A stretch of DNA of 64,000 nucleotides from Dehalococcoidia bacterium (GTDB lineage Bacteria; Chloroflexota; Dehalococcoidia; Lucifugimonadales; CAJWER01). The stretch spans positions 1,396,319 to 1,460,318 of the forward strand of contig CBDEVV010000017.1 in NCBI GenBank assembly GCA_965243655.1, written 5' to 3'. Below the pieces are notes generated by a model. That model was not told the DNA's origin and made no database searches. It saw nothing but the letters and a program-made list of their open reading frames with translations. Below, one piece after another: positions 1 to 64,000 of the stretch (the first letter of the stretch is position 1; each line of letters begins with the position of its first letter). The position numbers and the translations under genes were made by a program.

Positions 1-2332
1 CCTCCTCCGGCGACAGCCCCGTCTGCTGGCTCATGCCGAACGGGCTTAGCCCGTATATCACGCCGAAGTTCATGATCTTGGCGATGCGCCGCATCTCCGA
101 GTCCACCTCGTCGATGCCCACCCCGTACACCGACGACGCAGTCGCCGCGTGGATGTCCTGCCCGCTCTCGAACGCCTCGATCAGGCCGCCGTCCCTGGAC
201 AGCTCCGCCAGGATGCGCAGCTCGATCTGCGAGTAGTCCGCCCCGAGCAGCGTCCAGTCGGGGTCCTGCGCCACGAAGGCCTGGCGCACCTCGCGCCCCA
301 TCTCCGTGCGGATCGGGATGTTCTGCACGTTCGGGTCATTGCTCGACACGCGCCCCGTTGCCGAGCCGGTCTGGTGGTACATGGTGTGGACGCGCCCCGT
401 CGCCGGATTCACCTGCCCGGGCAGCGAGTCCAGGTAGGTCGACTTGATCTTGGTGAGCTGGCGGTACTCCAGCACCCTGTCCAGCACCTCGACGGCCTTC
501 GGGTCGACGTCGTCCGCCTGCCCGAGATTGATCATCTGCCTGAGCCACTCCAGAGACTGTGCGTCGGTGGCGTACCCCGTCTTCCTCTTCTTGGTTGGCG
601 GCAGCCTTAGCTCATCGAACAGCACACCCCCGAGCTGTTGAGATGAGCCGATGTTGAACTCGTGGCCCACCAGCTCGAACATCCCCGCCTCGGTGCGCTC
701 TATGTCGCGCTCGAACCGGTCGGACATCGCCCTCAGGTGGTCCACGTCGACCGCCACGCCGGTGCGTTGCATCCGCACAAGCACAGGGATGAGGGGCATC
801 TCGAACTCGCCCAGCGCGCCCGCGACGCCCTTCGCGGCCGACTCCTCCGTGAGGGGCTCCCTGAGCTGCCAGGTCGCGTCGGCCCTGCCGCACGCGTGCA
901 CTGACGCGTCCCCGATGGACGCCTGTGCCATCGTGATCTGCTTCCTGCCCGTGCCGATGATATCCGTGACCGGCTTGAGCTCGATGTCCAGCGACTCCAG
1001 CGCCAGCGCCTCGATGCCGACGGCCTTGCGGCCCCCCACGTGCGCCGCGATCATCGGGTCGAAGTCCACGTTGCGCACCGTCACACCGTGGCGGGCCAGC
1101 ACCGTCATGCCGTGATTGGCGTCGTGGGCCGACTTGGGTATCGACTCGTCCTCCAGCACGCCCCGGACAGCGTCCAGCGCCGCTTCGAGCCCGACCTGCT
1201 CGCCCGACTCGTGCCCCACCGGCACGTACCAGGCGGCGTTCGCCTCGTTCGAGAACGCGATGCCCGCCAGCTCGCCGTACATCGGGTTCATGGCCGTCGA
1301 GACCACCTCGAACGCGAACCCGCCGGGGGAGCCGAGGGCCTCGACCATCTCGTGCAGGCCGGCAGGCGTGTCGACCACCGTGTACAGGGTCTCCCGCTCC
1401 TCGGGCTCCGGAATGAGCTGGCCCTGGGTCGGCGCGCCGTCGCCCTGCGGCTCCGGTATACGCGACACGATGCTGAAGAACTCCAGCTCCTTCAGCTTCT
1501 CCAGCACCTCGGCGCGGTCGTAGTCCCACAACCGCATCCCGTCCATGTCCAGGTCTAGGTCCAGGTCGCGCACGATCGTCGTCAGGAACTTGCCGCGCCG
1601 CAGCTCCTCCACGTTGTCGCGTATGCTCTGCTGGGTCCTCGGAGGCTTCACCTCGTCCAGCCGCTCGATTATCCCCTCGACGGAGCCGAACTGCGTCAGC
1701 AGCTTGATGGCCGTCTTGGCCCCCACGCCCGGCACGCCGGGTATGTTGTCGGTCGTGTCGCCCTGCAGCGCCTTGATGTCCGCGACGACCTCAGGGCCCA
1801 GCCCGTCGTACCGCTCCTTCACCTTCGCCACGTCGTACATCGTCGTGCGCTGCACGCTGTAGCTCAGCAACACCCGCACCCGGTCCGACACCAGCTGAAG
1901 CTCGTCCGTATCGCCGGTGAGCACTACCGTGTCTACGCCCTGCTCCTCGGCCTTCCGGCACAGCGTACCCAGCACGTCGTCGGCCTCGTACCCCGGCTGC
2001 TCCAGCACGGGGATCTTGAACGCGTGCATGATCTCCCGCACCCGCTCCACCTGCTGCCGCAGCTCGGGCGGCATGGGCGGGCGCGTAGCCTTGTACTCGT
2101 CGTACTGGTCGTGCCTGAAGGTCGGTCCTGACAGGTCGAACGCGATGGCGCAGTGCGTCGGGTCCAGGTCTGACAGGTTGCGCAGGAAGGTGTTGAGGAA
2201 GCCGTAGACCCCGCGCACCTCCTCGCCGGTCGTCCTGACCGTCATCGGCGTTTGGATGGCATAGAAGGCCCTGTACACCATCGCATGCCCGTCCAGCAGG
2301 ACCAGCAGCGGCTTTCCGCCCTGCCTTGCCAT
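1..2332 (-). CDS. polA: DNA polymerase I, C-terminus runs off the left edge
   Basis: Not in the ORF track because there is no stop inside the window. My translation from ATG 2332-2330 gives MARQGGKPLLVLLDGHAMVYRAFYA...GDTTDNIPGVPGVGAKTA (5'-3' exo domain). Near the edge it reads QDIHAATASSVYGV...RRIAKIMNFGVIYG (pol domain). The frame is the same at both ends. Confidence 0.92.
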   Translation of the reverse strand, partial: MARQGGKPLLVLLDGHAMVYRAFYAIQTPMTVRTTGEEVRGVYGFLNTFLRNLSDLDPTHCAIAFDLSGPTFRHDQYDEYKATRPPMPPELRQQVERVREIMHAFKIPVLEQPGYEADDVLGTLCRKAEEQGVDTVVLTGDTDELQLVSDRVRVLLSYSVQRTTMYDVAKVKERYDGLGPEVVADIKALQGDTTDNIPGVPGVGAKTAIKLLTQFGSVEGIIERLDEVKPPRTQQSIRDNVEELRRGKFLTTIVRDLDLDLDMDGMRLWDYDRAEVLEKLKELEFFSIVSRIPEPQGDGAPTQGQLIPEPEERETLYTVVDTPAGLHEMVEALGSPGGFAFEVVSTAMNPMYGELAGIAFSNEANAAWYVPVGHESGEQVGLEAALDAVRGVLEDESIPKSAHDANHGMTVLARHGVTVRNVDFDPMIAAHVGGRKAVGIEALALESLDIELKPVTDIIGTGRKQITMAQASIGDASVHACGRADATWQLREPLTEESAAKGVAGALGEFEMPLIPVLVRMQRTGVAVDVDHLRAMSDRFERDIERTEAGMFELVGHEFNIGSSQQLGGVLFDELRLPPTKKRKTGYATDAQSLEWLRQMINLGQADDVDPKAVEVLDRVLEYRQLTKIKSTYLDSLPGQVNPATGRVHTMYHQTGSATGRVSSNDPNVQNIPIRTEMGREVRQAFVAQDPDWTLLGADYSQIELRILAELSRDGGLIEAFESGQDIHAATASSVYGVGIDEVDSEMRRIAKIMNFGVIYGLSPFGMSQQTGLSPEE

Positions 2333-3373
2333 CTAGCCCACCCCGTTCTCGCGGCTCGATTCGCCCGCGCCGTTCGAGGAGGCATGGGCAACACTTCCGT
2401 TCACTCTACTGGGTTCGTCAGCGGGCGGACTCGCGAAGTGCAGCAGGTACTCGAAGGTCGTCCCCATCGTGATGTAGTTGCTCGGCCAGCCGAAGATGCC
2501 GACCCGGTTCACGATGTTCGTGCGGTCCCAGATGATCGTGTTGCGGAACTCGTAGCCCGCTTTCCTCAGGGCCTCGACCACCGATATGTGGATCGTGACC
2601 CGCTCGCCCTCCCACCACATGTCCGGCACGTTCACCACGCAGTGGCCCCCCGGCTTCAGGATGCTGCGCATCCCGGCGAAGATGGCGCACATGGCCTCCG
2701 AATACTCCTCCAGCTTCATGGTGCCCAGGTCACGCGGGTCCTGCGAGTACTGCTCCACCGTGCCCAGCTGCTCGTTCTTGCGGTTGCGCCGCGACTTGTT
2801 TCGCCTCTCCCTGTTCAGCAGGTTCGCGTACGGCGGCGAAGTCAACACCAGCGACACGCTGCCCGGCTCCAGATAGTCCGAGACGCTGGAGGCGTCGTCG
2901 TGCACTGCCACCTGGGATGTATTGGACGGCTCCGCCCCGCCAAGCCGGGACTCCGAGACGTCGATGTACCCGCCGTGCAGGTCGAATCCCACGGCGTTCC
3001 GGTTCGTGTCCTGGGCGGCCACCAACGTCGTGCCGCTGCCGACGAACGGGTCCAGCACCAGTTCGCCCTCATGTGTGAACAGCTCGATCACCCGCGTCGC
3101 CAGGGAGATTGGGAAAGTCGCCGGGTGTACCTTCTTGTCGCGGATGTCCCGGCCCTGGTAGTAGAACTGCCACACCCCAAGCTGGCTCTTAAGCCACTCC
3201 TTGGCCGTCAGGCAGTTCAGGTGGTTGGGCTTGCAATCGCAAAGCCGCTCGCCGCCGATGGGCAGCCGCGTCCGGTAAAGGCCGCCGCCCTCCCGAACCG
3301 CGAGCAGAGGGAGTACGCCCTGCGTCCCGCCCGCCGCGCCGATCATCTCTTCGGTGGTCGTCGAGTCACTCAT
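2333..3373 (-). CDS. DNA methyltransferase, N4/N6 (N6_N4_Mtase-like) family, orphan
   Basis: Track ORF 2333..3481. I start it at ATG 3373 (MSDSTTTEE) to avoid overlapping the upstream gene. HPATFPISLATRVIELFTHEGELVLDPFVGSGTT (AdoMet motif) is followed by SVSLVLTSPPYANL (catalytic SPPY). Stop TAG 2335-2333 directly abuts the polA ATG. Confidence 0.8.
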   Translation of the reverse strand: MSDSTTTEEMIGAAGGTQGVLPLLAVREGGGLYRTRLPIGGERLCDCKPNHLNCLTAKEWLKSQLGVWQFYYQGRDIRDKKVHPATFPISLATRVIELFTHEGELVLDPFVGSGTTLVAAQDTNRNAVGFDLHGGYIDVSESRLGGAEPSNTSQVAVHDDASSVSDYLEPGSVSLVLTSPPYANLLNRERRNKSRRNRKNEQLGTVEQYSQDPRDLGTMKLEEYSEAMCAIFAGMRSILKPGGHCVVNVPDMWWEGERVTIHISVVEALRKAGYEFRNTIIWDRTNIVNRVGIFGWPSNYITMGTTFEYLLHFASPPADEPSRVNGSVAHASSNGAGESSRENGVG

Positions 3374-3450
3374 GGGTTCCCCATCGGTGTGGGTGCATTG
3401 TATACCCACACTGACGGGTCGCGCCGCCGATGGGGAGGGACTCGCTGAGG

Positions 3451-5331
3451 CTAGACTACCCGCCGCTCGGCCCGCAGCCACTCGCGGCGAAGCCCTGCAC
3501 CGAGCATCTCGCCGCAGCGGTCCAGGATGGCGTCACCTAATGCCGCGGCCTCCGAGTCGACGACCGCCTTCGTGTCCTCGAGCGACTCGCCCGCGGGGGC
3601 GTGGTGCTGCACGTAGACCTTCAGCTTCGGCTCGGTGCCCGACGGCCTGACGGTGACGCGCGTCCGCCGGTCGTCCGACAGGTACAGCGTGACGATGTCC
3701 GCCGACCCGCCCATGCGGTACGCGTCCGGCGCACGCGCGGCCTTGTCCAGCCTGTCCTCCATCGCGGTCACGGCCATCCCCGCCAGGCCCTGCGGCGGGT
3801 CCGCGCGTAGGCCCAGCATCACCTCCGTCATCACGCCGCGCCCGGAACTACCGGGCAGCTCGACGAGCAGCAGCGCGTTCCTGTAGTAGCCGTACTCGGC
3901 ATATAGCTCGTCGAGGTACATGGGAACCGTAGCGCCCCGGTCCTTGAGCCGCGAGGCCATCTCGCACACGAGCAGCGCGCCGATGGCCGCATCCTTGTCG
4001 CGCACGAAGTCCCCCGCCAGGTAGCCAAGGCTCTCCTCCGCCGCAAACACGAACCTCGACGGGTCGTCCAGGCCGCCGATGACCTGCGCGATGAACTTGA
4101 ACCCGACGAGCAGGTCGTCGACAGGCTCGAGCCTGAAGCTCCGGGCCACGTCCGCGATCAGGCCGGTCGTCACCAGCGTTTCGATCACCACCTCGTCGCC
4201 GCGAAGCTCGCCCGCGTCCCTGCGGCGCGAGAGGAGGTAGTGCGTCAGCGCCGCGCCCACTTGGTTCCCGGTGAGGAGGCTCACCCGGTCGGACCCCCAG
4301 TCCGTCCTCGCCGCGACGCCGATGCGGTCCGCGTCCGGGTCGGCGCATATGGCGATATCCGCGCCTATGTCCTCCGCAAGCCTCACGGGCAGCTCCATCA
4401 CCTCGGGGAACTCCGGGTTGATCAGGTCGCCCGCGGCAGTGGGGAAGCCCTCGTCGGGCTCGGCCTGCTCCGGCACGACCGTGACGTCGAACCCCTCGGC
4501 GCGCAGCACCTCCAGGACATTGGTCGAGCCCGCGCCGTGCATCGGGCTGAACACGACATTCGCAGACCTGCTCTCCCCCGAGGCCAGGCTCCGCACCGCG
4601 CCCAGGTACGCCTCGTCCACGTTCGCGCCGAGGGTCGACACGAGCCCCCGGCTCTCGGCCTGGGACAGAGGCATGCGCCGGACATCCGATACATCGGTGA
4701 CGAGCTGCATGAACCGCGCGTCATGGGGCGGCACGACCTGCCCGCCATCGGACCAGTAGAACTTGAACCCGTTGTCGGTGCGCGGGTTGTGCGACGCCGT
4801 GATCTGAACCCCGGCGGTAGCCCCCAGGTGGCGTACGGCGAAGGATATCTCCGGCGTGGCGCGTAGGCCGTCGAACAGGTGCGACCGGATCCCGTTGGCC
4901 GCGAACACCTCGCAGGAAAGCTCGGCGAACTCCCTCGACTGCCTGCGGGCCTCGTGGCCCACGACCACGCCCGCCTCCCTTGCGGCATCGCCATAGTCGT
5001 CGATGAAGGCGCTCAGTCCCTGTGCCGCCTCGCCGATGGTGCGAGCGTTGATGCGGTTGGGCCCCGGGCCGAGTGGGCCCCGTAATCCGCCCGTGCCGAC
5101 CCTGAGCCGCGCGGCGAAGGCGTCTTCGAGCTCGTCCCAGCTCTCTGAGTCGGCCAGCGCCTCGATGTCGGACGCGAAGGCGGCGAGGCCGGGATCGGTC
5201 AGCCAGCGATCGAGATTGGCGAGGGCGGCCGGGCTCAGCCTGTCCGAAGATGCGGCTCTGTCGAGTGCCCGTTTGGCGTCGTCGCCTGCCATGCCCGGCG
5301 CAGGCCCTAGCTCCCGCCTGCCTGTCCCCAC
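3451..5331 (-). CDS. alpha-D-phosphohexomutase family (phosphoglucomutase/phosphomannomutase)
   Basis: Phosphoserine loop [15 protein letters not shown] and metal loop [10 protein letters not shown]. An alternative start at the in-frame M at 5292 would remove the overlap with metK. Confidence 0.85.
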
Positions 5332-6533
5332 TCCTCGCGAATGGCTTCGGCCCGGTCGGTGCGCTCCCAGGGAAGGTCCAGGTCGTCCCGCCCGAAGTGG
5401 CCGTAGGCGGCTGTCTGCTTGTAGATCGGCGCCCTCAGCCCCAGGTCCCGGATGATCGCGCCGGGACGCAGGTCGAAGTGCTTGTCCGCCAGGTCTACGA
5501 TCACGTCGTCCGGCGCGTTGTTCGTGCCGAAGGTCTCGATCGACACGGACATGGGCTTCGCCATCCCGATGGCGTAGGAGACCTGTATCTCCAGCCGATC
5601 AGCCAGACCGGCCGCCACCAGGTTCTTGGCGACCCACCGCGCGGCGTAGGCAGCCGAGCGGTCGACCTTCGTCGGGTCCTTGCCCGAGAAAGCGCCGCCC
5701 CCGTGCCTCGCCATGCCGCCGTAGGTGTCGACCAGTATCTTTCGCCCGGTCAGCCCCGCGTCACCCTTGGGGCCGCCTATCACGAACCGGCCCGAGGGGT
5801 TGACGTGGTACACGGTGTCGTCGTCGAGAAGGTCCGAAGGAATCGCGGCCGCGGCAACGTGCTCGATGAGGCTGCTCTCGATCTCCGCCTGGCTCACGTC
5901 GGGAGAGTGCTGTGTGCTCAGCACCACCGTGTCGACCCTCTTCGGCTTACCGTACGCGTACTCGATGGTCACCTGGGACTTGCCGTCCGGCCGCATAAAA
6001 GGAAGGAGGCCAGATTTCCTGACCTCCGCCATGCGTCTCGTGAGCCGGTGAGAAAGGGCGATCGGCATCGGCATCAGCTCGTCGGTCTCGTTGCACGCGT
6101 AGCCCACCATCATGCCCTGGTCGCCCGCCCCGAGCATCTCGATGCCCGCGTCGACCGCGTCCACCTCGCCCCTGACTTCCAGGGCAACGTCCACGCCGCC
6201 GGCGATGTCGCTCGACTGCCGGTTGAGAGACACGATGACCCCGCACGAATCGTAGTCGAACCCGTACTCCGAGTCCGTGTAGCCGGCGTCCCTGATCGTT
6301 TCCCTCACCAGGTCCGGCACGTCGATGCGGGCCTCTGTGGTGATCTCGCCCATTACGACCACCAGCCCGGTGGTCGTACACGCCTCGCACGCCACGCGGC
6401 CAGCGGGGTCCTGGGCAAGGATGGCGTCGAGCACTGCGTCCGAGACCTGGTCGCACAGCTTGTCCGGGTGCCCCTCGGTCACGGATTCCGAGGTGAACAG
6501 GTAGCTGGGCGACTCGCTGAGGCTGTACGGCAC
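5307..6533 (-). CDS. metK: S-adenosylmethionine synthetase
   Basis: [35 protein letters not shown] and [16 protein letters not shown]. The track start is 6584, but GTG 6533 is preceded by GGAGG (6545-6541) at 7 nt and gives a canonical N-terminus. Confidence 0.93.
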
Positions 6534-6580
6534 TTCTATTCCTCCATCGTCTTCTAGGGTGTCAGGCCCTTGCGCATCCG

Positions 6581-6630
6581 TCATTCCCGCGAAGGCGAGA
6601 ATCCAGAGGGGTGGGGGGAGGCTTGGATTC
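6581..6630. repeat. short hairpin repeat, family B (TTCCYGCGAAGGCRRGAAYCCAGAGGGG)
   Basis: tcattcccgcgaaggcgagaatccagagggg plus a second stem, gaatcca...tggattc. A near copy lies at 49538-49567. Confidence 0.6.
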
Positions 6631-6647
6631 CGCCACTCTCGATCCCA

Positions 6648-7931
<1,284 letters not shown>

Positions 7932-8933
7932 CTACCGGCCACGCGGGCCGGGCAACGACTCGCCCTCGCCAAGCGGGGCGAACGCAGTAATCTCTGAAAG
8001 TGTCCTGAACCGTCCCTCTATGTCTGCTCGTTCCAGAGAGCATACACGGTCGAGGCTGAAGCTCTCCACCGCGAAGGACCCCATAACCGTGCCGACAATC
8101 GCGGCCCTGCGAAACCCGGACGGGCTGAGGTCGCCGGTGGCCGCCAGGTATCCGACGAATCCGCCGGCGAAGCAGTCGCCGGCTCCCGTGGGGTCGACCA
8201 CCGCATCCACCGGGTAGGCCGGCGTCGCGAACAGGCCCGACTCCTGCACGACCAAGACCCCGTGCTCGCCGCGCTTGACGACCACGACCGCCGGGCCCGT
8301 CTCTATGATACGCCGGGCGGCCGCCAGCAGGTTCGCCTCGCCCGAAAAGCTCCGCACCTCCGACTCGTCCATGAACAGCACGTCGACTTCGCTCACTATG
8401 CGCCCCAGGGCCTCCCTGCTGCCGTCGATCCAGAAGTTCATCGTGTCCAGGGCGACCAGCCTGGGCCTCGGGGCCATCTGGTCGAGCACGGACATCTGCA
8501 GCTCGGGGTCGTTGTTGGCCAGGAACAGGTAGTCCTGGGCGCTTTGGGCGTCGCTCAACCTTGGCTCGAAATCGACCAGGACGTTGAGCTGCGTGTCCAG
8601 CGTGTCTCTAGTGTTCACGTCCTCCGCGCCGTACACGCCGGACCACCTGAAGGTCCTGCCCTGCTTCGTCTCCAGGCCCGACAGATCCACGCCGTGGGAC
8701 TCCAGCAGCGCCGCATGGGCCGGGTCGAAGTCGTCTCCGACCACCGCGACCAGCCCGATGTCCGCGAAGCAGCTTCCGGCCACCGAGAAGTAAGCCGCCG
8801 AACCGCCCAGGGCATCCTCGCGGCGCCCCGCCTGGGTCTGCACCGTGTCGTAGGCCACTGTGCCCACAGCCAGCACGGCGCCCGGCGGCGCTGGGCGAAA
8901 GCGCCCGTCTGGGGCCGAAGGGGAGTCGGTCAC
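7932..8933 (-). CDS. PfkB-family carbohydrate/nucleoside kinase (adenosine kinase candidate)
   Basis: PfkB signature DPTGAGDCFAGGFVGYL near the C-terminus. Context between ahcY and MTA phosphorylase. Confidence 0.75.
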   Translation of the reverse strand: MTDSPSAPDGRFRPAPPGAVLAVGTVAYDTVQTQAGRREDALGGSAAYFSVAGSCFADIGLVAVVGDDFDPAHAALLESHGVDLSGLETKQGRTFRWSGVYGAEDVNTRDTLDTQLNVLVDFEPRLSDAQSAQDYLFLANNDPELQMSVLDQMAPRPRLVALDTMNFWIDGSREALGRIVSEVDVLFMDESEVRSFSGEANLLAAARRIIETGPAVVVVKRGEHGVLVVQESGLFATPAYPVDAVVDPTGAGDCFAGGFVGYLAATGDLSPSGFRRAAIVGTVMGSFAVESFSLDRVCSLERADIEGRFRTLSEITAFAPLGEGESLPGPRGR

Positions 8934-8934
8934 C

Positions 8935-9294
8935 CTATTCGTCGGAGCCGTAGCTGGCCGGAAGGCCGCGCTCTATCCACGCCTCCGTGCCATCCTCGAT
9001 GTTGAACAGCTTCTCCGTGTCGAACCCCATAGCGGCCGCCATCTCACATGCCAGGCCGCTGCGCACGCCCTGCGCGCAGATGAAAAGCAGGTTCTTGTCG
9101 GCTGGTAGCTCGCCGATCCTCGCCAGCACGTCGTCGACCGGGATGAAGACGGCGCCCTTGACGTGCCCGGCCTCGTACTCGTCGTCCCGGCGTACGTCTA
9201 CGACCACAGACTCTCCGTCTTCGTACAGCTCTCCTGCCTCGTCCAATGTGACGCGGTAGTATGGCTCGCCTTGATCACGTCTGGGCATCGACAC
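8935..9294 (-). CDS. rhodanese-domain sulfurtransferase
   Basis: 119 aa single rhodanese fold. DVRRDDEYEAGHVKGAVFIP, active-site loop CAQGVRS. Confidence 0.8.
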   Translation of the reverse strand: MSMPRRDQGEPYYRVTLDEAGELYEDGESVVVDVRRDDEYEAGHVKGAVFIPVDDVLARIGELPADKNLLFICAQGVRSGLACEMAAAMGFDTEKLFNIEDGTEAWIERGLPASYGSDE

Positions 9295-10162
9295 CTCCGT
9301 GCGGCTCCAGGTAACGGCCGATAAGGGCCGACAGCCGCGCTCTGGTTTCGTTCCCGATCAACTCGGGGCTTGTAATTATCGCATTCTCGAGGGCCGATGC
9401 GCACCCACAGTTTCGGTCGGAGGGGATCCCGGCCGCCAGCGAGCGGATGACCCGTCGCGACGCGTCCACGTTCTTCAACAGGTTCTGGACTACCAGCTCG
9501 ACGGAGACCTGCTCCTCGGTCTCGTGCCAGGTGTCGTAGTCAGTGACCAATGCGAGGGTCGCGTAGCAAATCTCCGCCTCCCGGGCCAGCCTCGCCTCAG
9601 GCAGCGCCGTCATGCCGATGATCGCCGCCCCCCAGGAGCGAAAGAGCTCGGACTCCGCACGCGTCGAGAACTGCGGGCCCTCGATTACGACGCAGGCCCC
9701 GCCCCTGTGTGCCGTAACCTCGCGAGCCGCGGCTTCCCACACTGCTTTGCCCAGGACCGTGCAGTAGGGCTCCGCGAAGGCGGTGTGGACGACGATGCCC
9801 TCGTCGAAGAAGGTGATGGGCCGGCCACGGGTGCGGTCGATCAGCTGGTCCGGCACCACCATGTCCAGGGGCCGGATCCCCTCCTGCAGGCTGCCGACCG
9901 CGCTGATGGAGACGACGCGCTCGACGCCCAGCAGCTTGAATGCGTAGATGTTGGCGCGGGCTGGGAGGTTGGAGGGGGAGATCCTGTGGCCGCGTCCGTG
10001 CCTCGGCAGGAAGGCGACCCTCTCGCCCGACATCTCACCGACGACGATACTGTCGCTGGGGGATCCGAACGGGGTGTCCACGTCCACCGGCTGGGCCCCT
10101 TCGAGGCCGTCCATCTCATAGAGGCCGGACCCGCCGATGAACCCGATTCTTGCAGTGCTCAA
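9275..10162 (-). CDS. mtnP: S-methyl-5'-thioadenosine phosphorylase
   Basis: IGFIGGSGLY...VAFLPRHGRGHRISPSNLPARANIYAFKLLGV. TTG start overlaps the Uma2 stop (TTGA). Confidence 0.9.
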   Translation of the reverse strand: MSTARIGFIGGSGLYEMDGLEGAQPVDVDTPFGSPSDSIVVGEMSGERVAFLPRHGRGHRISPSNLPARANIYAFKLLGVERVVSISAVGSLQEGIRPLDMVVPDQLIDRTRGRPITFFDEGIVVHTAFAEPYCTVLGKAVWEAAAREVTAHRGGACVVIEGPQFSTRAESELFRSWGAAIIGMTALPEARLAREAEICYATLALVTDYDTWHETEEQVSVELVVQNLLKNVDASRRVIRSLAAGIPSDRNCGCASALENAIITSPELIGNETRARLSALIGRYLEPHGGVDAQT

Positions 10163-10725
10163 TCGTCGAAGACTTCGCTCACCCCACAGGCGAAACCGGG
10201 CAACACATCCAGACCGTCCAGGGAGTCGTCCTCGGTGAGCGTCGTTGCTGCTTCGCCGCTGCGGTACACATCCACGGTGCGACTGTCCGGGTGTACGACC
10301 CAGACCAAGCCAACCCCGTAGCTAAGCCACATCAGCGCCTTGTCGTTGACCTCTACGATGGTGTTGTTCGGGGACACGACCTCCACCACTAGGTCGGGGG
10401 CCACCTCGGCATAGCCGGTGACCCTCACCCCCTGAGGCATCTTCTCAGCCGAGAAGTACGCGATGTCTGGCTCGCGCACAGTGTCAGGGTTGCGCTCTAG
10501 CCAGACGCCTGAGTCAGAGGCCGTAAGGCTTCCCAGCTTCCTGGGCTTGACGAAATTCCTTAGTTCGGCGCCGAGGTTGATGACCACCCGGCCGTGTTCG
10601 TGTCCTGCAGGCATTGTTTCGCAAAGCACCCCACGGATCAGCTCTCCGCGAACTCCCTTGGCGTCGAGTTGCAGCAGCTCATCGGCGGTAATCAGCTTCG
10701 TCCCCACAGCCGTTGCGCTCGTCAT
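10159..10725 (-). CDS. Uma2 (DUF820) family restriction-endonuclease-fold protein
   Basis: 188 aa. GELIRGVL...EPDIAYF...APDLVVEVVSPNN, typical of the Uma2 family. Confidence 0.8.
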   Translation of the reverse strand: MTSATAVGTKLITADELLQLDAKGVRGELIRGVLCETMPAGHEHGRVVINLGAELRNFVKPRKLGSLTASDSGVWLERNPDTVREPDIAYFSAEKMPQGVRVTGYAEVAPDLVVEVVSPNNTIVEVNDKALMWLSYGVGLVWVVHPDSRTVDVYRSGEAATTLTEDDSLDGLDVLPGFACGVSEVFDD

Positions 10726-10870
10726 GTCCGACTCCCCTTACCCGAGAGCACGTAGCGAATCATACTATAGCCTGTCGGCAGTAGGTTAGCTACAACATCG
10801 TTGCTGGAGACACATCGCAGCCGCTGGTGGGGCGCGAGTACAGAGAGAGCCCCGTCTCTTTGGCTGATCT

Positions 10871-11458
10871 CTACTGGAGCGGCGCGGTGCTGAAGATCAC
10901 CCTGAACGGCTTGCAGTAGATGACTACGGCGCCCACCGAGTCGAGGTCCGTCTCCGCCGGTATCTCGTAATTCTGGTTGCCGATGTTGCCCTTCAGCTTG
11001 CCCAGCTCCACGTAGCCGTCCTGGTGGACGTCGTCGCGGCTGCCGGGATCGGGGTGCGGAGTGAGAATCACGCGCAGGTCTGGGCCGTTCGTGCCCTTGA
11101 AGTCCTCCATGCGCAGTACGCCGGAGCCGTCGGGCAGCCTGTACACCGTGGCTGTGCCCTCGCCCTTGTGGAAGGAGTCCGCGCCCATGAACTGCCCTGT
11201 CTTGAGGGCCTCGGCCTCCTTCATCGGTTCCATCATCGGCTCGGTCATCGGCAGGTCCACCTTGGCCATGGTCTCCATGACCTTCTCGGCCTCCGCCATG
11301 GTGACTCCTGCCGGCATCTCAGCGTTGGCGGCGAACGGGAACTCCTCCTGGACTTCCGTGTCGAAGAAGAGAGGCGCCAGCAGCCACCATGCAAATGCTC
11401 CACCGGCGATCACGACGACGACCGCAAGTCCTATCCACAACCGCATGTTTCCTGCCAT
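10871..11458 (-). CDS. DM13-domain protein with N-terminal membrane anchor
   Basis: N-terminal TM LWIGLAVVVVIAGGAFAWWLLAPL. GQFMGADSFHKGEGTATVYRLPDGSGVLRMEDFKGTNGPDLRVILT matches the DM13 pattern. Confidence 0.7.
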   Translation of the reverse strand: MAGNMRLWIGLAVVVVIAGGAFAWWLLAPLFFDTEVQEEFPFAANAEMPAGVTMAEAEKVMETMAKVDLPMTEPMMEPMKEAEALKTGQFMGADSFHKGEGTATVYRLPDGSGVLRMEDFKGTNGPDLRVILTPHPDPGSRDDVHQDGYVELGKLKGNIGNQNYEIPAETDLDSVGAVVIYCKPFRVIFSTAPLQ

Positions 11459-11505
11459 GGCACACCTCCTACTTACAGTGTAACTCTTCGGCGGATCGGT
11501 GCGGG

Positions 11506-12705
11506 TCAGTCCCCAGTCGGGAGGGTTAGGCGTTCCAGCCTGGGCAGTGGGCCTCCGATGAGCGGCTCGGCATAGGCCGTGAAGTCTCTCGTTGGCATCG
11601 ATGACGCTGTGTCGTACATGGCCGGCGGCAGCGTCTTGACTCCGCCAGCGACATCCGACAGTGGCGCCGTGCCGGTCCGGCAGGCGTACAGGTCGCCCGG
11701 CTCCCGCTCCAGGGTCACCATCACGTCCGAGGCTCCCTCTGCCGCGTACATCACGGCCGCCCTCCCGGCCATCTCGGCCTCGAGAGCATCGGTGCGCGAG
11801 GTGGTCTCGGCGAGCGAGCGCTGGATCGAGCCCGGTTTCTCGTAGCGCACCCTAACCCCCAGTCTACGGCCCACCAGCTCTGACAGGTACCTGCCCGCGC
11901 CCTCGTAGTACGGGTGGCCGAAGTCGTCCACGTACCAGGGCTGGTCCGACCCCAGGGCCCCGCGCTCGCCCCGCGCGTTCTCCGCGGCGACGATCACAGC
12001 CGTGCCGTACCTGGCGTACGCGTCCTCGACAAGGCCCAGGAACCGGTCCTCGACAACCCGCTCCTCAGGCACGACCACGACATGCGGGGCGTCCCGCTCC
12101 TCCAGCTTGCCCAGCGCAGACGCCGCTGCGAGCCAACCGGCGTCCCTGCCCATGACCTCCAGCACCGCGACGGGGGCTGCGGGGCCCATCGTCTCCACGT
12201 CCCGGCCGATTCCCATCGCCGCCAGCGCGACGAACCGGGCGGCGCTGCCGTACCCCGGCGAGTGGTCGGTCGCGAGCAGGTCGTTGTCGATGGTCTTGGG
12301 CACGTTGATGACCGACAGGGCCAGCCCTGCTTGCCGCGCCTCCTGGGCGATCCTATGCCCGTTTTCCGCCGAGTCGTTGCCCCCGATGATGAAGCAGTAG
12401 CCGATGCCCATCGCCTCGATCTGCCTCAGCGACGCCTCGACCCCGTCCGGGCCGAGCTTCGTGCGAGTCGATCCGAGGACGCCACCCGGGGTCCGCGAGA
12501 TGGCGTCCCACCGTGAACTCGGGATGTCTCCAAGCGCCACGAACCTGCCCTCGACGAGGCCCTCGATTCCCCTGGCTGCCCCGAACACCGTCCCGAACGC
12601 GGGGCTGGCGGCGGCAGTCCTGACTACGCCCGCAAGGCTCCTGTTCAGCACCGCGGTACTGCCCCCGGACTGCATCACCAGGACGTTCCTGGGCGAGCCG
12701 GCCAT
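11506..12705 (-). CDS. pfk: phosphofructokinase, predicted PPi-dependent type
   Basis: The track ORF extends to 13347 through a different upstream gene. The real start is ATG 12705 (MAGSPRNVLVMQSGGSTAVLN). Motifs IIGGNDS and PKTIDNDL. Confidence 0.85.
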   Translation of the reverse strand: MAGSPRNVLVMQSGGSTAVLNRSLAGVVRTAAASPAFGTVFGAARGIEGLVEGRFVALGDIPSSRWDAISRTPGGVLGSTRTKLGPDGVEASLRQIEAMGIGYCFIIGGNDSAENGHRIAQEARQAGLALSVINVPKTIDNDLLATDHSPGYGSAARFVALAAMGIGRDVETMGPAAPVAVLEVMGRDAGWLAAASALGKLEERDAPHVVVVPEERVVEDRFLGLVEDAYARYGTAVIVAAENARGERGALGSDQPWYVDDFGHPYYEGAGRYLSELVGRRLGVRVRYEKPGSIQRSLAETTSRTDALEAEMAGRAAVMYAAEGASDVMVTLEREPGDLYACRTGTAPLSDVAGGVKTLPPAMYDTASSMPTRDFTAYAEPLIGGPLPRLERLTLPTGD

Positions 12706-12710
12706 GGGAC

Positions 12711-12914
12711 TCAGTACGCCCAGAGGGCCAGTGCGCCCGCCCCGGCGAGGACGGCCAGCGATGCGAGGGTTAGGGCCGGGTCGTCGAGGGTGACGGCGCC
12801 GATGTAGACGAGCGGCGAGTCGATCACTATCGCCCAGAACGCGTACTGCTTGACCCTTTCCTTGGCAAAAGTCCCGGATGCGTGTTCCCTGATCCTGTCG
12901 AACATTGAGCCCAC
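12711..12914 (-). CDS. small hypothetical membrane protein
   Basis: 67 aa, hydrophobic C-terminal half (LASLAVLAGAGALALWAY). The start abuts the permease stop. No family recognised. Confidence 0.4.
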   Translation of the reverse strand: MGSMFDRIREHASGTFAKERVKQYAFWAIVIDSPLVYIGAVTLDDPALTLASLAVLAGAGALALWAY

Positions 12915-14495
12915 CTACAGCAGGTTGAGTATTATCCAGGCCTGGATGCCGACCAGCAGGACGATCAGCAGGCAGTACGGGATCGTCCGCTTCATCACTT
13001 CGCCCTCCTTGCCCGACAGGCCCACGATGGCCGTGCCCACCAGCACCTTTGCGGGAGCGATGGCGCTTCCCAGCGAGCCCCCTATCGACTGTACGGCCGC
13101 GATGGTGACCGCCGAGACACCGAGGGCGCCGGCCGTCTCCTGCTGGAGCACCCCGAACATGACGTTCGAGTTTGTATTGCTCCCGGTCATGAATGTCCCC
13201 AGCACCCCTATGAAGGGCGAGAATACGGGGAAGGCGGTCTGAGTGATGTCTGCGATGGTTCGACCCAGCAGCACCGTCATTCCAGAGTCCGTCATCACGA
13301 CGGCCATCATGACCATAGTCGCAATGCCGACGCTGGTTGGCACGCACTGCGAATAGGTCTTCCTGGCGGCCGCAAGCCCGGCGCCAGGCTTCCAGCTCCG
13401 GCGGGCAATGAACACCCCATACGTAATCGCCAGCGACAACAGTATCAGTGGAGCTGGATGCCGGAGCAACCGTATCTTCGCGTAGCTGTCCTCCTCTTCC
13501 ACCGCGTAGCCTGTGCCCGTTTCCGTAGCAGGGTAGTCCAGCCCCCAGAACAGCGAAGCTCCCAGCTCCTTCACGGCGGGCACCTGAGACAGTATGTTGA
13601 GCGCCAGTACTGCGTAGTAGGGCAGGAACGCCATGTGGAAGCTGGGTCCGCCCTGCGTCTCAGGGGAGGCGGAGGGCTTCTCCGGTTCCCTGGCCGGAGA
13701 TGGCAGCAACGGCGTCCTGGCGACCAGCCATCCCACGCCGCAGCCGACAATTCCCGACACCAACGACGCCACCTGGGGAGCGCCCGCCCATGCCAGGGCC
13801 CACAGGCAGAGCGCCATCGAGCCTCCCATAATAAGGACGATAGGTGTCCCGCGGCGCAGGGACGACATTCCGCCCTGCAGGTGGGCGACCGCGAATCCCG
13901 TGACGATGGTGGGGAGCGCGAAGAGCGCCGCCATGTGGGGGCCGATCTCCTCGCCCGGGATCTTAGTCACGAGCTGGATTGTGAAGTAAGACGCGCCGAG
14001 GGAACCGAACGACACTGCCCACGCGTGCCCCACCAGCACGATGGCCGCGGCCCGAGCCGCGCCGAAGCCCATGAAGACCATCAGCGGGGCCACAACCGCC
14101 ACCGGCACTCCGAAGCCCGCGATCCCCTGCATGAACCCGGAGAATGCCCACCCCACGAGCAGGGCCTGGGCGAGCGGGTCCGAAACCAGCCGGGTCATGG
14201 TGCGGCCGATTACGTCGATGCCGCCAATCTCGTCCACGACGTTGTAGAGCAGCACCGATGTCCAGATGATCGACAGGACGAAGAAGCTCAGGCTCAGTCC
14301 CTTGGCGCTGCCGATGGCGAGCAGCCTGGGGTCGGACTCGAAGAACGCCAGAGCGATCGCGGCGACGACGAGGAAGGCCGCGGCGCCCGCCCGCGGGGCT
14401 GACCACTTCAGCGCGAGTATCGACGCCAGCAGTGCCGCCAGCGGCAGTGCCGCCAGAAGCACGTTGACTGCGTTCAGCTCGGGGCCGTCACCCAC
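12915..14495 (-). CDS. lctP: L-lactate permease (LctP) family transporter
   Basis: Polytopic membrane protein with LctP-like segments (GFMQGIAGFGVPVAVVAPLMV). I use in-frame GTG 14495, which overlaps the stop of the upstream oxidoreductase. The track start is 14612. Confidence 0.82.
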   Translation of the reverse strand: MGDGPELNAVNVLLAALPLAALLASILALKWSAPRAGAAAFLVVAAIALAFFESDPRLLAIGSAKGLSLSFFVLSIIWTSVLLYNVVDEIGGIDVIGRTMTRLVSDPLAQALLVGWAFSGFMQGIAGFGVPVAVVAPLMVFMGFGAARAAAIVLVGHAWAVSFGSLGASYFTIQLVTKIPGEEIGPHMAALFALPTIVTGFAVAHLQGGMSSLRRGTPIVLIMGGSMALCLWALAWAGAPQVASLVSGIVGCGVGWLVARTPLLPSPAREPEKPSASPETQGGPSFHMAFLPYYAVLALNILSQVPAVKELGASLFWGLDYPATETGTGYAVEEEDSYAKIRLLRHPAPLILLSLAITYGVFIARRSWKPGAGLAAARKTYSQCVPTSVGIATMVMMAVVMTDSGMTVLLGRTIADITQTAFPVFSPFIGVLGTFMTGSNTNSNVMFGVLQQETAGALGVSAVTIAAVQSIGGSLGSAIAPAKVLVGTAIVGLSGKEGEVMKRTIPYCLLIVLLVGIQAWIILNLL

Positions 14496-15606
14496 CTGCG
14501 AACCGTCCGGGGTCGAAGTCCCGTATTGGCATCTCCGAAGCTCCCCGGGCGACCAGGTCCGCTGTGATGCGGCCCATCGCGGCCCCCAATATGATGCCCG
14601 ACCGGCCGCCACCGGTGGCCACGTAGACGCCCTCCCAGCCTGGCGCAGTTCCCAGGAGCGGCATGTAGTCCGCCGACAGGGGGCGCGGGCAGGCTGTCTG
14701 CCTCACCACCTGTGCGTCCGCCAGCGCCGGGACCATCTTCGACAGCGCGGACATGATCGCGTCCCTGGCCTCCGGCGTGGTGGTCTCATCGAAGCCCGCC
14801 TCCTCCTCGGTGGTGCCGGCCCAGACGAGGCCGTCCGGCTTGGTGACGGCGTAGTTGCCCGCCCAGCCCATCGAGCACCGGTACGGAGGCCCTGAGGCGC
14901 GGAGACGAAGTATCTGCCCCTTTAGCGGGCGCACTGCTATGGGGAAGCCCAGCCACTCAGAGGCCGCGCCCGACCAGGGACCCATCGCGATCACGACCTT
15001 CTCGCAGGCGATGTGCCGGTCTCCAAGCGTCACCCCTGTCACCTTCGCGCCGTTGCGCGTCAGCCCGGTGACCTCGCCATGCTCGAAGCGGGCGCCCCTG
15101 ATCTCGGCGCCCTTCGCCAGGGCCGTCGTCAGGCGTTGGGGCTCCAGGTCCGACGTGCCCTCGATGTATACCGCGCCTCGCGCCTCTGGAGATATACGGG
15201 GCTCGACTGCGTTCAGGTCGGCCCCCTCCAGCCACGAGACAGAATAACCGGCCTCCCGCTGCATCACGGGCAGGCCGTCCTTAGCGGCGGCGGCCTCCTC
15301 GTCCGTTAGGCACAGGATCAGGGACGGCCGGTCCCGGTACTCGAAGTTGACGCCCGTCTCCTCTGACAGCGTCCCGGCCATCTCCCGGTAGAGACGGACG
15401 CTGAGACGGCTGAGCTCCTGTGTTGGGCCGTGGACTCCCGGGCCCGCCATGGCGCTGAGTCCGCCATACGCGTGTCCCGAGGCGTGACTCCCGACGGCGT
15501 CGCGCTCAATGACTATGGTGGATACTCCGGCCTTACCCAGGTAGTAGGCTGTCGCGGCCCCCACGATGCCGCCGCCGATTATTGCAGCGTCCGGCGATTG
15601 CGTCAT
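14488..15606 (-). CDS. FAD-dependent oxidoreductase (DAO/glycine oxidase-like)
   Basis: N-terminal dinucleotide fold AAIIGGGIVGAATAYYLGKAG, 372 aa. Confidence 0.8.
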   Translation of the reverse strand: MTQSPDAAIIGGGIVGAATAYYLGKAGVSTIVIERDAVGSHASGHAYGGLSAMAGPGVHGPTQELSRLSVRLYREMAGTLSEETGVNFEYRDRPSLILCLTDEEAAAAKDGLPVMQREAGYSVSWLEGADLNAVEPRISPEARGAVYIEGTSDLEPQRLTTALAKGAEIRGARFEHGEVTGLTRNGAKVTGVTLGDRHIACEKVVIAMGPWSGAASEWLGFPIAVRPLKGQILRLRASGPPYRCSMGWAGNYAVTKPDGLVWAGTTEEEAGFDETTTPEARDAIMSALSKMVPALADAQVVRQTACPRPLSADYMPLLGTAPGWEGVYVATGGGRSGIILGAAMGRITADLVARGASEMPIRDFDPGRFAGG

Positions 15607-15655
15607 AGGCGGGGCAGGCCTCCGTGCAGGGCTCCGACGGCTGCCGTCGTTTCGC

Positions 15656-16834
15656 CTATGGAGTGCACGACTTCCATTCGTCCAGGGTCACCGTGATGCC
15701 CTGCTCTTGCCCTTCCCTGATGAGGGTCAGCTCGACCCGGTCTCCCGGGATGAGCGTGTTCAGGTGCTCCACTATGTCTGCGACGCTCGAGATAGGCTCG
15801 CCGTCAACCGCTGTAATGAAGTCGCCCCGGCCCGACGGGACCGTCCTGAAGTCGTCGAATTGGAGCCCGGCGCGCTCGGCCGGGCTGTCCCTGCAGATCC
15901 TGCTGACGTACACGCCCTCTTGGGCCGGTATATCCAGCACCCGCACTTGGCTCGGTGTCAGCGGCCGTCCCATGATTCCGATCCATGGGCGCTTGTACTC
16001 AACTGGCTGAAGCAGGCTGGGAAGAAGCTGCCTCACCGTATTGGATGACACGGCGAAACCGACTCCCGTCGGAAGCAAAGCTCGGGTGCCAAACGTGGGG
16101 GGCTCGACTTGGACTGCCGATACTACGCCGATTGCCTCACCCCTGGCGTTCAGCAGAGGCCCGCCGGAGTTGCCCGGGTTCAGCGCCGCATCGGTCTGGA
16201 TCATCTCCGGTATGGGCCTGCTGGAAGAACCGACCTGGCTCCGCCCCTTCCCGCTGACAACGCCCACCGTTACCGAATTGGGGTTCTGGTAAGGGCTGCC
16301 GATGGCTATCGCAAGCTGCCCCGGAAGGACGCTGTCGGAGTCGGCCAGCCTCAGGGGCTCTATGTCCGATGCCAGGTCCGGGTCCACCTGTAGGATTGCG
16401 AGGTCGTCGACCCTGCTGCTGCCCAGCACGGTCGCCTCCAGCCTCCTGCCGTCGTGGAGGGTGACCACCACGTCGCCGTCCATGTCGACGATGTGCGCGT
16501 TGGTGACGATGTGTCCCTCGTCGTCGACGAAGAACCCCGACCCGCTCTGCCGGCTGAACAGCTGTGAGACCCCAATCTCCACGATCGCCGGGCTTGCCCG
16601 CTCGAACACCGACGTCACTTGCCCTTCGTCGAACAGGGCACTGGGTTGAGCCGCGCTAAAGGACCCCCATGCCAGGGCGAGGCCGAAGAGCATTCCGATG
16701 GCGACCAGGAATATCGCTCCCCAGATGGTGAGCCTAACCCCGTGCTGTTCGGGTGAAGGAGGTGGGGCTTCCTGCTCGGTTGCGTGGACGTCGTCCTTGT
16801 ACATCCCGGCAGCTCCTCGGGTGGATAGGGTCAT
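15656..16834 (-). CDS. htrA: HtrA/DegP-family serine protease with PDZ domain
   Basis: Triad contexts TNAHIV, DLAILQV and GNSGGPLL, with an N-terminal TM. Start ATG 16834 is preceded by GGAGGA. The track ORF extends to 17119. Confidence 0.85.
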   Translation of the reverse strand: MTLSTRGAAGMYKDDVHATEQEAPPPSPEQHGVRLTIWGAIFLVAIGMLFGLALAWGSFSAAQPSALFDEGQVTSVFERASPAIVEIGVSQLFSRQSGSGFFVDDEGHIVTNAHIVDMDGDVVVTLHDGRRLEATVLGSSRVDDLAILQVDPDLASDIEPLRLADSDSVLPGQLAIAIGSPYQNPNSVTVGVVSGKGRSQVGSSSRPIPEMIQTDAALNPGNSGGPLLNARGEAIGVVSAVQVEPPTFGTRALLPTGVGFAVSSNTVRQLLPSLLQPVEYKRPWIGIMGRPLTPSQVRVLDIPAQEGVYVSRICRDSPAERAGLQFDDFRTVPSGRGDFITAVDGEPISSVADIVEHLNTLIPGDRVELTLIREGQEQGITVTLDEWKSCTP

Positions 16835-17069
16835 CCTCCGCCCCTTCAGTATACACTCTTGGGCGATGGGGAGATCTCTGGAGTAGAGTCCTCCATCCCG
16901 GGCCGGTGGTCCACTGGCGATCGGCCTCCTGACCCCTGGGTCTGGAACCGGGTGCTCGGGTTGCCGGCGTATCTGAAAGACGCTTGGCGGCTCCTGTTGG
17001 CTTGTGGTCTCCGCGTTGGGACCTGCCCGGACGCGGGCGCGCAGCCCATGATGAAATCGCCCTAATCGG

Positions 17070-17099
17070 TTGACACCTGTATTCCATACCGAATAACAT
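17070..17099 (+). promoter_or_regulatory. candidate sigma70-type promoter for hup
   Basis: TTGACA (17070-17075), 18-nt spacer, TAACAT (17094-17099). Confidence 0.35.
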
Positions 17100-17166
17100 C
17101 CTTTGACTCGCGCATGCATCCCGAGGGATAGCGTGCGCCCATAACGCGCAGGAGGCGACGTCTGTT

Positions 17167-17457
17167 ATGGCTACGCTTAGAAAGAGCGACATCGCGGCGA
17201 GGGTTGCCGCCAATCTCAAGGGGTCGAGTGCTCAGGGAGAAGGTGCCCTCAACGCTGTGCTTGAGAGTATTCAGGAAGCCCTGGGCGAAGGTCACAAGGT
17301 TGTCCTCACAGGGTTCGGTTCCTTTTCTGTCAGAGATGTCAAGGCGAGACGCGTCAAGCCGATCCGAGGCGCCGGTGACCTCATCACGATCCCAGCGCAC
17401 AAGCGGGTCGGCTTCACCGCTGGATCGGACCTCAACAAGAAGGCAGCCAAGGGCTAG
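17167..17457 (+). CDS. hup: HU/IHF-family nucleoid protein
   Basis: 96 aa. VVLTGFGSFSVRDVKARRVKPIRGAGDLITIPAHKRVGFTAG. Confidence 0.9.
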   Translation: MATLRKSDIAARVAANLKGSSAQGEGALNAVLESIQEALGEGHKVVLTGFGSFSVRDVKARRVKPIRGAGDLITIPAHKRVGFTAGSDLNKKAAKG

Positions 17458-17534
17458 GAAGACCGGACGGGACCGCCCGTTGTTCGAAGCAGACCCGACA
17501 TAGGCGACAGCAGGCTCGGCCCTCGGAGGCACTG

Positions 17535-18419
17535 ATGCGCTACTACCGCATACGAGACGACATCGGAAACGTTCACCTAACGGTGGAGTCCGAGCCCGGC
17601 AGGCTCGCGTCTCTCACGGCCCTCAACGACGAGGTCAGGGGCTTCGAAGACCTGATGAAAGTGAGCTACGTCGGTGGACAGTCGATAGACGACGTGGCCC
17701 GCAACGTGCTTTCGGGCGGCGACGGACCCGTCTTCGATCTCGGCTCAGCCGTCGAGTCGTCGAAGTCCGGCCCTGGCGGCACGAGGATCATCCGGCCCCT
17801 CGACCCAGACGAAATCTGGGCAGGCGGCATCGGAAACTACCCCGTGCCCGACGAAGCCGTCAGCGCCATGCCCGACTTCACTAGGACTGCCTACGAAGCC
17901 GACAGGCCGCCCATCATGTATAAGGGCGGCTCTACGAGACTTGCTGGGCCCTACGACGACATCGGTATTCGCTCCGACACCACTTCGGTCGCCGAGGGAG
18001 AACTGGTGCTGGTGCTTTACAAGGGGAGTATCGTCGCGTACAGCACTGGTAATGAGGTTGCCGGCGGCCTGATGGGGCAGACCATCTGGTGGATGGTCCC
18101 CAGCAAGGTCTTCACCGGCTGTGCTTCCCTGGGCCCCTGCGTCGTGACCCCCGAGAGCATTCCCGATCCCACGGGGCGGGCTATGGAGCTGAACATAACC
18201 CGCAACGGCGGCGAGGCCGGCTCCTCGACCAACACCACAGACCACCGCAGGCCCCCGGAAGAGATAGCGAAGTGGGTGACGGCCCACGACACCCCTCCGG
18301 ACGTGGTGATCATCTACACCGGTGGATGCGTCGCCGACGGTCCACTGGAGGACGGCGACTTAGTCCGCATCAGTCTCGACGGAGTCGGCGCCGTGGAGAA
18401 CAGGGTCAAGGTCGTGTAG
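17535..18419 (+). CDS. fumarylacetoacetate hydrolase (FAH) superfamily protein
   Basis: 294 aa. The C-terminal half has the FAH-like pattern AEGELVLVL...TGNEV...IIYTGG. Assignment is by pattern only. Confidence 0.5.
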
Positions 18420-18456
18420 CGGCCCCGGCGCGGCCGGTGGCTCCTTCGGAAGAGCA

Positions 18457-20286
<1,830 letters not shown>

Positions 20287-20288
20287 GC

Positions 20289-20306
20289 GGGCGGAGGTCT
20301 CCGCCC
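20289..20306 (+). terminator. GC hairpin just after the GH15 stop
   Basis: gggcggag/ctccgccc inverted repeat. There is no clear U-tract. Confidence 0.35.
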
Positions 20307-20419
20307 CCGGTTCGGGTCACGGAGGCTCCTTCATGGGTATACCGTCGCATGCGGGGCCTCGCCTTGGGAGTCATGCAACCCGCGGAATGCCGAGTAGCGA
20401 ATCCAAGGGCCATGGCAAG

Positions 20420-20448
20420 TTGACAGGTGGGCTAGGTCGTACTATAAT
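20420..20448 (+). promoter_or_regulatory. consensus sigma70 promoter of the ribosomal supercluster
   Basis: TTGACA (20420-20425), exactly 17 nt, TATAAT (20443-20448), about 80 nt upstream of rpsL. Confidence 0.65.
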
Positions 20449-20529
20449 CTCCGTTTGTCGCCCTTGATGGGCGCTTGGCTTGGTGTGTGCTTCATTCTCT
20501 ACCTGGCTCAGAAGGATTAAGGCCAACTT

Positions 20530-20946
20530 ATGCCTACTGTCAACCAATTGGTGCGAAAGGGAAGAAAGAGCAAGCGGCGCAAGGACAAGGCCCCTGCGCT
20601 GAGGTTCTCCTTCAACACGATCAAGAATAGGGGCCGGAGGGACTCCGGGTCCCCCCAGAAGCGCGGCGTATGCATCCAGGTGAGGACGCAGACGCCCAAG
20701 AAGCCGAACTCTGCCCTGCGAAAAGTGGCAAGGGTCCGGCTCACCAACGGGGTGGAGGTGTCTGCTTACATCCCCGGAGAGGGTCACAACCTCCAGGAGC
20801 ACTCCGTCGTGCTGATACGCGGTGGTAGAGTGAAGGACCTCCCTGGCGTCCGCTACCACATCGTTCGAGGGGCCCTGGACACCGAGGGTGTCGGCGAGCG
20901 TAGACGCGGGCGCAGCAAGTATGGAAGCAAGAAGGAGCGGCGATAA
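20530..20946 (+). CDS. rpsL: 30S ribosomal protein S12
   Basis: [12 protein letters not shown]...[16 protein letters not shown]. Confidence 0.97.
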
Positions 20947-20978
20947 CCTCCGCGCCCTAGATACTAAGGTTCATTCAA

Positions 20979-21449
20979 ATGGCTAGACGCAGACGTTCAG
21001 AGAAGCGACAGGTCAAACCCGACCCGAGATTCGGGAGCGTGGAGCTTGCCCGCTTCATAAACAAGGTCATGCTGAAAGGCAAGAAGACCGTGGCGCAGAA
21101 GATCGTCTATGGCGCCCTGGACATCGCCCAGCAGGAATCTCGGATCTCCGGACTCGACGTGTTTCGGCAGGCCATGAGAAACGCCATGCCGCAAGTCCAG
21201 GTAAGGTCGCGCAGGGTGGGTGGCACTACTTACCAGGTGCCTACCGACATACGACCAGAGCGCCAGGAGGCTCTGGCGATGACGTGGGTCATCGCGTCAG
21301 CCCGCGACAAGTCCGGCAGTCCTATGGCCCAGCGTCTTGCCCAGGAGCTTCTCGAGGCGTCCCGCAGCCAGGGCAACGCCGTAAGGAGAAAGGAGGAGAT
21401 GCACCGAATGGCGGAGGCCAATCGTGCCTTCGCACACTACCGGTGGTAG
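20979..21449 (+). CDS. rpsG: 30S ribosomal protein S7
   Basis: 156 aa. [18 protein letters not shown]...AHYRW. Confidence 0.97.
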
Positions 21450-21487
21450 CCTCCAGCGCCCCCGTTTCCTCCCCTGCATCGCTCAAC

Positions 21488-23557
21488 ATGACTTCGCCCT
21501 CACCCCTCGAATCTGTACGAAATATTGGGTTCATTGCGCACATCGACGCCGGCAAGACCACGGTGACGGAGCGCGTGCTCTATATGGCGGGCCGAATCTA
21601 CAAGATCGGCGCCGTCGACGAGGGCACGACCGCAATGGACTGGATGGCACAGGAGCGCGAGAGGGGTATCACCATCACCTCCGCCGCTACCGCCTGCCGG
21701 TGGCAGGGCCTCGACATCAACATCATCGACACCCCCGGGCACGTCGACTTCACCGCGGAGGTGGAGCGCAGCCTTAGAGTCCTGGACGGCGGCGTGGTGA
21801 TATTCGACGCCGTCGCGGGGGTCGAGCCCCAATCCGAGACTGTCTGGCGCCAGGCTGACAGGTATAGGGTGCCTCGTCTTTCCTTCGTCAACAAGATGGA
21901 CAGGATTGGCGCCGACTTCGAAATGACCGTGGACAGCATTTCGCGGAGGCTCCAGGCCAGGCCCGTGCCCATACAGATGCCCCTCGGCAAGGAGGACACG
22001 TTTAGAGGCGTCGTCGACCTGGTCGAGGGAAGAGCGTATCTCACGGACCCGGAGGATCCGAGGTCGGTGGTGGACGGTCCCGTCCCAGACGAGGCGTACG
22101 CAGAGTACCTGCGCCACCGCGATGTGATGATCGAGAGGATCGCCGAAACCGACGATGACCTCATCATCAAGTACCTGGAGGGCGAGGAGATATCGAACGA
22201 AGAGCTCAAGCGAGCCCTCCGGGCGGCTACTATCGACTACAGGATTGTCCCTGTCCTGTGTGGCAGCGCGCTTAACAACCAGGGGCTGCAGCCGCTGCTC
22301 GACGCCGTGGTCGACTACCTGCCGTCGCCACTGGACGTCGAGCCGGCCCAGGGGACCGACCCCGAAACGGGCGAGGCTCTGTTGCGAGAACCCACGGTCG
22401 ACGGGCCCTTCTCAGCTCTCGCCTTCAAGGCGGTGGCCGATCCGTTCATAGGCAGGCTCGTCTACTTCAGGGTCTACTCAGGCTCAGTAGGGGCCGGCTC
22501 TGCGGTCCTGAACACTCGGACCGGACGCAGGGAGAGGCTTGGCCGCATAGTCAAGATGCACGCTCAGCATCGCGAGGATCTCTCTGAGGTCAAGGTCGGT
22601 GACATTGCCGCCGTGGTGGGCGCCCGACAGACCTCTACCGGAGACACGCTGTGTGACCAGGACTCACCAATCTCGCTCGAGACGATCTCTTTCCCAGAGC
22701 CCGTCATATCCATGGCCATCGAGCCCAGGACAAGGGCCGAGCAAGACAGGCTAGTCGACGCCCTCACCAAGCTGTCGGACGAGGACCCCACCCTGGACGT
22801 GGTCTACGACGAGGAGGTGGGTCAGACGGTCATTTCCGGCATGGGCGAGCTCCATCTCGACATCATCGTGGACAGGATGAAGCGGGAGTACAAGGTCGAA
22901 GCCAACGTCGGACGGCCCAGGGTCGCCTACCGCGAGTCGGTTAGCCGGAAGGGCAGGGGAGAAGGACGCCTCGTGCGGCAGACGGGCGGCCACGGTCAAT
23001 TCGCCCACGTCATCCTGGAATTGGAGCCCCTAGAGAGGGGCAGCGGTGTGGAGTTTGAAGACAAGATACGGGGCGGTTCCATACCTCGCGAGTTCATTCC
23101 CGCTGTCCAAAAGGGCGTCGAGGATGCGCTGGGCGTAGGTCCCCTGTCGGGCTACCCGGTTGTCGACGTAAAGGTGGTGCTGGTCGATGGTCGCTATCAC
23201 GAGGTTGACTCGTCGGAGATGGCCTTCCGCATCGCCGGCTCGATGGCTACCAAGTCTGCGATCGACAAGGGCGGGCCGCTGCGGCTGGAGCCTGTCATGA
23301 AGCTGGAGATCGTGACACCGGGCGAGTTCCTCGGCGACGTGCTGGGCGACCTGGGCAGAAGGAGGGCCGCGATCAGAAGCATCGAGGGCCACGGAGACCT
23401 CCAGACCGTTAAGGCCAGGATTCCCCTGGCCGAGAGCTTCGGGTACGCGGGCACCCTCAGGTCCCTTACCCAGGGAAGAGCGTCCTACTCGATGGAATTC
23501 GAGAGATACGAGGAGGCGGCGGAGGCCGATGTCGCGCTGGCCGCCCACGGAGGATAG
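21488..23557 (+). CDS. fusA: elongation factor G
   Basis: The track ORF starts at 21284 inside rpsG. The real start is ATG 21488 ([25 protein letters not shown]), followed by DTPGHVDF. Confidence 0.95.
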
Positions 23558-23565
23558 CCCGGGTA

Positions 23566-23877
23566 ATGGTGACTCAACAGAGAATAAGAATCATACTCAA
23601 GGCCTTCGACCACCGGATCCTGGATCTGTGGGCGACGCAGATCGTGGAGGCGGCCGAGCGCACTGGGGCCCAGGTGGCAGGTCCGGTGCCGCTGCCAACG
23701 ACGATCAAGCGGTTCTGCGTGATCCGCTCTCCCCACATCTACAAGAAGTCGCGTGAACACTTCGAGCTGAGGACGCACAACAGGCTGATAGACATTCTGG
23801 AGCCTTCGACCAAGACGATTGACTCGCTGACCAGGCTGAACGTGCCGGCCGGCGTGCACATCTCGATGAAGATGTAG
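23566..23877 (+). CDS. rpsJ: 30S ribosomal protein S10
   Basis: [16 protein letters not shown]..., 103 aa. Confidence 0.97.
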
Positions 23878-23888
23878 CGAAGAGAACA

Positions 23889-24509
23889 ATGAGCGTTAAA
23901 GGGCTGCTGGGAAAGAAAATAGGGACCACTCAACACTTCGACCAGGACGGCCGCGCCGTGTGTGTCACGGCGTTGGAGGTCGGCCCGTGCACCGTGACCC
24001 AGGTAAAGACAGAAGAGAGCGACGGCTACTCGAGCGCTCAGATCGGCTTCGAAGAGGTCAGGAGGCGCACCCAGCCTTTGGACGGCCACCTGAAGCCCTC
24101 GGGAGGCCTCTTCCGCCACCTGCGAGAGGTAGAGATCGAAGACGGCGGCGAGATCGAAGTTGGCCAGAAGCTGGACGTCGGGATCTTCGAGGCAGGCCAG
24201 AAGGTGGACGCTACCGGCACGAGTAAGGGTCGTGGCTTCGCTGGCGGAGTGAAACGGTACAATTTCCGCGGCGGCCCCAAGACCCACGGACAGTCTGACC
24301 GCCATAGGGCGCCCGGCTCCATCGGGGCCGGCAGCACGCCGGGGCGCGTCATCAAGGGCCTGAAGATGGCCGGCCACATGGGAAACGCTCGCGTGACCGT
24401 GCGCAACCTGAGAGTGGTCGAAGCCGACGCGGACAGGAACATTCTCCTGCTCGAAGGCGCGGTTCCAGGCGCCCATAACTCCATCGTCATGATTAGCAAG
24501 ACGGGCTAG
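23889..24509 (+). CDS. rplC: 50S ribosomal protein L3
   Basis: GLLGKKIGTTQHFD...GKGFAGGVKRYNFRGGPKTHGQS. Confidence 0.96.
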   Translation: MSVKGLLGKKIGTTQHFDQDGRAVCVTALEVGPCTVTQVKTEESDGYSSAQIGFEEVRRRTQPLDGHLKPSGGLFRHLREVEIEDGGEIEVGQKLDVGIFEAGQKVDATGTSKGRGFAGGVKRYNFRGGPKTHGQSDRHRAPGSIGAGSTPGRVIKGLKMAGHMGNARVTVRNLRVVEADADRNILLLEGAVPGAHNSIVMISKTG

Positions 24510-24512
24510 ACA

Positions 24513-25178
24513 ATGCGCATTTGGCTGAAGAACAACAGCGGCGATTCCATCGGGCGCGTTGACGCGCGGGACGACGTGTTCGACGCCCCGCCCAACCCGG
24601 CCCTGGTCCACCAGGTAGTCGTCGGGCAGCTGGCAAACGCCCGCCAGGGCACGGCAAGCTCCAAGACGCGGTCGGAGGTATCGGGAGGGGGACGCAAGCC
24701 GAGGCCGCAGAAGCACTCCGGACTCTCCAGGGCGGGCACTATTCGGTCACCGCTCTGGGTCGGCGGGGGCGTTGCCTTCGGCCCGAAGCCCCGGAGCTAT
24801 CGACAGCGGACGCCTAGGAAGATGCGTCGCCTGGCCCTCGTCTCCGTGCTCTCGGAGAAGGCACGCAGCGGCGACTTGGTGATCGTGGACTCGCTGGACA
24901 TCGAGGAAGGGAAGACTCGGCGCCTCGCGGAGATTCTCGCCGCGCTGGAGGTCAGCGGCCCTGCCCTCCTGTCGGCTGACGGGGCTGGCCCCGAGGTGCT
25001 CAGGGCGGCCAGGAACATCCCGAACCTCCGGACGGTTCCGGCCTCGCTCATCAGCGCAGTGGACCTCGTGCGGTGCCGCAAGGTCGTAATGACCGTGGAG
25101 GCCCTGAGGAAGGTCGAGGAGACGTGGGCGGGCCCCGCGAAATCGCGGACGCGCGCGTCCGCGTCAGAGGCGGCTTAG
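24513..25178 (+). CDS. rplD: 50S ribosomal protein L4
   Basis: Operon position, plus GGGRKPRPQKHSGLSRAGTIRSPLWVGGGVAFGP. Confidence 0.93.
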   Translation: MRIWLKNNSGDSIGRVDARDDVFDAPPNPALVHQVVVGQLANARQGTASSKTRSEVSGGGRKPRPQKHSGLSRAGTIRSPLWVGGGVAFGPKPRSYRQRTPRKMRRLALVSVLSEKARSGDLVIVDSLDIEEGKTRRLAEILAALEVSGPALLSADGAGPEVLRAARNIPNLRTVPASLISAVDLVRCRKVVMTVEALRKVEETWAGPAKSRTRASASEAA

Positions 25179-25188
25179 CGGGGTATAC

Positions 25189-25473
25189 ATGGTAGCTCAA
25201 GGTATCCTCATAAGGCCGGTAGTAACCGAGAAGAGCACTCTGCTGCAAGAGGAGCGCACGTACGTGTTCGAGGTTGCGCCGGAAGCAACCAAGCAGGAGA
25301 TCAGGCGCGCCGTCGAGGCAGCCTTCGACGTGAAGGTGGAGAGAGTCAACACCTTGAATGTGCTGGGGAAGAGGAAGCGGTACGGCGCAAGGCTGAGCCG
25401 CCAGCGGTCTTGGAAGAAGGCGATAGTCACGCTCGCCCCGGGCGAGTCAATAACAATATTCGAGGGCGTCTAA
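25189..25473 (+). CDS. rplW: 50S ribosomal protein L23
   Basis: [12 protein letters not shown]...[17 protein letters not shown]. Confidence 0.95.
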
Positions 25474-25474
25474 G

Positions 25475-26305
25475 ATGCCGTTGAAAAGCGCAAAACCTAC
25501 GACACCCGGACGCCGCGGAGCGGTGTTCCAGACCACCGACGACATCACGTCGGAAAAGCCCAAGAAGTCGCTGCTGCGGCCCCATAAGAAGCGTGCGGGC
25601 AGGGACAAGAGCGGCAAGATTTCGGTGCGCCATCGTGGCGGAGGCCACAAGCGCAGGCTCCGAGTCATCGACTTCAAGCGCAACAAGGTCGGCGTGCCAG
25701 GCGAGGTCGTGTCCATCGAATACGACCCGAACCGGTCCGCCCGCATAGCCCTGATCAAGTACAGGGATGGCGACTGGCGCTACATCCTCGCTCCCAACGG
25801 GCTGAGAGTGGGCGCGAAGGTCATGGCTGGACCGGACGCCGGCGTGAGCCTTGGCAATGCGCTTCCTTTGAGGGCAATTCCAACGGGTACGCTCGTGCAC
25901 AATGTCGAGATGCAAGTCGGCAGAGGCGGCCAGATGGTGCGCAGCGCCGGCAGCTCGGCCCAGGTGCTGGCCAAGGAGGGCCGATACACCCTGCTCAGGC
26001 TCCCATCGGGCGAGGTTCGACAGGTGTTGAGCGAGTGTATTGCCACTGTGGGCCAGCTGAGCGCCCTCGACCACAAGAATGTCAAACTCGGCAAGGCCGG
26101 ACGGAAGCGTCACATGGGCAGGCGTCCCGAGGTGAGGGGCGTCGTCATGTCGCCGGCCGATCATCCCCACGGTGGCGGCGAGGGGCGCTCGCCCATTGGA
26201 ATGCCCAGTCCCAAGACCCCCTGGGGCAAGCCGGCTCTGGGCTATCGGACCCGCAGGAACAAGAAGTCCGACAAGATGATCTTTTCTCGTAAGAACAGGC
26301 GCTAG
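25475..26305 (+). CDS. rplB: 50S ribosomal protein L2
   Basis: [26 protein letters not shown]. Confidence 0.97.
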
Positions 26306-26315
26306 AGAGGCTGTA

Positions 26316-26600
26316 ATGTCCAGGTCTATCAAGAAGGGCCCATACGTCGACGCCAAGCTCGCCAAGAAGGTGGAAGCGGCGCAACGAAGCAGGGGCAACG
26401 TGATGATACGGACGTGGTCCAGGGCGTCGATGATCATGCCCGACATGATCGGGCTGACCATCGCCGTTCATGACGGTAGAAGGCACGTGCCGGTATTCAT
26501 CGCTGAGAACATGGTCGGACACAGGCTGGGCGAGTTCGCGCCGACCCGGACCTTCAGGGGCCACTCCTCGAAGTCCGAGCGGATGACGACGCCGGCCTAG
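26316..26600 (+). CDS. rpsS: 30S ribosomal protein S19
   Basis: [12 protein letters not shown]...[14 protein letters not shown]. Confidence 0.97.
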
Positions 26601-26608
26601 GTGAAGAA

Positions 26609-26956
26609 GTGCCCGCAACAGCCAAGTCAACCAACACTGGTGTATCGGTCCGAAAGGTCAAGCCCGTGCTCGACCTCGTCCGCGGCATGTACGTCGAAGA
26701 TGCTCTGGACATGCTGAGCCTCATGCCGTCCCCGGTCGCTGCGCGAGTCGCCAAAGTCGTCAAGTCCGCCTCCGCCAACGCGGAGTCTGAGCTTCTCGGC
26801 TCGGCGGCGGACCTGAGGATCGTCGAGACGTTCGCAAACCAGGCCACGACCCTGAAGCGGTTCAGGGCAAGGGCAAGGGGCCGCGTCGCCCGCATCAAGA
26901 AGAGGAGCTGTGACATCACGGTAGTCATCGACGAGGTAACGCCGAATGGGCAATAA
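26609..26956 (+). CDS. rplV: 50S ribosomal protein L22
   Basis: [15 protein letters not shown]...[21 protein letters not shown] start. Confidence 0.94.
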
Positions 26957-27680
26957 GACACACCCGATAGGCTTCCGCTTGGGCGTCATCAAGGACTGGC
27001 AGTCCAGGTGGTTCGCGGCCAGGCCGGGCGAATACAGGGCGCAGGTCTCGGAGGACATGGAGATCCGCAGCACGGTCCTGTCCTCGTCCCCGGACGCGGG
27101 CATCTCCAAGGTCGAAATCGAACGCTCGAACGAGGTTGTGGTCACAGTACACACGGCCAGACCCGGCATCGTCATAGGACGCGGCGGGCAGAAGGTGGAA
27201 GAGCTCCGAAAGATGATAGAGAGCAAGTCCGCCAAGCGCGTCAGGCTCAACGTGCAGGAGATCCGCCAGCCCGAGCTCGACGCCTACCTGGTCGCGCGCA
27301 ACGTCGCGGACCAGCTGGAGCGCCGGATCGCCTTCCGCAGAGCCGTTCGTCAGGCCATAACCCGGACGATGCAGGCGGGCGCGCAGGGCGTGAAGATCAT
27401 ATGCGGAGGACGGCTCGGCGGTGCAGAGATAGCCCGAAGGGAGAAAGCTATGGAGGGCAGAGTTCCCCTCCATACCCTAAGGGCCGACATCGACTTCGCC
27501 GTCACCGAGGCCGCAACGGACTTCGGGCGCATTGGCGTCAAGGCATGGATATACAGGGGAGACATCCTCCCGGCTCCCAAGGAGCAGGAGGACGATATGG
27601 CCCCCATCGAGGTAACAGTCACGGCCGAACGAGAGGCGGCAACGGATGCTACAACCGAGGAGAGTGAAGTACCGGAATAA
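26946..27680 (+). CDS. rpsC: 30S ribosomal protein S3
   Basis: [23 protein letters not shown]...[15 protein letters not shown] (KH domain). Confidence 0.97.
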
Positions 27681-28059
27681 GCACAGGGGAAGGCGCAAGG
27701 GCGTGGCCCTCGCCGGCAGCACTGTGAATTTCGGGGACATCGGACTGAAGGCGACCGAGCCTGCCTGGGTGACTTCCAGGCAGATCGAAGCGGCGCGTCG
27801 CGTCATCACCCGCTACGTCCGAAGGAGCGGGAAGCTCTGGATACGCATCTTCCCGGACAAGTCCGTGACTGCCAGGGCGGCTGAAACTAGGATGGGGAGC
27901 GGCAAGGGAGCCGTGGACCACTGGGTCGCGGTCGTCAGGCCGGGCAGGATACTGTTCGAGATGGCCGGTGTCGAAGATGCGGAGGCGAGGGAGGCACTGT
28001 CCCTGGCCTCGGCCAAGCTCCCCATGGGCACCAAGATAGTAACGCGGCACGAAGTGTAG
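27646..28059 (+). CDS. rplP: 50S ribosomal protein L16
   Basis: [19 protein letters not shown]... Confidence 0.97.
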
Positions 28060-28063
28060 GGAC

Positions 28064-28267
28064 ATGGAAATCGACGACCTGAGAGCACTGGTTGACGAAG
28101 ACCTCGCCACCGAATTGGAAGAGGCGCACAGAGAGCTGATGAACCTTCGGTTCCGCGTGGCGACGATGCAGCTTGCCAACGTGACCCAGGTAAAGCAGGT
28201 CCGGAAGCGGATCGCGAGAATAAACACGATCATGACGGAAAGGGAGCTGGCGAAAGCCAACACATGA
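28064..28267 (+). CDS. rpmC: 50S ribosomal protein L29
   Basis: 67 aa. [14 protein letters not shown], operon position. Confidence 0.93.
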
Positions 28268-29115
28268 GTCACGAGCGCCGCAAGATAAAGACCGGCCGGG
28301 TTGTCAGCGACAAGATGGACCGCACGATAGTGGTCCAGGTCGAGTGGCGAAGCCCGCACCGCCTGTACAAGAAGCCGATCAGACGTATGTCCAAGTTCAT
28401 GGTCCACGATCCTGACAACGCCTCGATGGTTGGGGACATAGTCCAGGTCATCGAGTCCAGGCCCAGGTCCAAGACGAAGCGATGGCGCCTCGTCAAGATC
28501 CTGCAGCGCAGCGAAGTGGTGGACATCCGCCCCGAGGATATCGGGGAGGACCCCCAGCCCGCTGTCGCAGTCTCCGAGCCGCCTGCTGATCCCGTGTCCG
28601 CCACGGACGACGCGGTGGAGCCGGAGGTCGAGACAGTTGCCGAGGTTGGTGCCGACACCGAGCCAGACGATTCCGCAGAGGAGACCGAGCCGGTGGCCGA
28701 GGCCGACACCGAGCCGGACCATTCGGAAGAGGAAGCTGAGCCGGTGACCGAGGCAGACACCGAGCCAGACGAAGCCGAAGAGGAAGCCGAGCCGGTGGCC
28801 GAGGCCGACACCGAGCCAGACGAAGCCGAAGAGGAAGCCGAGCCGGTAGCCGAGGCCGACACCGAGCCAGAGGAAGCCGAAGAGGAAGCCGAGCCGGTAG
28901 CCGAGGCGGACACTGAGCCAGCGGAAGCCGAAGAGGAAGCTGAGCCGGTGACCGAGGCAGACACCGAGCCAGAGGAAGCCGAAGAGGAAACCGAGCCGGT
29001 GGCCGAGGCCGACACCGAGCCGGAGGAAGATGATCAGACAGGCTCAGAGGGTCAGGCGGAAGCTAGAGCTCCTTCTGACAGCGAAGACGAAAAAACGGAG
29101 ACGGAGCCCCGGTGA
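28264..29115 (+). CDS. rpsQ: 30S ribosomal protein S17 with a C-terminal acidic repeat extension of about 200 aa
   Basis: The first 85 or so aa are canonical S17 ([20 protein letters not shown]...RWRLVKIL). The frame then stays open for about 200 more aa of E/P/A/D/T repeats. Its stop overlaps the rplN GTG (GTGA). Confidence 0.9.
28636..29043 (+). repeat. tandem repeat, 8 copies of 51 bp (17 aa), inside the rpsQ 3' extension
   Basis: Unit starts gagccggtg at 28687, 28738, 28789, 28840, 28891, 28942 and 28993, exactly 51 nt apart, plus a degenerate unit at 28636. The unit encodes [17 protein letters not shown]. Confidence 0.95.
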
Positions 29116-29480
29116 TACAGATATATTCCCGCCTCAAGGTCGCCGACAACTCCGGCGCCCGCACCATCAGCTGCATCGGCGTGCCGGGCGGCAGCGGACG
29201 GCAGTATGCAGGACTGGGCGACATCATAGTCGCCTCCGTGAAGGAGGCCGCGCCGGCAGCCGCAATCAGCAAGGGCGAGGTCGTTCGCGCAGTGATCGTA
29301 CGGACCAAAAAGCCCTACAGGAGGACGGACGGGTCGCATATTCGTTTCGACGAAAACGCGGCCGTCATCGTGAACGAGGACCGGATGCCGCGCGGTACTC
29401 GCATCTTTGGCCCGGTCGCGCGCGAGCTCCGCGAGAAGAACTTCATGCGTATCGTATCGCTCGCCCCGGAGGTGCTGTGA
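29112..29480 (+). CDS. rplN: 50S ribosomal protein L14
   Basis: [17 protein letters not shown]... Confidence 0.97.
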
Positions 29481-29481
29481 G

Positions 29482-29799
29482 GTGAAGATTCGGGCGGATG
29501 ACAACGTGATCGTCATTAAAGGTCGCGACCGCGGCAAGCAGGGGCAGGTTACCAGGACGTACCCGCAGGCCGGCAAGGTGCTGGTGGAGGGCGTGGGCGT
29601 GGTGGTCAGGCACACCAAGCCGACGGGAACGGTGCGCCAGGCCGGGATAATCCAAAAGGAGATGCCAATACCCGCCTCGAACGTAATGCTGCTCTGCTCG
29701 CACTGCAGCAAGGGGGTCAGGGTTCGGTACAGGACACTGGCGGACGGCACGAAGGCCCGGGTCTGCTCCAGGGATGATTGTGGAGAAGTAATAGAGTGA
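29482..29799 (+). CDS. rplX: 50S ribosomal protein L24
   Basis: In-frame GTG 29482 ([26 protein letters not shown] motif). The track ORF begins at 29407 inside rplN. Confidence 0.92.
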
Positions 29800-30494
29800 C
29801 GACGGAGAAGAAAAACCAGGGTTCGAAGGCAAAGGCATCCTCCCGTCAGAAGGGCGGGTCTGCGCGAAGGTCCTCCAAGAAGGGCAAGCAGGACGCCGCT
29901 CCGGCGGCGCCGTCCGAGCCGCGCCCTATGCCCAGGCTGCTTGGGCGATTTCGCACGGAGATCACTCCGCAGCTCATGAGCGAGTTCGAGTATTCCAGTG
30001 TGATGCAGGTGCCCCGGCTGACCAAGATCATGATGAACATCGGCATTGGCCAGGAGGCCAGCCAGAACTCCCAGGCCATCGAGAACGCGACGGGGGACGT
30101 GGCCAAGATCTCCGGCCAGCGTCCGATCGTCACCCGGGCCAAGAAGTCCATCGCGGGCTTCAAGCTGCGCGAGGGTACTCCGGTCGGTGTCGCCGTCACG
30201 CTCAGGGACAAGCGCATGTACGAGTTCTTCGACAGGCTCGTAAGCTCGTCGCTTCCCAGGATCCGGGATTTCAGGGGCGTCTCGCCCGAGTCCTTTGACG
30301 GCAGGGGAAACTACTCACTTGGCATACGGGAGCAGATAATATTCCCGGAGATCGACTACAACACCATCGATAAGATTCGCGGCCTCCAGGTCGTCATAAC
30401 TACCACGGCGAGGACAGACAGGGAGGGCTTCCGGCTCCTGGAGCTGATGGGAATGCCGTTCGCAAGGTCGGAGTCAGAGGCCGCGGGCCTGTAG
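29796..30494 (+). CDS. rplE: 50S ribosomal protein L5, probably with a basic N-terminal extension of about 44 aa
   Basis: The core starts at [22 protein letters not shown] (ATG 29928). GTG 29796 overlaps the rplX stop (GTGA), has GGAGA upstream, and the intervening 132 nt is GC3-rich. Confidence 0.85.
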
Positions 30495-30515
30495 CCACAC
30501 GGAGGCCGGTGAACA

Positions 30516-30701
30516 TTGGCGAAAGCATCGAAAATAGCGAGCTGGAAGAGGCCCAAGAAGTACAAGGTCCGCGAGTACAACCGCTGCATCCGCTGCGGAC
30601 GGCCACGGGCGTACAACAGGTATACCGGCCTATGCAGGATATGCTTCAGGGAAATGGCCCTGACAGGCATGTTGCCCGGAATCAGGAAGGCCAGCTGGTA
30701 G
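30516..30701 (+). CDS. rpsN: 30S ribosomal protein S14, short zinc-ribbon (type Z) form
   Basis: 61 aa. [23 protein letters not shown]. Confidence 0.95.
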
Positions 30702-30729
30702 CCTGGCATAGAACCCAAGGAAGAAAGCG

Positions 30730-31131
30730 ATGACCGTAACAGACCCGATAGCCGATATGCTCACGCGGATAAGGAATGCAATCCTCGTCGGCCACGACTC
30801 GGTCTCGATCCCGGCCTCCAACATGAAGATGGCCGTAGCGAGGATACTGAGGGAGGAAGGCTTCGTTGCCGACGTGGCCACCGTCAAGACATCCTCCCCA
30901 AGCGGAGCGATTCGCCTCTCGCTGCACTACCACGAGGACGGCGAGCCTGCCATCAGCGGTCTGAAGCGCGTCAGCACGCCGGGACTGAGGGTTTACGTGA
31001 GAAAGGGCGAGATCCCGAGGTACTACGGCGGCCTCGCCGTCTCCATCCTCTCAACGTCCAAGGGTGTGATGACCGGTAAGCAGGCGTGGAGGGAGCAGGT
31101 CGGCGGTGAGCTGCTCTGCTACGTCTGGTAA
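30730..31131 (+). CDS. rpsH: 30S ribosomal protein S8
   Basis: MTVTDPIADMLTRIRNA... Confidence 0.97.
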   Translation: MTVTDPIADMLTRIRNAILVGHDSVSIPASNMKMAVARILREEGFVADVATVKTSSPSGAIRLSLHYHEDGEPAISGLKRVSTPGLRVYVRKGEIPRYYGGLAVSILSTSKGVMTGKQAWREQVGGELLCYVW

Positions 31132-31142
31132 GGGGTACGAGT

Positions 31143-31688
31143 ATGTCAAGAGTAGGCGCTCAACCAATCGAATTGCCCCAGGCCGTGTCGGTAGCGGTCG
31201 ACGGCAGCTCTGTGACCGTGAAGGGTCCCAAGGGCGAGACCACGCAGAGCTTCCACCGGGATATGGCAGTGGCGACGGAGAACGGCAGCGTCGTCGTGAA
31301 CCGCCCGTCTGACCAGCGCGAGCACCGTGCGCTCCACGGGCTCACCAGGAGCCTGATAGCGAACATGGTGGAGGGAGTCAGCGAGGGATTCACGAAGACG
31401 CTGGAGTTCGTGGGCGTCGGGTATAGGGTGCAGCAGAGTGGGAAGGGCGTGACCCTCAGCGTGATGCTGAGCCACACTGTGGACGTGCAGCCACCCGACG
31501 GAGTCACCCTCGAGGTCGAGGGCAACAACATCATCAGAGTGTCTGGAATAGACAAGCAGGCGGTCGGGCAGGTCGCCGCCGAGATCCGCTCCAAGCGTCC
31601 TCCGAACGTATACACTGGAAACGGTATCCGATACCAGGGCGAGCTGGTCCGGCTCAAGCCCGGCAAGAGCGCAAAGAAGGCCCTATAA
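31143..31688 (+). CDS. rplF: 50S ribosomal protein L6
   Basis: MSRVGAQPIELPQAVSVAVDGSSVTVKGPKGE. Confidence 0.96.
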   Translation: MSRVGAQPIELPQAVSVAVDGSSVTVKGPKGETTQSFHRDMAVATENGSVVVNRPSDQREHRALHGLTRSLIANMVEGVSEGFTKTLEFVGVGYRVQQSGKGVTLSVMLSHTVDVQPPDGVTLEVEGNNIIRVSGIDKQAVGQVAAEIRSKRPPNVYTGNGIRYQGELVRLKPGKSAKKAL

Positions 31689-31691
31689 GCA

Positions 31692-32060
31692 ATGCCTAGG
31701 GAAGGAACAAGCAGGATTCGTAGGCACGCGCGCCATGCGCGGGTGCGGAGCAGGGTCAGAGGTGTGGCCGGCAGGCCCCGGCTCGTCGTATTTCGCAGCC
31801 TTCGCCACATGTACGCCCAGGTCATAGACGATACCGAAGGCGTCACGCTGGCAGCCGCATCGACCCTCGATTCCGAAGTGAAATCGCGGAAGAACGGCGG
31901 CTCGAAGGCGGATGTGGCGGGAATCGTCGGTACGCTCATTGCGGAACGCGCCGCTGGCGCAGGCGTCGACACGGTCGTGTTCGACCGCGGCGGCTACAAG
32001 TACCACGGTCGGGTGAAGGCAGTGGCCGATGCTGCGAGAAAAGGAGGGCTCTCTTTCTAA
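31692..32060 (+). CDS. rplR: 50S ribosomal protein L18
   Basis: [20 protein letters not shown]...[24 protein letters not shown]. Confidence 0.96.
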
Positions 32061-32602
32061 TGGTTTCCCGGTCCGACAGGAACCAGCCCGACGAACAAGG
32101 CCTCCAGGAGCGAGTGGTCAAGATTTCCCGCGTTGCCAAGGTCGTACAGGGCGGCAGGCGGCTCAGCTTCAACGCCGTGGTGGCCGTCGGTGACGGCGAG
32201 GGCAACGTGGGGATAGGAATGGGCAAGGCCAATGCGGTCCCCGACGCTGTTCGTAAGGGGGGCGTCAACGCCAGGAAGAATATGATCAAGGTACCCCTCA
32301 GGGACAGCACCATTCCTCATGAGATTGTGTCTAGGTTCGGCGCGTCCGAGGTTATGCTCAAGCCCGCTTCACCCGGCACGGGGGTTATCGCCGGGGGGTC
32401 CATCAGGGCCGTCGTGGAGCTTGCGGGCATCAAGGACATAACCACCAAGGCACGGTTCAGCACGAACCCCGTCAACACTGTGAAGGCCGCCTTCAAGGGC
32501 CTACAGATGCTGAGGGACCCGGAGGTCGAGTTTGCGAAGCGCAGGCAGCTCGCCGAAATGGCGCCCAAGCACCCCCGCCGGGGTAGGCGGAGAGGCGGAT
32601 AA
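32060..32602 (+). CDS. rpsE: 30S ribosomal protein S5
   Basis: [40 protein letters not shown]. Confidence 0.96.
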
Positions 32603-32603
32603 G

Positions 32604-32789
32604 GTGGCAAGGCTGACTATTACTCTCAAGAAAAGCACCATCGGCTTTCCCCGCGACCAACGGGGGACGGTGGCGGCGCTTGGCCTCAGGCGGCTCCACC
32701 AGACGGTGGAGCACGAGGACACACCGTCGATCAGGGGCATGTTGCACAAGATCAGGCACCTCATCGAAGTCAAGCCTGCCAACGGATAG
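32604..32789 (+). CDS. rpmD: 50S ribosomal protein L30
   Basis: In-frame GTG 32604 ([30 protein letters not shown]). The track ORF begins at 32532 inside rpsE. Confidence 0.9.
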
Positions 32790-32846
32790 CTGGCAGGTAC
32801 TACGGAAGCCCATACAAGAGAGCCTAGAACAAGAGCCATACAGGAC

Positions 32847-33296
32847 ATGAGACAGCACGAGTTGAGCCCCCCGAAAGGGTGGAAGAAGAACCGAAGGAGA
32901 AAGGGCCGCGGCGACGGCAGCGGCCGGGGCACGTATTCCGGCAGGGGCATCAAGGGCCAGAACTCCCGGAGTGGCGGCGGAGTGCGCCCGGGCTTCGAGG
33001 GAGGCCAGCTTCCACTGGTCAAGGCCCTCCCAGCCATGCGGGGCTTCACCAACATATTTCGCAAAGAGTACAACGTGGTCAACGTCGACCGCCTGGCCGC
33101 CTTTGGCTCCGGCGTGGAGGTAACGCCCGAGGTCATGGCTGAGAGTGGGCTGATCAGGGACCTGAAGGTCCCGGTCAAGGTACTTGGACGAGGAGAGGTA
33201 GACGGACCTCTGGTCGTAAAGGCTCACCGCTTCTCAGATTCCGCACGCCAGAAGATAGAGGCTGCCGGCGGCAGCGTCGAGGAGATCGCTTCTTGA
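32847..33296 (+). CDS. rplO: 50S ribosomal protein L15
   Basis: [38 protein letters not shown]. Confidence 0.96.
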
Positions 33297-34630
33297 GGCA
33301 GGCGCAGGCAGCCAGGCAGCAGGAGGTCACCAGGCCACAGCTCATCCAGTCGATGATCGACGCGATGAGCATTCCCGACCTGCGCGCCAAGATACTCTTC
33401 ACGCTGGGCATGCTCGTGGTCTACAGATTCGTGGCCCACATACCCGTGCCTGGCGTCAACGTGCAAGCCCTGTCGCAGTCGTTCGAGCAGGAAGCCCTCC
33501 TCGGCTTCCTCAACCTCTTCAGCGGCGGCGCCCTTGCATCAATGAGCGTCGCGGCGATGGGCGTATACCCGTACATCACTTCGTCCATCGTCATGCAGAT
33601 ACTGACGCCGGTCCTGCCGCAGCTGAAGGCCCTCTCCCAGGAGGGCGAGTACGGCCGGCAGCGGATCAACCAGATCACCCACTGGCTCACGGTGCCCATA
33701 GCGTTCTTCCAGTCATGGGGTACGCTGTCGCTCCTGCGCCAGTCGCCCGTATTCCCCGACTTCCCGTTCGGATTCAATCTACCCACAGCCTCGATGACGA
33801 TCTCGATGGTAGCGGGGACCATGTTCTGCGTGTGGCTCGGCGAGCTGATCACCGAGAAGGGCCTGGGCAACGGCATCTCCCTGATTATATTCGGCGGCAT
33901 TGTGTCCGGACTCCCAGGGGTGATCGGGCGCGGGTTCCTCGAGCGCGACGAGGCCGGCGGCCTCCTGATGCTCGCGGGATTCGGACTCGCGATCATCTAC
34001 GTCATCGTGCTATTCACTGAGGCACAGCGGCGCATACCTGTGCAGTACGGCCGGAGCGTGTTTAGAGGAGGGAGAATGCAGCGCCAGAGCGGCGCAACCT
34101 TCCTTCCGCTAAGAGTGAACTCAGCCGGGATGATACCGCTCATATTCGCATCCTCCATGATGATCCTGCCGATCACGGTGGCGAGCTACTTCAGCAACCC
34201 GCTGAGCGACAGCTTCATTGTGAACTTCATGCAGTTCCTGTCGGACTCCCTGGACCCGACCAAGTTCCCTTACTACGTGGGCCTCTTCATCCTGGTTGTG
34301 GCCTTCACGTTCTTCTACACGATGGTCGTGTTCCAGCAGCAGAATCTGGCGGAGAACCTGCAGCGCAACGGCGGCTTCATCCCGGGCATACGCCCGGGAA
34401 AGCCCACACAGGAGTATCTGAACCGCGTGATCGTCAGGATCACCTGGGGGGGCGCCCTCTTTCTCGGCGGCGTGGCGATCTCTCCATGGTTCGTGACCCA
34501 GGCGACAGATGTGAGAGCCCTCACCATCAGCAGCTTCAGCCTGCTGATCATGGTGGGCGTGGCGCTCGACACCATGCGGCAGCTCGAAGCGCAGCTTATG
34601 ATGCGCAACTATGAAGGATTCATCCGGTAA
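33293..34630 (+). CDS. secY: preprotein translocase subunit SecY
   Basis: [29 protein letters not shown], polytopic. TTG 33293 overlaps the rplO stop and has GAGGAG upstream. ATG 33353 is an alternative start. Confidence 0.93.
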
Positions 34631-35267
34631 CGGCTTGAAGCTAGTCCTGCTGGGACCGCCCGGCGCCGGGAAGGGCACCCAGGCTGCCATGCTCGCAGAG
34701 GATGTCGGGGTTCCCAGGGTTTCGTCAGGAGACCTGTTCCGGGACCATCAGAGTCGGGATACCGAGTTGGGACGCCTCGCAAAGTCCTACATGGAGCGGG
34801 GGGCGTACGTGCCGGACGACGTGACGATTGCAATGGTGATGGACTGGATTGACGACCAGGAAGGCAAAGGAGGCTATCTGCTTGACGGCTTCCCCAGGAC
34901 GCTCGCCCAGGCAGAGGCGCTGGACGAGGCCGTGAAGGACAAGGGAGGTATCGACATAGCCCTGAACATAAGGGTTGGCACCGACGAGCTGGTGAAACGG
35001 CTTTCCAGCCGGCTCATCTGTAGCGGCTGCCAGGCTCCCTTCAGTCGTGACACCTCTATCGGGGATTCTTGCGGATCGTGCGAAGGGGAGTTGTACCAGC
35101 GAGATGACGACAGGCCCGAGGCAATCGGCAAGAGACTGGAAACATACTTCAAGGAGACGGAGCCGCTGGTCGACTTCTACCGGCAGGCAGGCGTCCTGAG
35201 AGAGGTCGACGGCGAAGGTTCGGTCGATGAAGTGAGGACGGCCATAGGGACGGCGCTGGAGAAGTAG
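34611..35267 (+). CDS. adk: adenylate kinase (zinc-lid type)
   Basis: LVLLGPPGAGKGTQA, lid CSGC...CGSC. Alternative TTG start at 34635. Confidence 0.95.
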   Translation: MKDSSGNGLKLVLLGPPGAGKGTQAAMLAEDVGVPRVSSGDLFRDHQSRDTELGRLAKSYMERGAYVPDDVTIAMVMDWIDDQEGKGGYLLDGFPRTLAQAEALDEAVKDKGGIDIALNIRVGTDELVKRLSSRLICSGCQAPFSRDTSIGDSCGSCEGELYQRDDDRPEAIGKRLETYFKETEPLVDFYRQAGVLREVDGEGSVDEVRTAIGTALEK

Positions 35268-35319
35268 AGCGCCCGCGAGAGGAGATTAGAGAATAGAGCG
35301 TACGGCTTCCATAGGTGGT

Positions 35320-36072
35320 GTGAGATCTTCCGGCGTGACCATCAAGTCCGCCGCCGAACTGGACTGCATGCGCAGGGCCGGGGAGGTCGTGCGCGAAGTG
35401 AAGAAGAAGATACGGGAGGAGATAAGGCCTGGCGCGACGACGATCGAGTTGGACAGGTTGGCGGAACGGGAGATTAGGGCGCGAGGGGCGGTGCCGGCTT
35501 TCAAGGGACTCTACGGCTTCCCTGCGACGATCTGCGCCTCTCTGAACGAAGAGGTCGTGCACGGCATTCCGTCTGACCGCGTGATAATGGATGGGGACTT
35601 AGTGAGCATCGATGTGGGGGCCGTGGTGGACGGATTTTATTCCGACAGCGCCTTCACGGTAGCTGCGGGTAGAGTCGGAAAGCGCAAGCAGGCCCTGATC
35701 GACGACACCCATGAATCGCTGCAGCGTGGTATCGCGCAAGTGAGGCCGGGGGCCCGCGTGGGCGACGTGTCTTCCGCTGTGCAGCGATTCGCCGAGGCGA
35801 AGGGTTACGGCGTAGTGCGGCAGTACGTGGGACATGGCATCGGCAGGGCCCTCCATGAGGACCCCCCTATCCCGAACCACGGCCCCCCGGGCAAGGGCGT
35901 CCTCCTGAGAGAGGGCATGACAATAGCGATCGAGCCTATGTTGAACCTGGGAACATGGGAGACCGAGGTGCTGGACGACAATTGGACCGTGGTCACGGCC
36001 GATGGCGCGCTATCGGCCCACTTCGAGCACACGGTCGCAGTAACCGACCGGGGCGCCGAGGTGCTAACCTAG
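35320..36072 (+). CDS. map: type I methionine aminopeptidase
   Basis: [26 protein letters not shown] and EPML, GTG start. Confidence 0.94.
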
Positions 36073-36082
36073 AGGGAGAGAT

Positions 36083-36340
36083 TTGCCCAAGTCAGAAGCG
36101 ATAGAGGTCGAGGGCGTCGTCTCAGAATCACTTCGAGACGCAACCTTCAGGGTAGAGCTGGCGAACGGCCACGAGGTCATGGCCAAGATATCCGGCAGGT
36201 TGCGGGTGAACTACATACGGGTGCTGCCGGGAGACAGGGTCCTCGTGGAGCTCTCGCCGTACGATCTCTCTCGCGGCAGGATAACGTACAGGTTCTCCAC
36301 GGGCGGTCCCAGGCGCTCCGACAGCTCCAGGAGGCGGTGA
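36083..36340 (+). CDS. infA: translation initiation factor IF-1 (short basic C-terminal tail)
   Basis: [50 protein letters not shown] start. There are 13 or so extra residues after RGRITYRF. Confidence 0.93.
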
Positions 36341-36342
36341 CA

Positions 36343-36456
36343 ATGAAAGTGTCGGCGTCGGTCAAGAAGCGATGTGCAAAGTGCAGGATCGTCAGGCGGC
36401 GAGGCCGCGTGATGGTGATCTGCGAGAACAAGCGCTGCAAGCAGCGACAGGGCTGA
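36343..36456 (+). CDS. rpmJ: 50S ribosomal protein L36
   Basis: Below the ORF-track size cutoff. My translation is [37 protein letters not shown], then stop TGA 36454-36456. Confidence 0.93.
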
Positions 36457-36478
36457 GCGGGGACCTAGGAGGACACAT

Positions 36479-36862
36479 ATGGCAATCGTATCGGGAGTGA
36501 ACATCCCCGACGAAAAGCGCGTGGAAATCTCTCTGCAGCGCATCTACGGCATCGGTCTGGCCCAGGCCAGGGACGTGGTTGACAAGGCCGGCATCGTCGG
36601 CAATCCGCATGTGCGCGATCTGACCGAGTCGGACCTGACCCGCATCAGGGAGATCGTGGACCGCGAGAAGAAGGTCGAGGGCGACCTTCGGCGCGAGGTC
36701 AACATGAACATCCGGCGCCTGATAGACATAGGAAGCTACAGGGGCCACAGGCACCGCAGGGGGCTCCCTGTCAGGGGCCAGCGCACGCGTACTAACGCCC
36801 GGGCCAAGCGGCCCAAGAGGGTCCCTGTGGCAGGACGGCGCCACACGACGACGAGGACGTAG
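36479..36862 (+). CDS. rpsM: 30S ribosomal protein S13
   Basis: [23 protein letters not shown]... Confidence 0.96.
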
Positions 36863-36874
36863 GAGAGCAGCGAT

Positions 36875-37261
36875 ATGCCAAGGAAGCCGCGTACGAGACG
36901 ACGGGTTCGGAAGAACGTGCCGGTGGGACGCGCGTACATACAGTCCACCTTCAACAACACCGTCATTACGCTCACCGACCCGCAGGGGAACCCCATAGCC
37001 TGGGGAAGCGCAGGGACAGCCGGGTTCATCGGCTCCCGGAAGTCGACCGCCTTCGCGGCGCAGCGAGCGGCCGAGAATGCGGCTCGCAGGGGGCTGGAAC
37101 AGGGTCTCCGCCAGGTGGAGGCTTTCGTGCGAGGACCCGGCGCGGGCCGCGAAGCCGCCATACGGACTTTGCAGTCCGCCGGAATGAGAGTGACGAGCAT
37201 ACGAGACGTTACCCCGGTGCCGCACAATGGATGCAGGCCCCGCAAGCGCCGCCGGGTATAG
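36875..37261 (+). CDS. rpsK: 30S ribosomal protein S11
   Basis: [30 protein letters not shown]. Confidence 0.96.
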
Positions 37262-37307
37262 ACGAGGCTTCTGGGCAACACCAGAGAAGGACCAGCGAGA
37301 CCTAAGC

Positions 37308-37937
37308 ATGGCAAGATACACAGACCCAGTCTGCCGGCAATGCCGGCGAATAGGCGAAAAGCTATTCCTCAAGGGCGATCGCTGCTATTCGCCCAAGTGC
37401 GCAGTGGAGCGCCGCAAGCGGCCCCCCGGCGAGCAGGTGCCGAGGCGCCGGAGGGCCTCCGAATGGGCGATCCAGCTCAAGGAGAAGCAGAAGGCGCGCT
37501 TCACCTACGGAGTGCTCGAGCGCCAGTTCAGAGGCTACTACGACGCTGCCCGAGAGCAGACCGGAGCAACCGGCGACCTGATCCTCCAGATGCTCGAGAG
37601 CCGGCTGGATAACGTCGTCTACAGGCTTTCGTTCGTCGACTCCCGTCGGCAGGCGAGGCAGCTGGTCAACCACGGCCACTTCACGGTCAACGGCAGGAGA
37701 ATGGACGTGCCTTCGTACAGGGTGAAGGAGGGCGACACCATCGCCTGGAAGGCAGTGAACGACTCGAAGCCGCGCTTCATCGAGACGCTGACCGAAGACA
37801 TTCCCAAGCGCCCGGTGCCAAGCTGGCTGCGCCTCGACCCGGCCGCGTTGACCGGCGAGGTCATGGCCCTGCCCGTGGTGACCGAGATCGACACGGGTAT
37901 CGACTCTCGACTCATAGTTGAGTTCTACTCGAGATAG
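37308..37937 (+). CDS. rpsD: 30S ribosomal protein S4
   Basis: ATG 37308, MARYTDPVCRQCRRIGEKLFLKGDRC. The track ORF begins at 37227 inside rpsK. Confidence 0.95.
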   Translation: MARYTDPVCRQCRRIGEKLFLKGDRCYSPKCAVERRKRPPGEQVPRRRRASEWAIQLKEKQKARFTYGVLERQFRGYYDAAREQTGATGDLILQMLESRLDNVVYRLSFVDSRRQARQLVNHGHFTVNGRRMDVPSYRVKEGDTIAWKAVNDSKPRFIETLTEDIPKRPVPSWLRLDPAALTGEVMALPVVTEIDTGIDSRLIVEFYSR

Positions 37938-37996
37938 CTTGGGAGTCGTGACGCCTCGTAAGGCGCTCCCAACGAGCCGATAGGAGACTCCACCAT

Positions 37997-39136
37997 ATGC
38001 TCAACTTCCAACCGTTCGCATCGGATGATGTCCCCGAGGACGGGACGGAGCCTCTGCAGGACCCGACCATAGAGGTCGAGGAGGCGGACGAACAGTATGG
38101 CAAGTTCGTGGCCGGTCCCCTCCCCAAAGGCTACGGAATGACATTGGGGAACCCGCTCAGGCGCGTCCTGTACAGTTCGCTGCCGGGAACGGCCGTGACA
38201 TCGGTGAAAATCGAGGGTGTACTCCACGAGTACGCTACCATCCCCCATGTCAAGGAGGAGGTCTCGGAGATACTCCTGAACATCAAGGGCATCCGCCTCA
38301 GGTCTGAGGTGGACAGGCCGGGCAAGCTGAGGCTCGAAGTCGCCGGCCAGGGCAAGGTTTGCGCGGGCGACATCATGGCATCCTCCGACTACGAGGTCGT
38401 GAACCCCGAGATGCATATCGCTACCCTGGACTCTGACCAGGCCAAGCTCTCGGTCGAGTTCAACGTGGAGCGCGGCACGTCTTATCAGGAAGCGGAGGGC
38501 GAGGGCCTCCCCATAGGCGTGCTGCCAGTGGACGCGATCTACGGCCCGGTCCGGAAGGTCAGGTACTTCACAACGGAGAACATCAGGGTGGGCCAGAGGA
38601 CCGACCTGGAACGTCTGACCATAGAGGTGTGGACGGACGGGTCCATCTCGCCCATCAATGCCCTCCAGCAGGCTGGGAACGAGTTGGTCACCAGGTTCTT
38701 CCTGTTCGCCAACGCGGAGCGCGTCGTCAAAGGAGATGGAGCCCCGCCTGTGGCCCTGCAAATCTCGCCGGAAATGTACAGCGTCCCTGTGGAGCAGCTG
38801 GACCTGTCGTCAAGGACACTGAACTGCCTGAAGAGGGCGGGGCTCGACCAGGTCGGCCATATACTGGAGATGAAGCCGGAGGACCTCCTGGAGATCAGGA
38901 ACTTTGGAGAGAAGTCGCTCCACGAGCTCTACGGTAGGCTCAGGGAGTCGAACCTGCTGCCGCCGGCGCTCGACCCGGAGCTTGAGAGTCAGGACCAGGA
39001 GGAGCAGCCGGTCGAAGAGCCCACGGAGGTCGTGGAGGAGAAAGAGGAGAAGCCCGCCAACAAGGAGGCTGATGACATCGAGTCGGGATTGGACGCGGTG
39101 TTCTCCCAGATCGAAGGACTTGGTGAAGATCAATGA
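37997..39136 (+). CDS. rpoA: DNA-directed RNA polymerase alpha subunit (acidic C-terminal tail)
   Basis: [34 protein letters not shown] motif [16 protein letters not shown]...NFGEKSL. Confidence 0.95.
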
Positions 39137-39486
39137 GACACAGGCTGTCAGGCAGAAAACTGGGGCGGCCCACGGCGCACCGAATGTCGATGCTTCGGAC
39201 CGCGGTAACGGACCTGCTGAGGCACGAGTCCGTGAAGACGACGGAGGCGAAGGCCAAGGAGATAAGGCGCTTGGCCGAGAAGACCATCACTCGCGGCAAG
39301 AAGGGCGACCTGCACAACAGGCGCATGGCTGCCGCCTTCCTTACGGACGAGAGCGTCGTGCGCAAGCTCTTCGATGAGCTTGGACCGCGCTACGAGGACA
39401 GGAACGGAGGCTACACTCGCATGATCAAGCTGGGCATGCGCAAGGGCGATGCAGCCGAAATGGCCCTGATAGAGCTGGTGTCCTAG
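39133..39486 (+). CDS. rplQ: 50S ribosomal protein L17
   Basis: [23 protein letters not shown]... Confidence 0.96.
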
Positions 39487-39491
39487 CGAGT

Positions 39492-39523
39492 CCCTTCCCC
39501 CTGAAGGGGAAGTTAGGATGGGG
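39492..39523. repeat. short hairpin repeat, family A variant
   Basis: cccttcccc ctga aggggaag + ttaggatgggg. Same architecture as 42568-42629 and 47256-47337. Confidence 0.5.
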
Positions 39524-39526
39524 CAC

Positions 39527-40294
39527 ATGAGGCTCGCTCTCGTCGTTGAGTACGAAGGCACGGTCTACAGCGGCTTCCAGTACCAGCCAAACGCACCGTC
39601 GATTCAGGAGGAGCTAGAGAAGGCAGTAGCAAAGCTGACAAGAGAAAAGGTGAGGGTGAGCGGCGCAGGCAGAACGGATGCCGGCGTCCATGCCAGGGGT
39701 CAGGTTGTAGCATTCGACACCTCGGCTCCGTACGGCCCGGACCAGTTTGTGAGTGCGTTGAACCACCACCTGCCGGCCGACATCGCCGTTAGGGATGCGT
39801 ACGAGGTCCATGACACCTTCGACCCCCGCCGGATGGCGAAGAGCCGCAGGTACGCATACACCATCCTCCGCGCTGCTGTACGCTCACCCCTCCGCAGGCT
39901 CAACACCTACCGGATTTCGTCGAGCTTGGACGTCGGGGAGATGCGCGAGGCCGCTAGGCGATTCGTCGGGGTCCACGACTTCGGGCGGTTCAGCGGACCG
40001 CTCGAAAGCCCGGAGGCGAGCACCGTCAGGGAGATATTCGATACAGGTGTCCGAGAGTTGGGCGACAGGATCGAGTTTCACGTGGAAGGAAATGCTTTCC
40101 TGCCGCATCAGGTCAGGCGCATGGCCGGGTCCCTAGTGGATGTTGGACTAGGCCGCCTCACGATAACGGACGTGGAGAAGATGGTCGAAGGGGTAGAGAC
40201 GATGGCGACGGCCCGCAGCCTTCCGGCGCGGGGACTGTGCCTCGAAGAAGTAAAGTACGCCGGGTTTCCGCCCGGCCCGGTGAAAGAACAATGA
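39527..40294 (+). CDS. truA: tRNA pseudouridine(38-40) synthase
   Basis: [20 protein letters not shown]...[11 protein letters not shown]. Track start 39518 lies inside the repeat, so ATG 39527 is preferred. Confidence 0.92.
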
Positions 40295-40749
40295 CAACGA
40301 CACAGACGAAGACAACAAAGAAACCGGCTGACGTCGCGGCGTGGCATGTCGTGGACGCTGCCGGCAAGACCTTGGGCCGCCTGGCCAGCGAAATCGCCGT
40401 GCTGCTCCAAGGCAAACACAACCCGGCCTATGTGACCTACCTGAACACGGGCGACTTCGTCGTCGTGATCAACGCGGAGAAGATCAGCGTCACCGGCAAG
40501 AAACTCGAGCAGAAGATGTACTACCGCCACAGCGGCTACCACGGCGGCTTGACGGAGCAGACGCTTTCGACTGTACTGGACAAGCACCCAACGCGGGTGG
40601 TGAAGAGCGCGGTCAAAGGCATGCTCCCCAAGAACACGCTCGGCAGGCGTATGTTGTCGCGGTTGAAGGTCTACGCAGGCAGCGAACATCCCCACGAGGC
40701 GCAGCTTCGGGCCCAGGAGAAACGGGCCGCAAAGCCCGTCTCCGATTGA
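40291..40749 (+). CDS. rplM: 50S ribosomal protein L13
   Basis: ATG 40291 overlaps the truA stop (ATGA). [28 protein letters not shown]. Confidence 0.95.
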
Positions 40750-40778
40750 GCAACCTGAGCATCCAGGAGGAATCCCAG

Positions 40779-41174
40779 TTGACCCAGGAACACTACTACT
40801 ACGGTACCGGTCGGAGGAAGTCGTCGGTTGCCCGCGTGAGGCTCTACTCTGAGCGCGGCGCCATGATCGTGAACGGCAAGCCGATGGAGGAGGTATTCAC
40901 CTGGAAGTCCTGGCAGGACGAGGTGATGGAGCCCTTCCGCGTCACCAACACGTCAGGCCAGTTCAGGATAGTCGCCAAGGTCTCCGGCGGCGGCGTCGTG
41001 GGACAGGCCGGTGCGATGCGCCACGGGATATCCAGGGCGCTCCTCGAAGCTGATCCTAACCTCCGCCCAACCCTCAAGAAGGCCGGCCTCCTCACCCGCG
41101 ACGCTCGCGAAAAAGAGAGCAAGAAGTACGGCCTCAAGCGCGCCCGCAAGGCCGAGCAGTGGACCAAGCGCTAA
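40779..41174 (+). CDS. rpsI: 30S ribosomal protein S9
   Basis: TTG 40779 lies 8 nt after AGGAGG (40765-40770). [18 protein letters not shown]...[17 protein letters not shown]. Confidence 0.93.
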
Positions 41175-41215
41175 CCGCCAGCTAGGCGTCGACTACGTAG
41201 GTTGGGACTTTGTAG

Positions 41216-41236
41216 GGGCGGGTTTCAAACCCGCCC
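41216..41236. terminator. perfect 10-bp hairpin between convergent rpsI and the IMPDH-family gene
   Basis: gggcgggttt c aaacccgccc. There is no U-tract, so it could be a bidirectional terminator or a REP-like element. Confidence 0.45.
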
Positions 41237-41336
41237 TGTCGCTGTAGGGTGCTAAGCGAATTCGCTGCTGGGTCGACGAAATGCCACGGAGGACTTCTCA
41301 CCGAACCCCGGGTCCTCTGCGGTTAACGCAGGCCGC

Positions 41337-42476
41337 CTAGTACATCTCGATCTGCAGGTGCTTGCCCTCGGTCTTGATCGACGGGGCCAGGACTATGTCG
41401 GCGGAGTGCATGTCGCGGATGTTGAACGCGCCGACCATTCCCATGCACACTTCCAGCGCGCCCACGAGGTTCTGGGTCCCGTCGGGCTTCGAGGTCGGGC
41501 CGTACAGTATCTCCTTCAGCGAGCCCTCCACACCAACCTCGACGCGCACACCCCTGGGCAACGCCGGGTGCGGGCTCGCCATGCCCCAGTTGTAGCCCTT
41601 GCCGGGCGCCTCCTCCGACTGGGCGAGAGGCGTGCCGATCATTACCGCGTCGGCCCCGCAGGCGAATGCCTTGCACAAGTCGCCGCCTGTGCGTATCCCC
41701 CCGTCGGTGATGATGGGCACGTAGCGCCCCGTGCGCCGGTAATACTCGTCCCGGGCCGCCGAGCACTCGATGGTTGCCGTGACCTGGGGCACGCCCACGC
41801 CGGTCACCTCGCGCGTGGTGCAGGCCGCCCCCGGCCCGACCCCGACCAGCACCCCGTGAATCCCCGTCTCCATGAGCTCCAGCGCGACCTCGAACGTCAC
41901 GCAGTTGCCGACAATGACGGGGACGTTGATCATCTCCAGCAGGTCCGAGAAGACCAGGCCGCGCTTGCTCTTCGAAACGTGCCTCGCTGTCGTCACGGTC
42001 GACTGGACTACGATGGTGTCCGCCCCGGCCTCCACTGCAACCGGCGCCAGCCGCTTCGTGCTCGCCGGGGTAACAGAAACGGCGCACTTGGCGCCGCTGG
42101 ACTTTATCTCCTCGACCCTCTCCCCGATCAGGTGCTCCTGGATCGGGGCCGTGTAGACCCTCTGGAGAACGTTGGTGGCCTCTTCCCTGGGCGCCTCCAC
42201 GATCTCCTCGAGCATCGCGTCGGAGTCGTCGTACCTCGTGTGGACTCCCTCCAGGTTCATCACCGCCATGCCGCCCAGCTCGTCGAACTTGGCCGCGAAG
42301 GAAGGGGAGACGATTGCGTCCATCGCGGCGGCCAGGATTGGCATGGACATAGTCATGCCGTCGATGGAGAACTGCGTGCTCGTCTGGTCGGGGTTGATGG
42401 TGAACGCGCCGGGGGCGATGGCGACTTCGTCGAACCCGTATGCCCGCCGGACCTCTTTGAACCTGGGTGCTTCCAT
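41337..42476 (-). CDS. IMP dehydrogenase/GMP reductase family protein lacking CBS domains (GuaB-related)
   Basis: 379 aa. FDEVAIAPG...MPILAAAMD...[20 protein letters not shown] (catalytic Cys loop). Confidence 0.85.
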
Positions 42477-42498
42477 GCGAGCCGCCTCCCGGACGTTT

Positions 42499-42534
42499 CC
42501 CGAAATTATAGTGTTTTCGGGCTCATACGGTCAA
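42499..42534 (-). promoter_or_regulatory. near-consensus promoter with an inverted repeat enclosing the -10
   Basis: On the minus strand: TTGACC (42534-42529), 18 nt, TATAAT (42510-42505). A 7-bp IR cccgaaa/tttcggg (42499-42505 / 42515-42521) brackets the -10. GGGAGG precedes the ATG. Confidence 0.55.
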
Positions 42535-42567
42535 GAAACCGGCGGCTTCTCAGACCCTTTCCAAAGT

Positions 42568-42629
42568 CCCCTCTCCCCTTTGCGGGAGAGGGTTAGAGCC
42601 TGCCCCGTACTCGATACGGGGGTGAGGGG
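42568..42629. repeat. short hairpin repeat, family A (two hairpins + GTGAGGGGG)
   Basis: cccctctcccctttgcgggagagggttagag, then ccccgtactcgatacgggg gtgaggggg. Confidence 0.6.
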
Positions 42630-42893
42630 GTTGGAAGGGCTCTGTCAGGCTGTGATAGCACCGGCCGGAATAGCTGGAACGTCCACCTCGACCATCGCGA
42701 CAGTCGTGTCCGACTCGGTGACTGCCCCTCCATTCTCAGAGAGGAGGCCAGCATGGTAGGTCATTGCCGGGTACTGTTACGGTTCCGCGTCTCTGGGAAT
42801 GCTTGAACTGACGGTGGCTTCCTCGAGTTCGCGCAAGCCACCCATCCCGCTCTATGAGACGTATGGCGTCTCTAACCTTCGGCGTTGAGGCTG

Positions 42894-43787
42894 TTAGCTC
42901 GCATCCTGATCACCCAAGGTTGCAGAGTCCATCAGATGGCCGGGATTCTTCCGAATTCTCCGGTCGTGAAACAGGTAATGGTTCGCATATCCCGCGTGCT
43001 CCCGGAAGTGCTCCATTGCCCATAGGCGCATCTTCGTGCGCGGGATATTGGCTCCCTCCAGGTACCACTCCCGCATCGCCTTGTCGATCCACGTGTCCAC
43101 CGGAAACGCCTCTGGCTTGTCCAGCGAGAACAGCATGACGCAGTTCGCGACCTTGTCCCCCACGCCGTCTAGGGACACAAGCGCCTCCAGCGCTGTCTCG
43201 TACGGAGCGTCGCGCAGAGACACCAGGTCCACCTCGCCGTCTGCGACGCTGCGAGCTGTGGCTTCGATGTACTCGGCCCTGTACCCCAGCCCTAGATCTC
43301 TCATCCGTCGCGCGGCCCCGTCCGTCGCAAGGGCCTCTGGCGTTGGGAAAGCGTGCGGGCCGTTCGAGCTCCCGTAGATTGGAGCGCCGAAGGTCTCGCA
43401 TATCGACTCTATGTTCCCGGTTATCCTAGGAATATTCGACGCCGACGAGCATATGAACGACACAAGGCACTCCCATGGGTCCTGGCGAAGCACCCTCATC
43501 CCCCGATACCTGTCGACGGCGTCCCGCAGCCTGTCGTCGAACGACATCGCCCGGTAGATGCTCTCGATGTCGACGTCGAGGCTAAGGTAGTCCCTTAGCT
43601 GCGGCTCGAGTTCCCCATCACCGTCATGGGCGGCGTCGACCTCCACCCCCTCAGGCGTGTTGCGGAGGCGCACGATTCGGCCGGCCACCACGCCCCTGAA
43701 CCAGCCATCCGCGGGCCTCCAGCGAAATGCCTGGCCGCTGAACAGGGTGCTTTGCAGGTCGAGGGGCCCTTTGTGATGCAGGATCAC
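42894..43787 (-). CDS. ogg: 8-oxoguanine DNA glycosylase / HhH-GPD family
   Basis: GTG 43787 overlaps the dinG stop (GTGA). LFSGQAFRW...DPWECLVSFICSSASNIPRITGNI...VSLDGVGDKVANCVMLFS. The track ORF N-terminus (to 44852) is an out-of-gene extension. Confidence 0.85.
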   Translation of the reverse strand: MILHHKGPLDLQSTLFSGQAFRWRPADGWFRGVVAGRIVRLRNTPEGVEVDAAHDGDGELEPQLRDYLSLDVDIESIYRAMSFDDRLRDAVDRYRGMRVLRQDPWECLVSFICSSASNIPRITGNIESICETFGAPIYGSSNGPHAFPTPEALATDGAARRMRDLGLGYRAEYIEATARSVADGEVDLVSLRDAPYETALEALVSLDGVGDKVANCVMLFSLDKPEAFPVDTWIDKAMREWYLEGANIPRTKMRLWAMEHFREHAGYANHYLFHDRRIRKNPGHLMDSATLGDQDAS

Positions 43788-46705
43788 GGTGCCTGGAGCC
43801 ACCTGCGGATCTCGCCCGGCATCTCGTACAGCGCCGGAGTCCTCCGGGTCGCGGGCGGCAGCGAGTCCAGGAACGCCCTCCCGTATCGCCGCGACACAGC
43901 CCTCTTGTCCAGGATGACGGCTACACCCCGGTCCCTGCTCGTCCGTATGAGCCTGCCGAAGCCCTGCCTCAGGCGCAGTATCGCCTGCGGCACCGCGTAC
44001 TCGTCGAACGCCCGCTCGTACAGTTCCGATCGCGCCGAGAACACGGGGTCCGTTGGCACGGAGAACGGCAGCCGCGCCACCAGCAGCACCTTCAGTGCGT
44101 CTCCCGCCAGGTCGACGCCCTCCCAGAACGATGCCGTCCCCAGCAGCACCGACTTCGGGTTCTCCACGAACCTCCGCACGAGTTGGTGCGGAGTGCCGTC
44201 CACGCCCTGCGCCAGCACCTCGAAACCCTGGGACTCGAGGCTTCCTTTCAGGGCCTTCGAAGTGCTCTGCAGCGACGCGTGGGACGTGAACAGCGCCATG
44301 GTTGCCCCTCCGGCCGCCAGGGCCGCGTCCATCACCGCCTGCTCCACCGCCGCCTGGTAGTCCCACGCTGACGGCTCGGGCATGTCGTTCGGCACGCACA
44401 GCAACGCGGCCTTCGGATAGTCGAACGGTGACCCCAGGCGGAGCTCGTCGGCCTCGGCAAAGCCAGTGCGCTCGATGATATGGCCGAATCCCTCCCTGGT
44501 GCTCAGCGTCGCAGAGGTCAACACGACGGCCCGGCGCTGCGAGTAGACCAGCTTCTCCAGCAGGTTGCCCACGTGCACCGGCGCCATGTTCACCTCCAGG
44601 TCGCTGGAGCGTGATGAGCGGCTCAGCCAATAGATGCCGTTCTCCTCCGGGTGCGGGATCGCTTCCTTCAGCCTGTTCCTGATCTCCCGCGTCCTCTCGC
44701 GCAGGCCCATCGTCTCCATCAGCAGCGCGTCGTAGTCGAGGATGCCGGCGTCCTCGAGACCGTCCAGCGCTGTGAACAGGTCCGAGGTCGCCGCGTCCAG
44801 CTCGTCCAGGGCCGCGTCGATGTCCTGCCACGCTATCTCGGCCTCCGACCACGCCGGTTGGCTCCGCGTCGACTTCGTGATGCGAAGCTCCTGCCCGAAC
44901 CTCGACTGCGCCCCGGAAGCCGTGGGCAGGAGTCGCTGCAGGACCCCGAACAGCTTGGCCATACCCTCGCGAACAGCCGGAAGCACACCGATGGTCCGCT
45001 GTGCCGCTGCATCGAGCGAGTCGCGCCGCGTCTGCGCCGCTGACGAGCCCCGCAGCGCGAGAGCGGCCCTGTTGAGCAAGCCCCTCTCGCCCGCCAGCAG
45101 GTCGAGATGGTCCTCCAGCCCGGTCTGGCTGACCTGGAAACCCATGTGGTCGGTGGCCACGCCCTCCAGGTGTTGGGCCTCGTCCACGATCAGAACGTCG
45201 TGCTCGGGTATCACCGTCCCGCCTGTCAGGATGTCAGTCACCAGCAGCGCGTGGTTGACGATCACAACGTGCGCCGCGGCGGCCTTGTCACGGCCGTGGC
45301 GCAGGAAACACACGCCGCTCACGCCGTTGCAGTCCAGCGCGCCCTGCGCCGAGACCCGGTCCCACGGCGTCCACCCGCCGCCCGACAGGTTCAGCTCGCT
45401 CCTGTCGCCCGTGCCCGTCCCCTGCATCCACACCAGCAGCTTCGACAGCATCCGCGCCTCGTCCGAGGACACTGATTCGGACGACCGCAGGGACGACCAT
45501 CGCTTCAGGCACAGGTAGTTGTTGCGCCCCTTCAGCAGACTGTAGCGAAACTCGTCGATGGGCACGCCGTCGACCCCGCGCAGCGCTTCTGCCACAGCAG
45601 GCACGTCCTTGTTCAGCAGCTGCTCCTGCAGGTTGATCGTGTTCGTCGAGACCACCACGCGCACGTTGTTCTGCAGCGCGTACAGCGCCGCCGGCAGCAG
45701 ATAGGCCATCGACTTGCCTACGCCCGTACCGGCCTCGACGATGAGCCGCTTGCCGTCGTTTATCGCCCGGGTGACCGCCTCGGCCATCGCCCCCTGCTCC
45801 GCTCTCTCCTCGTACTCTGCCATCGCCCGCGATACCGGTCCGCCCCGGCTCAACAGCGCCCTCACCTGGCCGACCTCGATCGGCAGAGGCGTCTGGTTGG
45901 GTATCAGCGCCCGGTTCCGCTTTAGGCGCCCCCTGAGGGACGAGACATCGATGCCCGTGACGCTCGCCTGGGCGCGGCGTTCTGCGTCGGGCCCAGGCGG
46001 CGGTCTTCCTTCGAGCATCCTGTGGGTCTCGAGCCGGCGCAGCAGGTATGCCAGCACCCACGACGACCGTGATGCCAGCCGCTGCATCTCCGCAAGTGCA
46101 TACTCGTCCAGCCGACCGGCCTCCTCGACTAGCAGCGTAAAGACCTGGCTGGTGATCTCAGCGTCTCCCAAGGCCCGGTGTGGGTTTTCGTGGGAGATCC
46201 CCAGTGCCGCGGCCACCTTCGCGAGCGAGTACTCCCACGACGGCTTGAGCACGTAGGCCAGCTCCAGCGTGTCGGCTCTCGGTCCAGGAAATCTGACGCC
46301 CTTGGCGGCCAGGAACCCCAGGTCGAAGTCGATATTGTGCCCAACGATGGGCCTCCTTCCCACGAACGACTCCAGCCTGCCCGCAACTCTTGAGAACGAG
46401 GGCGCAGCGTCGACCTGCTCCTGGGAGATGCCTGTGTACCTCCTGATGAAGGCGCCAAGCTCCCGGTTCGGGTTCACTAGCGAGTGGAAGGTTTCCAGGG
46501 TCTCCGTGCCCCTGAACCGGACGGACCCAATCTCTATGATCTCGTCGTCCTCGGGCGAGAGACCGGTCGTCTCCAGGTCCAGCGCTACCCACTCCTCCTC
46601 CAGCGGGTGAACACCTGCTTCGAAGAGTGAGGCTGGCGGTGAGGGTGCTCTCGGCGGCTCAGGTAGTGTCGTCAATGCAGGTCGCGAATGAACCTCTTCC
46701 CCCAT
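43784..46705 (-). CDS. dinG: DnaQ-like 3'-5' exonuclease fused to a DinG-family helicase
   Basis: WVALDLETTGLSPEDDEIIEIGSVRF (exo I), EAGTGVGKS, IVDEAQHLE, Cys cluster. ATG 46705 preferred, since the track start 46825 (TTG) is preceded by a low-GC3 stretch. Confidence 0.88.
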   Translation of the reverse strand: MGEEVHSRPALTTLPEPPRAPSPPASLFEAGVHPLEEEWVALDLETTGLSPEDDEIIEIGSVRFRGTETLETFHSLVNPNRELGAFIRRYTGISQEQVDAAPSFSRVAGRLESFVGRRPIVGHNIDFDLGFLAAKGVRFPGPRADTLELAYVLKPSWEYSLAKVAAALGISHENPHRALGDAEITSQVFTLLVEEAGRLDEYALAEMQRLASRSSWVLAYLLRRLETHRMLEGRPPPGPDAERRAQASVTGIDVSSLRGRLKRNRALIPNQTPLPIEVGQVRALLSRGGPVSRAMAEYEERAEQGAMAEAVTRAINDGKRLIVEAGTGVGKSMAYLLPAALYALQNNVRVVVSTNTINLQEQLLNKDVPAVAEALRGVDGVPIDEFRYSLLKGRNNYLCLKRWSSLRSSESVSSDEARMLSKLLVWMQGTGTGDRSELNLSGGGWTPWDRVSAQGALDCNGVSGVCFLRHGRDKAAAAHVVIVNHALLVTDILTGGTVIPEHDVLIVDEAQHLEGVATDHMGFQVSQTGLEDHLDLLAGERGLLNRAALALRGSSAAQTRRDSLDAAAQRTIGVLPAVREGMAKLFGVLQRLLPTASGAQSRFGQELRITKSTRSQPAWSEAEIAWQDIDAALDELDAATSDLFTALDGLEDAGILDYDALLMETMGLRERTREIRNRLKEAIPHPEENGIYWLSRSSRSSDLEVNMAPVHVGNLLEKLVYSQRRAVVLTSATLSTREGFGHIIERTGFAEADELRLGSPFDYPKAALLCVPNDMPEPSAWDYQAAVEQAVMDAALAAGGATMALFTSHASLQSTSKALKGSLESQGFEVLAQGVDGTPHQLVRRFVENPKSVLLGTASFWEGVDLAGDALKVLLVARLPFSVPTDPVFSARSELYERAFDEYAVPQAILRLRQGFGRLIRTSRDRGVAVILDKRAVSRRYGRAFLDSLPPATRRTPALYEMPGEIRRWLQAP

Positions 46706-46821
46706 CTGGGGGGAAGATTGAGATGGGGGCTCCCAGTCTTCGCGAGGATGACTCTGTTCAAACTTCACTACTATTGAGTGTGTGGCGGCTCCGGCAATTG
46801 TATTCCGTCGCGCCGCCCCGG

Positions 46822-47244
46822 TCAAACGGCTGTTCTAGCCATGAACGGGAGCAGCCAGCCGAAGTTCACCGCGAACACGACGATCAGCACCGCCGCGCCG
46901 GCGGGCATCCGGCGCAGCACTACGGGAATGGGCGCGGCGACGCATGCCGCGAACAGCAGCACGGCGAGCGTGAAGACCAGGTTCTGGCTCCACAGCCCGC
47001 CGCCCGGGAAGGTCTCGAAGCTCACCCGGTACATCAGTCCCGCGATCCCGCCCACTATCGTCCACAGCGGGTACGACACCGCCAGCAGCCCCATCGTCAT
47101 CTTCATCGGCGAGAGCCGCTCGAGGAGCCCTTGGAATCCGGGCGAGGGGTCCTTGGCCATGAAGAACAGAGCCAGCGGCCCTACCGTCATCGTCACCGAC
47201 GCCATCAACAGCCCGCTGAACACCCCAGCGATAACGTAGCTCAT
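46822..47244 (-). CDS. hypothetical integral membrane protein
   Basis: 140 aa from ATG 47244, about 4 hydrophobic segments. The track ORF N-terminus (to 47391) is translated family A repeat (PSPVEGEG x2). Confidence 0.55.
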   Translation of the reverse strand: MSYVIAGVFSGLLMASVTMTVGPLALFFMAKDPSPGFQGLLERLSPMKMTMGLLAVSYPLWTIVGGIAGLMYRVSFETFPGGGLWSQNLVFTLAVLLFAACVAAPIPVVLRRMPAGAAVLIVVFAVNFGWLLPFMARTAV

Positions 47245-47255
47245 CGCAGCTCTGA

Positions 47256-47337
47256 CCCCCTCTCCCTCGACGGGAGAAGGCTGGGTTGAGGGTGAACCCC
47301 CCTCTCCCTCGACGGGAGAGGGTTGGGGTGAGGGTGA
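47256..47337. repeat. short hairpin repeat, family A, two tandem copies
   Basis: ccccctctccctcgacgggaga(a/g)gg(c/t)tgggttgagggtga at 47256-47295 and 47298-47337. Confidence 0.8.
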
Positions 47338-47347
47338 CACTCCCGGC

Positions 47348-48217
47348 TCACTGAACGGACTCTGGCTGCACCGTCGACACCAGTTGCGCATTCCACCCTC
47401 GCATGCTGGTCAATAACAGCGCGATGGCCGTACCCTGGTCCCTGCGGGGCATCGGGGCGTAAAGGGACGGCCCGCTGCCCGCCACGTGGATCTCACGAGC
47501 CCCGAAGCTGCCCAGCGCATCTCGATATTCTTCCAGGCCGTCGTACGCACCGAGCGCAACCTCGTCGAACGCGTTGTAGAGAAGCTCGTCCGGCACGTCG
47601 CCCCCGCCGCGGATGCGCGCCTCCAGCTTTCGCGTCAGCTGCCCGCCCGTGTACTGCGCCGGGGTCACTCGCGAGTACATCGCGGCAGTCTTGTCGGCTT
47701 GCGGGATCTTGATGCAGAGCAGCACCAGCCATGACTGATCGATGGGTGGAAGCGGCCTCACCCTCTCGCCGCGCCCGGACACCATTGCTGTGCCGCCGCG
47801 GACGAAGAACGGCACGTCCGAACCCAGCTCTGCCCCTACCCAGGCCAGCTCACCATCGCTCATCCCGAGCCCCCACAGCCTGTTCAGCCCGACTAGGACG
47901 GCTGCCGCGTTGCTGCTGCCGCCGCCCAGCCCCGATGCCTGCGGTATCTCCTTCTCGATGCCGATCGATGCCCCTTCTCGGACACCTGAGCGCTCCGCCA
48001 GCAGGACCGCGGCCCGGTACGCCAGGTTGTCCCGGACTGGAACGCCGGGCAGTGCAGGGGAGAGCTTGATCTCGTTGGCGGGCTCTACAGTCACCGTGTC
48101 GTGCAGGCTCACTGTCTGCATGATGCTCACGATCTCGTGGTACCCGTCTGCGCGCTTGCCGAGCACCTCAAGAGTGAAGTTCACCTTCGCGTATGAAGGA
48201 ATCTCGACTTTCACCAC
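47348..48217 (-). CDS. ispE: 4-diphosphocytidyl-2-C-methyl-D-erythritol kinase
   Basis: AKVNFTLEVLGKRADGYHEIVSIMQTVSLHD...IPQASGLGGGSSNAAA. Confidence 0.92.
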   Translation of the reverse strand: MVKVEIPSYAKVNFTLEVLGKRADGYHEIVSIMQTVSLHDTVTVEPANEIKLSPALPGVPVRDNLAYRAAVLLAERSGVREGASIGIEKEIPQASGLGGGSSNAAAVLVGLNRLWGLGMSDGELAWVGAELGSDVPFFVRGGTAMVSGRGERVRPLPPIDQSWLVLLCIKIPQADKTAAMYSRVTPAQYTGGQLTRKLEARIRGGGDVPDELLYNAFDEVALGAYDGLEEYRDALGSFGAREIHVAGSGPSLYAPMPRRDQGTAIALLLTSMRGWNAQLVSTVQPESVQ

Positions 48218-49089
48218 CCGTGTCCCCCGTTGGTCCAGACTTTATAGAGCTGCCCCCACTCGGCCACCGTGAGTGTCTGCGCCCGCCGGGAGGGATCGAC
48301 CCCCGCCGCGACGAGGGTAGACTCCGACTTCCCCGTGGCTATACCCAGACCGTTGGCCAGCGAGTTCCGTATCTGCTTCCTCGGCGCGCTGAACCCCGCC
48401 CGCACCACCTCGAAGAAGCCCTCGGGCGAGCCGAACGGCACCACGGGGGCGTCGTACACGTCGATCCTCACCACCGACGACCATACCTTGGGCGTCGGCC
48501 TGAACGCCCGAGGTGGAACGTGGCACACCACCCTGGGCCTCCCATAGACCTGCGTCGCCACTGACAGCAGGCCCATCTTGCCCTGTTTCGCCGTCATGGT
48601 CTGCGCCACCTCGCGCTGGACCATGACCACCATCACATCCGGCTTGTGGCCTGCCTCCAGGAACCGGCGGACTATGGGAGATGCGGCGTAGTAGGGGAGG
48701 TTGGCGACGAGCTTGTACGGCTTCGCCCCTGCGACCAGCGCCTCAACTGGGACCTGTCGTGCATCTGCACGCACAACCCGGACGCCGGGCAGGCCCTTGT
48801 CGTCGAGCTCCGTGGCCAGCGCCTCGTCCAGCTCCACCGCGACGACCGAGCCCGAGCGCTCAGCGAGGGTCCGCGTCAGGAACCCCCTGCCGGGGCCGAC
48901 TTCTACGACCGTGTCTTCGGTCGACAGGTCGGCCGCAGAGGCTATGCGGGTCCGCACTCCGCCGTCGACCAGGAAGTTCTGGCCGAGGCTTTTCCGGGGT
49001 CGGCGGGGGGTTGTGGACGGTGCGGCGTCGGGCCCTCCGCGGGTTTCCCCGCGGGTGCCGTCAGCGGGGGTAGTCTTCGCTGGAGCCAA
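48211..49089 (-). CDS. rsmA: 16S rRNA (adenine1518/1519-N6)-dimethyltransferase
   Basis: PRKSLGQNFLVDGGV...VVEVGPGRGFLT...LVANLPYY, TTG start. Confidence 0.92.
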   Translation of the reverse strand: MAPAKTTPADGTRGETRGGPDAAPSTTPRRPRKSLGQNFLVDGGVRTRIASAADLSTEDTVVEVGPGRGFLTRTLAERSGSVVAVELDEALATELDDKGLPGVRVVRADARQVPVEALVAGAKPYKLVANLPYYAASPIVRRFLEAGHKPDVMVVMVQREVAQTMTAKQGKMGLLSVATQVYGRPRVVCHVPPRAFRPTPKVWSSVVRIDVYDAPVVPFGSPEGFFEVVRAGFSAPRKQIRNSLANGLGIATGKSESTLVAAGVDPSRRAQTLTVAEWGQLYKVWTNGGHGW

Positions 49090-49109
49090 CGCGCAGTACC
49101 TTGGATGAC

Positions 49110-49380
49110 AGGCCGTGCACCTCCGGTTCGATCCCCCACGTCGGCATACCGTTTCGGGGGCGGCTCAAGCCAGGCTGGCCCGCGGCGCCCGGATGCACTG
49201 CTTACCGCTGCTTCCTTCCGGACCTGACGGGGTTCACAGGTTTCCGCCGCGCGGGACCCGGCTCTCAGCACCGCCGTCCGAAGGGCAGAGGCCTCGTGAA
49301 GGGACCTCATGGAGGAATTCAGCCTCGCTAGAGCGGATTGCGAGTTCAGGGCACCGCTATCTCCCCGCCTAGCACGGCCT
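49110..49380 (-). ncRNA. ffs: signal recognition particle RNA, long (Bacillus-type, Alu-domain-containing) form
   Basis: The minus strand contains CCCGUCAGGUCCGGAAGGAAGCAGCGGUAAG (universal domain IV). The 5' segment GGGGAGAUAGCGGUGCCCUGAACUCGCAAUCCGCUCUAGCGAGGCUGAAUUCC parallels B. subtilis scRNA as I recall it. The ends AGGCCGUGC / GCACGGCCU pair. Confidence 0.85.
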
Positions 49381-49386
49381 CAAACC

Positions 49387-49415
49387 ATACTAGTTTAGCC
49401 CCGCCTCCCTGTCAA
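49387..49415 (-). promoter_or_regulatory. consensus-like promoter of ffs
   Basis: On the minus strand: TTGACA (49415-49410), 17 nt, TAGTAT (49392-49387). The predicted RNA 5' end is 7 nt downstream. Confidence 0.65.
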
Positions 49416-49537
49416 CGAACTGCGTAGGTACCAATGCAGAGGCAGAAAAGGTCCCGAACGTTCGCCCAGAGCAACATGGCGCCCGGTGCCTGGGCCGTGC
49501 GGGAAGGACAGTAGCTGGGACGAGGTTCTCACTCCGT

Positions 49538-49567
49538 CGTTCCTGCGAAGGCAGGAACCCAGAGGGG
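49538..49567. repeat. short hairpin repeat, family B
   Basis: cgttcctgc gaag gcaggaac ccagagggg, a perfect 8-bp stem. Copy of the 6581-6611 element. Confidence 0.65.
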
Positions 49568-49749
49568 CGATCTGGCGGGGTTCCCCTCCGGTTTGGAGCA
49601 GTTACTTGAGCAGACTGTCGAAGGGCCTGCTCCGTACCCGACAACGGGCCAGCGCTTCGCCACGCGATGTTCAAGCCCTCAACACTTCGGCATCTCGTGC
49701 AGATACCTTCACAGGTTCGGCGCCCGCGAGTGAGCAGCCCGCCCCGCCG

Positions 49750-49758
49750 TGCTATAAT
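49750..49758 (+). promoter_or_regulatory. extended -10 element (TGcTATAAT) upstream of the HIBADH-like gene
   Basis: tgctataat sits 55 nt upstream of ATG 49813. The string ctataatctccg is shared with the rpsL promoter. The -35 is weak. Confidence 0.45.
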
Positions 49759-49812
49759 CTCCGCCGATTCCCTGCGCCCGTACCTGCTCAGGCGCCTCCA
49801 GGAGATTTCCCC

Positions 49813-50703
49813 ATGGCCAAAGTCGGCTTCGTCGGGCTGGGACTGATTGGCACACCCATGTGCATGAACCTCGTGAGGGCTGGCCACCAGGTCACCGTCT
49901 GGAATCGCACCGCATCCCGCATGAAGCCCCTCACCGACGCCGGCGCATCCCCCGCCGCATCGCCCAGCGACGCGGCTACTGGCCGCGAGATCGTCATAAC
50001 CTGCGTTTCCGACTCCCCCGACGTGGAGCACGTCATCGCCGGCCCCGGCGGCATAATCGAGGGCGCGGCCCCGGGCACGATTGTCATCGACATGAGCACC
50101 ATCTCCCCCTCGGTGACCCGCTCGATAGCGGAGCGCCTGGCCGGGAAGGGGGTCGAGATGATCGACGCCCCCGTGAGCGGCGGCGTGAACGGCGCCGAGG
50201 CCGGCACCCTTTCGATCATGGTCGGCGGCAACGAAGATGCTGTCGCGCGGGCCATGCCGGTGCTCGAGGCCATCGGCAGCAAGATCACCCACTGCGGCCC
50301 CAACGGCATGGGCCAGGTCACGAAACTCGCCAACCAAATCGTCGGGCTCGGCAATATGGCCGCCATGTGCGAGGGGCTCGTGTTCGCGGCAAGATCCGGC
50401 GCAGACCTCGGTGCGGTCCTCCAGGCCATGTCGGGCGGCGCGGCCAACTCCTGGATGATCGAGAACCTGGGCCCGTCCATACTGGACGGCTCCTTCGACC
50501 CCGGCTTCATGATCAAGCTGGCCCACAAGGACCTCAGGCTGGTCCTCGAGTCGGCCACGGAGATGGGACTGCCCCTGGTATCCACCCCGTCCGTCACGCA
50601 GATGTACAGGGCCGCCATAGTCGCGGGCCACGGCGACGACGGAATCCAGGGCTACGTCAAGGTGTTAGAAGCACTGGCCGACGTGGAGGCCCGCTCAGGG
50701 TAA
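49813..50703 (+). CDS. beta-hydroxyacid dehydrogenase (HIBADH/tartronate semialdehyde reductase family)
   Basis: MAKVGFVGLGLIGTPMCMNL...DAPVSGGVNGAEAGTLSIMVGG...GQVTKLANQ. The track ORF starts at 49486 in the non-coding spacer. Confidence 0.88.
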   Translation: MAKVGFVGLGLIGTPMCMNLVRAGHQVTVWNRTASRMKPLTDAGASPAASPSDAATGREIVITCVSDSPDVEHVIAGPGGIIEGAAPGTIVIDMSTISPSVTRSIAERLAGKGVEMIDAPVSGGVNGAEAGTLSIMVGGNEDAVARAMPVLEAIGSKITHCGPNGMGQVTKLANQIVGLGNMAAMCEGLVFAARSGADLGAVLQAMSGGAANSWMIENLGPSILDGSFDPGFMIKLAHKDLRLVLESATEMGLPLVSTPSVTQMYRAAIVAGHGDDGIQGYVKVLEALADVEARSG

Positions 50704-51391
50704 TGCGAGTCCTTATCGACAGCCTGGAGGGCGGCGCACGGAACGCACGGGGCACTGTGGTGATCCTCGACGTATTCAGGGCATTCACCACCGCGGCCGT
50801 CGCCTTCTCCCGCGGCGTCACGGAGATCCTGCTGGTCGCGGGCGTCGACGAAGCCCTGGACCTGCGCGACCGCGGCCTTGCCGACATCGCTGTTGGAGAG
50901 GTCGCCGGCAAGATGCCCGAAGGGTTCGACTTCGGCAACTCGCCCCATGAGCTGTCACAGGCCGGCGTGGATGGCAAGACCCTCGTCCAGCGGACGTCCG
51001 CTGGGACACTCGGAGTCACCGCAGCCACGAACGCCGACAGGACCTACGTCGCGTCGCTAGTCGTCGCCAGGGCCACGGCAATGGCCCTCAGGCGGGAGGC
51101 TCCCGACCTCGTCACAATCGTAGCAATGGGCGGCGATGCCCTCGAACGCACCGACGAGGACGAGCAGTGCGCCATGTACATCAGGAACCTCGTCGAGGGC
51201 CGCAGCCCTGACCCCGACGCCGTCCGGTCGCTTGTGCTCTCCGGCGACCAGGCTGAGAAGTACGCCGACCCGGCCGCCCGCACTTCCACCCGCAGGACCT
51301 CGACTGGGCCATGCGCATCGACGCATTCGACTTCGCCATGGCAGTCGAACGGAGGGACGACTTACTGGTCGCGCGTCGAGTAGACGTCTGA
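50703..51391 (+). CDS. comB: 2-phosphosulfolactate phosphatase (ComB) family protein, with an apparent 1-nt frameshift near 51257-51280
   Basis: ATG 50703 overlaps the upstream stop (TAATG). [17 protein letters not shown]...FDFGNSP. After about 51270 the annotated frame turns S/T-rich with low GC3. The -1 frame reads [38 protein letters not shown], stop 51389-51391. Confidence 0.7.
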
Positions 51392-51483
51392 CCCGTATGG
51401 CCTGCGCCGGACCGTTCGCCCTGAGCGGCGTAATGTCCACACACGGGCTGTGCAGCGAGGTCGATCACTGCCGTGCAGACAAA

Positions 51484-51545
51484 GACCGTTCGCCCTGAGT
51501 CTGCCTGTCCTGAGTTTGTCGAAGGGTCGAAGGGCAGTGCTCCGC
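51484..51545. repeat. short repeat, family C (TCGCCCTGAG..CTGTCGAAGGGCAGTGCTC)
   Basis: gaccgttcgccctgagtctgcctgtcctgagtttgtcgaagggtcgaagggcagtgctc. Related copies are at 56121-56151, with partial copies at 51409-51427 and 49615-49626. Confidence 0.65.
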
Positions 51546-51569
51546 CAGCCGAGTGATGATCCACTGCCC

Positions 51570-53570
51570 TTGAATCCGTACACCTGCCGACTGCGCCGCC
51601 GCGCGCTTCTCGCCCTGCTCCTCCTCCCATACTTCGCGATTCTGCTCTCCGAGAACGGGATGCAGCAGATCGCCATGGGCGCGGGTAGCGTGTCTTTCCA
51701 GGATGGAGTGGCCGATCCGGACGAACCGGTCGTATTCCACATCGACGACTCGTCGCTGAACACCCTGGGCAACGGCACCGCAACCTGGACATCTGTCCCG
51801 GGGGCCGTTTCCCAGGATAAGTGGTGGAATCTAGTGTCCGGGTCCCCGCACTCCTCCGTGCACTCACTAAGCGCCAACGCCTTCGATGCGGACGAGCCCT
51901 CGAACACGCCCTTTACCTACGACCCGGCGCCGACCGCGAGCGTCAACGGCGTCGCAATCCTTGTTGACGACCTAGACCCCGTGTCCGCGGCAGTCTCCCT
52001 CCTCAACGATGTCGATGCGGGCAGCACGGTGGTCATCTCCTTCTCGTTCGACCAAGTGGACTTCTATGGGTCAGTAAGTCAGCGTGTGAGAGTGACCAGC
52101 GCATCCGACCCCGATGGCGAGTGGGTGGGATTCTCCGAGGTGACCAGTACGACCGACTCGTCACCCGCTGCTTCTTCTGGCATCTTCCGGGGAAGCGTCA
52201 CTCCGAGCGCTGACATGTCCGCCGACGCCTCGGGCGACGGAAAAGTGTGGGTACGGGCGGGCGACTCCCTGACAGTCACCTACTTTGAGAGCGGTGGCGC
52301 TCAGCATTCCGACTCGGTACCGGTCGACCTACCCACGCCGACAGCGACCCCCACGAGTACGCCCACGCCTACGCCAACCAGTACACCTACGCCTACAAAC
52401 ACGGCCACGCCTACGCCAACTAGCACGCCAACGCCGACCGTCACGCCCACCCCGACCTCAACCTCAACCCCAACTCCAACGGTCACTCCCGCAGCTACTC
52501 CGACGGCGACCATGACTGCCACGCCCACGCCCTCGGCGACGCCAACCATGACAGCTAGGCCCACGGCAACCGCCGCCAGCACTCCCATACCCACTCGAAC
52601 TCCAAGGCTCACGCCAACGGGTACGAGCACGCCCTCGCCAACTAGCACACCCACGCCGACACACACCCCAGAGCCGATGCCCACCAATACCCCCGCAATC
52701 ACGCCAACACCCACGCCGGAGAGCACTCCCACACCCCCACCTACTCAGGGGAGTTCACCGGCACCCTCGCCCACTCCACAGCCGACTCGTGAGTGGGAGG
52801 TCCACCGCATCGTCGCCGAGGGGTCCACCGTCACCGCCGAGTTGCGGGTCTTCGCCGGCGTCGATGTCCGGGTCACCCTCGATGGAGAAACGCCAGCCGG
52901 TGTGTCCTATTCGGATGGCATCCTCAAGCACGTGTTTAGGGATGTTGCATCGGGTGCGCACGCCATCCTGGTCAGAGATGTAATGGGACTCTCAGAGGCC
53001 CGAGAAGTAGTGCTGGCGCCATCGGCTCCCACTCCGACGCCGTCCCGCACGCCCACACCCATTCCAAGCCCCACTCACACGCCAACGCCGACGAGCACAG
53101 CCACAGCCACACCGACGGCCACATCCATGCCGACCACGACGAGTACGCCAACCTCGACGCCCACTGCCCCTCTCACACCTGAGGCGGCAAGCACACCCGG
53201 GGCGACCGTGACTCCCACACCTACACCCGCCCCAACCGGTGCAGCGACACCTTCACCGACCGCGACGAGTCCGCCCACTCCGACGTCTCCGCCGATCTCG
53301 GCGACGCCATCGCCGACCGGCACACCGGTTTGGACGCCTACGCCCGTGCCTCTGCCAACGCCGACCGTCAGGCCCACGCTGGTTCGCGCCTTGTTGCCCG
53401 CCGCAACTCCAACTATGGCGACAACCGCGCCTGGAGTAGGTCCAGGAGACGAGGATGCCGGGGCGGCGTGGTACGAGGGGTGGGCGCTCGCGGTGGCGGC
53501 GTTCGTGGCGGCCTCGCTCGCCGTATGGCTGCTGGGCCGGCGGAAGAGAGAGGCGGACGAGGCCGGCTAG
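51570..53570 (+). CDS. secreted/cell-surface protein with two Pro/Thr-rich linkers and a C-terminal membrane anchor
   Basis: Candidate TTG 51570 gives a signal-like N-terminus ([21 protein letters not shown]). It has two globular segments and two TPTPT-type linkers of roughly 150-170 aa. The C-terminus is [24 protein letters not shown]. The start is uncertain (track 51450, ATG 51660). Confidence 0.7.
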
Positions 53571-54475
53571 CCGAGCATCTGGAGCAGCAGGGCCATCCTC
53601 ACCGCCAGCGCGTTGCCAGCCTGCCGGTAGAAGGCCAGCCGCGGGTCCTGCACCTGCACGTCGAAGTCACCGCTGCGCTGCATCGGGTCGAGGATGATGC
53701 AGCCCGCCTTCAGGCGCGACATCAGCTCCTCGTCGATGCGGAGTGAGTTCGCGCCGCGAGACTTGAGCAGCTCCGCGTGTGCCAGTGTGCGCGGCCCGTT
53801 CAGGTAGATCGCGTCCATCTCCGAAAGCGGTCCCGTATCGGCCGGGTCGACTACCTCGAAGCGTACTCCCCGCTCCTCGCAATAGCTGACTACGTCCGGG
53901 CTGGCCTGTCCGCTGAAGGGCATCAGCGTCACCTGCACGTCGTCGAACATGGCCAGACCCCTGAGCAGTGCGCTCACGTTGCGGTGCTCCAGCCGTCCAA
54001 CGACCGCGATGTTTCGCCCGTCGACGCCGCCAAGCTCGTCGTGCAGTGTGTACACGTCGGCGAGGGCCTGGGTTGGGTGGTCGTCTTCGCTGCCCCCGTT
54101 CACGATCGGGAGTGAGTCCGCGCCGGTTGCCGTACCGAGAACTCCACGCTCGCTGCTCCGCAGCACCACCAGGTCCATCCGCATGCTGGCCAGCAGGCCG
54201 ATTACGTTGTCCACGTAGCGGGGCGTGTTGATCGGGAAGAACTGCGACGCGTCCTCCGTGAAGTACGCAGCGCCCCCGAGGATCTCCACCGCACGCTCGA
54301 AGGACGTCCGCGTCAGGAAGCTCGGCTCGTAGAAGAGGCAATAGATGGCCTTGCCCCTGAGTGCGTCTGATCGAGAGTTACCGGCGCGCAACTTGTCGCA
54401 AAGGGGAAACAGGGTCGACTCGATCCACCCCCTGTCGATCTGGGACGTGCTCGTCAAATGGCGTAGTGTGTTCAA
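53567..54475 (-). CDS. aspartate/ornithine carbamoyltransferase-fold protein with non-canonical substrate motifs
   Basis: [13 protein letters not shown] (canonical is EPSTRTRxSFE), HPTQALAD retained, DPMQR in place of HP(L/A)P..R. 302 aa. Confidence 0.75.
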
Positions 54476-54553
54476 CCGGTCACCTTGACTGGATGGGATG
54501 TTTGGCGACAGCCTGGCTGTTGGGCCGCATGCCCGAAACGGGAGAGCCGTGCC

Positions 54554-56032
54554 TCAGCGCCCGACCCCCTTCAGCGGCCCTACGATGGAGTCGGCCAACC
54601 GGGTCTCGATCTCCGGCGATAGCAGGGCCAGGTGCCCGTCGTCGAAGCGCTCGCCCTCTGCGACCATCTTATCGAAGTACTCGTCGCGGGTCGCGCGATG
54701 GGCAGGATCATAGAACAGGTTGGTCAGCTCGTGCGGGTCCTCCTGGAGGTCGTACAGCTCGCACAGGTCGGACAGGTTCCACACCAGCTTCCAGCGCCCA
54801 TCCGTCACCATGCGTTGGGAATAATGGCCGTTCCAGTCCCCGTGGTACTCGCTGTAGTTCACGTCCTTGTACCACTCGGCCTCGCCCTGCGTCAGTCCCA
54901 GCATGGAGCGGCCGTGCAGCTCGCCGGAGCCCATGTCGCGGACGTCTTCCCCTGCCATCAGCCCGACTATGGTAGCAGTCGCGTCCATGAGGTTGACCGG
55001 CTGGCTGGCCCGCTTCACCCTGCTGCCGCCGGGCGGCTTGAACAGCATCGGCACCCGGTATATCTCGTCGTACATATAGGCGCTCTTGCTGTCGAAGCCG
55101 TGTGACCCGGCCATGTCCCCGTGATCGGCCGTCAGGATGATCGCCGTGTCGTCGTACAGGCCCAACTCCTTCAGCGTCCTCACCACCTCGCCGACCTGTG
55201 CGTCGACCAGCTCCAGGTACGAGAACCCGATGGCCAGGGCGTTCTTCAGGTCCGATCCCTTCCCCTCGGGCACCCCGTACTCCTGCACCGCCCGCAGCTT
55301 CTTCTGGTTGATCGGCTTGCCCTCGTAGTCGTCGTACCTGTTGGGCCAGTCGGGTATCGAGTTGGGGTCGTAACGTATCCCCCATTCCTCCGGCACCATC
55401 CAAGGCCCGTGCGGCCCCGGCAGCGACGCATAGAGCAGGAACGGCCGCTCGCCGGTACGCGACCGCATGAAGTCCGTCGAGTACCTGGCTACCTGCACGT
55501 CCGGGAACTCCTCCATCGGCACGTCCAGGGTGCCGGCCGTCCCGAACGCGAAGCTCTGCACCAGCGGCCCCAGCGCGGTGCTGGGGTGCCCGTGGCCCGT
55601 CGCGAACAGCGGCGTGCGTCCGGCGTACGGCGGCCTGTGGGCGTGCTCGAACCGCGTTGCAAACAGGTCCGGCGGAGGCCCGATGTGCCACTTGCCGTAG
55701 TACGCCGTCTCGTAGTCCGTCTCGTCCGCCGCCCAGTCCTGCACCATCCGCATGTCCGGTCTGAGGTGATGGCAGTACGAGTACCGCGGCGTCGAGTTGT
55801 TGAACATGTGGTGCTTGTGCGCGTACAGCCCGGTCATCAGGCTCGCGCGGGCAGGGGAGCAGATGGCCGTCGGCGTATACCCGTTCTCGAACAGCGTGCC
55901 GTCCGCCGCCAGCGCGTCCATGTTGGGCGTGCGGACCATGTTTCCGCCGTAGCAGCCCAGCAGGTCCGGCCTGAGCTGGTCGCAGAAGAAGACGAGCACA
56001 TTCGGCCTGGTAGTTCGCGCGTCTGCGGTCAT
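54554..56032 (-). CDS. sulfatase (formylglycine-dependent, CxPxR type)
   Basis: NVLVFFCDQLR...TPTAICSPARASLMTG...LTADHGD. ATG 56032 with GAGGAGGA upstream. The track start is 56059. Confidence 0.9.
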   Translation of the reverse strand: MTADARTTRPNVLVFFCDQLRPDLLGCYGGNMVRTPNMDALAADGTLFENGYTPTAICSPARASLMTGLYAHKHHMFNNSTPRYSYCHHLRPDMRMVQDWAADETDYETAYYGKWHIGPPPDLFATRFEHAHRPPYAGRTPLFATGHGHPSTALGPLVQSFAFGTAGTLDVPMEEFPDVQVARYSTDFMRSRTGERPFLLYASLPGPHGPWMVPEEWGIRYDPNSIPDWPNRYDDYEGKPINQKKLRAVQEYGVPEGKGSDLKNALAIGFSYLELVDAQVGEVVRTLKELGLYDDTAIILTADHGDMAGSHGFDSKSAYMYDEIYRVPMLFKPPGGSRVKRASQPVNLMDATATIVGLMAGEDVRDMGSGELHGRSMLGLTQGEAEWYKDVNYSEYHGDWNGHYSQRMVTDGRWKLVWNLSDLCELYDLQEDPHELTNLFYDPAHRATRDEYFDKMVAEGERFDDGHLALLSPEIETRLADSIVGPLKGVGR

Positions 56033-56120
56033 CCTCGCGTCCTCCTCTCCCGTTCCCAAGGGAACTATCTCAGGACTTCTGCGGTGTTCTGACCCCGGGC
56101 GAAGAGCAGGGGTAGATTCG

Positions 56121-56151
56121 CTCGCCCTGAGCCTGTCGAAGGGCAGTGCTC
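56121..56151. repeat. short repeat, family C
   Basis: ctcgccctgagcctgtcgaagggcagtgctc between the two sulfatase genes, abutting the stop of the second. Confidence 0.65.
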
Positions 56152-57625
56152 ACCAGTGCACCGATCCCGTCGCCAGACCATACTCGTTGATGTCGACTGC
56201 ACGGCCGCCCCTGTTCCAGTGGGTCACCTGCCCGTCCTCGAACCGCTCGCCCTCCCCCAGCAGCTTCTCCCAGTATTCGTCCCGGGTCCGCCTGCAGGAC
56301 TGCTCGTAATAGAGATTCCGTAGCTCGTGCGGGTCCTCCGAGAGGTCGTAGAGCTCGTTCAGGTCGCCGAAGTTCCACACCAGCTTCCAGCGCCCGTCAG
56401 TCACCATCCGCTGCGAATAGTGGCCGTACCAGTCGCCGTGGTATTCGCTGTAGTTCACGTCCTTGTACCAGTCAGTCTCCCCCTGCGCCAGCCCAACCAT
56501 CGAGCGGCCGTCCATCTCGCCCGAGCCGATGTCCAGCACCTCCTCGCCGGACATGAGATGCGTCACGGTCGCCGTCACGTCCATCAGGTTCACCGGTTGG
56601 CCCGCCCGTCTGGTCTGGGTGCCGCCCGGCGGCTTGAAGAGCATCGGCACGCGGTAGATCTCGTCGTACATGTAGGCCCCCTTGCTCAGGAAGCCGTGTG
56701 ACCCGGCCATGTCGCCGTGGTCTGCACTCAGGATGATCGCCGTGTCGTCGTACAGGCCAAGCTCCTTCAGCGCGCCGACGATTTCCCCGATCTGGGCATC
56801 CACCAGTTCCAGGTACGAGAAGCACGCCGACAACAGGTCCTTCAGCGTCTCGTCCCGGCCCTGCTCCTGCCTGAGGTCCTCGTTGATCCGCAGCTTCTTC
56901 TGGTTGATGGGCTTGCCGTCGAAGTCGTCGTACCTGTTCGGCCAGTCGGGAATCTCCTTCGGGTCGTATCGTATGCCCCACTCCTCCGGGACCATCCACG
57001 GCGAATGAGGCCCGGGCAGCGAAGAGTAGAGCAGGAAGGGGCGGTCGCCCGACCGCGACCTGAGGAAGTCGGTCGAGTACCTGGCGACCATCACATCCGG
57101 AAACTCGTCCATCGGCACGTCCAGCGTGCCCGCCTTCCCGCCTCCGAAGCTCTGCACCAGCGGCCCAAGCCTCGAGTTCGGGTGCCCGTGGCCCGTCGCG
57201 AACGCTGGTGTGCGACCGGGATACGGAGGCCTGTGGGCATGCTCGAACCGCGAGTCGAACAGGTCCTGCGGCGGCCCGATGTGCCACTTGCCGTAGTACG
57301 CCGTCTCGTAGTCCGTCTCGTCTGCCGCCCAGTCCTGCACCATCCTCATGTCGGGCCGCAGGTGCTCGCAGTACGAGTACGGCTGCGTCGAGTTGTTGAA
57401 CATGTGGTGCTTATGGGCGTAGAGCCCAGTCATGAGGCTAGCGCGGGCGGGGGAGCAGATCGCCGTTGGGGTGTATCCGTTCTCGAACACGGTGCTGTCC
57501 GCGGCCAGCGCGTCGATGTTCGGGGTCCGGACCATGTCACCGCCGTAGCAGCCGAGTAGGTCCGGCCTGAGCTGGTCGCAGAAGAGTACGAGCACGTTCG
57601 GCCTGGTGTCCGGAGAGATTGCCAT
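56150..57625 (-). CDS. sulfatase (formylglycine-dependent, CxPxR type), tandem paralog
   Basis: NVLVLFCDQLR...TPTAICSPARASLMTG...LSADHGD. Collinear with 54554-56032 and identical at most positions by eye. Confidence 0.9.
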   Translation of the reverse strand: MAISPDTRPNVLVLFCDQLRPDLLGCYGGDMVRTPNIDALAADSTVFENGYTPTAICSPARASLMTGLYAHKHHMFNNSTQPYSYCEHLRPDMRMVQDWAADETDYETAYYGKWHIGPPQDLFDSRFEHAHRPPYPGRTPAFATGHGHPNSRLGPLVQSFGGGKAGTLDVPMDEFPDVMVARYSTDFLRSRSGDRPFLLYSSLPGPHSPWMVPEEWGIRYDPKEIPDWPNRYDDFDGKPINQKKLRINEDLRQEQGRDETLKDLLSACFSYLELVDAQIGEIVGALKELGLYDDTAIILSADHGDMAGSHGFLSKGAYMYDEIYRVPMLFKPPGGTQTRRAGQPVNLMDVTATVTHLMSGEEVLDIGSGEMDGRSMVGLAQGETDWYKDVNYSEYHGDWYGHYSQRMVTDGRWKLVWNFGDLNELYDLSEDPHELRNLYYEQSCRRTRDEYWEKLLGEGERFEDGQVTHWNRGGRAVDINEYGLATGSVHW

Positions 57626-57685
57626 CGGTCTCCTCCTCTCGCCGTCTACCGTGGGTCCGAATGAGAACTTAGCTTGGGCCTTCTC

Positions 57686-59104
57686 CTATGACACCGGCGG
57701 CCGGAGGTGTGCCCAGGGACGGGCCTCCTCGAAGGCGGCCGACGCGGCGATTACCCTCTCCTCGTCTCCCCAGCGCCCAACGATGTGAAGGCCCACGGGC
57801 AGGTCCTCGCTCGTGAAACCGCAGGGTATGCTGGCGGCGGGATGGCCGATCATGTTTATCGGGTAGGTGAAAGGGAAGAACCCGCTGAACTTGTCCACCG
57901 CCTTCCCGTCTATCTCGGTCGGAGGCTCGCCCACGGGGAATGCCCCGGCCGACAAGGTCGGAGACAGCAGCAGGTCGTACTCGTCCAGCAGCCCGCCGAA
58001 GGCCGCCATCAGCTCCGCCCGCTTTCCCAGGGCCCTGGCGTAGCCGGGTCCGCTCACCGTCGCCCCATGCTCGATGCTGGTGCGCCCGTAGTCGGTGAGC
58101 AGGTCGCTCTTGTCCCCTATCATCGCCGCGTATCGCGCGTTTGAAACTGCACAGAATAGGTCCCAGAAGGCGTCGATCGGCGAGTCCAGGCCGAGGTCCA
58201 CCTCCTCAACCGTACATCCAAGCTCCTCGAACACGCCGGCCGCCTCGCGGCAGCGCGAGACCACATCCCGCTCGACCGCCCCGTATCCATAGTCCGGGCT
58301 CCAGGCAATCCTCAGCCCCTCGATTCCCGAGTCGGCCGCAGCCATGTAGTCTCCCGGAGCGACTCTGAGGCTGTTGACGTCGTTGGGGTAGTGGCCCGCG
58401 AGCACCTGGAGCAGCAGTGCGGAGTCCCGCACCGTGCGTGTCATCGGGCCCGACTGGCTGAAATGGTTGGCGAAGGGAGGCGACGCCACCCCTGCGTACA
58501 GCGGCACCCGGCCCTGCGTGGGCTTTATGCCGTACGTGCCGCAAAGGGCCGAAGGTATCCGTATCGAGCCGCCGCCGTCGCTGCCGGTGGCCAGCGTGCA
58601 CAGCCCGGCCACGACCGACGCCCCGGCCCCGCCGCTTGACCCGCCGGTCGTGCGTTCAGTATTCCAGGGATTCCGGCAGTGGTCACCCAGCCGGTTTTGG
58701 GTATGGCCGAGCAGTCCGAACTCGGGCGTATTTGTCTTGCCCAGTATGACCGCGCCGGCCGCCTTCACGCGCTCGACTACGGCCGAGTCCGCCGCGGGCA
58801 CGCGGTCCTCGAAGAGTAGCGACCCGCCGGTAGTCCGGAGCCCGGCGGACATCTCCAGGTCCTTCACCGAAATGGGCACGCCGTGGAGCGGGCCGAGCGC
58901 TTCTCCCCTCATCACGGCGTCCTCTGCGGCCCGGGCTTCCGCCAGGGCGCTGTCGGCCGCCACCGTCAGGTAGGAGTTGAGCTTGCCGTCTAGTGAATCT
59001 ATGCGTTCGAGGAACATCCCCGTCAGCTCGACGGGCGATACCTCGCGATCGGCGATAAGCTGCCGTACTTCAGTCGCTGGAGCGAATGCCAGATTGTCTT
59101 CCAT
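57686..59104 (-). CDS. amidase-signature family amidase
   Basis: GGSSGGAGASVVAG and GSDGGGSIRIPSALCG. Confidence 0.9.
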   Translation of the reverse strand: MEDNLAFAPATEVRQLIADREVSPVELTGMFLERIDSLDGKLNSYLTVAADSALAEARAAEDAVMRGEALGPLHGVPISVKDLEMSAGLRTTGGSLLFEDRVPAADSAVVERVKAAGAVILGKTNTPEFGLLGHTQNRLGDHCRNPWNTERTTGGSSGGAGASVVAGLCTLATGSDGGGSIRIPSALCGTYGIKPTQGRVPLYAGVASPPFANHFSQSGPMTRTVRDSALLLQVLAGHYPNDVNSLRVAPGDYMAAADSGIEGLRIAWSPDYGYGAVERDVVSRCREAAGVFEELGCTVEEVDLGLDSPIDAFWDLFCAVSNARYAAMIGDKSDLLTDYGRTSIEHGATVSGPGYARALGKRAELMAAFGGLLDEYDLLLSPTLSAGAFPVGEPPTEIDGKAVDKFSGFFPFTYPINMIGHPAASIPCGFTSEDLPVGLHIVGRWGDEERVIAASAAFEEARPWAHLRPPVS

Positions 59105-59177
59105 AGTGGCCGAAGTGTATCAGCCCCCGTTCCCACTGGCTAGTGGGGCCGAGGGCCTCATTGAGGTTGTGTGAGAC

Positions 59178-59193
59178 TGTATCATTTGATACA
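59178..59193. promoter_or_regulatory. perfect palindrome, operator candidate
   Basis: TGTATCA-TT-TGATACA in an AT-richer patch, 34 nt upstream of ATG 59227. GGGAGG is at 59214-59219. Confidence 0.5.
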
Positions 59194-59226
59194 TTACACA
59201 AACATCACTCTCTGGGAGGTCATGTG

Positions 59227-60159
59227 ATGGCCAGAGTGGGACTTACATCCTGGGAATGTATCTACCGGGCGCGGGAGGAGGGCAGGATTCCCCGTGTGTG
59301 GAAGAGGGGACATCTTAGAGAGCACCTGCAGGAGCCGGCGGGGCCATTTTCGCGTAATACAGTCAACGCCATTCCATCCAATCATTACATTACAAATACT
59401 GGCAGCGAGATGGGATACTCTGTCCGAATGGGAGACGATCCCAGGGTGTGGATGGTGGGTCGTGGGCAGTACCAATTGATTAGAGACCCCGATGACGACG
59501 CGGCAACCCAAGAAGCTGAGGCGAAGCGGGCGGCGAAGCTTGCCGACGAGCTTAGGTGGGGGAATGGGAGTGGAGGTGAACAACCTCGCGAGTCGTCGTC
59601 GCCAGATCCTGACCGCCCGGCTCATCCCGATCCAGAGGCCCAGGCGGTGCCGGGCAGTCCCGATCTCTATCCGTCGGCCTCCGTCCCCCTCAACTCGAAC
59701 GACCTTGAGCTCCTGGCTGACCGCACTACGGAGCAGAAGGCCCTCTACATCGTGCACAAGCATCTGCTCGCTGAGTACGGAGACCAAATGGAAATCGAGC
59801 TTGACCGGGATGGGGCCGACCTCCGGGTCTCCGTGCTCGGCCACACTGAAAGGATAGAGGTGATGGCGACTGAATCGTCCACGCTAGCTTGGCCTGGGTT
59901 GGAGGTGTCCAGCCAGGAGTCTCACGACGCCCTTGTGAGCGGGGATGCTTCGATATACAGGGTTGTTGAAGTCTCCAGCGCCAACCCCCGCATCTATTTC
60001 CTGACGCACGGAAGGCACTTCACTTTGGAGCCAGAATCCAGGTGGTCTGTGAAGCGAGTCCCGCAGGGCGGCAGCCGCTATCCCCTGAGGGGCGAGCCAT
60101 ATCGGTACGACCACCCCTTCGATCCCGTTGCTGCGGAAGAGTGGGAGGCGTTGGGATGA
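59227..60159 (+). CDS. hypothetical 311-aa protein, partner of the downstream PIN nuclease
   Basis: ATG 59227 is 7 nt after GGGAGG. The N-terminal 90 or so aa end in RVWMVGRGQYQLI. Then come a P/D/E-rich linker and a C-terminal domain with ELDRDGADLRVSV..ERIEVMAT. The acidic tail is DHPFDPVAAEEWEALG. No family is securely recognised. Confidence 0.6.
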   Translation: MARVGLTSWECIYRAREEGRIPRVWKRGHLREHLQEPAGPFSRNTVNAIPSNHYITNTGSEMGYSVRMGDDPRVWMVGRGQYQLIRDPDDDAATQEAEAKRAAKLADELRWGNGSGGEQPRESSSPDPDRPAHPDPEAQAVPGSPDLYPSASVPLNSNDLELLADRTTEQKALYIVHKHLLAEYGDQMEIELDRDGADLRVSVLGHTERIEVMATESSTLAWPGLEVSSQESHDALVSGDASIYRVVEVSSANPRIYFLTHGRHFTLEPESRWSVKRVPQGGSRYPLRGEPYRYDHPFDPVAAEEWEALG

Positions 60160-60548
60160 TCGTTCTCGACACACACGTCTGGGTGTGGTGGGTCAACGAC
60201 TCGACTCGGCTGACCGAAGCCCAGCGCCAGGAGATCGCCCGCAATGAAGACGATCTGATCGGCGTAAGCGCAATCTCCTGCTGGGAGGTGGCCAAGCTCT
60301 GCGAGTATGGACGCCTGGAGCTGCCCGTCGGACTGGCTGATTGGTTCCGGGAGTCTCTGCGCTACCCAGGTGTCTCACTACTTGAACTGACACCGGAAAT
60401 CGCCGTCGAGTCCACCACCTTGCCCGGCGCATTTCATAGCGACCCCTTCGACCAGATGATCGTCGCCACGGCCAGGATGCACGGTTGCCCACTGGTAACT
60501 TCCGACGACGAGATAGCCAGATATCCGCACGTGCGCACTGTGCGGTAG
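60156..60548 (+). CDS. vapC: PIN-domain ribonuclease (VapC-like toxin)
   Basis: ATG 60156 overlaps the upstream stop (ATGA). MIVLDTHVWVWW...SCWEVAKL...HSDPFDQMIVATA...LVTSDDEI, so all four acidic PIN positions are present. Confidence 0.85.
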   Translation: MIVLDTHVWVWWVNDSTRLTEAQRQEIARNEDDLIGVSAISCWEVAKLCEYGRLELPVGLADWFRESLRYPGVSLLELTPEIAVESTTLPGAFHSDPFDQMIVATARMHGCPLVTSDDEIARYPHVRTVR

Positions 60549-60563
60549 CCTGCTTGGGCCCCG

Positions 60564-61250
60564 CTACCTCGCGAACGCCAGCCCGAACACAGACATAGCC
60601 CCCGCATCCTTCAGCGCCGAGGCGCACGCCGACATCGTGCTCCCCGTCGTTACCACGTCGTCGATCAGCAGTACCCGCAGCCCCGTCGCGTCGCGAGTGC
60701 ACTCGAATGCGCCCTCGATGTTCTGCCGGCGCTCCTCCCTGCCGCTCATGGCCACCTGCGGCGGCGTGTCCATCGACCTCAGCAGCCGGTCGTCGGCCAT
60801 GGGGATCCCTGCGCGTTTCGAGACCTCCCGTGCAAGCAGGTACGACTGGTTGTAGCCGCGGCTCCGCTCCCGCTTGGGGTGAAGAGGCACGGGAGAAGTT
60901 ACGTCCGCCTCGAATCGTAGAGACCCCAGGTAGTCCGCCAACAGGCCTCCCAGTGTCGGGGCTAGCGCACGTATGTTGCCGTACTTGAGGTCGTGGACCA
61001 TGTCGCGAACGGGGCCGGTGTACCGGTATGGCGCCCTGATCCTCTCGTATGCCGGCGCATCGGCGCGGCACCACGAGCAGGCGGGCGCTGCGTCCGGCTC
61101 GGCGCATCTCCGGCAGTAAGGCGGAGACAGGCGCGGCAACTGGGGTTCACACCCGGCGCATAGGAAGCTGCCCTCGCGGTCGCACACCGCGCACTCGGGC
61201 GGAAAGAGAAGATCGAGACCGCGGCTGGCGAGCTGCCGCAGCATAGCCAC
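60564..61250 (-). CDS. comF: ComF-family phosphoribosyltransferase-domain protein
   Basis: N-terminal Cys pairs (CAVC..CAGC, CRRC) and PRPP loop VLLIDDVVTTGSTM. Confidence 0.88.
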   Translation of the reverse strand: MAMLRQLASRGLDLLFPPECAVCDREGSFLCAGCEPQLPRLSPPYCRRCAEPDAAPACSWCRADAPAYERIRAPYRYTGPVRDMVHDLKYGNIRALAPTLGGLLADYLGSLRFEADVTSPVPLHPKRERSRGYNQSYLLAREVSKRAGIPMADDRLLRSMDTPPQVAMSGREERRQNIEGAFECTRDATGLRVLLIDDVVTTGSTMSACASALKDAGAMSVFGLAFAR

Positions 61251-61251
61251 T

Positions 61252-62118
61252 CTAGGTCTTCTGGAACTTGACGACCTGCTGCGCGTCGCCGATCTCCGTG
61301 ACGTAGATGCTGCCCTGCGAGTCCACGCAGATCCCGTGCCCGGCGCTTAGGGTCCCCTTGCCCGGTCCCCGGTCACCGCGCCACCGCGTGATCAGGTCGC
61401 CGTCCAGGGTCCAGATGCTCACCCCGCAGCCCGCCCCCTGCTCGACCACGTAGACCACGTCGTCCTTGATCCAGATGTCGCCCGGCGCCACCAGGTCCAC
61501 CCACTCGTCGAGGTAGTTGCCCACGTCGTCGAACAGCTGGATCCGGTGGTTCTCCCGGTCGCAGATGAGCACGCGGCTGCGGCTGTCCACCCAGACGTTG
61601 TGGAGCAGGGCGAATTCACCCGGGCGGGTGCCCTGGCGGCCCCATGACAGCAGCAGTTCCCCCTCCGGGCTGAACTTGTGCACGCGGTGCCCGCCGTAGC
61701 CGTCGGACACGAATATGTTGCCGTCAGGCGCTATCGCGAGGCCCGATGGCATGTTGAAAGGCTCCCCCACGAATGACGGCGAGGGTGCTAGCTTCTCCCC
61801 GAAGTTTCTCAGCTCGTCGCCGGAAGGCGTGTACTCTGTGGCTATGTGGAAGTCCCGGTCCACCAGCCACACATTGTCATTGGGAGCTATGTAGATGCCG
61901 TGGGGATTGGCCGAGAAGTGGCCCTCGCCCCACGAGGAGATGAAATCCCCGTCGGTGGTCCATATCGTCAGCGGATGAAGGCCCCGGCTGAAGATATGCA
62001 CCTCGTCCTTCGAGTTGACCGCGCCGTCCGACGCCATCCCGAGGGTCCAGTACTTCGGCACGTTCGGCCACGACGGCACTACTTCGTAGGTATAGTCGCC
62101 CTCACCAACGGTTGGCAT
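61252..62118 (-). CDS. NHL-repeat beta-propeller protein (peptidylglycine lyase-like)
   Basis: Repeated F..P.G(I/L)A(I/V)...G...V.D motifs, e.g. FNMPSGLAIAPDGNIFVSDGYGGHRVHKF. Confidence 0.7.
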   Translation of the reverse strand: MPTVGEGDYTYEVVPSWPNVPKYWTLGMASDGAVNSKDEVHIFSRGLHPLTIWTTDGDFISSWGEGHFSANPHGIYIAPNDNVWLVDRDFHIATEYTPSGDELRNFGEKLAPSPSFVGEPFNMPSGLAIAPDGNIFVSDGYGGHRVHKFSPEGELLLSWGRQGTRPGEFALLHNVWVDSRSRVLICDRENHRIQLFDDVGNYLDEWVDLVAPGDIWIKDDVVYVVEQGAGCGVSIWTLDGDLITRWRGDRGPGKGTLSAGHGICVDSQGSIYVTEIGDAQQVVKFQKT

Positions 62119-62173
62119 GAGAAGCTCCCTAGGATTTGGAGTGCCGGGATTCTATTGGTCGGGCAAGTCAGGG

Positions 62174-62401
62174 TCAATCGCGAGGATGGTCATCGGACGC
62201 GCTCTCGAGCACTTCTCTAGCCGACTCCAGGTCTTCCTCCGCAACCATGACCCGGCAGGGCTTGGGAGAGAGCCCGAGGTAAGACGGCATCAACGTGTCA
62301 CCCGGGTGGACCGTGGCTACTATGCCAGCATCCATCAGCATGTTCTGCCAGATCTCGGCCTGGGTCTGGGTGGGAGCCGTTGCGGCAACTTCCATCTTCA
62401 C
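62174..62401 (-). CDS. small DUF2007-like (putative signal-transducing) protein
   Basis: 75 aa. AEIWQNMLMDAGIVATV...VMVAEEDLESAREVL. The start is 3 nt after the dnaE stop. Confidence 0.55.
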   Translation of the reverse strand: MKMEVAATAPTQTQAEIWQNMLMDAGIVATVHPGDTLMPSYLGLSPKPCRVMVAEEDLESAREVLESASDDHPRD

Positions 62402-62403
62402 CG

Positions 62404-64000
62404 TTATACCACCCTCGTGTGTCCCCCATCGCCCAGGGCCTCCTCCAGCCCCCTCAGCAGATCGTCGGTGATCTCGACCTTGGTAGGCCAGGCCAGGGTG
62501 AAGAGGGTCCCGTCCGCGGCGATCTCCAGGCCGATTTCGCCGCTGCCGGGGCTGTTGAGCAGCAGGCTCTTGACGTCCTCTAGCATTCGCTGGTCGTGCT
62601 CCTGCTCGCCGCTCTCACTCAGCCGCACGATTAGCTTGCCAGGCTGGAAGGCTGCCGGCATGGGTTCCGCATCTTGCTGAATCGCTGGCGGCTCGGCGAT
62701 CTCGCTGATGGGCTGAAGGGCCGGGGCGGCAGGCGGGGTCGCATGTCCGTTCGGGCTCTTGCCGTTCGTGTGCTCGGCGGGAGGGGAGAGCTCCTTGGAT
62801 GCCCCGTTCTGCCTCTCTTCGGGCGCCTTCTCAGGGTCGTATTCGGCCGCCGACTGGCAGGAGATGCTCGTTCGATCGTCCCTTACCCTTACGGTCCCCT
62901 CGACCTCGACGAGCTTTCCCGTCTTCCACACCCCTTGCGTCTCTCCTATGACGTTCTGCCAGACGAATACGTCGATGTCTCCACCCAGCAGTGCCAGGTT
63001 CGCGATCATGTAGGGCTGGTCGTTCTTGGTGGTCCTCTCGCTTACCGAGGCAATCTGCCCCACGAGCTGCACCTTCTTGCCGCTCATCTCCTCGCCGATC
63101 TGGGAGCGGGACACGATTGCCTCTCCGGCGTCCTTCCCTACGAGCTTGTCAAGCTTATTCCCGGAGAACGTCACGCCCAGCAGCTCTGTCTCCCACTGCT
63201 GTTTCTCCGCGTCGGGAGTCCTCACCGGTGGCAGCTCGATGTGGGCGAGGGGTGCATCCATGGACTCCCCCAGCATGTCGAACATCGTTGTCTGGGTCGA
63301 GTTCCTGAGGGCCGCCTCGCTCTGTGCAAGGGAGTGTATGCGGTCGAGCGTGTCGAGAATCGCCCCTCTGTCCCCGAACCGGTCTAGCGCGCCCGCCATC
63401 GCTAGGCTCTCTAGAGTCTTCTTCGTCATCGAGCTCATGTCGACCGCCCGGCACATCTCCTCGATGGAGCCGGGAGTCTCCTCCGCCTCGGCCCTGGACT
63501 TGACGAAGGGCTCTATGGCCGATTCGCCGACGTTCTTGACGTTCGACAGACCGAACCGGATCGCCGTAGACCCGTTCGACTTCTCCACCGAGAACTCCGT
63601 ATGGCTGAGCAGGACGTCCGGCGCCAGTACGTGGATACCCAGGCGGCGGCACTCGTTGATTGAGGCCGCCAGCTTGTCGGTATTCTCCGAGTATGCGTTC
63701 AGCAGCGAGACCATGTACTCCTCCTGGAAGTTGGCCTTCAGATAGGCTGTCCAGTAGGAGATCAGTCCATAGCTAACGGCGTGTGCCTTCGGGAAGCCGT
63801 ACCCCGCGAACGGCTCGACGAGGGCGAAGACCTGCTCGGCCAGTTCGAGAGAGTAACCGTTTCGGGTCGCTCCTTCGATAAACTTGCCCTTCTCCTCGGC
63901 CATGATTGCGGGGACCTTCTTGCCCATCGCCTTGCGCAGCACGTCCGCCTCGCCCAGCGAGTACCCGGCGAAGGCTTGGGCGATCAGGAACACCTGGTCC
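62404..64000 (-). CDS. dnaE: DNA polymerase III alpha subunit, C-terminal part (N-terminus beyond the right edge)
   Basis: GYSLGEADVLRKAMGKK...FAGYGFPKAHAVSYGLISYWTAYLKANF. The frame is open to the window end. Confidence 0.93.
   Translation of the reverse strand, partial: DQVFLIAQAFAGYSLGEADVLRKAMGKKVPAIMAEEKGKFIEGATRNGYSLELAEQVFALVEPFAGYGFPKAHAVSYGLISYWTAYLKANFQEEYMVSLLNAYSENTDKLAASINECRRLGIHVLAPDVLLSHTEFSVEKSNGSTAIRFGLSNVKNVGESAIEPFVKSRAEAEETPGSIEEMCRAVDMSSMTKKTLESLAMAGALDRFGDRGAILDTLDRIHSLAQSEAALRNSTQTTMFDMLGESMDAPLAHIELPPVRTPDAEKQQWETELLGVTFSGNKLDKLVGKDAGEAIVSRSQIGEEMSGKKVQLVGQIASVSERTTKNDQPYMIANLALLGGDIDVFVWQNVIGETQGVWKTGKLVEVEGTVRVRDDRTSISCQSAAEYDPEKAPEERQNGASKELSPPAEHTNGKSPNGHATPPAAPALQPISEIAEPPAIQQDAEPMPAAFQPGKLIVRLSESGEQEHDQRMLEDVKSLLLNSPGSGEIGLEIAADGTLFTLAWPTKVEITDDLLRGLEEALGDGGHTRVV

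Follow-up and report, generated by a model that had tools for sequence, protein, structure and literature searches.

A universal protein and a primary binder of 16S rRNA, uS17 is ordinarily small and basic. Its place is on the 30S body, and in established structures the canonical protein ends at the very point where the tail described here begins. Acidic tails are known from a few other ribosomal proteins. The poly-Glu tail of bS6 is added post-translationally by RimK and is a few residues long, while in eukaryotic uS2 (RPSA), whose C-terminal extension is acidic, and in the P-stalk proteins, which have acidic ends, the tails contain conserved motifs and have known partners. As to uS17 itself, a passage in PMC6007441 names it together with uS4, bS16 and bS20 as binding the 5' domain of 16S rRNA, and a passage in PMC10085706 describes N-terminal extensions in the uS17 of M. 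smegmatis and Cutibacterium acnes that contact helices h7/h9 of 16S rRNA. The uS17 chains of Thermus, at 105 aa, carry a C-terminal extension of about 20 aa. Solved bacterial chains measure 76-105 aa, rising to 135 aa where the N-terminus is extended, which bears out the normal length of about 85 aa given by the first-pass annotation of our sequence, and none of the uS17 chains in the PDB (76-135 aa) has a tail comparable to the one that we report. A full-text literature search found no description of such an acidic repeat tail on S17.

A tailed uS17 in the S10-spc operon

The window, i.e., the whole 64,000-nucleotide stretch of Dehalococcoidia DNA that we analysed, sits on a 3.33-Mb contig and carries an S10-spc ribosomal protein operon on the + strand, where rpsQ is a single ORF between rpmC and rplN and overlaps its neighbours at both junctions (Table 1). 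By domain score, operon position and single copy, the product of this tailed gene belongs to bacterial uS17. Pfam S17 (PF00366) matches aa 11-78 with 95.4 bits (cut-off 25.9), TIGR03635 (uS17_bact) matches aa 6-77 with 99.2 bits (cut-off 88.7), and NF004123 matches the protein with 100.2 bits (cut-off 74); core residues 4-84 align with residues 5-85 of the 87 in B. subtilis uS17, and the core aligns end-to-end with solved chains. Exactly one S17 match was found in the whole genome (3.62 Mb in 17 contigs, 97% complete). Since the genome holds no second, tail-less S17 paralogue, the tailed rpsQ is the working copy. The GC3 of the gene is 0.70 and its codon choice resembles that of the adjoining ribosomal protein genes. 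The whole protein is 3.3 times the usual size and acidic, with a net charge of about -70. An antisense ORF of 248 aa (28269-29015), in which Ser, Ala and Gly abound, was rejected as a gene, as it is the mirror of the GAG/GCC-rich codons.

Table 1. Features of the rpsQ region, in window coordinates
Feature	Position	Strand	Evidence or remark
rpmC (ribosomal protein L29)	28064-28267	+	TIGR00012 L29, 67.8 bits; stop overlaps rpsQ start (ATGA)
rpsQ, whole gene (uS17, 283 aa, core plus tail)	28264-29115	+	ORF list; Pfam/NCBIfam matches
uS17 OB-fold core, aa 1-85, net charge +13	28264-28518	+	Pfam S17; alignment to solved chains
Junction, aa 86-95 (10 residues)	28519-28548	+	directly after core
Non-repeat acidic segment, Pro/Ala/Val-rich, aa 96-124	28549-28635	+	sequence, translation
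Tandem array, eight 51-nt (17-aa) units, aa 125-260	28636-29043	+	TRF, anchors
Unique acidic C-terminal end, aa 261-283, ends KTETEPR	29044-29112	+	genus alignment
Two GGAG motifs, 29097-29100 and 29103-29106	29097-29106	+	11 and 5 nt upstream of rplN start
rplN (ribosomal protein L14)	29112-29480	+	Pfam L14, 178 bits, full length

The first-pass annotation had described an S17 whose frame runs on into a hyper-acidic tail of about 200 aa, and this description stands: the core is followed by 198 residues with a net charge of -83, 44% of which are Asp or Glu. The most frequent residues of the tail are Glu (64), Ala (34), Pro (24), Asp (23), Thr (17) and Val (15); 87 Asp+Glu face 4 Lys+Arg, and there is no aromatic residue, Leu or Met. 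Searched alone against Pfam and NCBIfam, the tail matched no family. Tandem Repeats Finder reports a period of 51 with 7.4 copies at 28651-29029 (89% matches, 0% indels, score 569), and seven 'GAGCCGGT' anchors follow each other at a spacing of exactly 51 nt, all in codon phase 0 of the S17 frame. Once the degenerate unit before the anchors is included, the array comprises 8 x 51 nt, with both the first and the last unit degenerate, and the eight phased 17-aa units of the first-pass annotation are recovered at exactly the same coordinates. However, the accompanying statement that the tail is made of these eight repeats holds only in part, as the repeats account for 136 of the 198 residues, the others belonging to a 39-aa acidic linker before the array and a 23-aa unique end after it. 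The units were also rightly said not to be a stutter of one identical unit, since they differ by synonymous changes (GTG/GTA, GCC/GCA/GCG and CCG/CCA) as well as by non-synonymous ones (A/T, D/E/A and others).

An AlphaFold2 run with a 34-sequence alignment gave the core a pLDDT of 77-95 (10-residue blocks, aa 1-80), about 90 or more over most of the OB-fold, with five strands; for residues 96-283 the pLDDT was below 50 almost throughout, and the model showed no secondary structure there. With its high charge and few hydrophobic residues, the tail is thus predicted to be an intrinsically disordered polyanion.

Both ends of the tail are conserved. Right behind the core, the pattern [AV][DE][IV]xP[ED][ED]I recurs across the order and in other Dehalococcoidia, P90 being invariant and I93 nearly so (alignment A1); in this protein the junction reads VDIRPEDIG. 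At the other end, the tails of the genus align to a C-terminal DGKTETE(T/P)R, encoded by ACG GAG ACn GAG nCC CGG TGA; the ACGGAGACnGAG nucleotides are kept in 7/8 genus genomes (GCG in G002), and both GGAG motifs in all eight that were examined. From its position, we read the GGAG pair in the last rpsQ codons as a putative Shine-Dalgarno site of rplN. In our reading, the conserved KTETEPR end would be the footprint of this putative site rather than a protein motif, and we therefore set KTETEPR aside as a docking motif. The same placement would explain why the overlap of the rpsQ stop with the rplN start has been kept, as the last codons hold the putative ribosome-binding site. In this genome the stop TGA (29113-29115) and the start GTG (29112-29114) overlap as GTGA, just as the first-pass annotation had it, and an overlap is kept in 8/8 genus genomes and in most of the order. 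Such a stop/start overlap is usually taken as translational coupling.

Distribution and evolution of the tail

The first-pass annotation had put forward a comparison of rpsQ length and repeat number among related genomes, and this comparison yields acidic tails of 146-242 aa in 9/9 genus genomes and differing units across the order. The eight genus genomes examined in detail all share the same ATG start context and a (G/A)TGA overlap with rplN. Order-wide, the tail ranges from 0 to 242 aa, and long tails occur in many families, with a unit that differs from family to family. Tails of 0-40 aa are found in some members of the order, mainly those with genomes of 1.3-1.5 Mb but also some with 3.3-3.6 Mb; that the tail is dispensable in evolution within one order is an observation that speaks against a reading based on selection. 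In the other orders of the class S17 is mostly of normal length, apart from two sampled exceptions with tails of 79 and 102 aa, and in the other classes of the phylum the C-tails span 0-70 aa, the large ORFs that we checked there being mostly open sequence upstream of the start. In the protein database, S17 proteins of 155-496 aa make up at least 212 clusters; among the best 120 of these, every cluster carries PF00366 and, where named, is simply called "S17".

Both S17 and rplN could be placed in 46 genomes of the phylum. Four genomes flagged as unpublished (G078, G208, G243 and G304) are counted only in the phylum-wide tally, our conclusions being independent of them. The spacer between the end of the core and rplN exceeds 300 nt in 19 genomes, and in 19/19 of them it consists entirely of one frame fused to S17. 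Eighteen of these 19 long spacers end in a 4-nt NTGA overlap; the remaining one (G252) has its stop 4 nt ahead of the rplN start. The sole long untranslated gap (143 nt within a spacer of 290 nt) occurs in G032, whose tail is short and weakly acidic, and which may be a case of a decayed tail. Tandem arrays were found in the relatives in 19 cases, and in 19/19 the period is a multiple of 3 (12, 24, 27, 33, 45, 51, 54, 87, 96, 135, 141, 147 or 150 nt). Since the antisense frame is open too in this 65% GC repeat DNA, an open frame alone is weak evidence. Nevertheless, chance fails to account for a frame continuous with S17, periods of 3n and a conserved stop/start overlap that occur together over many independent repeat families. 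The tail is a lineage trait and not an artefact, order-wide in its occurrence and with units that were amplified independently; it is a clade-specific ribosomal protein extension shared by the genus and by many families of the order.

We compared the gene with that of the closest species (G003) by uncorrected Nei-Gojobori proportions, which rest on small counts of 15-18 substitutions per tail segment. The core shows 13 synonymous differences over 56.7 sites and 2 non-synonymous differences over 198.3 sites (dN/dS about 0.04), the non-repeat linker (aa 86-121) 7 over 27.3 and 8 over 80.7 (about 0.39), and the last 30 codons 8 over 20.2 and 10 over 69.8 (about 0.36). Judged by these proportions, the tail appears to evolve at replacement sites at about ten times the rate of the core, yet not neutrally.

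The array itself seems to turn over in whole units. The first-pass annotation held that copy number may vary, and it does: this genome has seven anchored units against eight in the sister species G003, one of them of 48 nt, and alleles of sister lineages differ by whole units. All eight units of G003 have GTA or GCG where 5/7 units of this genome have GTG, and its interior units read 'PADA' where ours read 'PDEA/PEEA'. Interior units are more alike within either genome than between the two, whereas the edge units (first and last) are orthologous, a pattern typical of concerted evolution through unequal exchange. As for the alleles, P0013 and P0016 (99% identical) differ in length by 36 aa, equal to two 18-aa units; the length difference is one 18-aa unit between P0011 and P0015 (98% identical) and 66 aa between P0017 and P0028 (97% identical). 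Among the alleles of these three pairs, some lie on short contigs, where repeats may have collapsed. A second strain of the species was found neither in metagenome contigs (query of core plus junction, best identity 62%) nor in the protein database.

Over the 17 lineages with tails of at least 65 aa, the composition is 33% Glu, 23% Ala, 11% Pro and 10% Val, with about 3% Lys+Arg. In the same lineages, 4-mers and 5-mers beyond the junction are shared no more than in composition-preserving shuffles, 87% (4-mers) and 98% (5-mers) of which reach the observed maximum. The peptide EPVAE, a candidate for a conserved repeat motif, was rejected, as it occurs in only 5/17 lineages and no k-mer exceeds the shuffled expectation. 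What is conserved across families is the composition and charge of the tail, and not its sequence.

A scan of this genome for acidic windows ranks the S17 tail first (201 aa), followed by NusA (153 aa) and the 2-oxoacid dehydrogenase E2 (150 aa). There are acidic tails of about 60 aa on bL9, bL25 and RpoA, and one of about 40 residues at the end of uS3. At the protein level, the S17 tail matches the E2 linker, the C-terminal region of NusA and an FtsK linker elsewhere in the genome, the best tblastn match outside rpsQ being the Ala/Pro/Glu region of E2. The Glu/Ala/Pro-rich style is thus also that of the E2 linker and NusA, and mutational bias in a 65% GC genome could suffice to produce it without any selection particular to S17. 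At the nucleotide level, neither the unit nor the array gave more than chance matches of 15-20 nt outside rpsQ in a blastn search of the whole genome; since no further copy of the 51-nt unit exists there, an origin from a mobile or dispersed cassette was rejected. The bL9 tail is found order-wide, measuring 23-94 aa in most genomes, and its length is not significantly correlated with that of the S17 tail (Spearman 0.24, p = 0.28, n=23, without phylogenetic correction). The repeat RNA has a lower folding energy than shuffled sequences (z = -4.9), while the frequency of its minimum-energy structure in the ensemble is about 0. We do not take this as evidence for an RNA structure of the array, since a low energy is expected for a GC-rich repeat and a defined structure is absent.

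Possible roles of the tail and alternative explanations

The reading that we prefer is that rpsQ encodes a single functional uS17 with a translated, disordered and polyanionic tail that acts probably through its bulk charge and volume; we put the probability of this joint statement at roughly 0.6, its functional part being the weaker one. Because composition is conserved but sequence is not, a non-specific steric and electrostatic bristle would be the best fit. Given the position of uS17 and its canonical C-terminus, the tail would hang off the surface of the 30S subunit, where the rRNA would repel a 198-aa chain of charge -83. The chain would project into the solvent as an expanded polyelectrolyte, and its contour length would be some 70 nm against about 25 nm for the ribosome. 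Such a bristle would alter the effective size and surface charge of the subunit, and may limit the sticking of ribosomes to each other or to polycations, or hold counter-ions; the tail could perhaps also cover the highly basic S17 core ahead of assembly. Under this reading, length and charge would be the targets of selection, and copy number would be set by replication slippage or unequal recombination.

The strongest alternative is that the tail is tolerated junk, i.e., a neutral slippage product at an exposed C-terminus, constrained merely to be non-sticky (acidic, without hydrophobic or basic residues) and to stay in frame up to the rplN start. We regard it as somewhat unlikely. The spread of tail lengths in the order, with short or missing tails in several families, is what one would expect of such a product, but long tails persist throughout the genus (9/9 genomes) and in many families, and they are always acidic, with 1-5% Lys+Arg. 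Likewise, the rapid gain and loss of units and the absence of motif conservation beyond composition in the 17 lineages fit neutral slippage, whereas none of the 19 long spacers has a premature stop leaving an untranslated remnant, the gap in G032 being the one possible decayed tail, and dN/dS is below 1 in the non-repeat parts of the tail. The occurrence of similar low-complexity sequence in unrelated proteins of the genome, and the lack of a significant correlation between the bL9 and S17 tail lengths, also agree with drift; however, the acidic region of S17 is by far the longest in the genome, which is unexpected if all exposed termini drift alike.

A further and more speculative view, which we think unlikely, is that the tail is a tunable organ of the ribosome: a polyanionic tether, adjusted in length by slippage in the manner of a contingency locus, which together with the tails of bL9, bL25, RpoA and NusA would control ribosome spacing, hibernation or condensates, or would dock Arg-rich partners. 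If true, it would amount to a new layer of ribosome-surface regulation in bacteria.

Even less probable, in our estimate, is a specific docking function or nucleic-acid mimicry, by which the tail would recruit or sequester, at the body of the 30S subunit, basic partners such as Arg-rich tails (e.g., that of NusA), basic extensions of ribosomal proteins, polyamines or Mg2+, and would thereby regulate assembly, transcription-translation coupling or hibernation. The clustering of acidic tails on components of transcription and translation (uS17, bL9, bL25, uS3, RpoA and NusA), the Arg-rich run with which NusA of this genome ends after its acidic region, and the conservation across the class of the junction motif behind the core are all consistent with docking; nevertheless, the repeats share no conserved short motif across families, no co-varying partner was identified, and the charge of the tail is far above what neutralising the +13 core would need.

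Finally, it is very improbable that the copy number or the frame of the tail is an assembly error, that the tail is removed post-translationally, or that the repeats control rplN through the mRNA, as a spacer or a structure: some S17 genes of the genus in the database do have frameshifted, Arg-rich tails (P0002, P0005 and P0008-P0010) and repeats are error-prone in assemblies, but the contig is of 3.33 Mb, the units carry distinguishing substitutions, the independent genome of the sister species has a collinear 8-unit array, and the frame and the rplN overlap are kept in dozens of independent genomes, while a role of the RNA, to which the folding z-score might point, is countered by its being expected of any GC-rich repeat array, by an ensemble frequency of about 0, and by unit nucleotides that are not conserved between families as amino-acid composition and 3n periodicity are.

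If the tail is retained on the ribosome, each 30S subunit would carry a flexible chain of charge about -80 with a possible reach across the particle, and these bacteria would be a natural test case for the effects of surface charge and disordered tails on the assembly, packing and solubility of ribosomes. Although hypervariable, the addition to uS17 has been kept across an entire order of bacteria that are abundant and uncultured. There is also a practical side, as S17 is a standard marker gene: the tails should be trimmed from marker alignments, several public assemblies contain frameshifted S17 tails, and short-read assemblies could collapse them.

Comparison with known systems

This protein resembles canonical bacterial uS17 (PF00366/TIGR03635; B. 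subtilis, E. coli and T. thermophilus) in its OB-fold core, in the position of its gene between rpmC and rplN and in its single copy, but differs from those basic proteins of 76-105 aa by 198 additional C-terminal residues and a net charge of about -70. Like the extensions of M. smegmatis, C. acnes and Thermus uS17, the tail is a clade-specific addition to the same protein. However, the extensions of M. smegmatis and C. acnes are short and N-terminal, whereas the tail is C-terminal, about 200 aa long, repetitive, polyanionic and predicted to be disordered; with these properties, it would be unable to bind rRNA as those extensions do. Compared with the short C-terminal piece of Thermus uS17, it is about ten times longer and hypervariable. 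The tails of bS6, uS2 (RPSA) and the P-stalk likewise place negative, flexible sequence on the ribosome surface, but that of S17 is encoded in the genome, far longer, hypervariable and without a conserved motif. Beyond the ribosome, the closest likeness is to the linkers of 2-oxoacid dehydrogenase E2, since the E2 of this genome has a 150-aa region of the same style (e.g., AEPAAEVAEEE); however, the E2 linker joins folded domains while the S17 tail is a free end. As with the palindromic elements of Rickettsia, extra low-complexity coding sequence lies inside a ribosomal protein gene, but in contrast to those elements the S17 unit is amplified in tandem and not dispersed, its best off-target match being 17-20 nt.

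Gene calls and tails of S17 in relatives

Five public S17 calls from the same genus (P0002, P0005, P0008, P0009 and P0010) change frame within the repeats and end in Arg-rich sequence, and one of them, P0008, continues out of frame into rplN. These frame switches are probably assembly or sequencing errors within the repeats, and the frame-switched calls are a caution for annotation in this genus. A different situation is found in G032, another genome of the order, where the S17 tail at locus L011 has 48 aa, is only weakly acidic and is separated from rplN by a non-coding stretch of 143 nt; the tail together with this non-coding stretch may represent a decayed tail.

Antisense strand and RNA of the repeat array, and the start of uL5

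An open reading frame opposite rpsQ was rejected as a gene, since it arises from the GAG/GCC-rich codons on the other strand. The RNA of the repeat region (window 28636-29130, + strand) folds more stably than its shuffled versions (z = -4.9), and no dominant structure was found in this folded RNA; we take the stable folding as a property of the GC-rich repeat.

In the same operon, the longest reading frame of uL5 contains the canonical start MPRLLGRF at about position 29928 of the window. Use of the TTG start would place a putative extension of about 50 basic residues ahead of this canonical start, while use of the canonical start would leave a gap of 129 nt between rplX and uL5. Gene calling for a sister genome settled on the canonical start, with a protein of 172 aa and a gap of 176 nt as the result.

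Acidic and Glu/Ala/Pro-rich regions in other proteins

Acidic tails or Glu/Ala/Pro-rich regions were also found in other proteins of the source genome, G000, among them uS3 and RpoA, which are encoded in the window.

Features in the window and on contig C17 of G000
Feature	Location	Strand	Length	Description
uS3	window 26946-27680	+	244 aa	last ~40 residues acidic
Antisense ORF	window 28269-29015	-	248 aa	Ser/Ala/Gly-rich, mirror of repeat array
uL5, longest ORF	window 29778-30494	+	238 aa	TTG start
RpoA	window 37997-39136	+	379 aa	~60-aa acidic tail beyond C-terminal domain
bL9 (L145)	C17:269575-270171			acidic C-terminal tail
2-oxoacid dehydrogenase E2 (L150)	C17:839125-840729			repetitive Glu/Ala/Pro linker, ~150 aa
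bL25 (L146)	C17:1808314-1809054			acidic C-terminal tail
NusA (L149)	C17:2764348-2765967			~150-aa acidic Glu/Ala/Pro-rich region C-terminal to KH domains

The E2 linker, which is of unusual length, joins the E3-binding domain to the catalytic domain, and in NusA an Arg-rich run, GPRRGRRRRRRGGAGQQNRRR, closes the protein after the acidic region. Among the sampled genomes of the order, repeats are mostly absent from the bL9 tails; the acidic tail itself was found in nearly all of these genomes, with a length of 23-94 aa (L151-L180 in relatives).

Follow-up and report, generated by a model that had tools for sequence, protein, structure and literature searches.

VapBC-type toxin–antitoxin systems couple a PIN-domain toxin (VapC) to an antitoxin that is usually ∼70-90 aa long, and in structurally characterised VapB antitoxins C-terminal tails fold onto the PIN domain and block its acidic active-site groove. 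More generally, antitoxins are modular and may carry swapped or extra domains, a principle set out for the NetFlax network (PMC10440598) and by Makarova et al. 2009 (PMC2701414). The NOV_C/DUF3883 domain (PF13020) is classed as a PD-(D/E)xK family (PMC3424549), and one example forms the C-terminal part of HmaA, a Snf2-helicase defence protein. In the literature that we searched, no paper ties DUF3883/NOV_C, or the N-terminal domain described below, to an antitoxin. Here we describe a two-gene locus in which a 310-aa protein containing both domains precedes a PIN protein, and which we believe, with a probability of about 70%, to be a type II toxin–antitoxin cassette of the VapBC kind, with an antitoxin enlarged by domain accretion. 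Like VapBC, it combines a PIN protein that has conserved acidic residues with an upstream antitoxin gene that overlaps it by 4 nt and encodes a disordered C-terminus, in a solitary cassette with a palindrome at its promoter. Unlike VapBC, the antitoxin is 310 aa long rather than the usual ∼70-90 aa, a fourfold enlargement, with an orphan domain and a PD-(D/E)xK domain where a DNA-binding head of a known class would be expected, and the PIN subfamily is linked weakly to solved VapC structures.

The locus was identified in a 64,000-nt stretch of Dehalococcoidia DNA, the whole of which is referred to here as the window. The antitoxin gene occupies positions 59227-60159 of the plus strand, from an ATG at 59227 that is backed by the aligned N-termini of its closest homologs to a stop codon at 60157-60159, and the PIN gene follows on the same strand from its ATG at 60156 to 60548 (130 aa). 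The stop of the first and the start of the second share the four nucleotides ATGA. A Shine-Dalgarno sequence, GGGAGG, lies 7 nt 5′ of the antitoxin ATG (59214-59219, plus strand), and a second GGGAGG, serving as the toxin-gene ribosome-binding site, is found within the W-E codons of the antitoxin tail and precedes the PIN ATG by 7 nt (60143-60148, plus strand); TGGGA(G/A) recurs at an identical fixed distance before the PIN start in most of 60 loci. Because of the ATGA overlap and the position of the toxin ribosome-binding site inside the last antitoxin codons, we infer that the two genes, which would be co-transcribed, are translationally coupled. The pair is flanked by a divergent amidase gene (PF01425) and a convergent gene for a ComF-like protein with a double zinc ribbon and a phosphoribosyltransferase domain, both on the minus strand, and no second copy of the PIN, tail or N-domain was found elsewhere in the window. 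These features confirm the ATGA-coupled module and the chromosomal setting, between a divergent amidase and a convergent comF, that were proposed in a preliminary description, in which the larger protein was given as 311 aa by counting the stop codon. The peptides quoted there are all present, namely RVWMVGRGQYQLI at residues 73-85, DRDGAD at 193-198, ERIEVM at 208-213 and DHPFDPVAAEEWEALG at the C-terminus.

Assignment of the 130-aa protein as a VapC-like toxin is based on its match to the Pfam PIN family (PF01850, E=3.5e-18) and on the residues that it retains. In an alignment of 32 PIN sequences that includes the window copy, D5, E44, D96 and D117 never vary and D99 shows conservation of at least 90%. 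The window PIN has all five, confirming the full acidic catalytic set suspected from the initial reading, and so keeps every invariant residue of its subfamily. By analogy with other VapC proteins, it would act as a Mg2+-dependent RNase. The search recovered 2,435 PIN homologs, the best 120 of which are 69-88% identical to the window protein, and the nearest solved structure is the VapC 7by2, a weak match (E=1.4e-3). For the 310-aa protein, about 117 homologs were retrieved to a limit of E=1e-23, almost all from metagenome-assembled genomes (MAGs) of Dehalococcoidia/Chloroflexota. A related PIN (E=1e-59 to 1e-83) directly follows every one of the ∼34 full-length genomic homologs, so that the predicted synteny of the two genes was borne out, and among 60 related loci, whether the antitoxin is large or small, 53 have a 4-nt NTGA overlap between the upstream stop and the PIN start. 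Given the 117 homologs and this recurrent overlap, the pairing is not a matter of chance. The two genes form a solitary cassette with different housekeeping genes around it in different genomes, and some genomes hold two copies (L019 and L022 in one MAG, L035 and L036 on one contig).

In the lineage of the window the locus is stably syntenic, with six related genomes sharing its chromosomal position. Across these genomes the identity of the antitoxin is 57-70%, that of the PIN 78-93% and that of the flanking proteins 82-98%, and at the DNA level the divergence is mosaic, with a segment spanning the C-domain, the tail and the 5′ part of the PIN gene that is 95-99% identical to the homologous locus L001, exceeding the flanking genes. 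The shared position would suit a vertically inherited pair that no longer acts as a toxin–antitoxin system here, whether through weakened PIN toxicity or through co-option of the large protein as a transcription factor, as would the four changes that the window copy carries at conserved residues close to its active site (see below) and the failure to call a canonical promoter. We consider such domestication or decay very unlikely, however, as both open reading frames are intact, the window PIN retains all of the invariant subfamily residues, and the overlap and ribosome-binding site are preserved. Furthermore, 95-99% DNA identity to L001 points to recent exchange or strong constraint rather than to decay.

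The element that most directly connects the 310-aa protein with antitoxins is its C-terminal tail (residues 278-310, YPLRGEPYRYDHPFDPVAAEEWEALG; 60058-60156, plus strand), which is predicted to be disordered (pLDDT <50) and conforms to a ∼30-aa consensus, YPLRGxPYRYxxPFxPVAxxEWE. A profile built from a 46-column alignment of the tail matched 2,515 proteins, of which the best 120 are 54-99 aa long; one of the best-scoring has been named by JGI as a “predicted DNA-binding antitoxin AbrB/MazE fold protein”. The tail is the sole segment common to the 310-aa protein and the ∼70-90-aa proteins that precede related PINs, and such small proteins were seen in cyanobacteria, Acidobacteriota, Planctomycetota and Anaerolineae. 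They include an unnamed ∼70-aa family from cyanobacteria, Acidobacteriota, Planctomycetota and Chloroflexota that ends in YPLRGxPxRYxxPFEPVAxEDWE and has its tail in common with the window protein. This family is also paired with the same PIN subfamily, at 47-65% identity to the window protein's PIN, and has the 4-nt overlap and the ribosome-binding site within the W-E codons. Its heads, for which there is no Pfam or NCBIfam model, are short and either AbrB-like (beta strands) or helical, whereas the window protein has ∼275 residues forming two domains instead. Because the tail is shared with more than 2,500 proteins, the best-scoring of them ∼70 aa long, and small proteins of this type are seen ahead of the same PIN subfamily in many phyla, it is likely to be the toxin-neutralising element, and the acidic tail nominated as a toxin-binding segment in the preliminary description is still the best candidate. 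By this account the disordered ∼30 residues would fold onto the PIN and block its acidic active-site groove. Searching the tail profile against the PDB gave no useful match and no close solved structure. Covariation between antitoxin segments and PIN identity across 31 gene pairs gave Spearman coefficients of 0.38-0.60 in all segments and did not single out the tail.

The remainder of the 310-aa protein is modular, as had been supposed, with AF2 models indicating an N-terminal globular orphan domain (residues ∼5-88; 59239-59490, plus strand; pLDDT 85-94), a long alpha-helix (residues ∼89-113; 59491-59565, plus strand; helix 92-113 in the model), a linker (residues ∼114-148; 59566-59670, plus strand) and a NOV_C/DUF3883-like domain (residues ∼149-277; 59671-60057, plus strand). 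The linker corresponds to the Pro/Asp/Glu stretch noted earlier; it is rich in Pro, Asp, Glu and Ser, predicted to be disordered (pLDDT <50 at 114-146) and poorly conserved, with relatives showing a mean identity of 23% to the window protein. None of the usual antitoxin DNA-binding heads (AbrB, RHH, Phd/YefM or HTH) was matched by the window protein in Pfam or NCBIfam, or by the N-domain of 35 relatives in Pfam; searching the large-protein sequence against the PDB yielded nothing useful, and NCBIfam has no name for it. Related loci encode proteins of 135-142 aa consisting of the N-domain and tail (L042, L044), proteins of 169-170 aa consisting of NOV_C and tail, with no N-domain anywhere in the locus (L032, L035-L037, L039, L040), and a protein with a tandem N-domain and a variant tail (P0238), an arrangement that would predict a dimeric mode of action for the N-domain. 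Since a PIN gene follows all of these variants, each globular domain is dispensable, while a tail is always present. This arrangement is like that of modular antitoxins, in which a constant toxin-binding element is combined with interchangeable heads to give several architectures for one toxin family. In the toxin–antitoxin reading that we favour, the two globular domains would stand in for the head, small and either AbrB-like or helical, that ordinary antitoxins with this tail possess. One large PIN-antitoxin family would thereby have its toxin-binding tail joined to very different heads, including a restriction-endonuclease fold and a rare orphan domain. The natural series of variants (head-less, N-domain only, NOV_C only, both, and tandem N-domain) offers a probe of the function of antitoxin regions that take no part in neutralisation, with autoregulation, dimerisation and sensing as candidate roles. 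The pair also adds to the toxin–antitoxin systems recorded for uncultured Dehalococcoidia/SAR202-type Chloroflexota, and gives the N-domain its first functional context and NOV_C/DUF3883 an unusual one.

The preliminary description had placed the C-terminal domain in the PD-(D/E)xK class, with Met where the catalytic Lys would be, and both proposals agree with the family-wide data. PF13020 matches 25 of 35 aligned relatives at E<=0.1 (best 1.3e-7) and is precomputed on about 15 of the 117 homologs; the window protein itself gives no match at E<=1. In the AF2 model the domain has the alpha-beta-beta-beta-alpha-beta core of NOV_C (helix 168-187, strands 188-192, 199-203 and 206-215, helix 230-238, strand 241-247; block-mean pLDDT 79-93), with D198 immediately before strand 2 and the E211-x-K213 positions within strand 3. 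The best Foldseek matches are weak (E=0.04-0.3) and mostly to PD-(D/E)xK enzymes, among them Hjc, MGME1, HincII and a splicing endonuclease. As in NOV_C, most relatives carry an E…D…ExK motif: across 107 members D198 is present in 99, E211 in 102 and K213 in 92, so that D…ExK is kept at 86-95%, and the catalytic D…(D/E)xK is complete at the family level. The corresponding residues of the window copy are E169, D198, E211 and M213, leaving its site incomplete. Met at 213 is unique to the window copy among the 107 members, and the substitutions E192L, D204L, K213M and G214A, all at conserved positions near the active site, are specific to it. Because of K213M and the three nearby changes, the window NOV_C is probably catalytically dead, and the domain would therefore be structural in this copy; most members of the family retain an intact D…ExK, which may be catalytic. 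The most likely contribution of the domain is dimerisation, perhaps with a second activity related to nucleic acids. A purely structural role does not account for the retention of D…ExK in 86-95% of the 310-aa family, which counts against the reading that we favour. It had also been suggested that the internal Met might initiate a short antitoxin. An internal start at M213 was rejected as a feature of the family, since 92 of the 107 homologs have Lys there and none but the window copy has Met; shorter antitoxins do exist, as the separate gene architectures described above.

The conserved motif also bears on a rather different function, in which NOV_C, with or without the N-domain, would recognise or cut invading nucleic acid or a phage protein, and engagement or degradation of the antitoxin would free the PIN RNase and halt the infected cell. 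The lower identity of the antitoxin (57-70%, against 82-98% for the flanks) and the mosaic DNA divergence would fit such a sensor, as genes involved in conflict commonly show both fast divergence and mosaic patterns; ordinary antitoxins, however, also typically evolve fast and recombine. Restriction-modification, GmrSD, transposase or integrase genes occur within 8 kb in three inspected non-syntenic contexts, whereas the immediate neighbours of the pair are housekeeping genes and the locus keeps its place in the window lineage. Retention of D…ExK in 86-95% of 107 members suggests a selected activity, and NOV_C is the nuclease domain that HmaA needs for its anti-phage activity (PMC11232893). 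Unlike in HmaA, the domain here lies inside an antitoxin, with no ATPase or helicase attached, and the window copy is without the Lys. Moreover, repeated losses have left 15 of 107 members without the catalytic Lys, and the motif is degraded in most of the 169-aa forms as well as in the window copy, and the pair is nonetheless retained. Neither protein matches a defence-system family in PADLOC-DB 2.0 at E<=1, and no relatives of the pair were found in viral contigs. On balance we regard a sensor that triggers abortive infection as unlikely, and slightly less likely the specific proposal of a previously unrecognised two-gene abortive-infection system in which NOV_C and the orphan N-domain sense or cut invading nucleic acid and so release the PIN RNase, with sensor, nuclease and inhibiting tail on one polypeptide. 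If the nuclease domain did prove to be a trigger sensor, this would constitute a compact new design for defence.

The intact PD-(D/E)xK motif of most members could also be read as the signature of an effector, the 310-aa protein being a DNA nuclease or toxin in its own right and the PIN a second effector or its regulator, and the PIN is indeed the better conserved partner (78-93% versus 57-70% identity). We judge this the least probable of the readings considered, as the tail is common to thousands of proteins without an enzymatic domain, the best-scoring of which are ∼70 aa long, and in the loci sampled it is proteins of this small type that lie just upstream of the same PIN subfamily. Forms that lack NOV_C (L042, L044) or in which its motif is dead (L032, L037, L040 and the window) also persist beside an intact PIN.

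The N-domain is rare, with 125 matches in 1.84 billion representatives. Its predicted order of elements is H-b-H-H-b...b-hairpin, and it terminates in WxVGRGQ(F/Y)QLI. The resemblance of this ending to Mrr_N and other winged-helix modules, which had been remarked on previously, found no support. Pfam has no match to the N-domain in any of 35 members (E<=0.1), and a search of its profile against PDB sequences returned nothing useful. Foldseek searches with the N-domain model (pLDDT 87.5) gave no meaningful match in the PDB (best E=2.1, EF-hand proteins) and no significant one in BFVD (best E=0.68). An Mrr_N or winged-helix identity was accordingly set aside for lack of sequence and structure support. 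On topology alone, the H-b-H-H…b-hairpin order fits a winged helix with an insert. The domain is mildly basic, with a mean net charge of +3.2, as against acidic values of -3.9 for NOV_C (-9 in the window copy) and -3.4 for the tail. Within a VapBC-like cassette, such a basic domain would most plausibly bind the palindromic operator at the promoter and so mediate autoregulation. DNA binding by the N-domain is a guess, as it has no detectable similarity to any DNA-binding fold and the upstream repeats vary without a clear code.

The candidate operator is a perfect palindrome, TGTATCA-tt-TGATACA, at 59178-59193, which overlaps the -10 element of a candidate promoter at 59167-59195 (plus strand). 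The latter would consist of a -35-like TTGTGT (59167-59172), a 17-nt spacer and a -10-like TACATT (59190-59195); a consensus scan upstream of the antitoxin gene called no canonical promoter. Comparison of repeat sequence with N-domain type across the upstream regions of homologs gave no consistent link and no shared operator. These regions do contain palindromes or direct repeats, placed after the -35 box and before the ribosome-binding site, whose sequences differ by locus, for example ATACATTacAATGTAT in L001 and TATGGTATGCTA..TAGCATACCATA in L021/L027. Of 29 homologous upstream regions, 14 have a canonical TTGACA at the corresponding position, compared with 1.2 expected from shuffled sequences. 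Alongside this strong enrichment of TTGACA, ACATTA/CATTAC is moderately enriched, which may simply reflect the -10 region.

The large-protein gene runs on the plus strand from an ATG at 59227 to a stop codon at 60157-60159 and encodes 310 aa, and the co-oriented PIN gene (ATG 60156 to 60548, 130 aa) overlaps it by ATGA. Homolog alignment favours ATG 59227 as the start of the 310-aa ORF over an upstream GTG at 59143, and a GGGAGG lies 7 nt 5' of this start. The 130-aa protein matches the Pfam PIN family (E=3.5e-18) and possesses D5, E44, D96 and D117, which never vary among 32 aligned subfamily sequences; D99 is shared by at least 90% of them. The acidic positions reported for this protein in the preliminary description are intact, the peptides quoted there were all found in the window protein, and the flanking genes are as it stated, a divergent amidase and a convergent gene for a ComF-like zinc-ribbon/phosphoribosyltransferase protein. 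The cassette is present in a single copy in the window. G+C content is 0.55-0.62 over 59000-60400, which comprises the cassette and its promoter, versus 0.65-0.69 in the flanking genes.

We interpret the pair, with a probability of roughly 70%, as a VapBC-like type II toxin–antitoxin cassette in which the disordered tail of a composite antitoxin would neutralise the PIN RNase, while an N-terminal domain (N-domain) and a NOV_C domain would take the place of the usual small head for DNA binding and dimerisation. In solved VapBC and FitAB complexes the VapB C-termini wrap the PIN active-site groove. The nearest solved PIN structure is VapC 7by2, matched weakly (E=1.4e-3), and the tail has no solved relative in the PDB.

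By itself, the 310-aa protein has no sequence match in Pfam, NCBIfam, PADLOC or the PDB. Its 117 homologs, mostly of 296-345 aa, derive from Chloroflexota/Dehalococcoidia metagenome-assembled genomes. The conserved synteny expected of a two-gene module was borne out by a genome scan (one genome per species, 80 loci) in which the extracted ORFs were searched with the window PIN: a PIN gene lies directly 3' of every full-length homolog (~34 loci, E=1e-59 to 1e-83). Both genes could be located in 60 loci; in 53 of these, the overlap between the PIN start codon (ATG, GTG or TTG) and the preceding stop is exactly 4 nt. On each of three independent contigs, gene calls show the two-gene cassette standing alone, with different housekeeping neighbours each time, namely between mfd and metallo-beta-lactamase-fold genes, between surA-like and ornithine cyclodeaminase genes, and between yebC/ruvC and rimM. 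Some genomes carry two copies (loci L019 and L022; L035 and L036), and no relatives were found in IMG/VR viral contigs. The sole full-length-type match outside Chloroflexota, at 5989-7221 of locus L034 from a metagenome-assembled genome labelled Spirochaetia, leaves the family frame after residue ~261 and so loses its tail (a frameshift or assembly error); an intact PIN gene comes after it.

The tail is what the protein has in common with ordinary antitoxins. In 36 of the 80 loci the query was matched through its last ~30 residues only, the matching stretch being the C-terminal end of 63-91-aa ORFs from cyanobacteria, Acidobacteriota, Planctomycetota, Anaerolineae and others. In most cases the next gene, again with the 4-nt overlap, encodes a PIN from the subfamily of the window PIN (47-65% identity to it). 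The N-terminal halves of the small ORFs, modelled by neither Pfam nor NCBIfam, resemble short AbrB-type beta segments or helical segments. A tail profile search retrieved 2,515 proteins, the best 120 of which are 54-99 aa, mostly ~70 aa, in length; one of these bears the JGI name “predicted DNA-binding antitoxin AbrB/MazE fold protein”. The 310-aa architecture is thus a minority, lineage-restricted derivative of a large small-antitoxin family. Tail sequences share the consensus YPLRGxPxRYDxPFEPVAxEDWEALx, in which P, L, G, P and W do not vary, and the protein always terminates three residues past WE. The Trp-Glu codons (TGGGAG/G) double as the PIN Shine-Dalgarno sequence (GGGAGG at 60143-60148 on the plus strand of the window), a distance of 7 nt to the PIN start being kept in most of the 60 loci, so that the end of the tail is constrained at both the protein and the translational level across phyla.

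An AlphaFold2 model of the 310-aa protein, built from a 35-sequence alignment, consists of a well-predicted N-domain (residues ~5-88, block-mean pLDDT 84-92), a long helix (92-113), a disordered segment (114-146) in which relatives are just 23% identical to the window protein, a second globular domain (150-277) and the disordered tail (280-310). Sequence and modelled fold identify the second globular domain as NOV_C/DUF3883, of the PD-(D/E)xK type: PF13020 is matched by 25 of the 35 relatives (best E=1.3e-7), and the predicted secondary-structure order is alpha-beta-beta-beta-alpha-beta. Its best Foldseek matches in the PDB are weak (E=0.04-0.3), the majority being PD-(D/E)xK enzymes (Hjc resolvases, MGME1, HincII, other restriction enzymes and a splicing endonuclease) with unrelated NRPS condensation domains scattered among them. 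DUF3883 was placed in the PD-(D/E)xK superfamily by Steczkiewicz et al. (PMC3424549). Among 107 full-length homologs, E169 is conserved in 88, D198 in 99, E211 in 102 and K213 in 92; in the model D198 immediately precedes strand 2 and E211-x-K213 lies within strand 3, the canonical positions. The earlier proposal of a PD-(D/E)xK core in which the Lys position is occupied by Met is borne out. Met at 213 is unique to the window copy among these homologs, and three further nearby conserved positions also depart from consensus (E192L, D204L, G214A); all four consensus residues (192, 204, 213 and 214) are kept in the closest relative, at 83% identity. Given these substitutions, the window NOV_C is probably catalytically inactive.

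The main rival reading treats the nuclease-fold domain as a working sensor or effector and the pair as an abortive-infection system. It is favoured by the catalytic motif being conserved in most members, by the fast and mosaic manner in which the antitoxin gene evolves, and by the known defence role of NOV_C in HmaA, whose anti-phage activity requires its DUF3883 nuclease domain (PMC11232893). We regard this as unlikely, since neither protein matches a PADLOC model, the gene context in this lineage is housekeeping, and the motif has been lost repeatedly, in the window copy included, without loss of the pair.

PIN-linked variants with either domain missing indicate that each globular domain is dispensable, with a tail always present. 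Proteins of 135-142 aa comprise N-domain, helix and tail (loci L042 and L044, and the second pair in L084), those of 169-170 aa comprise NOV_C and tail with no N-domain anywhere in the locus (L032, L035-L037, L039 and L040), and a 241-aa protein has an internally deleted NOV_C (L043); a PIN gene is next in each case. The ExK motif is mostly degraded in the 169-aa forms (R..N, Q..S or R..S). In locus L084 (4001-5163), a 250-aa protein (P0238) carries two tandem N-domains and a variant tail (…DPLFEPMYISLDDFKP) and is followed by a PIN 50% identical to that of the window; this duplication suggests that the N-domain normally acts as a dimer. The N-domain and tail protein of L084 (135 aa) and its PIN partner lie ~2 kb beyond on the same contig (7216-8024). 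At locus L045, a 63-aa ORF (5971-6162) that keeps just the last NOV_C strand region and the tail (…ILEPEPRWRVKPV…YPLRGKAYRYDRPFDPVALDDWGILQ) adjoins a short PIN fragment and is seemingly a degraded relic of the large form.

Modelled alone, the N-domain reached a pLDDT of 87.5, with nothing meaningful found by Foldseek in the PDB (best E=2.1) or BFVD (best 0.68) and no matches in a profile search of the PDB. The suggestion of an Mrr_N-like winged helix found no support, as none of 35 members matches Mrr_N or another winged-helix Pfam family; the order H-b-H-H…b-hairpin is compatible, in topology only, with a winged helix carrying an insertion. Searching 1.84 billion representative proteins with an N-domain profile gave just 125 matches. 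Among them are proteins of ~85-115 aa that consist of this domain alone, others in which it is fused N-terminally to unrelated regions of 200-250 residues without Pfam annotation, C-terminal fusions and the PIN-linked forms. The domain is C-terminal in P0256 (202 aa) and in the ~330-aa proteins P0248, P0252, P0294 and P0299, whose N-terminal regions are unannotated; in one C-terminal fusion it is preceded by a DUF2442 domain. The N-domain is mildly basic (mean net charge +3.2), and NOV_C (-3.9; window -9) and the tail (-3.4) are acidic. With moderate confidence, we take the N-domain to be the DNA-binding or regulatory head. Modular antitoxins are an already known principle (PMC2701414, PMC10440598), and no link between DUF3883/NOV_C or this N-domain and antitoxins was found in the literature searched; the composite antitoxin should be of interest to toxin–antitoxin and defence specialists and is not categorically new.

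The sequence 5' of the window gene contains a perfect palindrome (TGTATCA-tt-TGATACA, 59178-59193) that shares bases with a weak candidate promoter (TTGTGT, 17 nt, TACATT), and a consensus promoter scan of this upstream region called no promoter. Of 29 non-redundant upstream regions from homologous loci, 14 contain TTGACA, versus 1.2 expected, and 8-10 contain ACATTA/CATTAC-type hexamers, versus ~2 expected; these hexamers may mark either an operator or the -10 region. Many homologous upstream regions contain palindromes or direct repeats of differing sequence, and no link between repeat type and N-domain type was found in the 29 regions.

The pair occupies the same site in six related genomes (sulfatase, sulfatase, amidase, pair, comF, NHL-repeat gene, dnaE), where identity to the window is 82-98% for flanking proteins and 78-93% for PIN but just 57-70% for the antitoxin. 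Identity is mosaic along the protein: in five of these relatives (P0005-P0009) it is 42-49% to the window copy over the N-domain, 73-82% over NOV_C and 76-94% over the tail. In DNA compared with the syntenic locus L001, identity is 49-72% over the promoter and N-domain and 95-99% over the 3' half of the NOV_C region, the tail and the 5' half of the PIN gene, the latter blocks being more alike than the flanking amidase (81-91%). This sharply mosaic divergence spans 59100-60300 within one syntenic locus and is also seen against L003-L005 and L007, with the pattern of L004 differing from that of L001. Such mosaicism suggests allelic recombination or gene conversion inside the antitoxin gene. Modular antitoxin and conflict genes typically undergo intragenic recombination of this kind. 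Upstream in the window, the two sulfatase genes are tandem paralogs on the minus strand (54554-56059 and 56150-57625), the one scanned matching PF00884 and SGSH_C. Of the six syntenic Dehalococcoidia genomes, five keep both, and in the sixth the contig (L002) ends before them.
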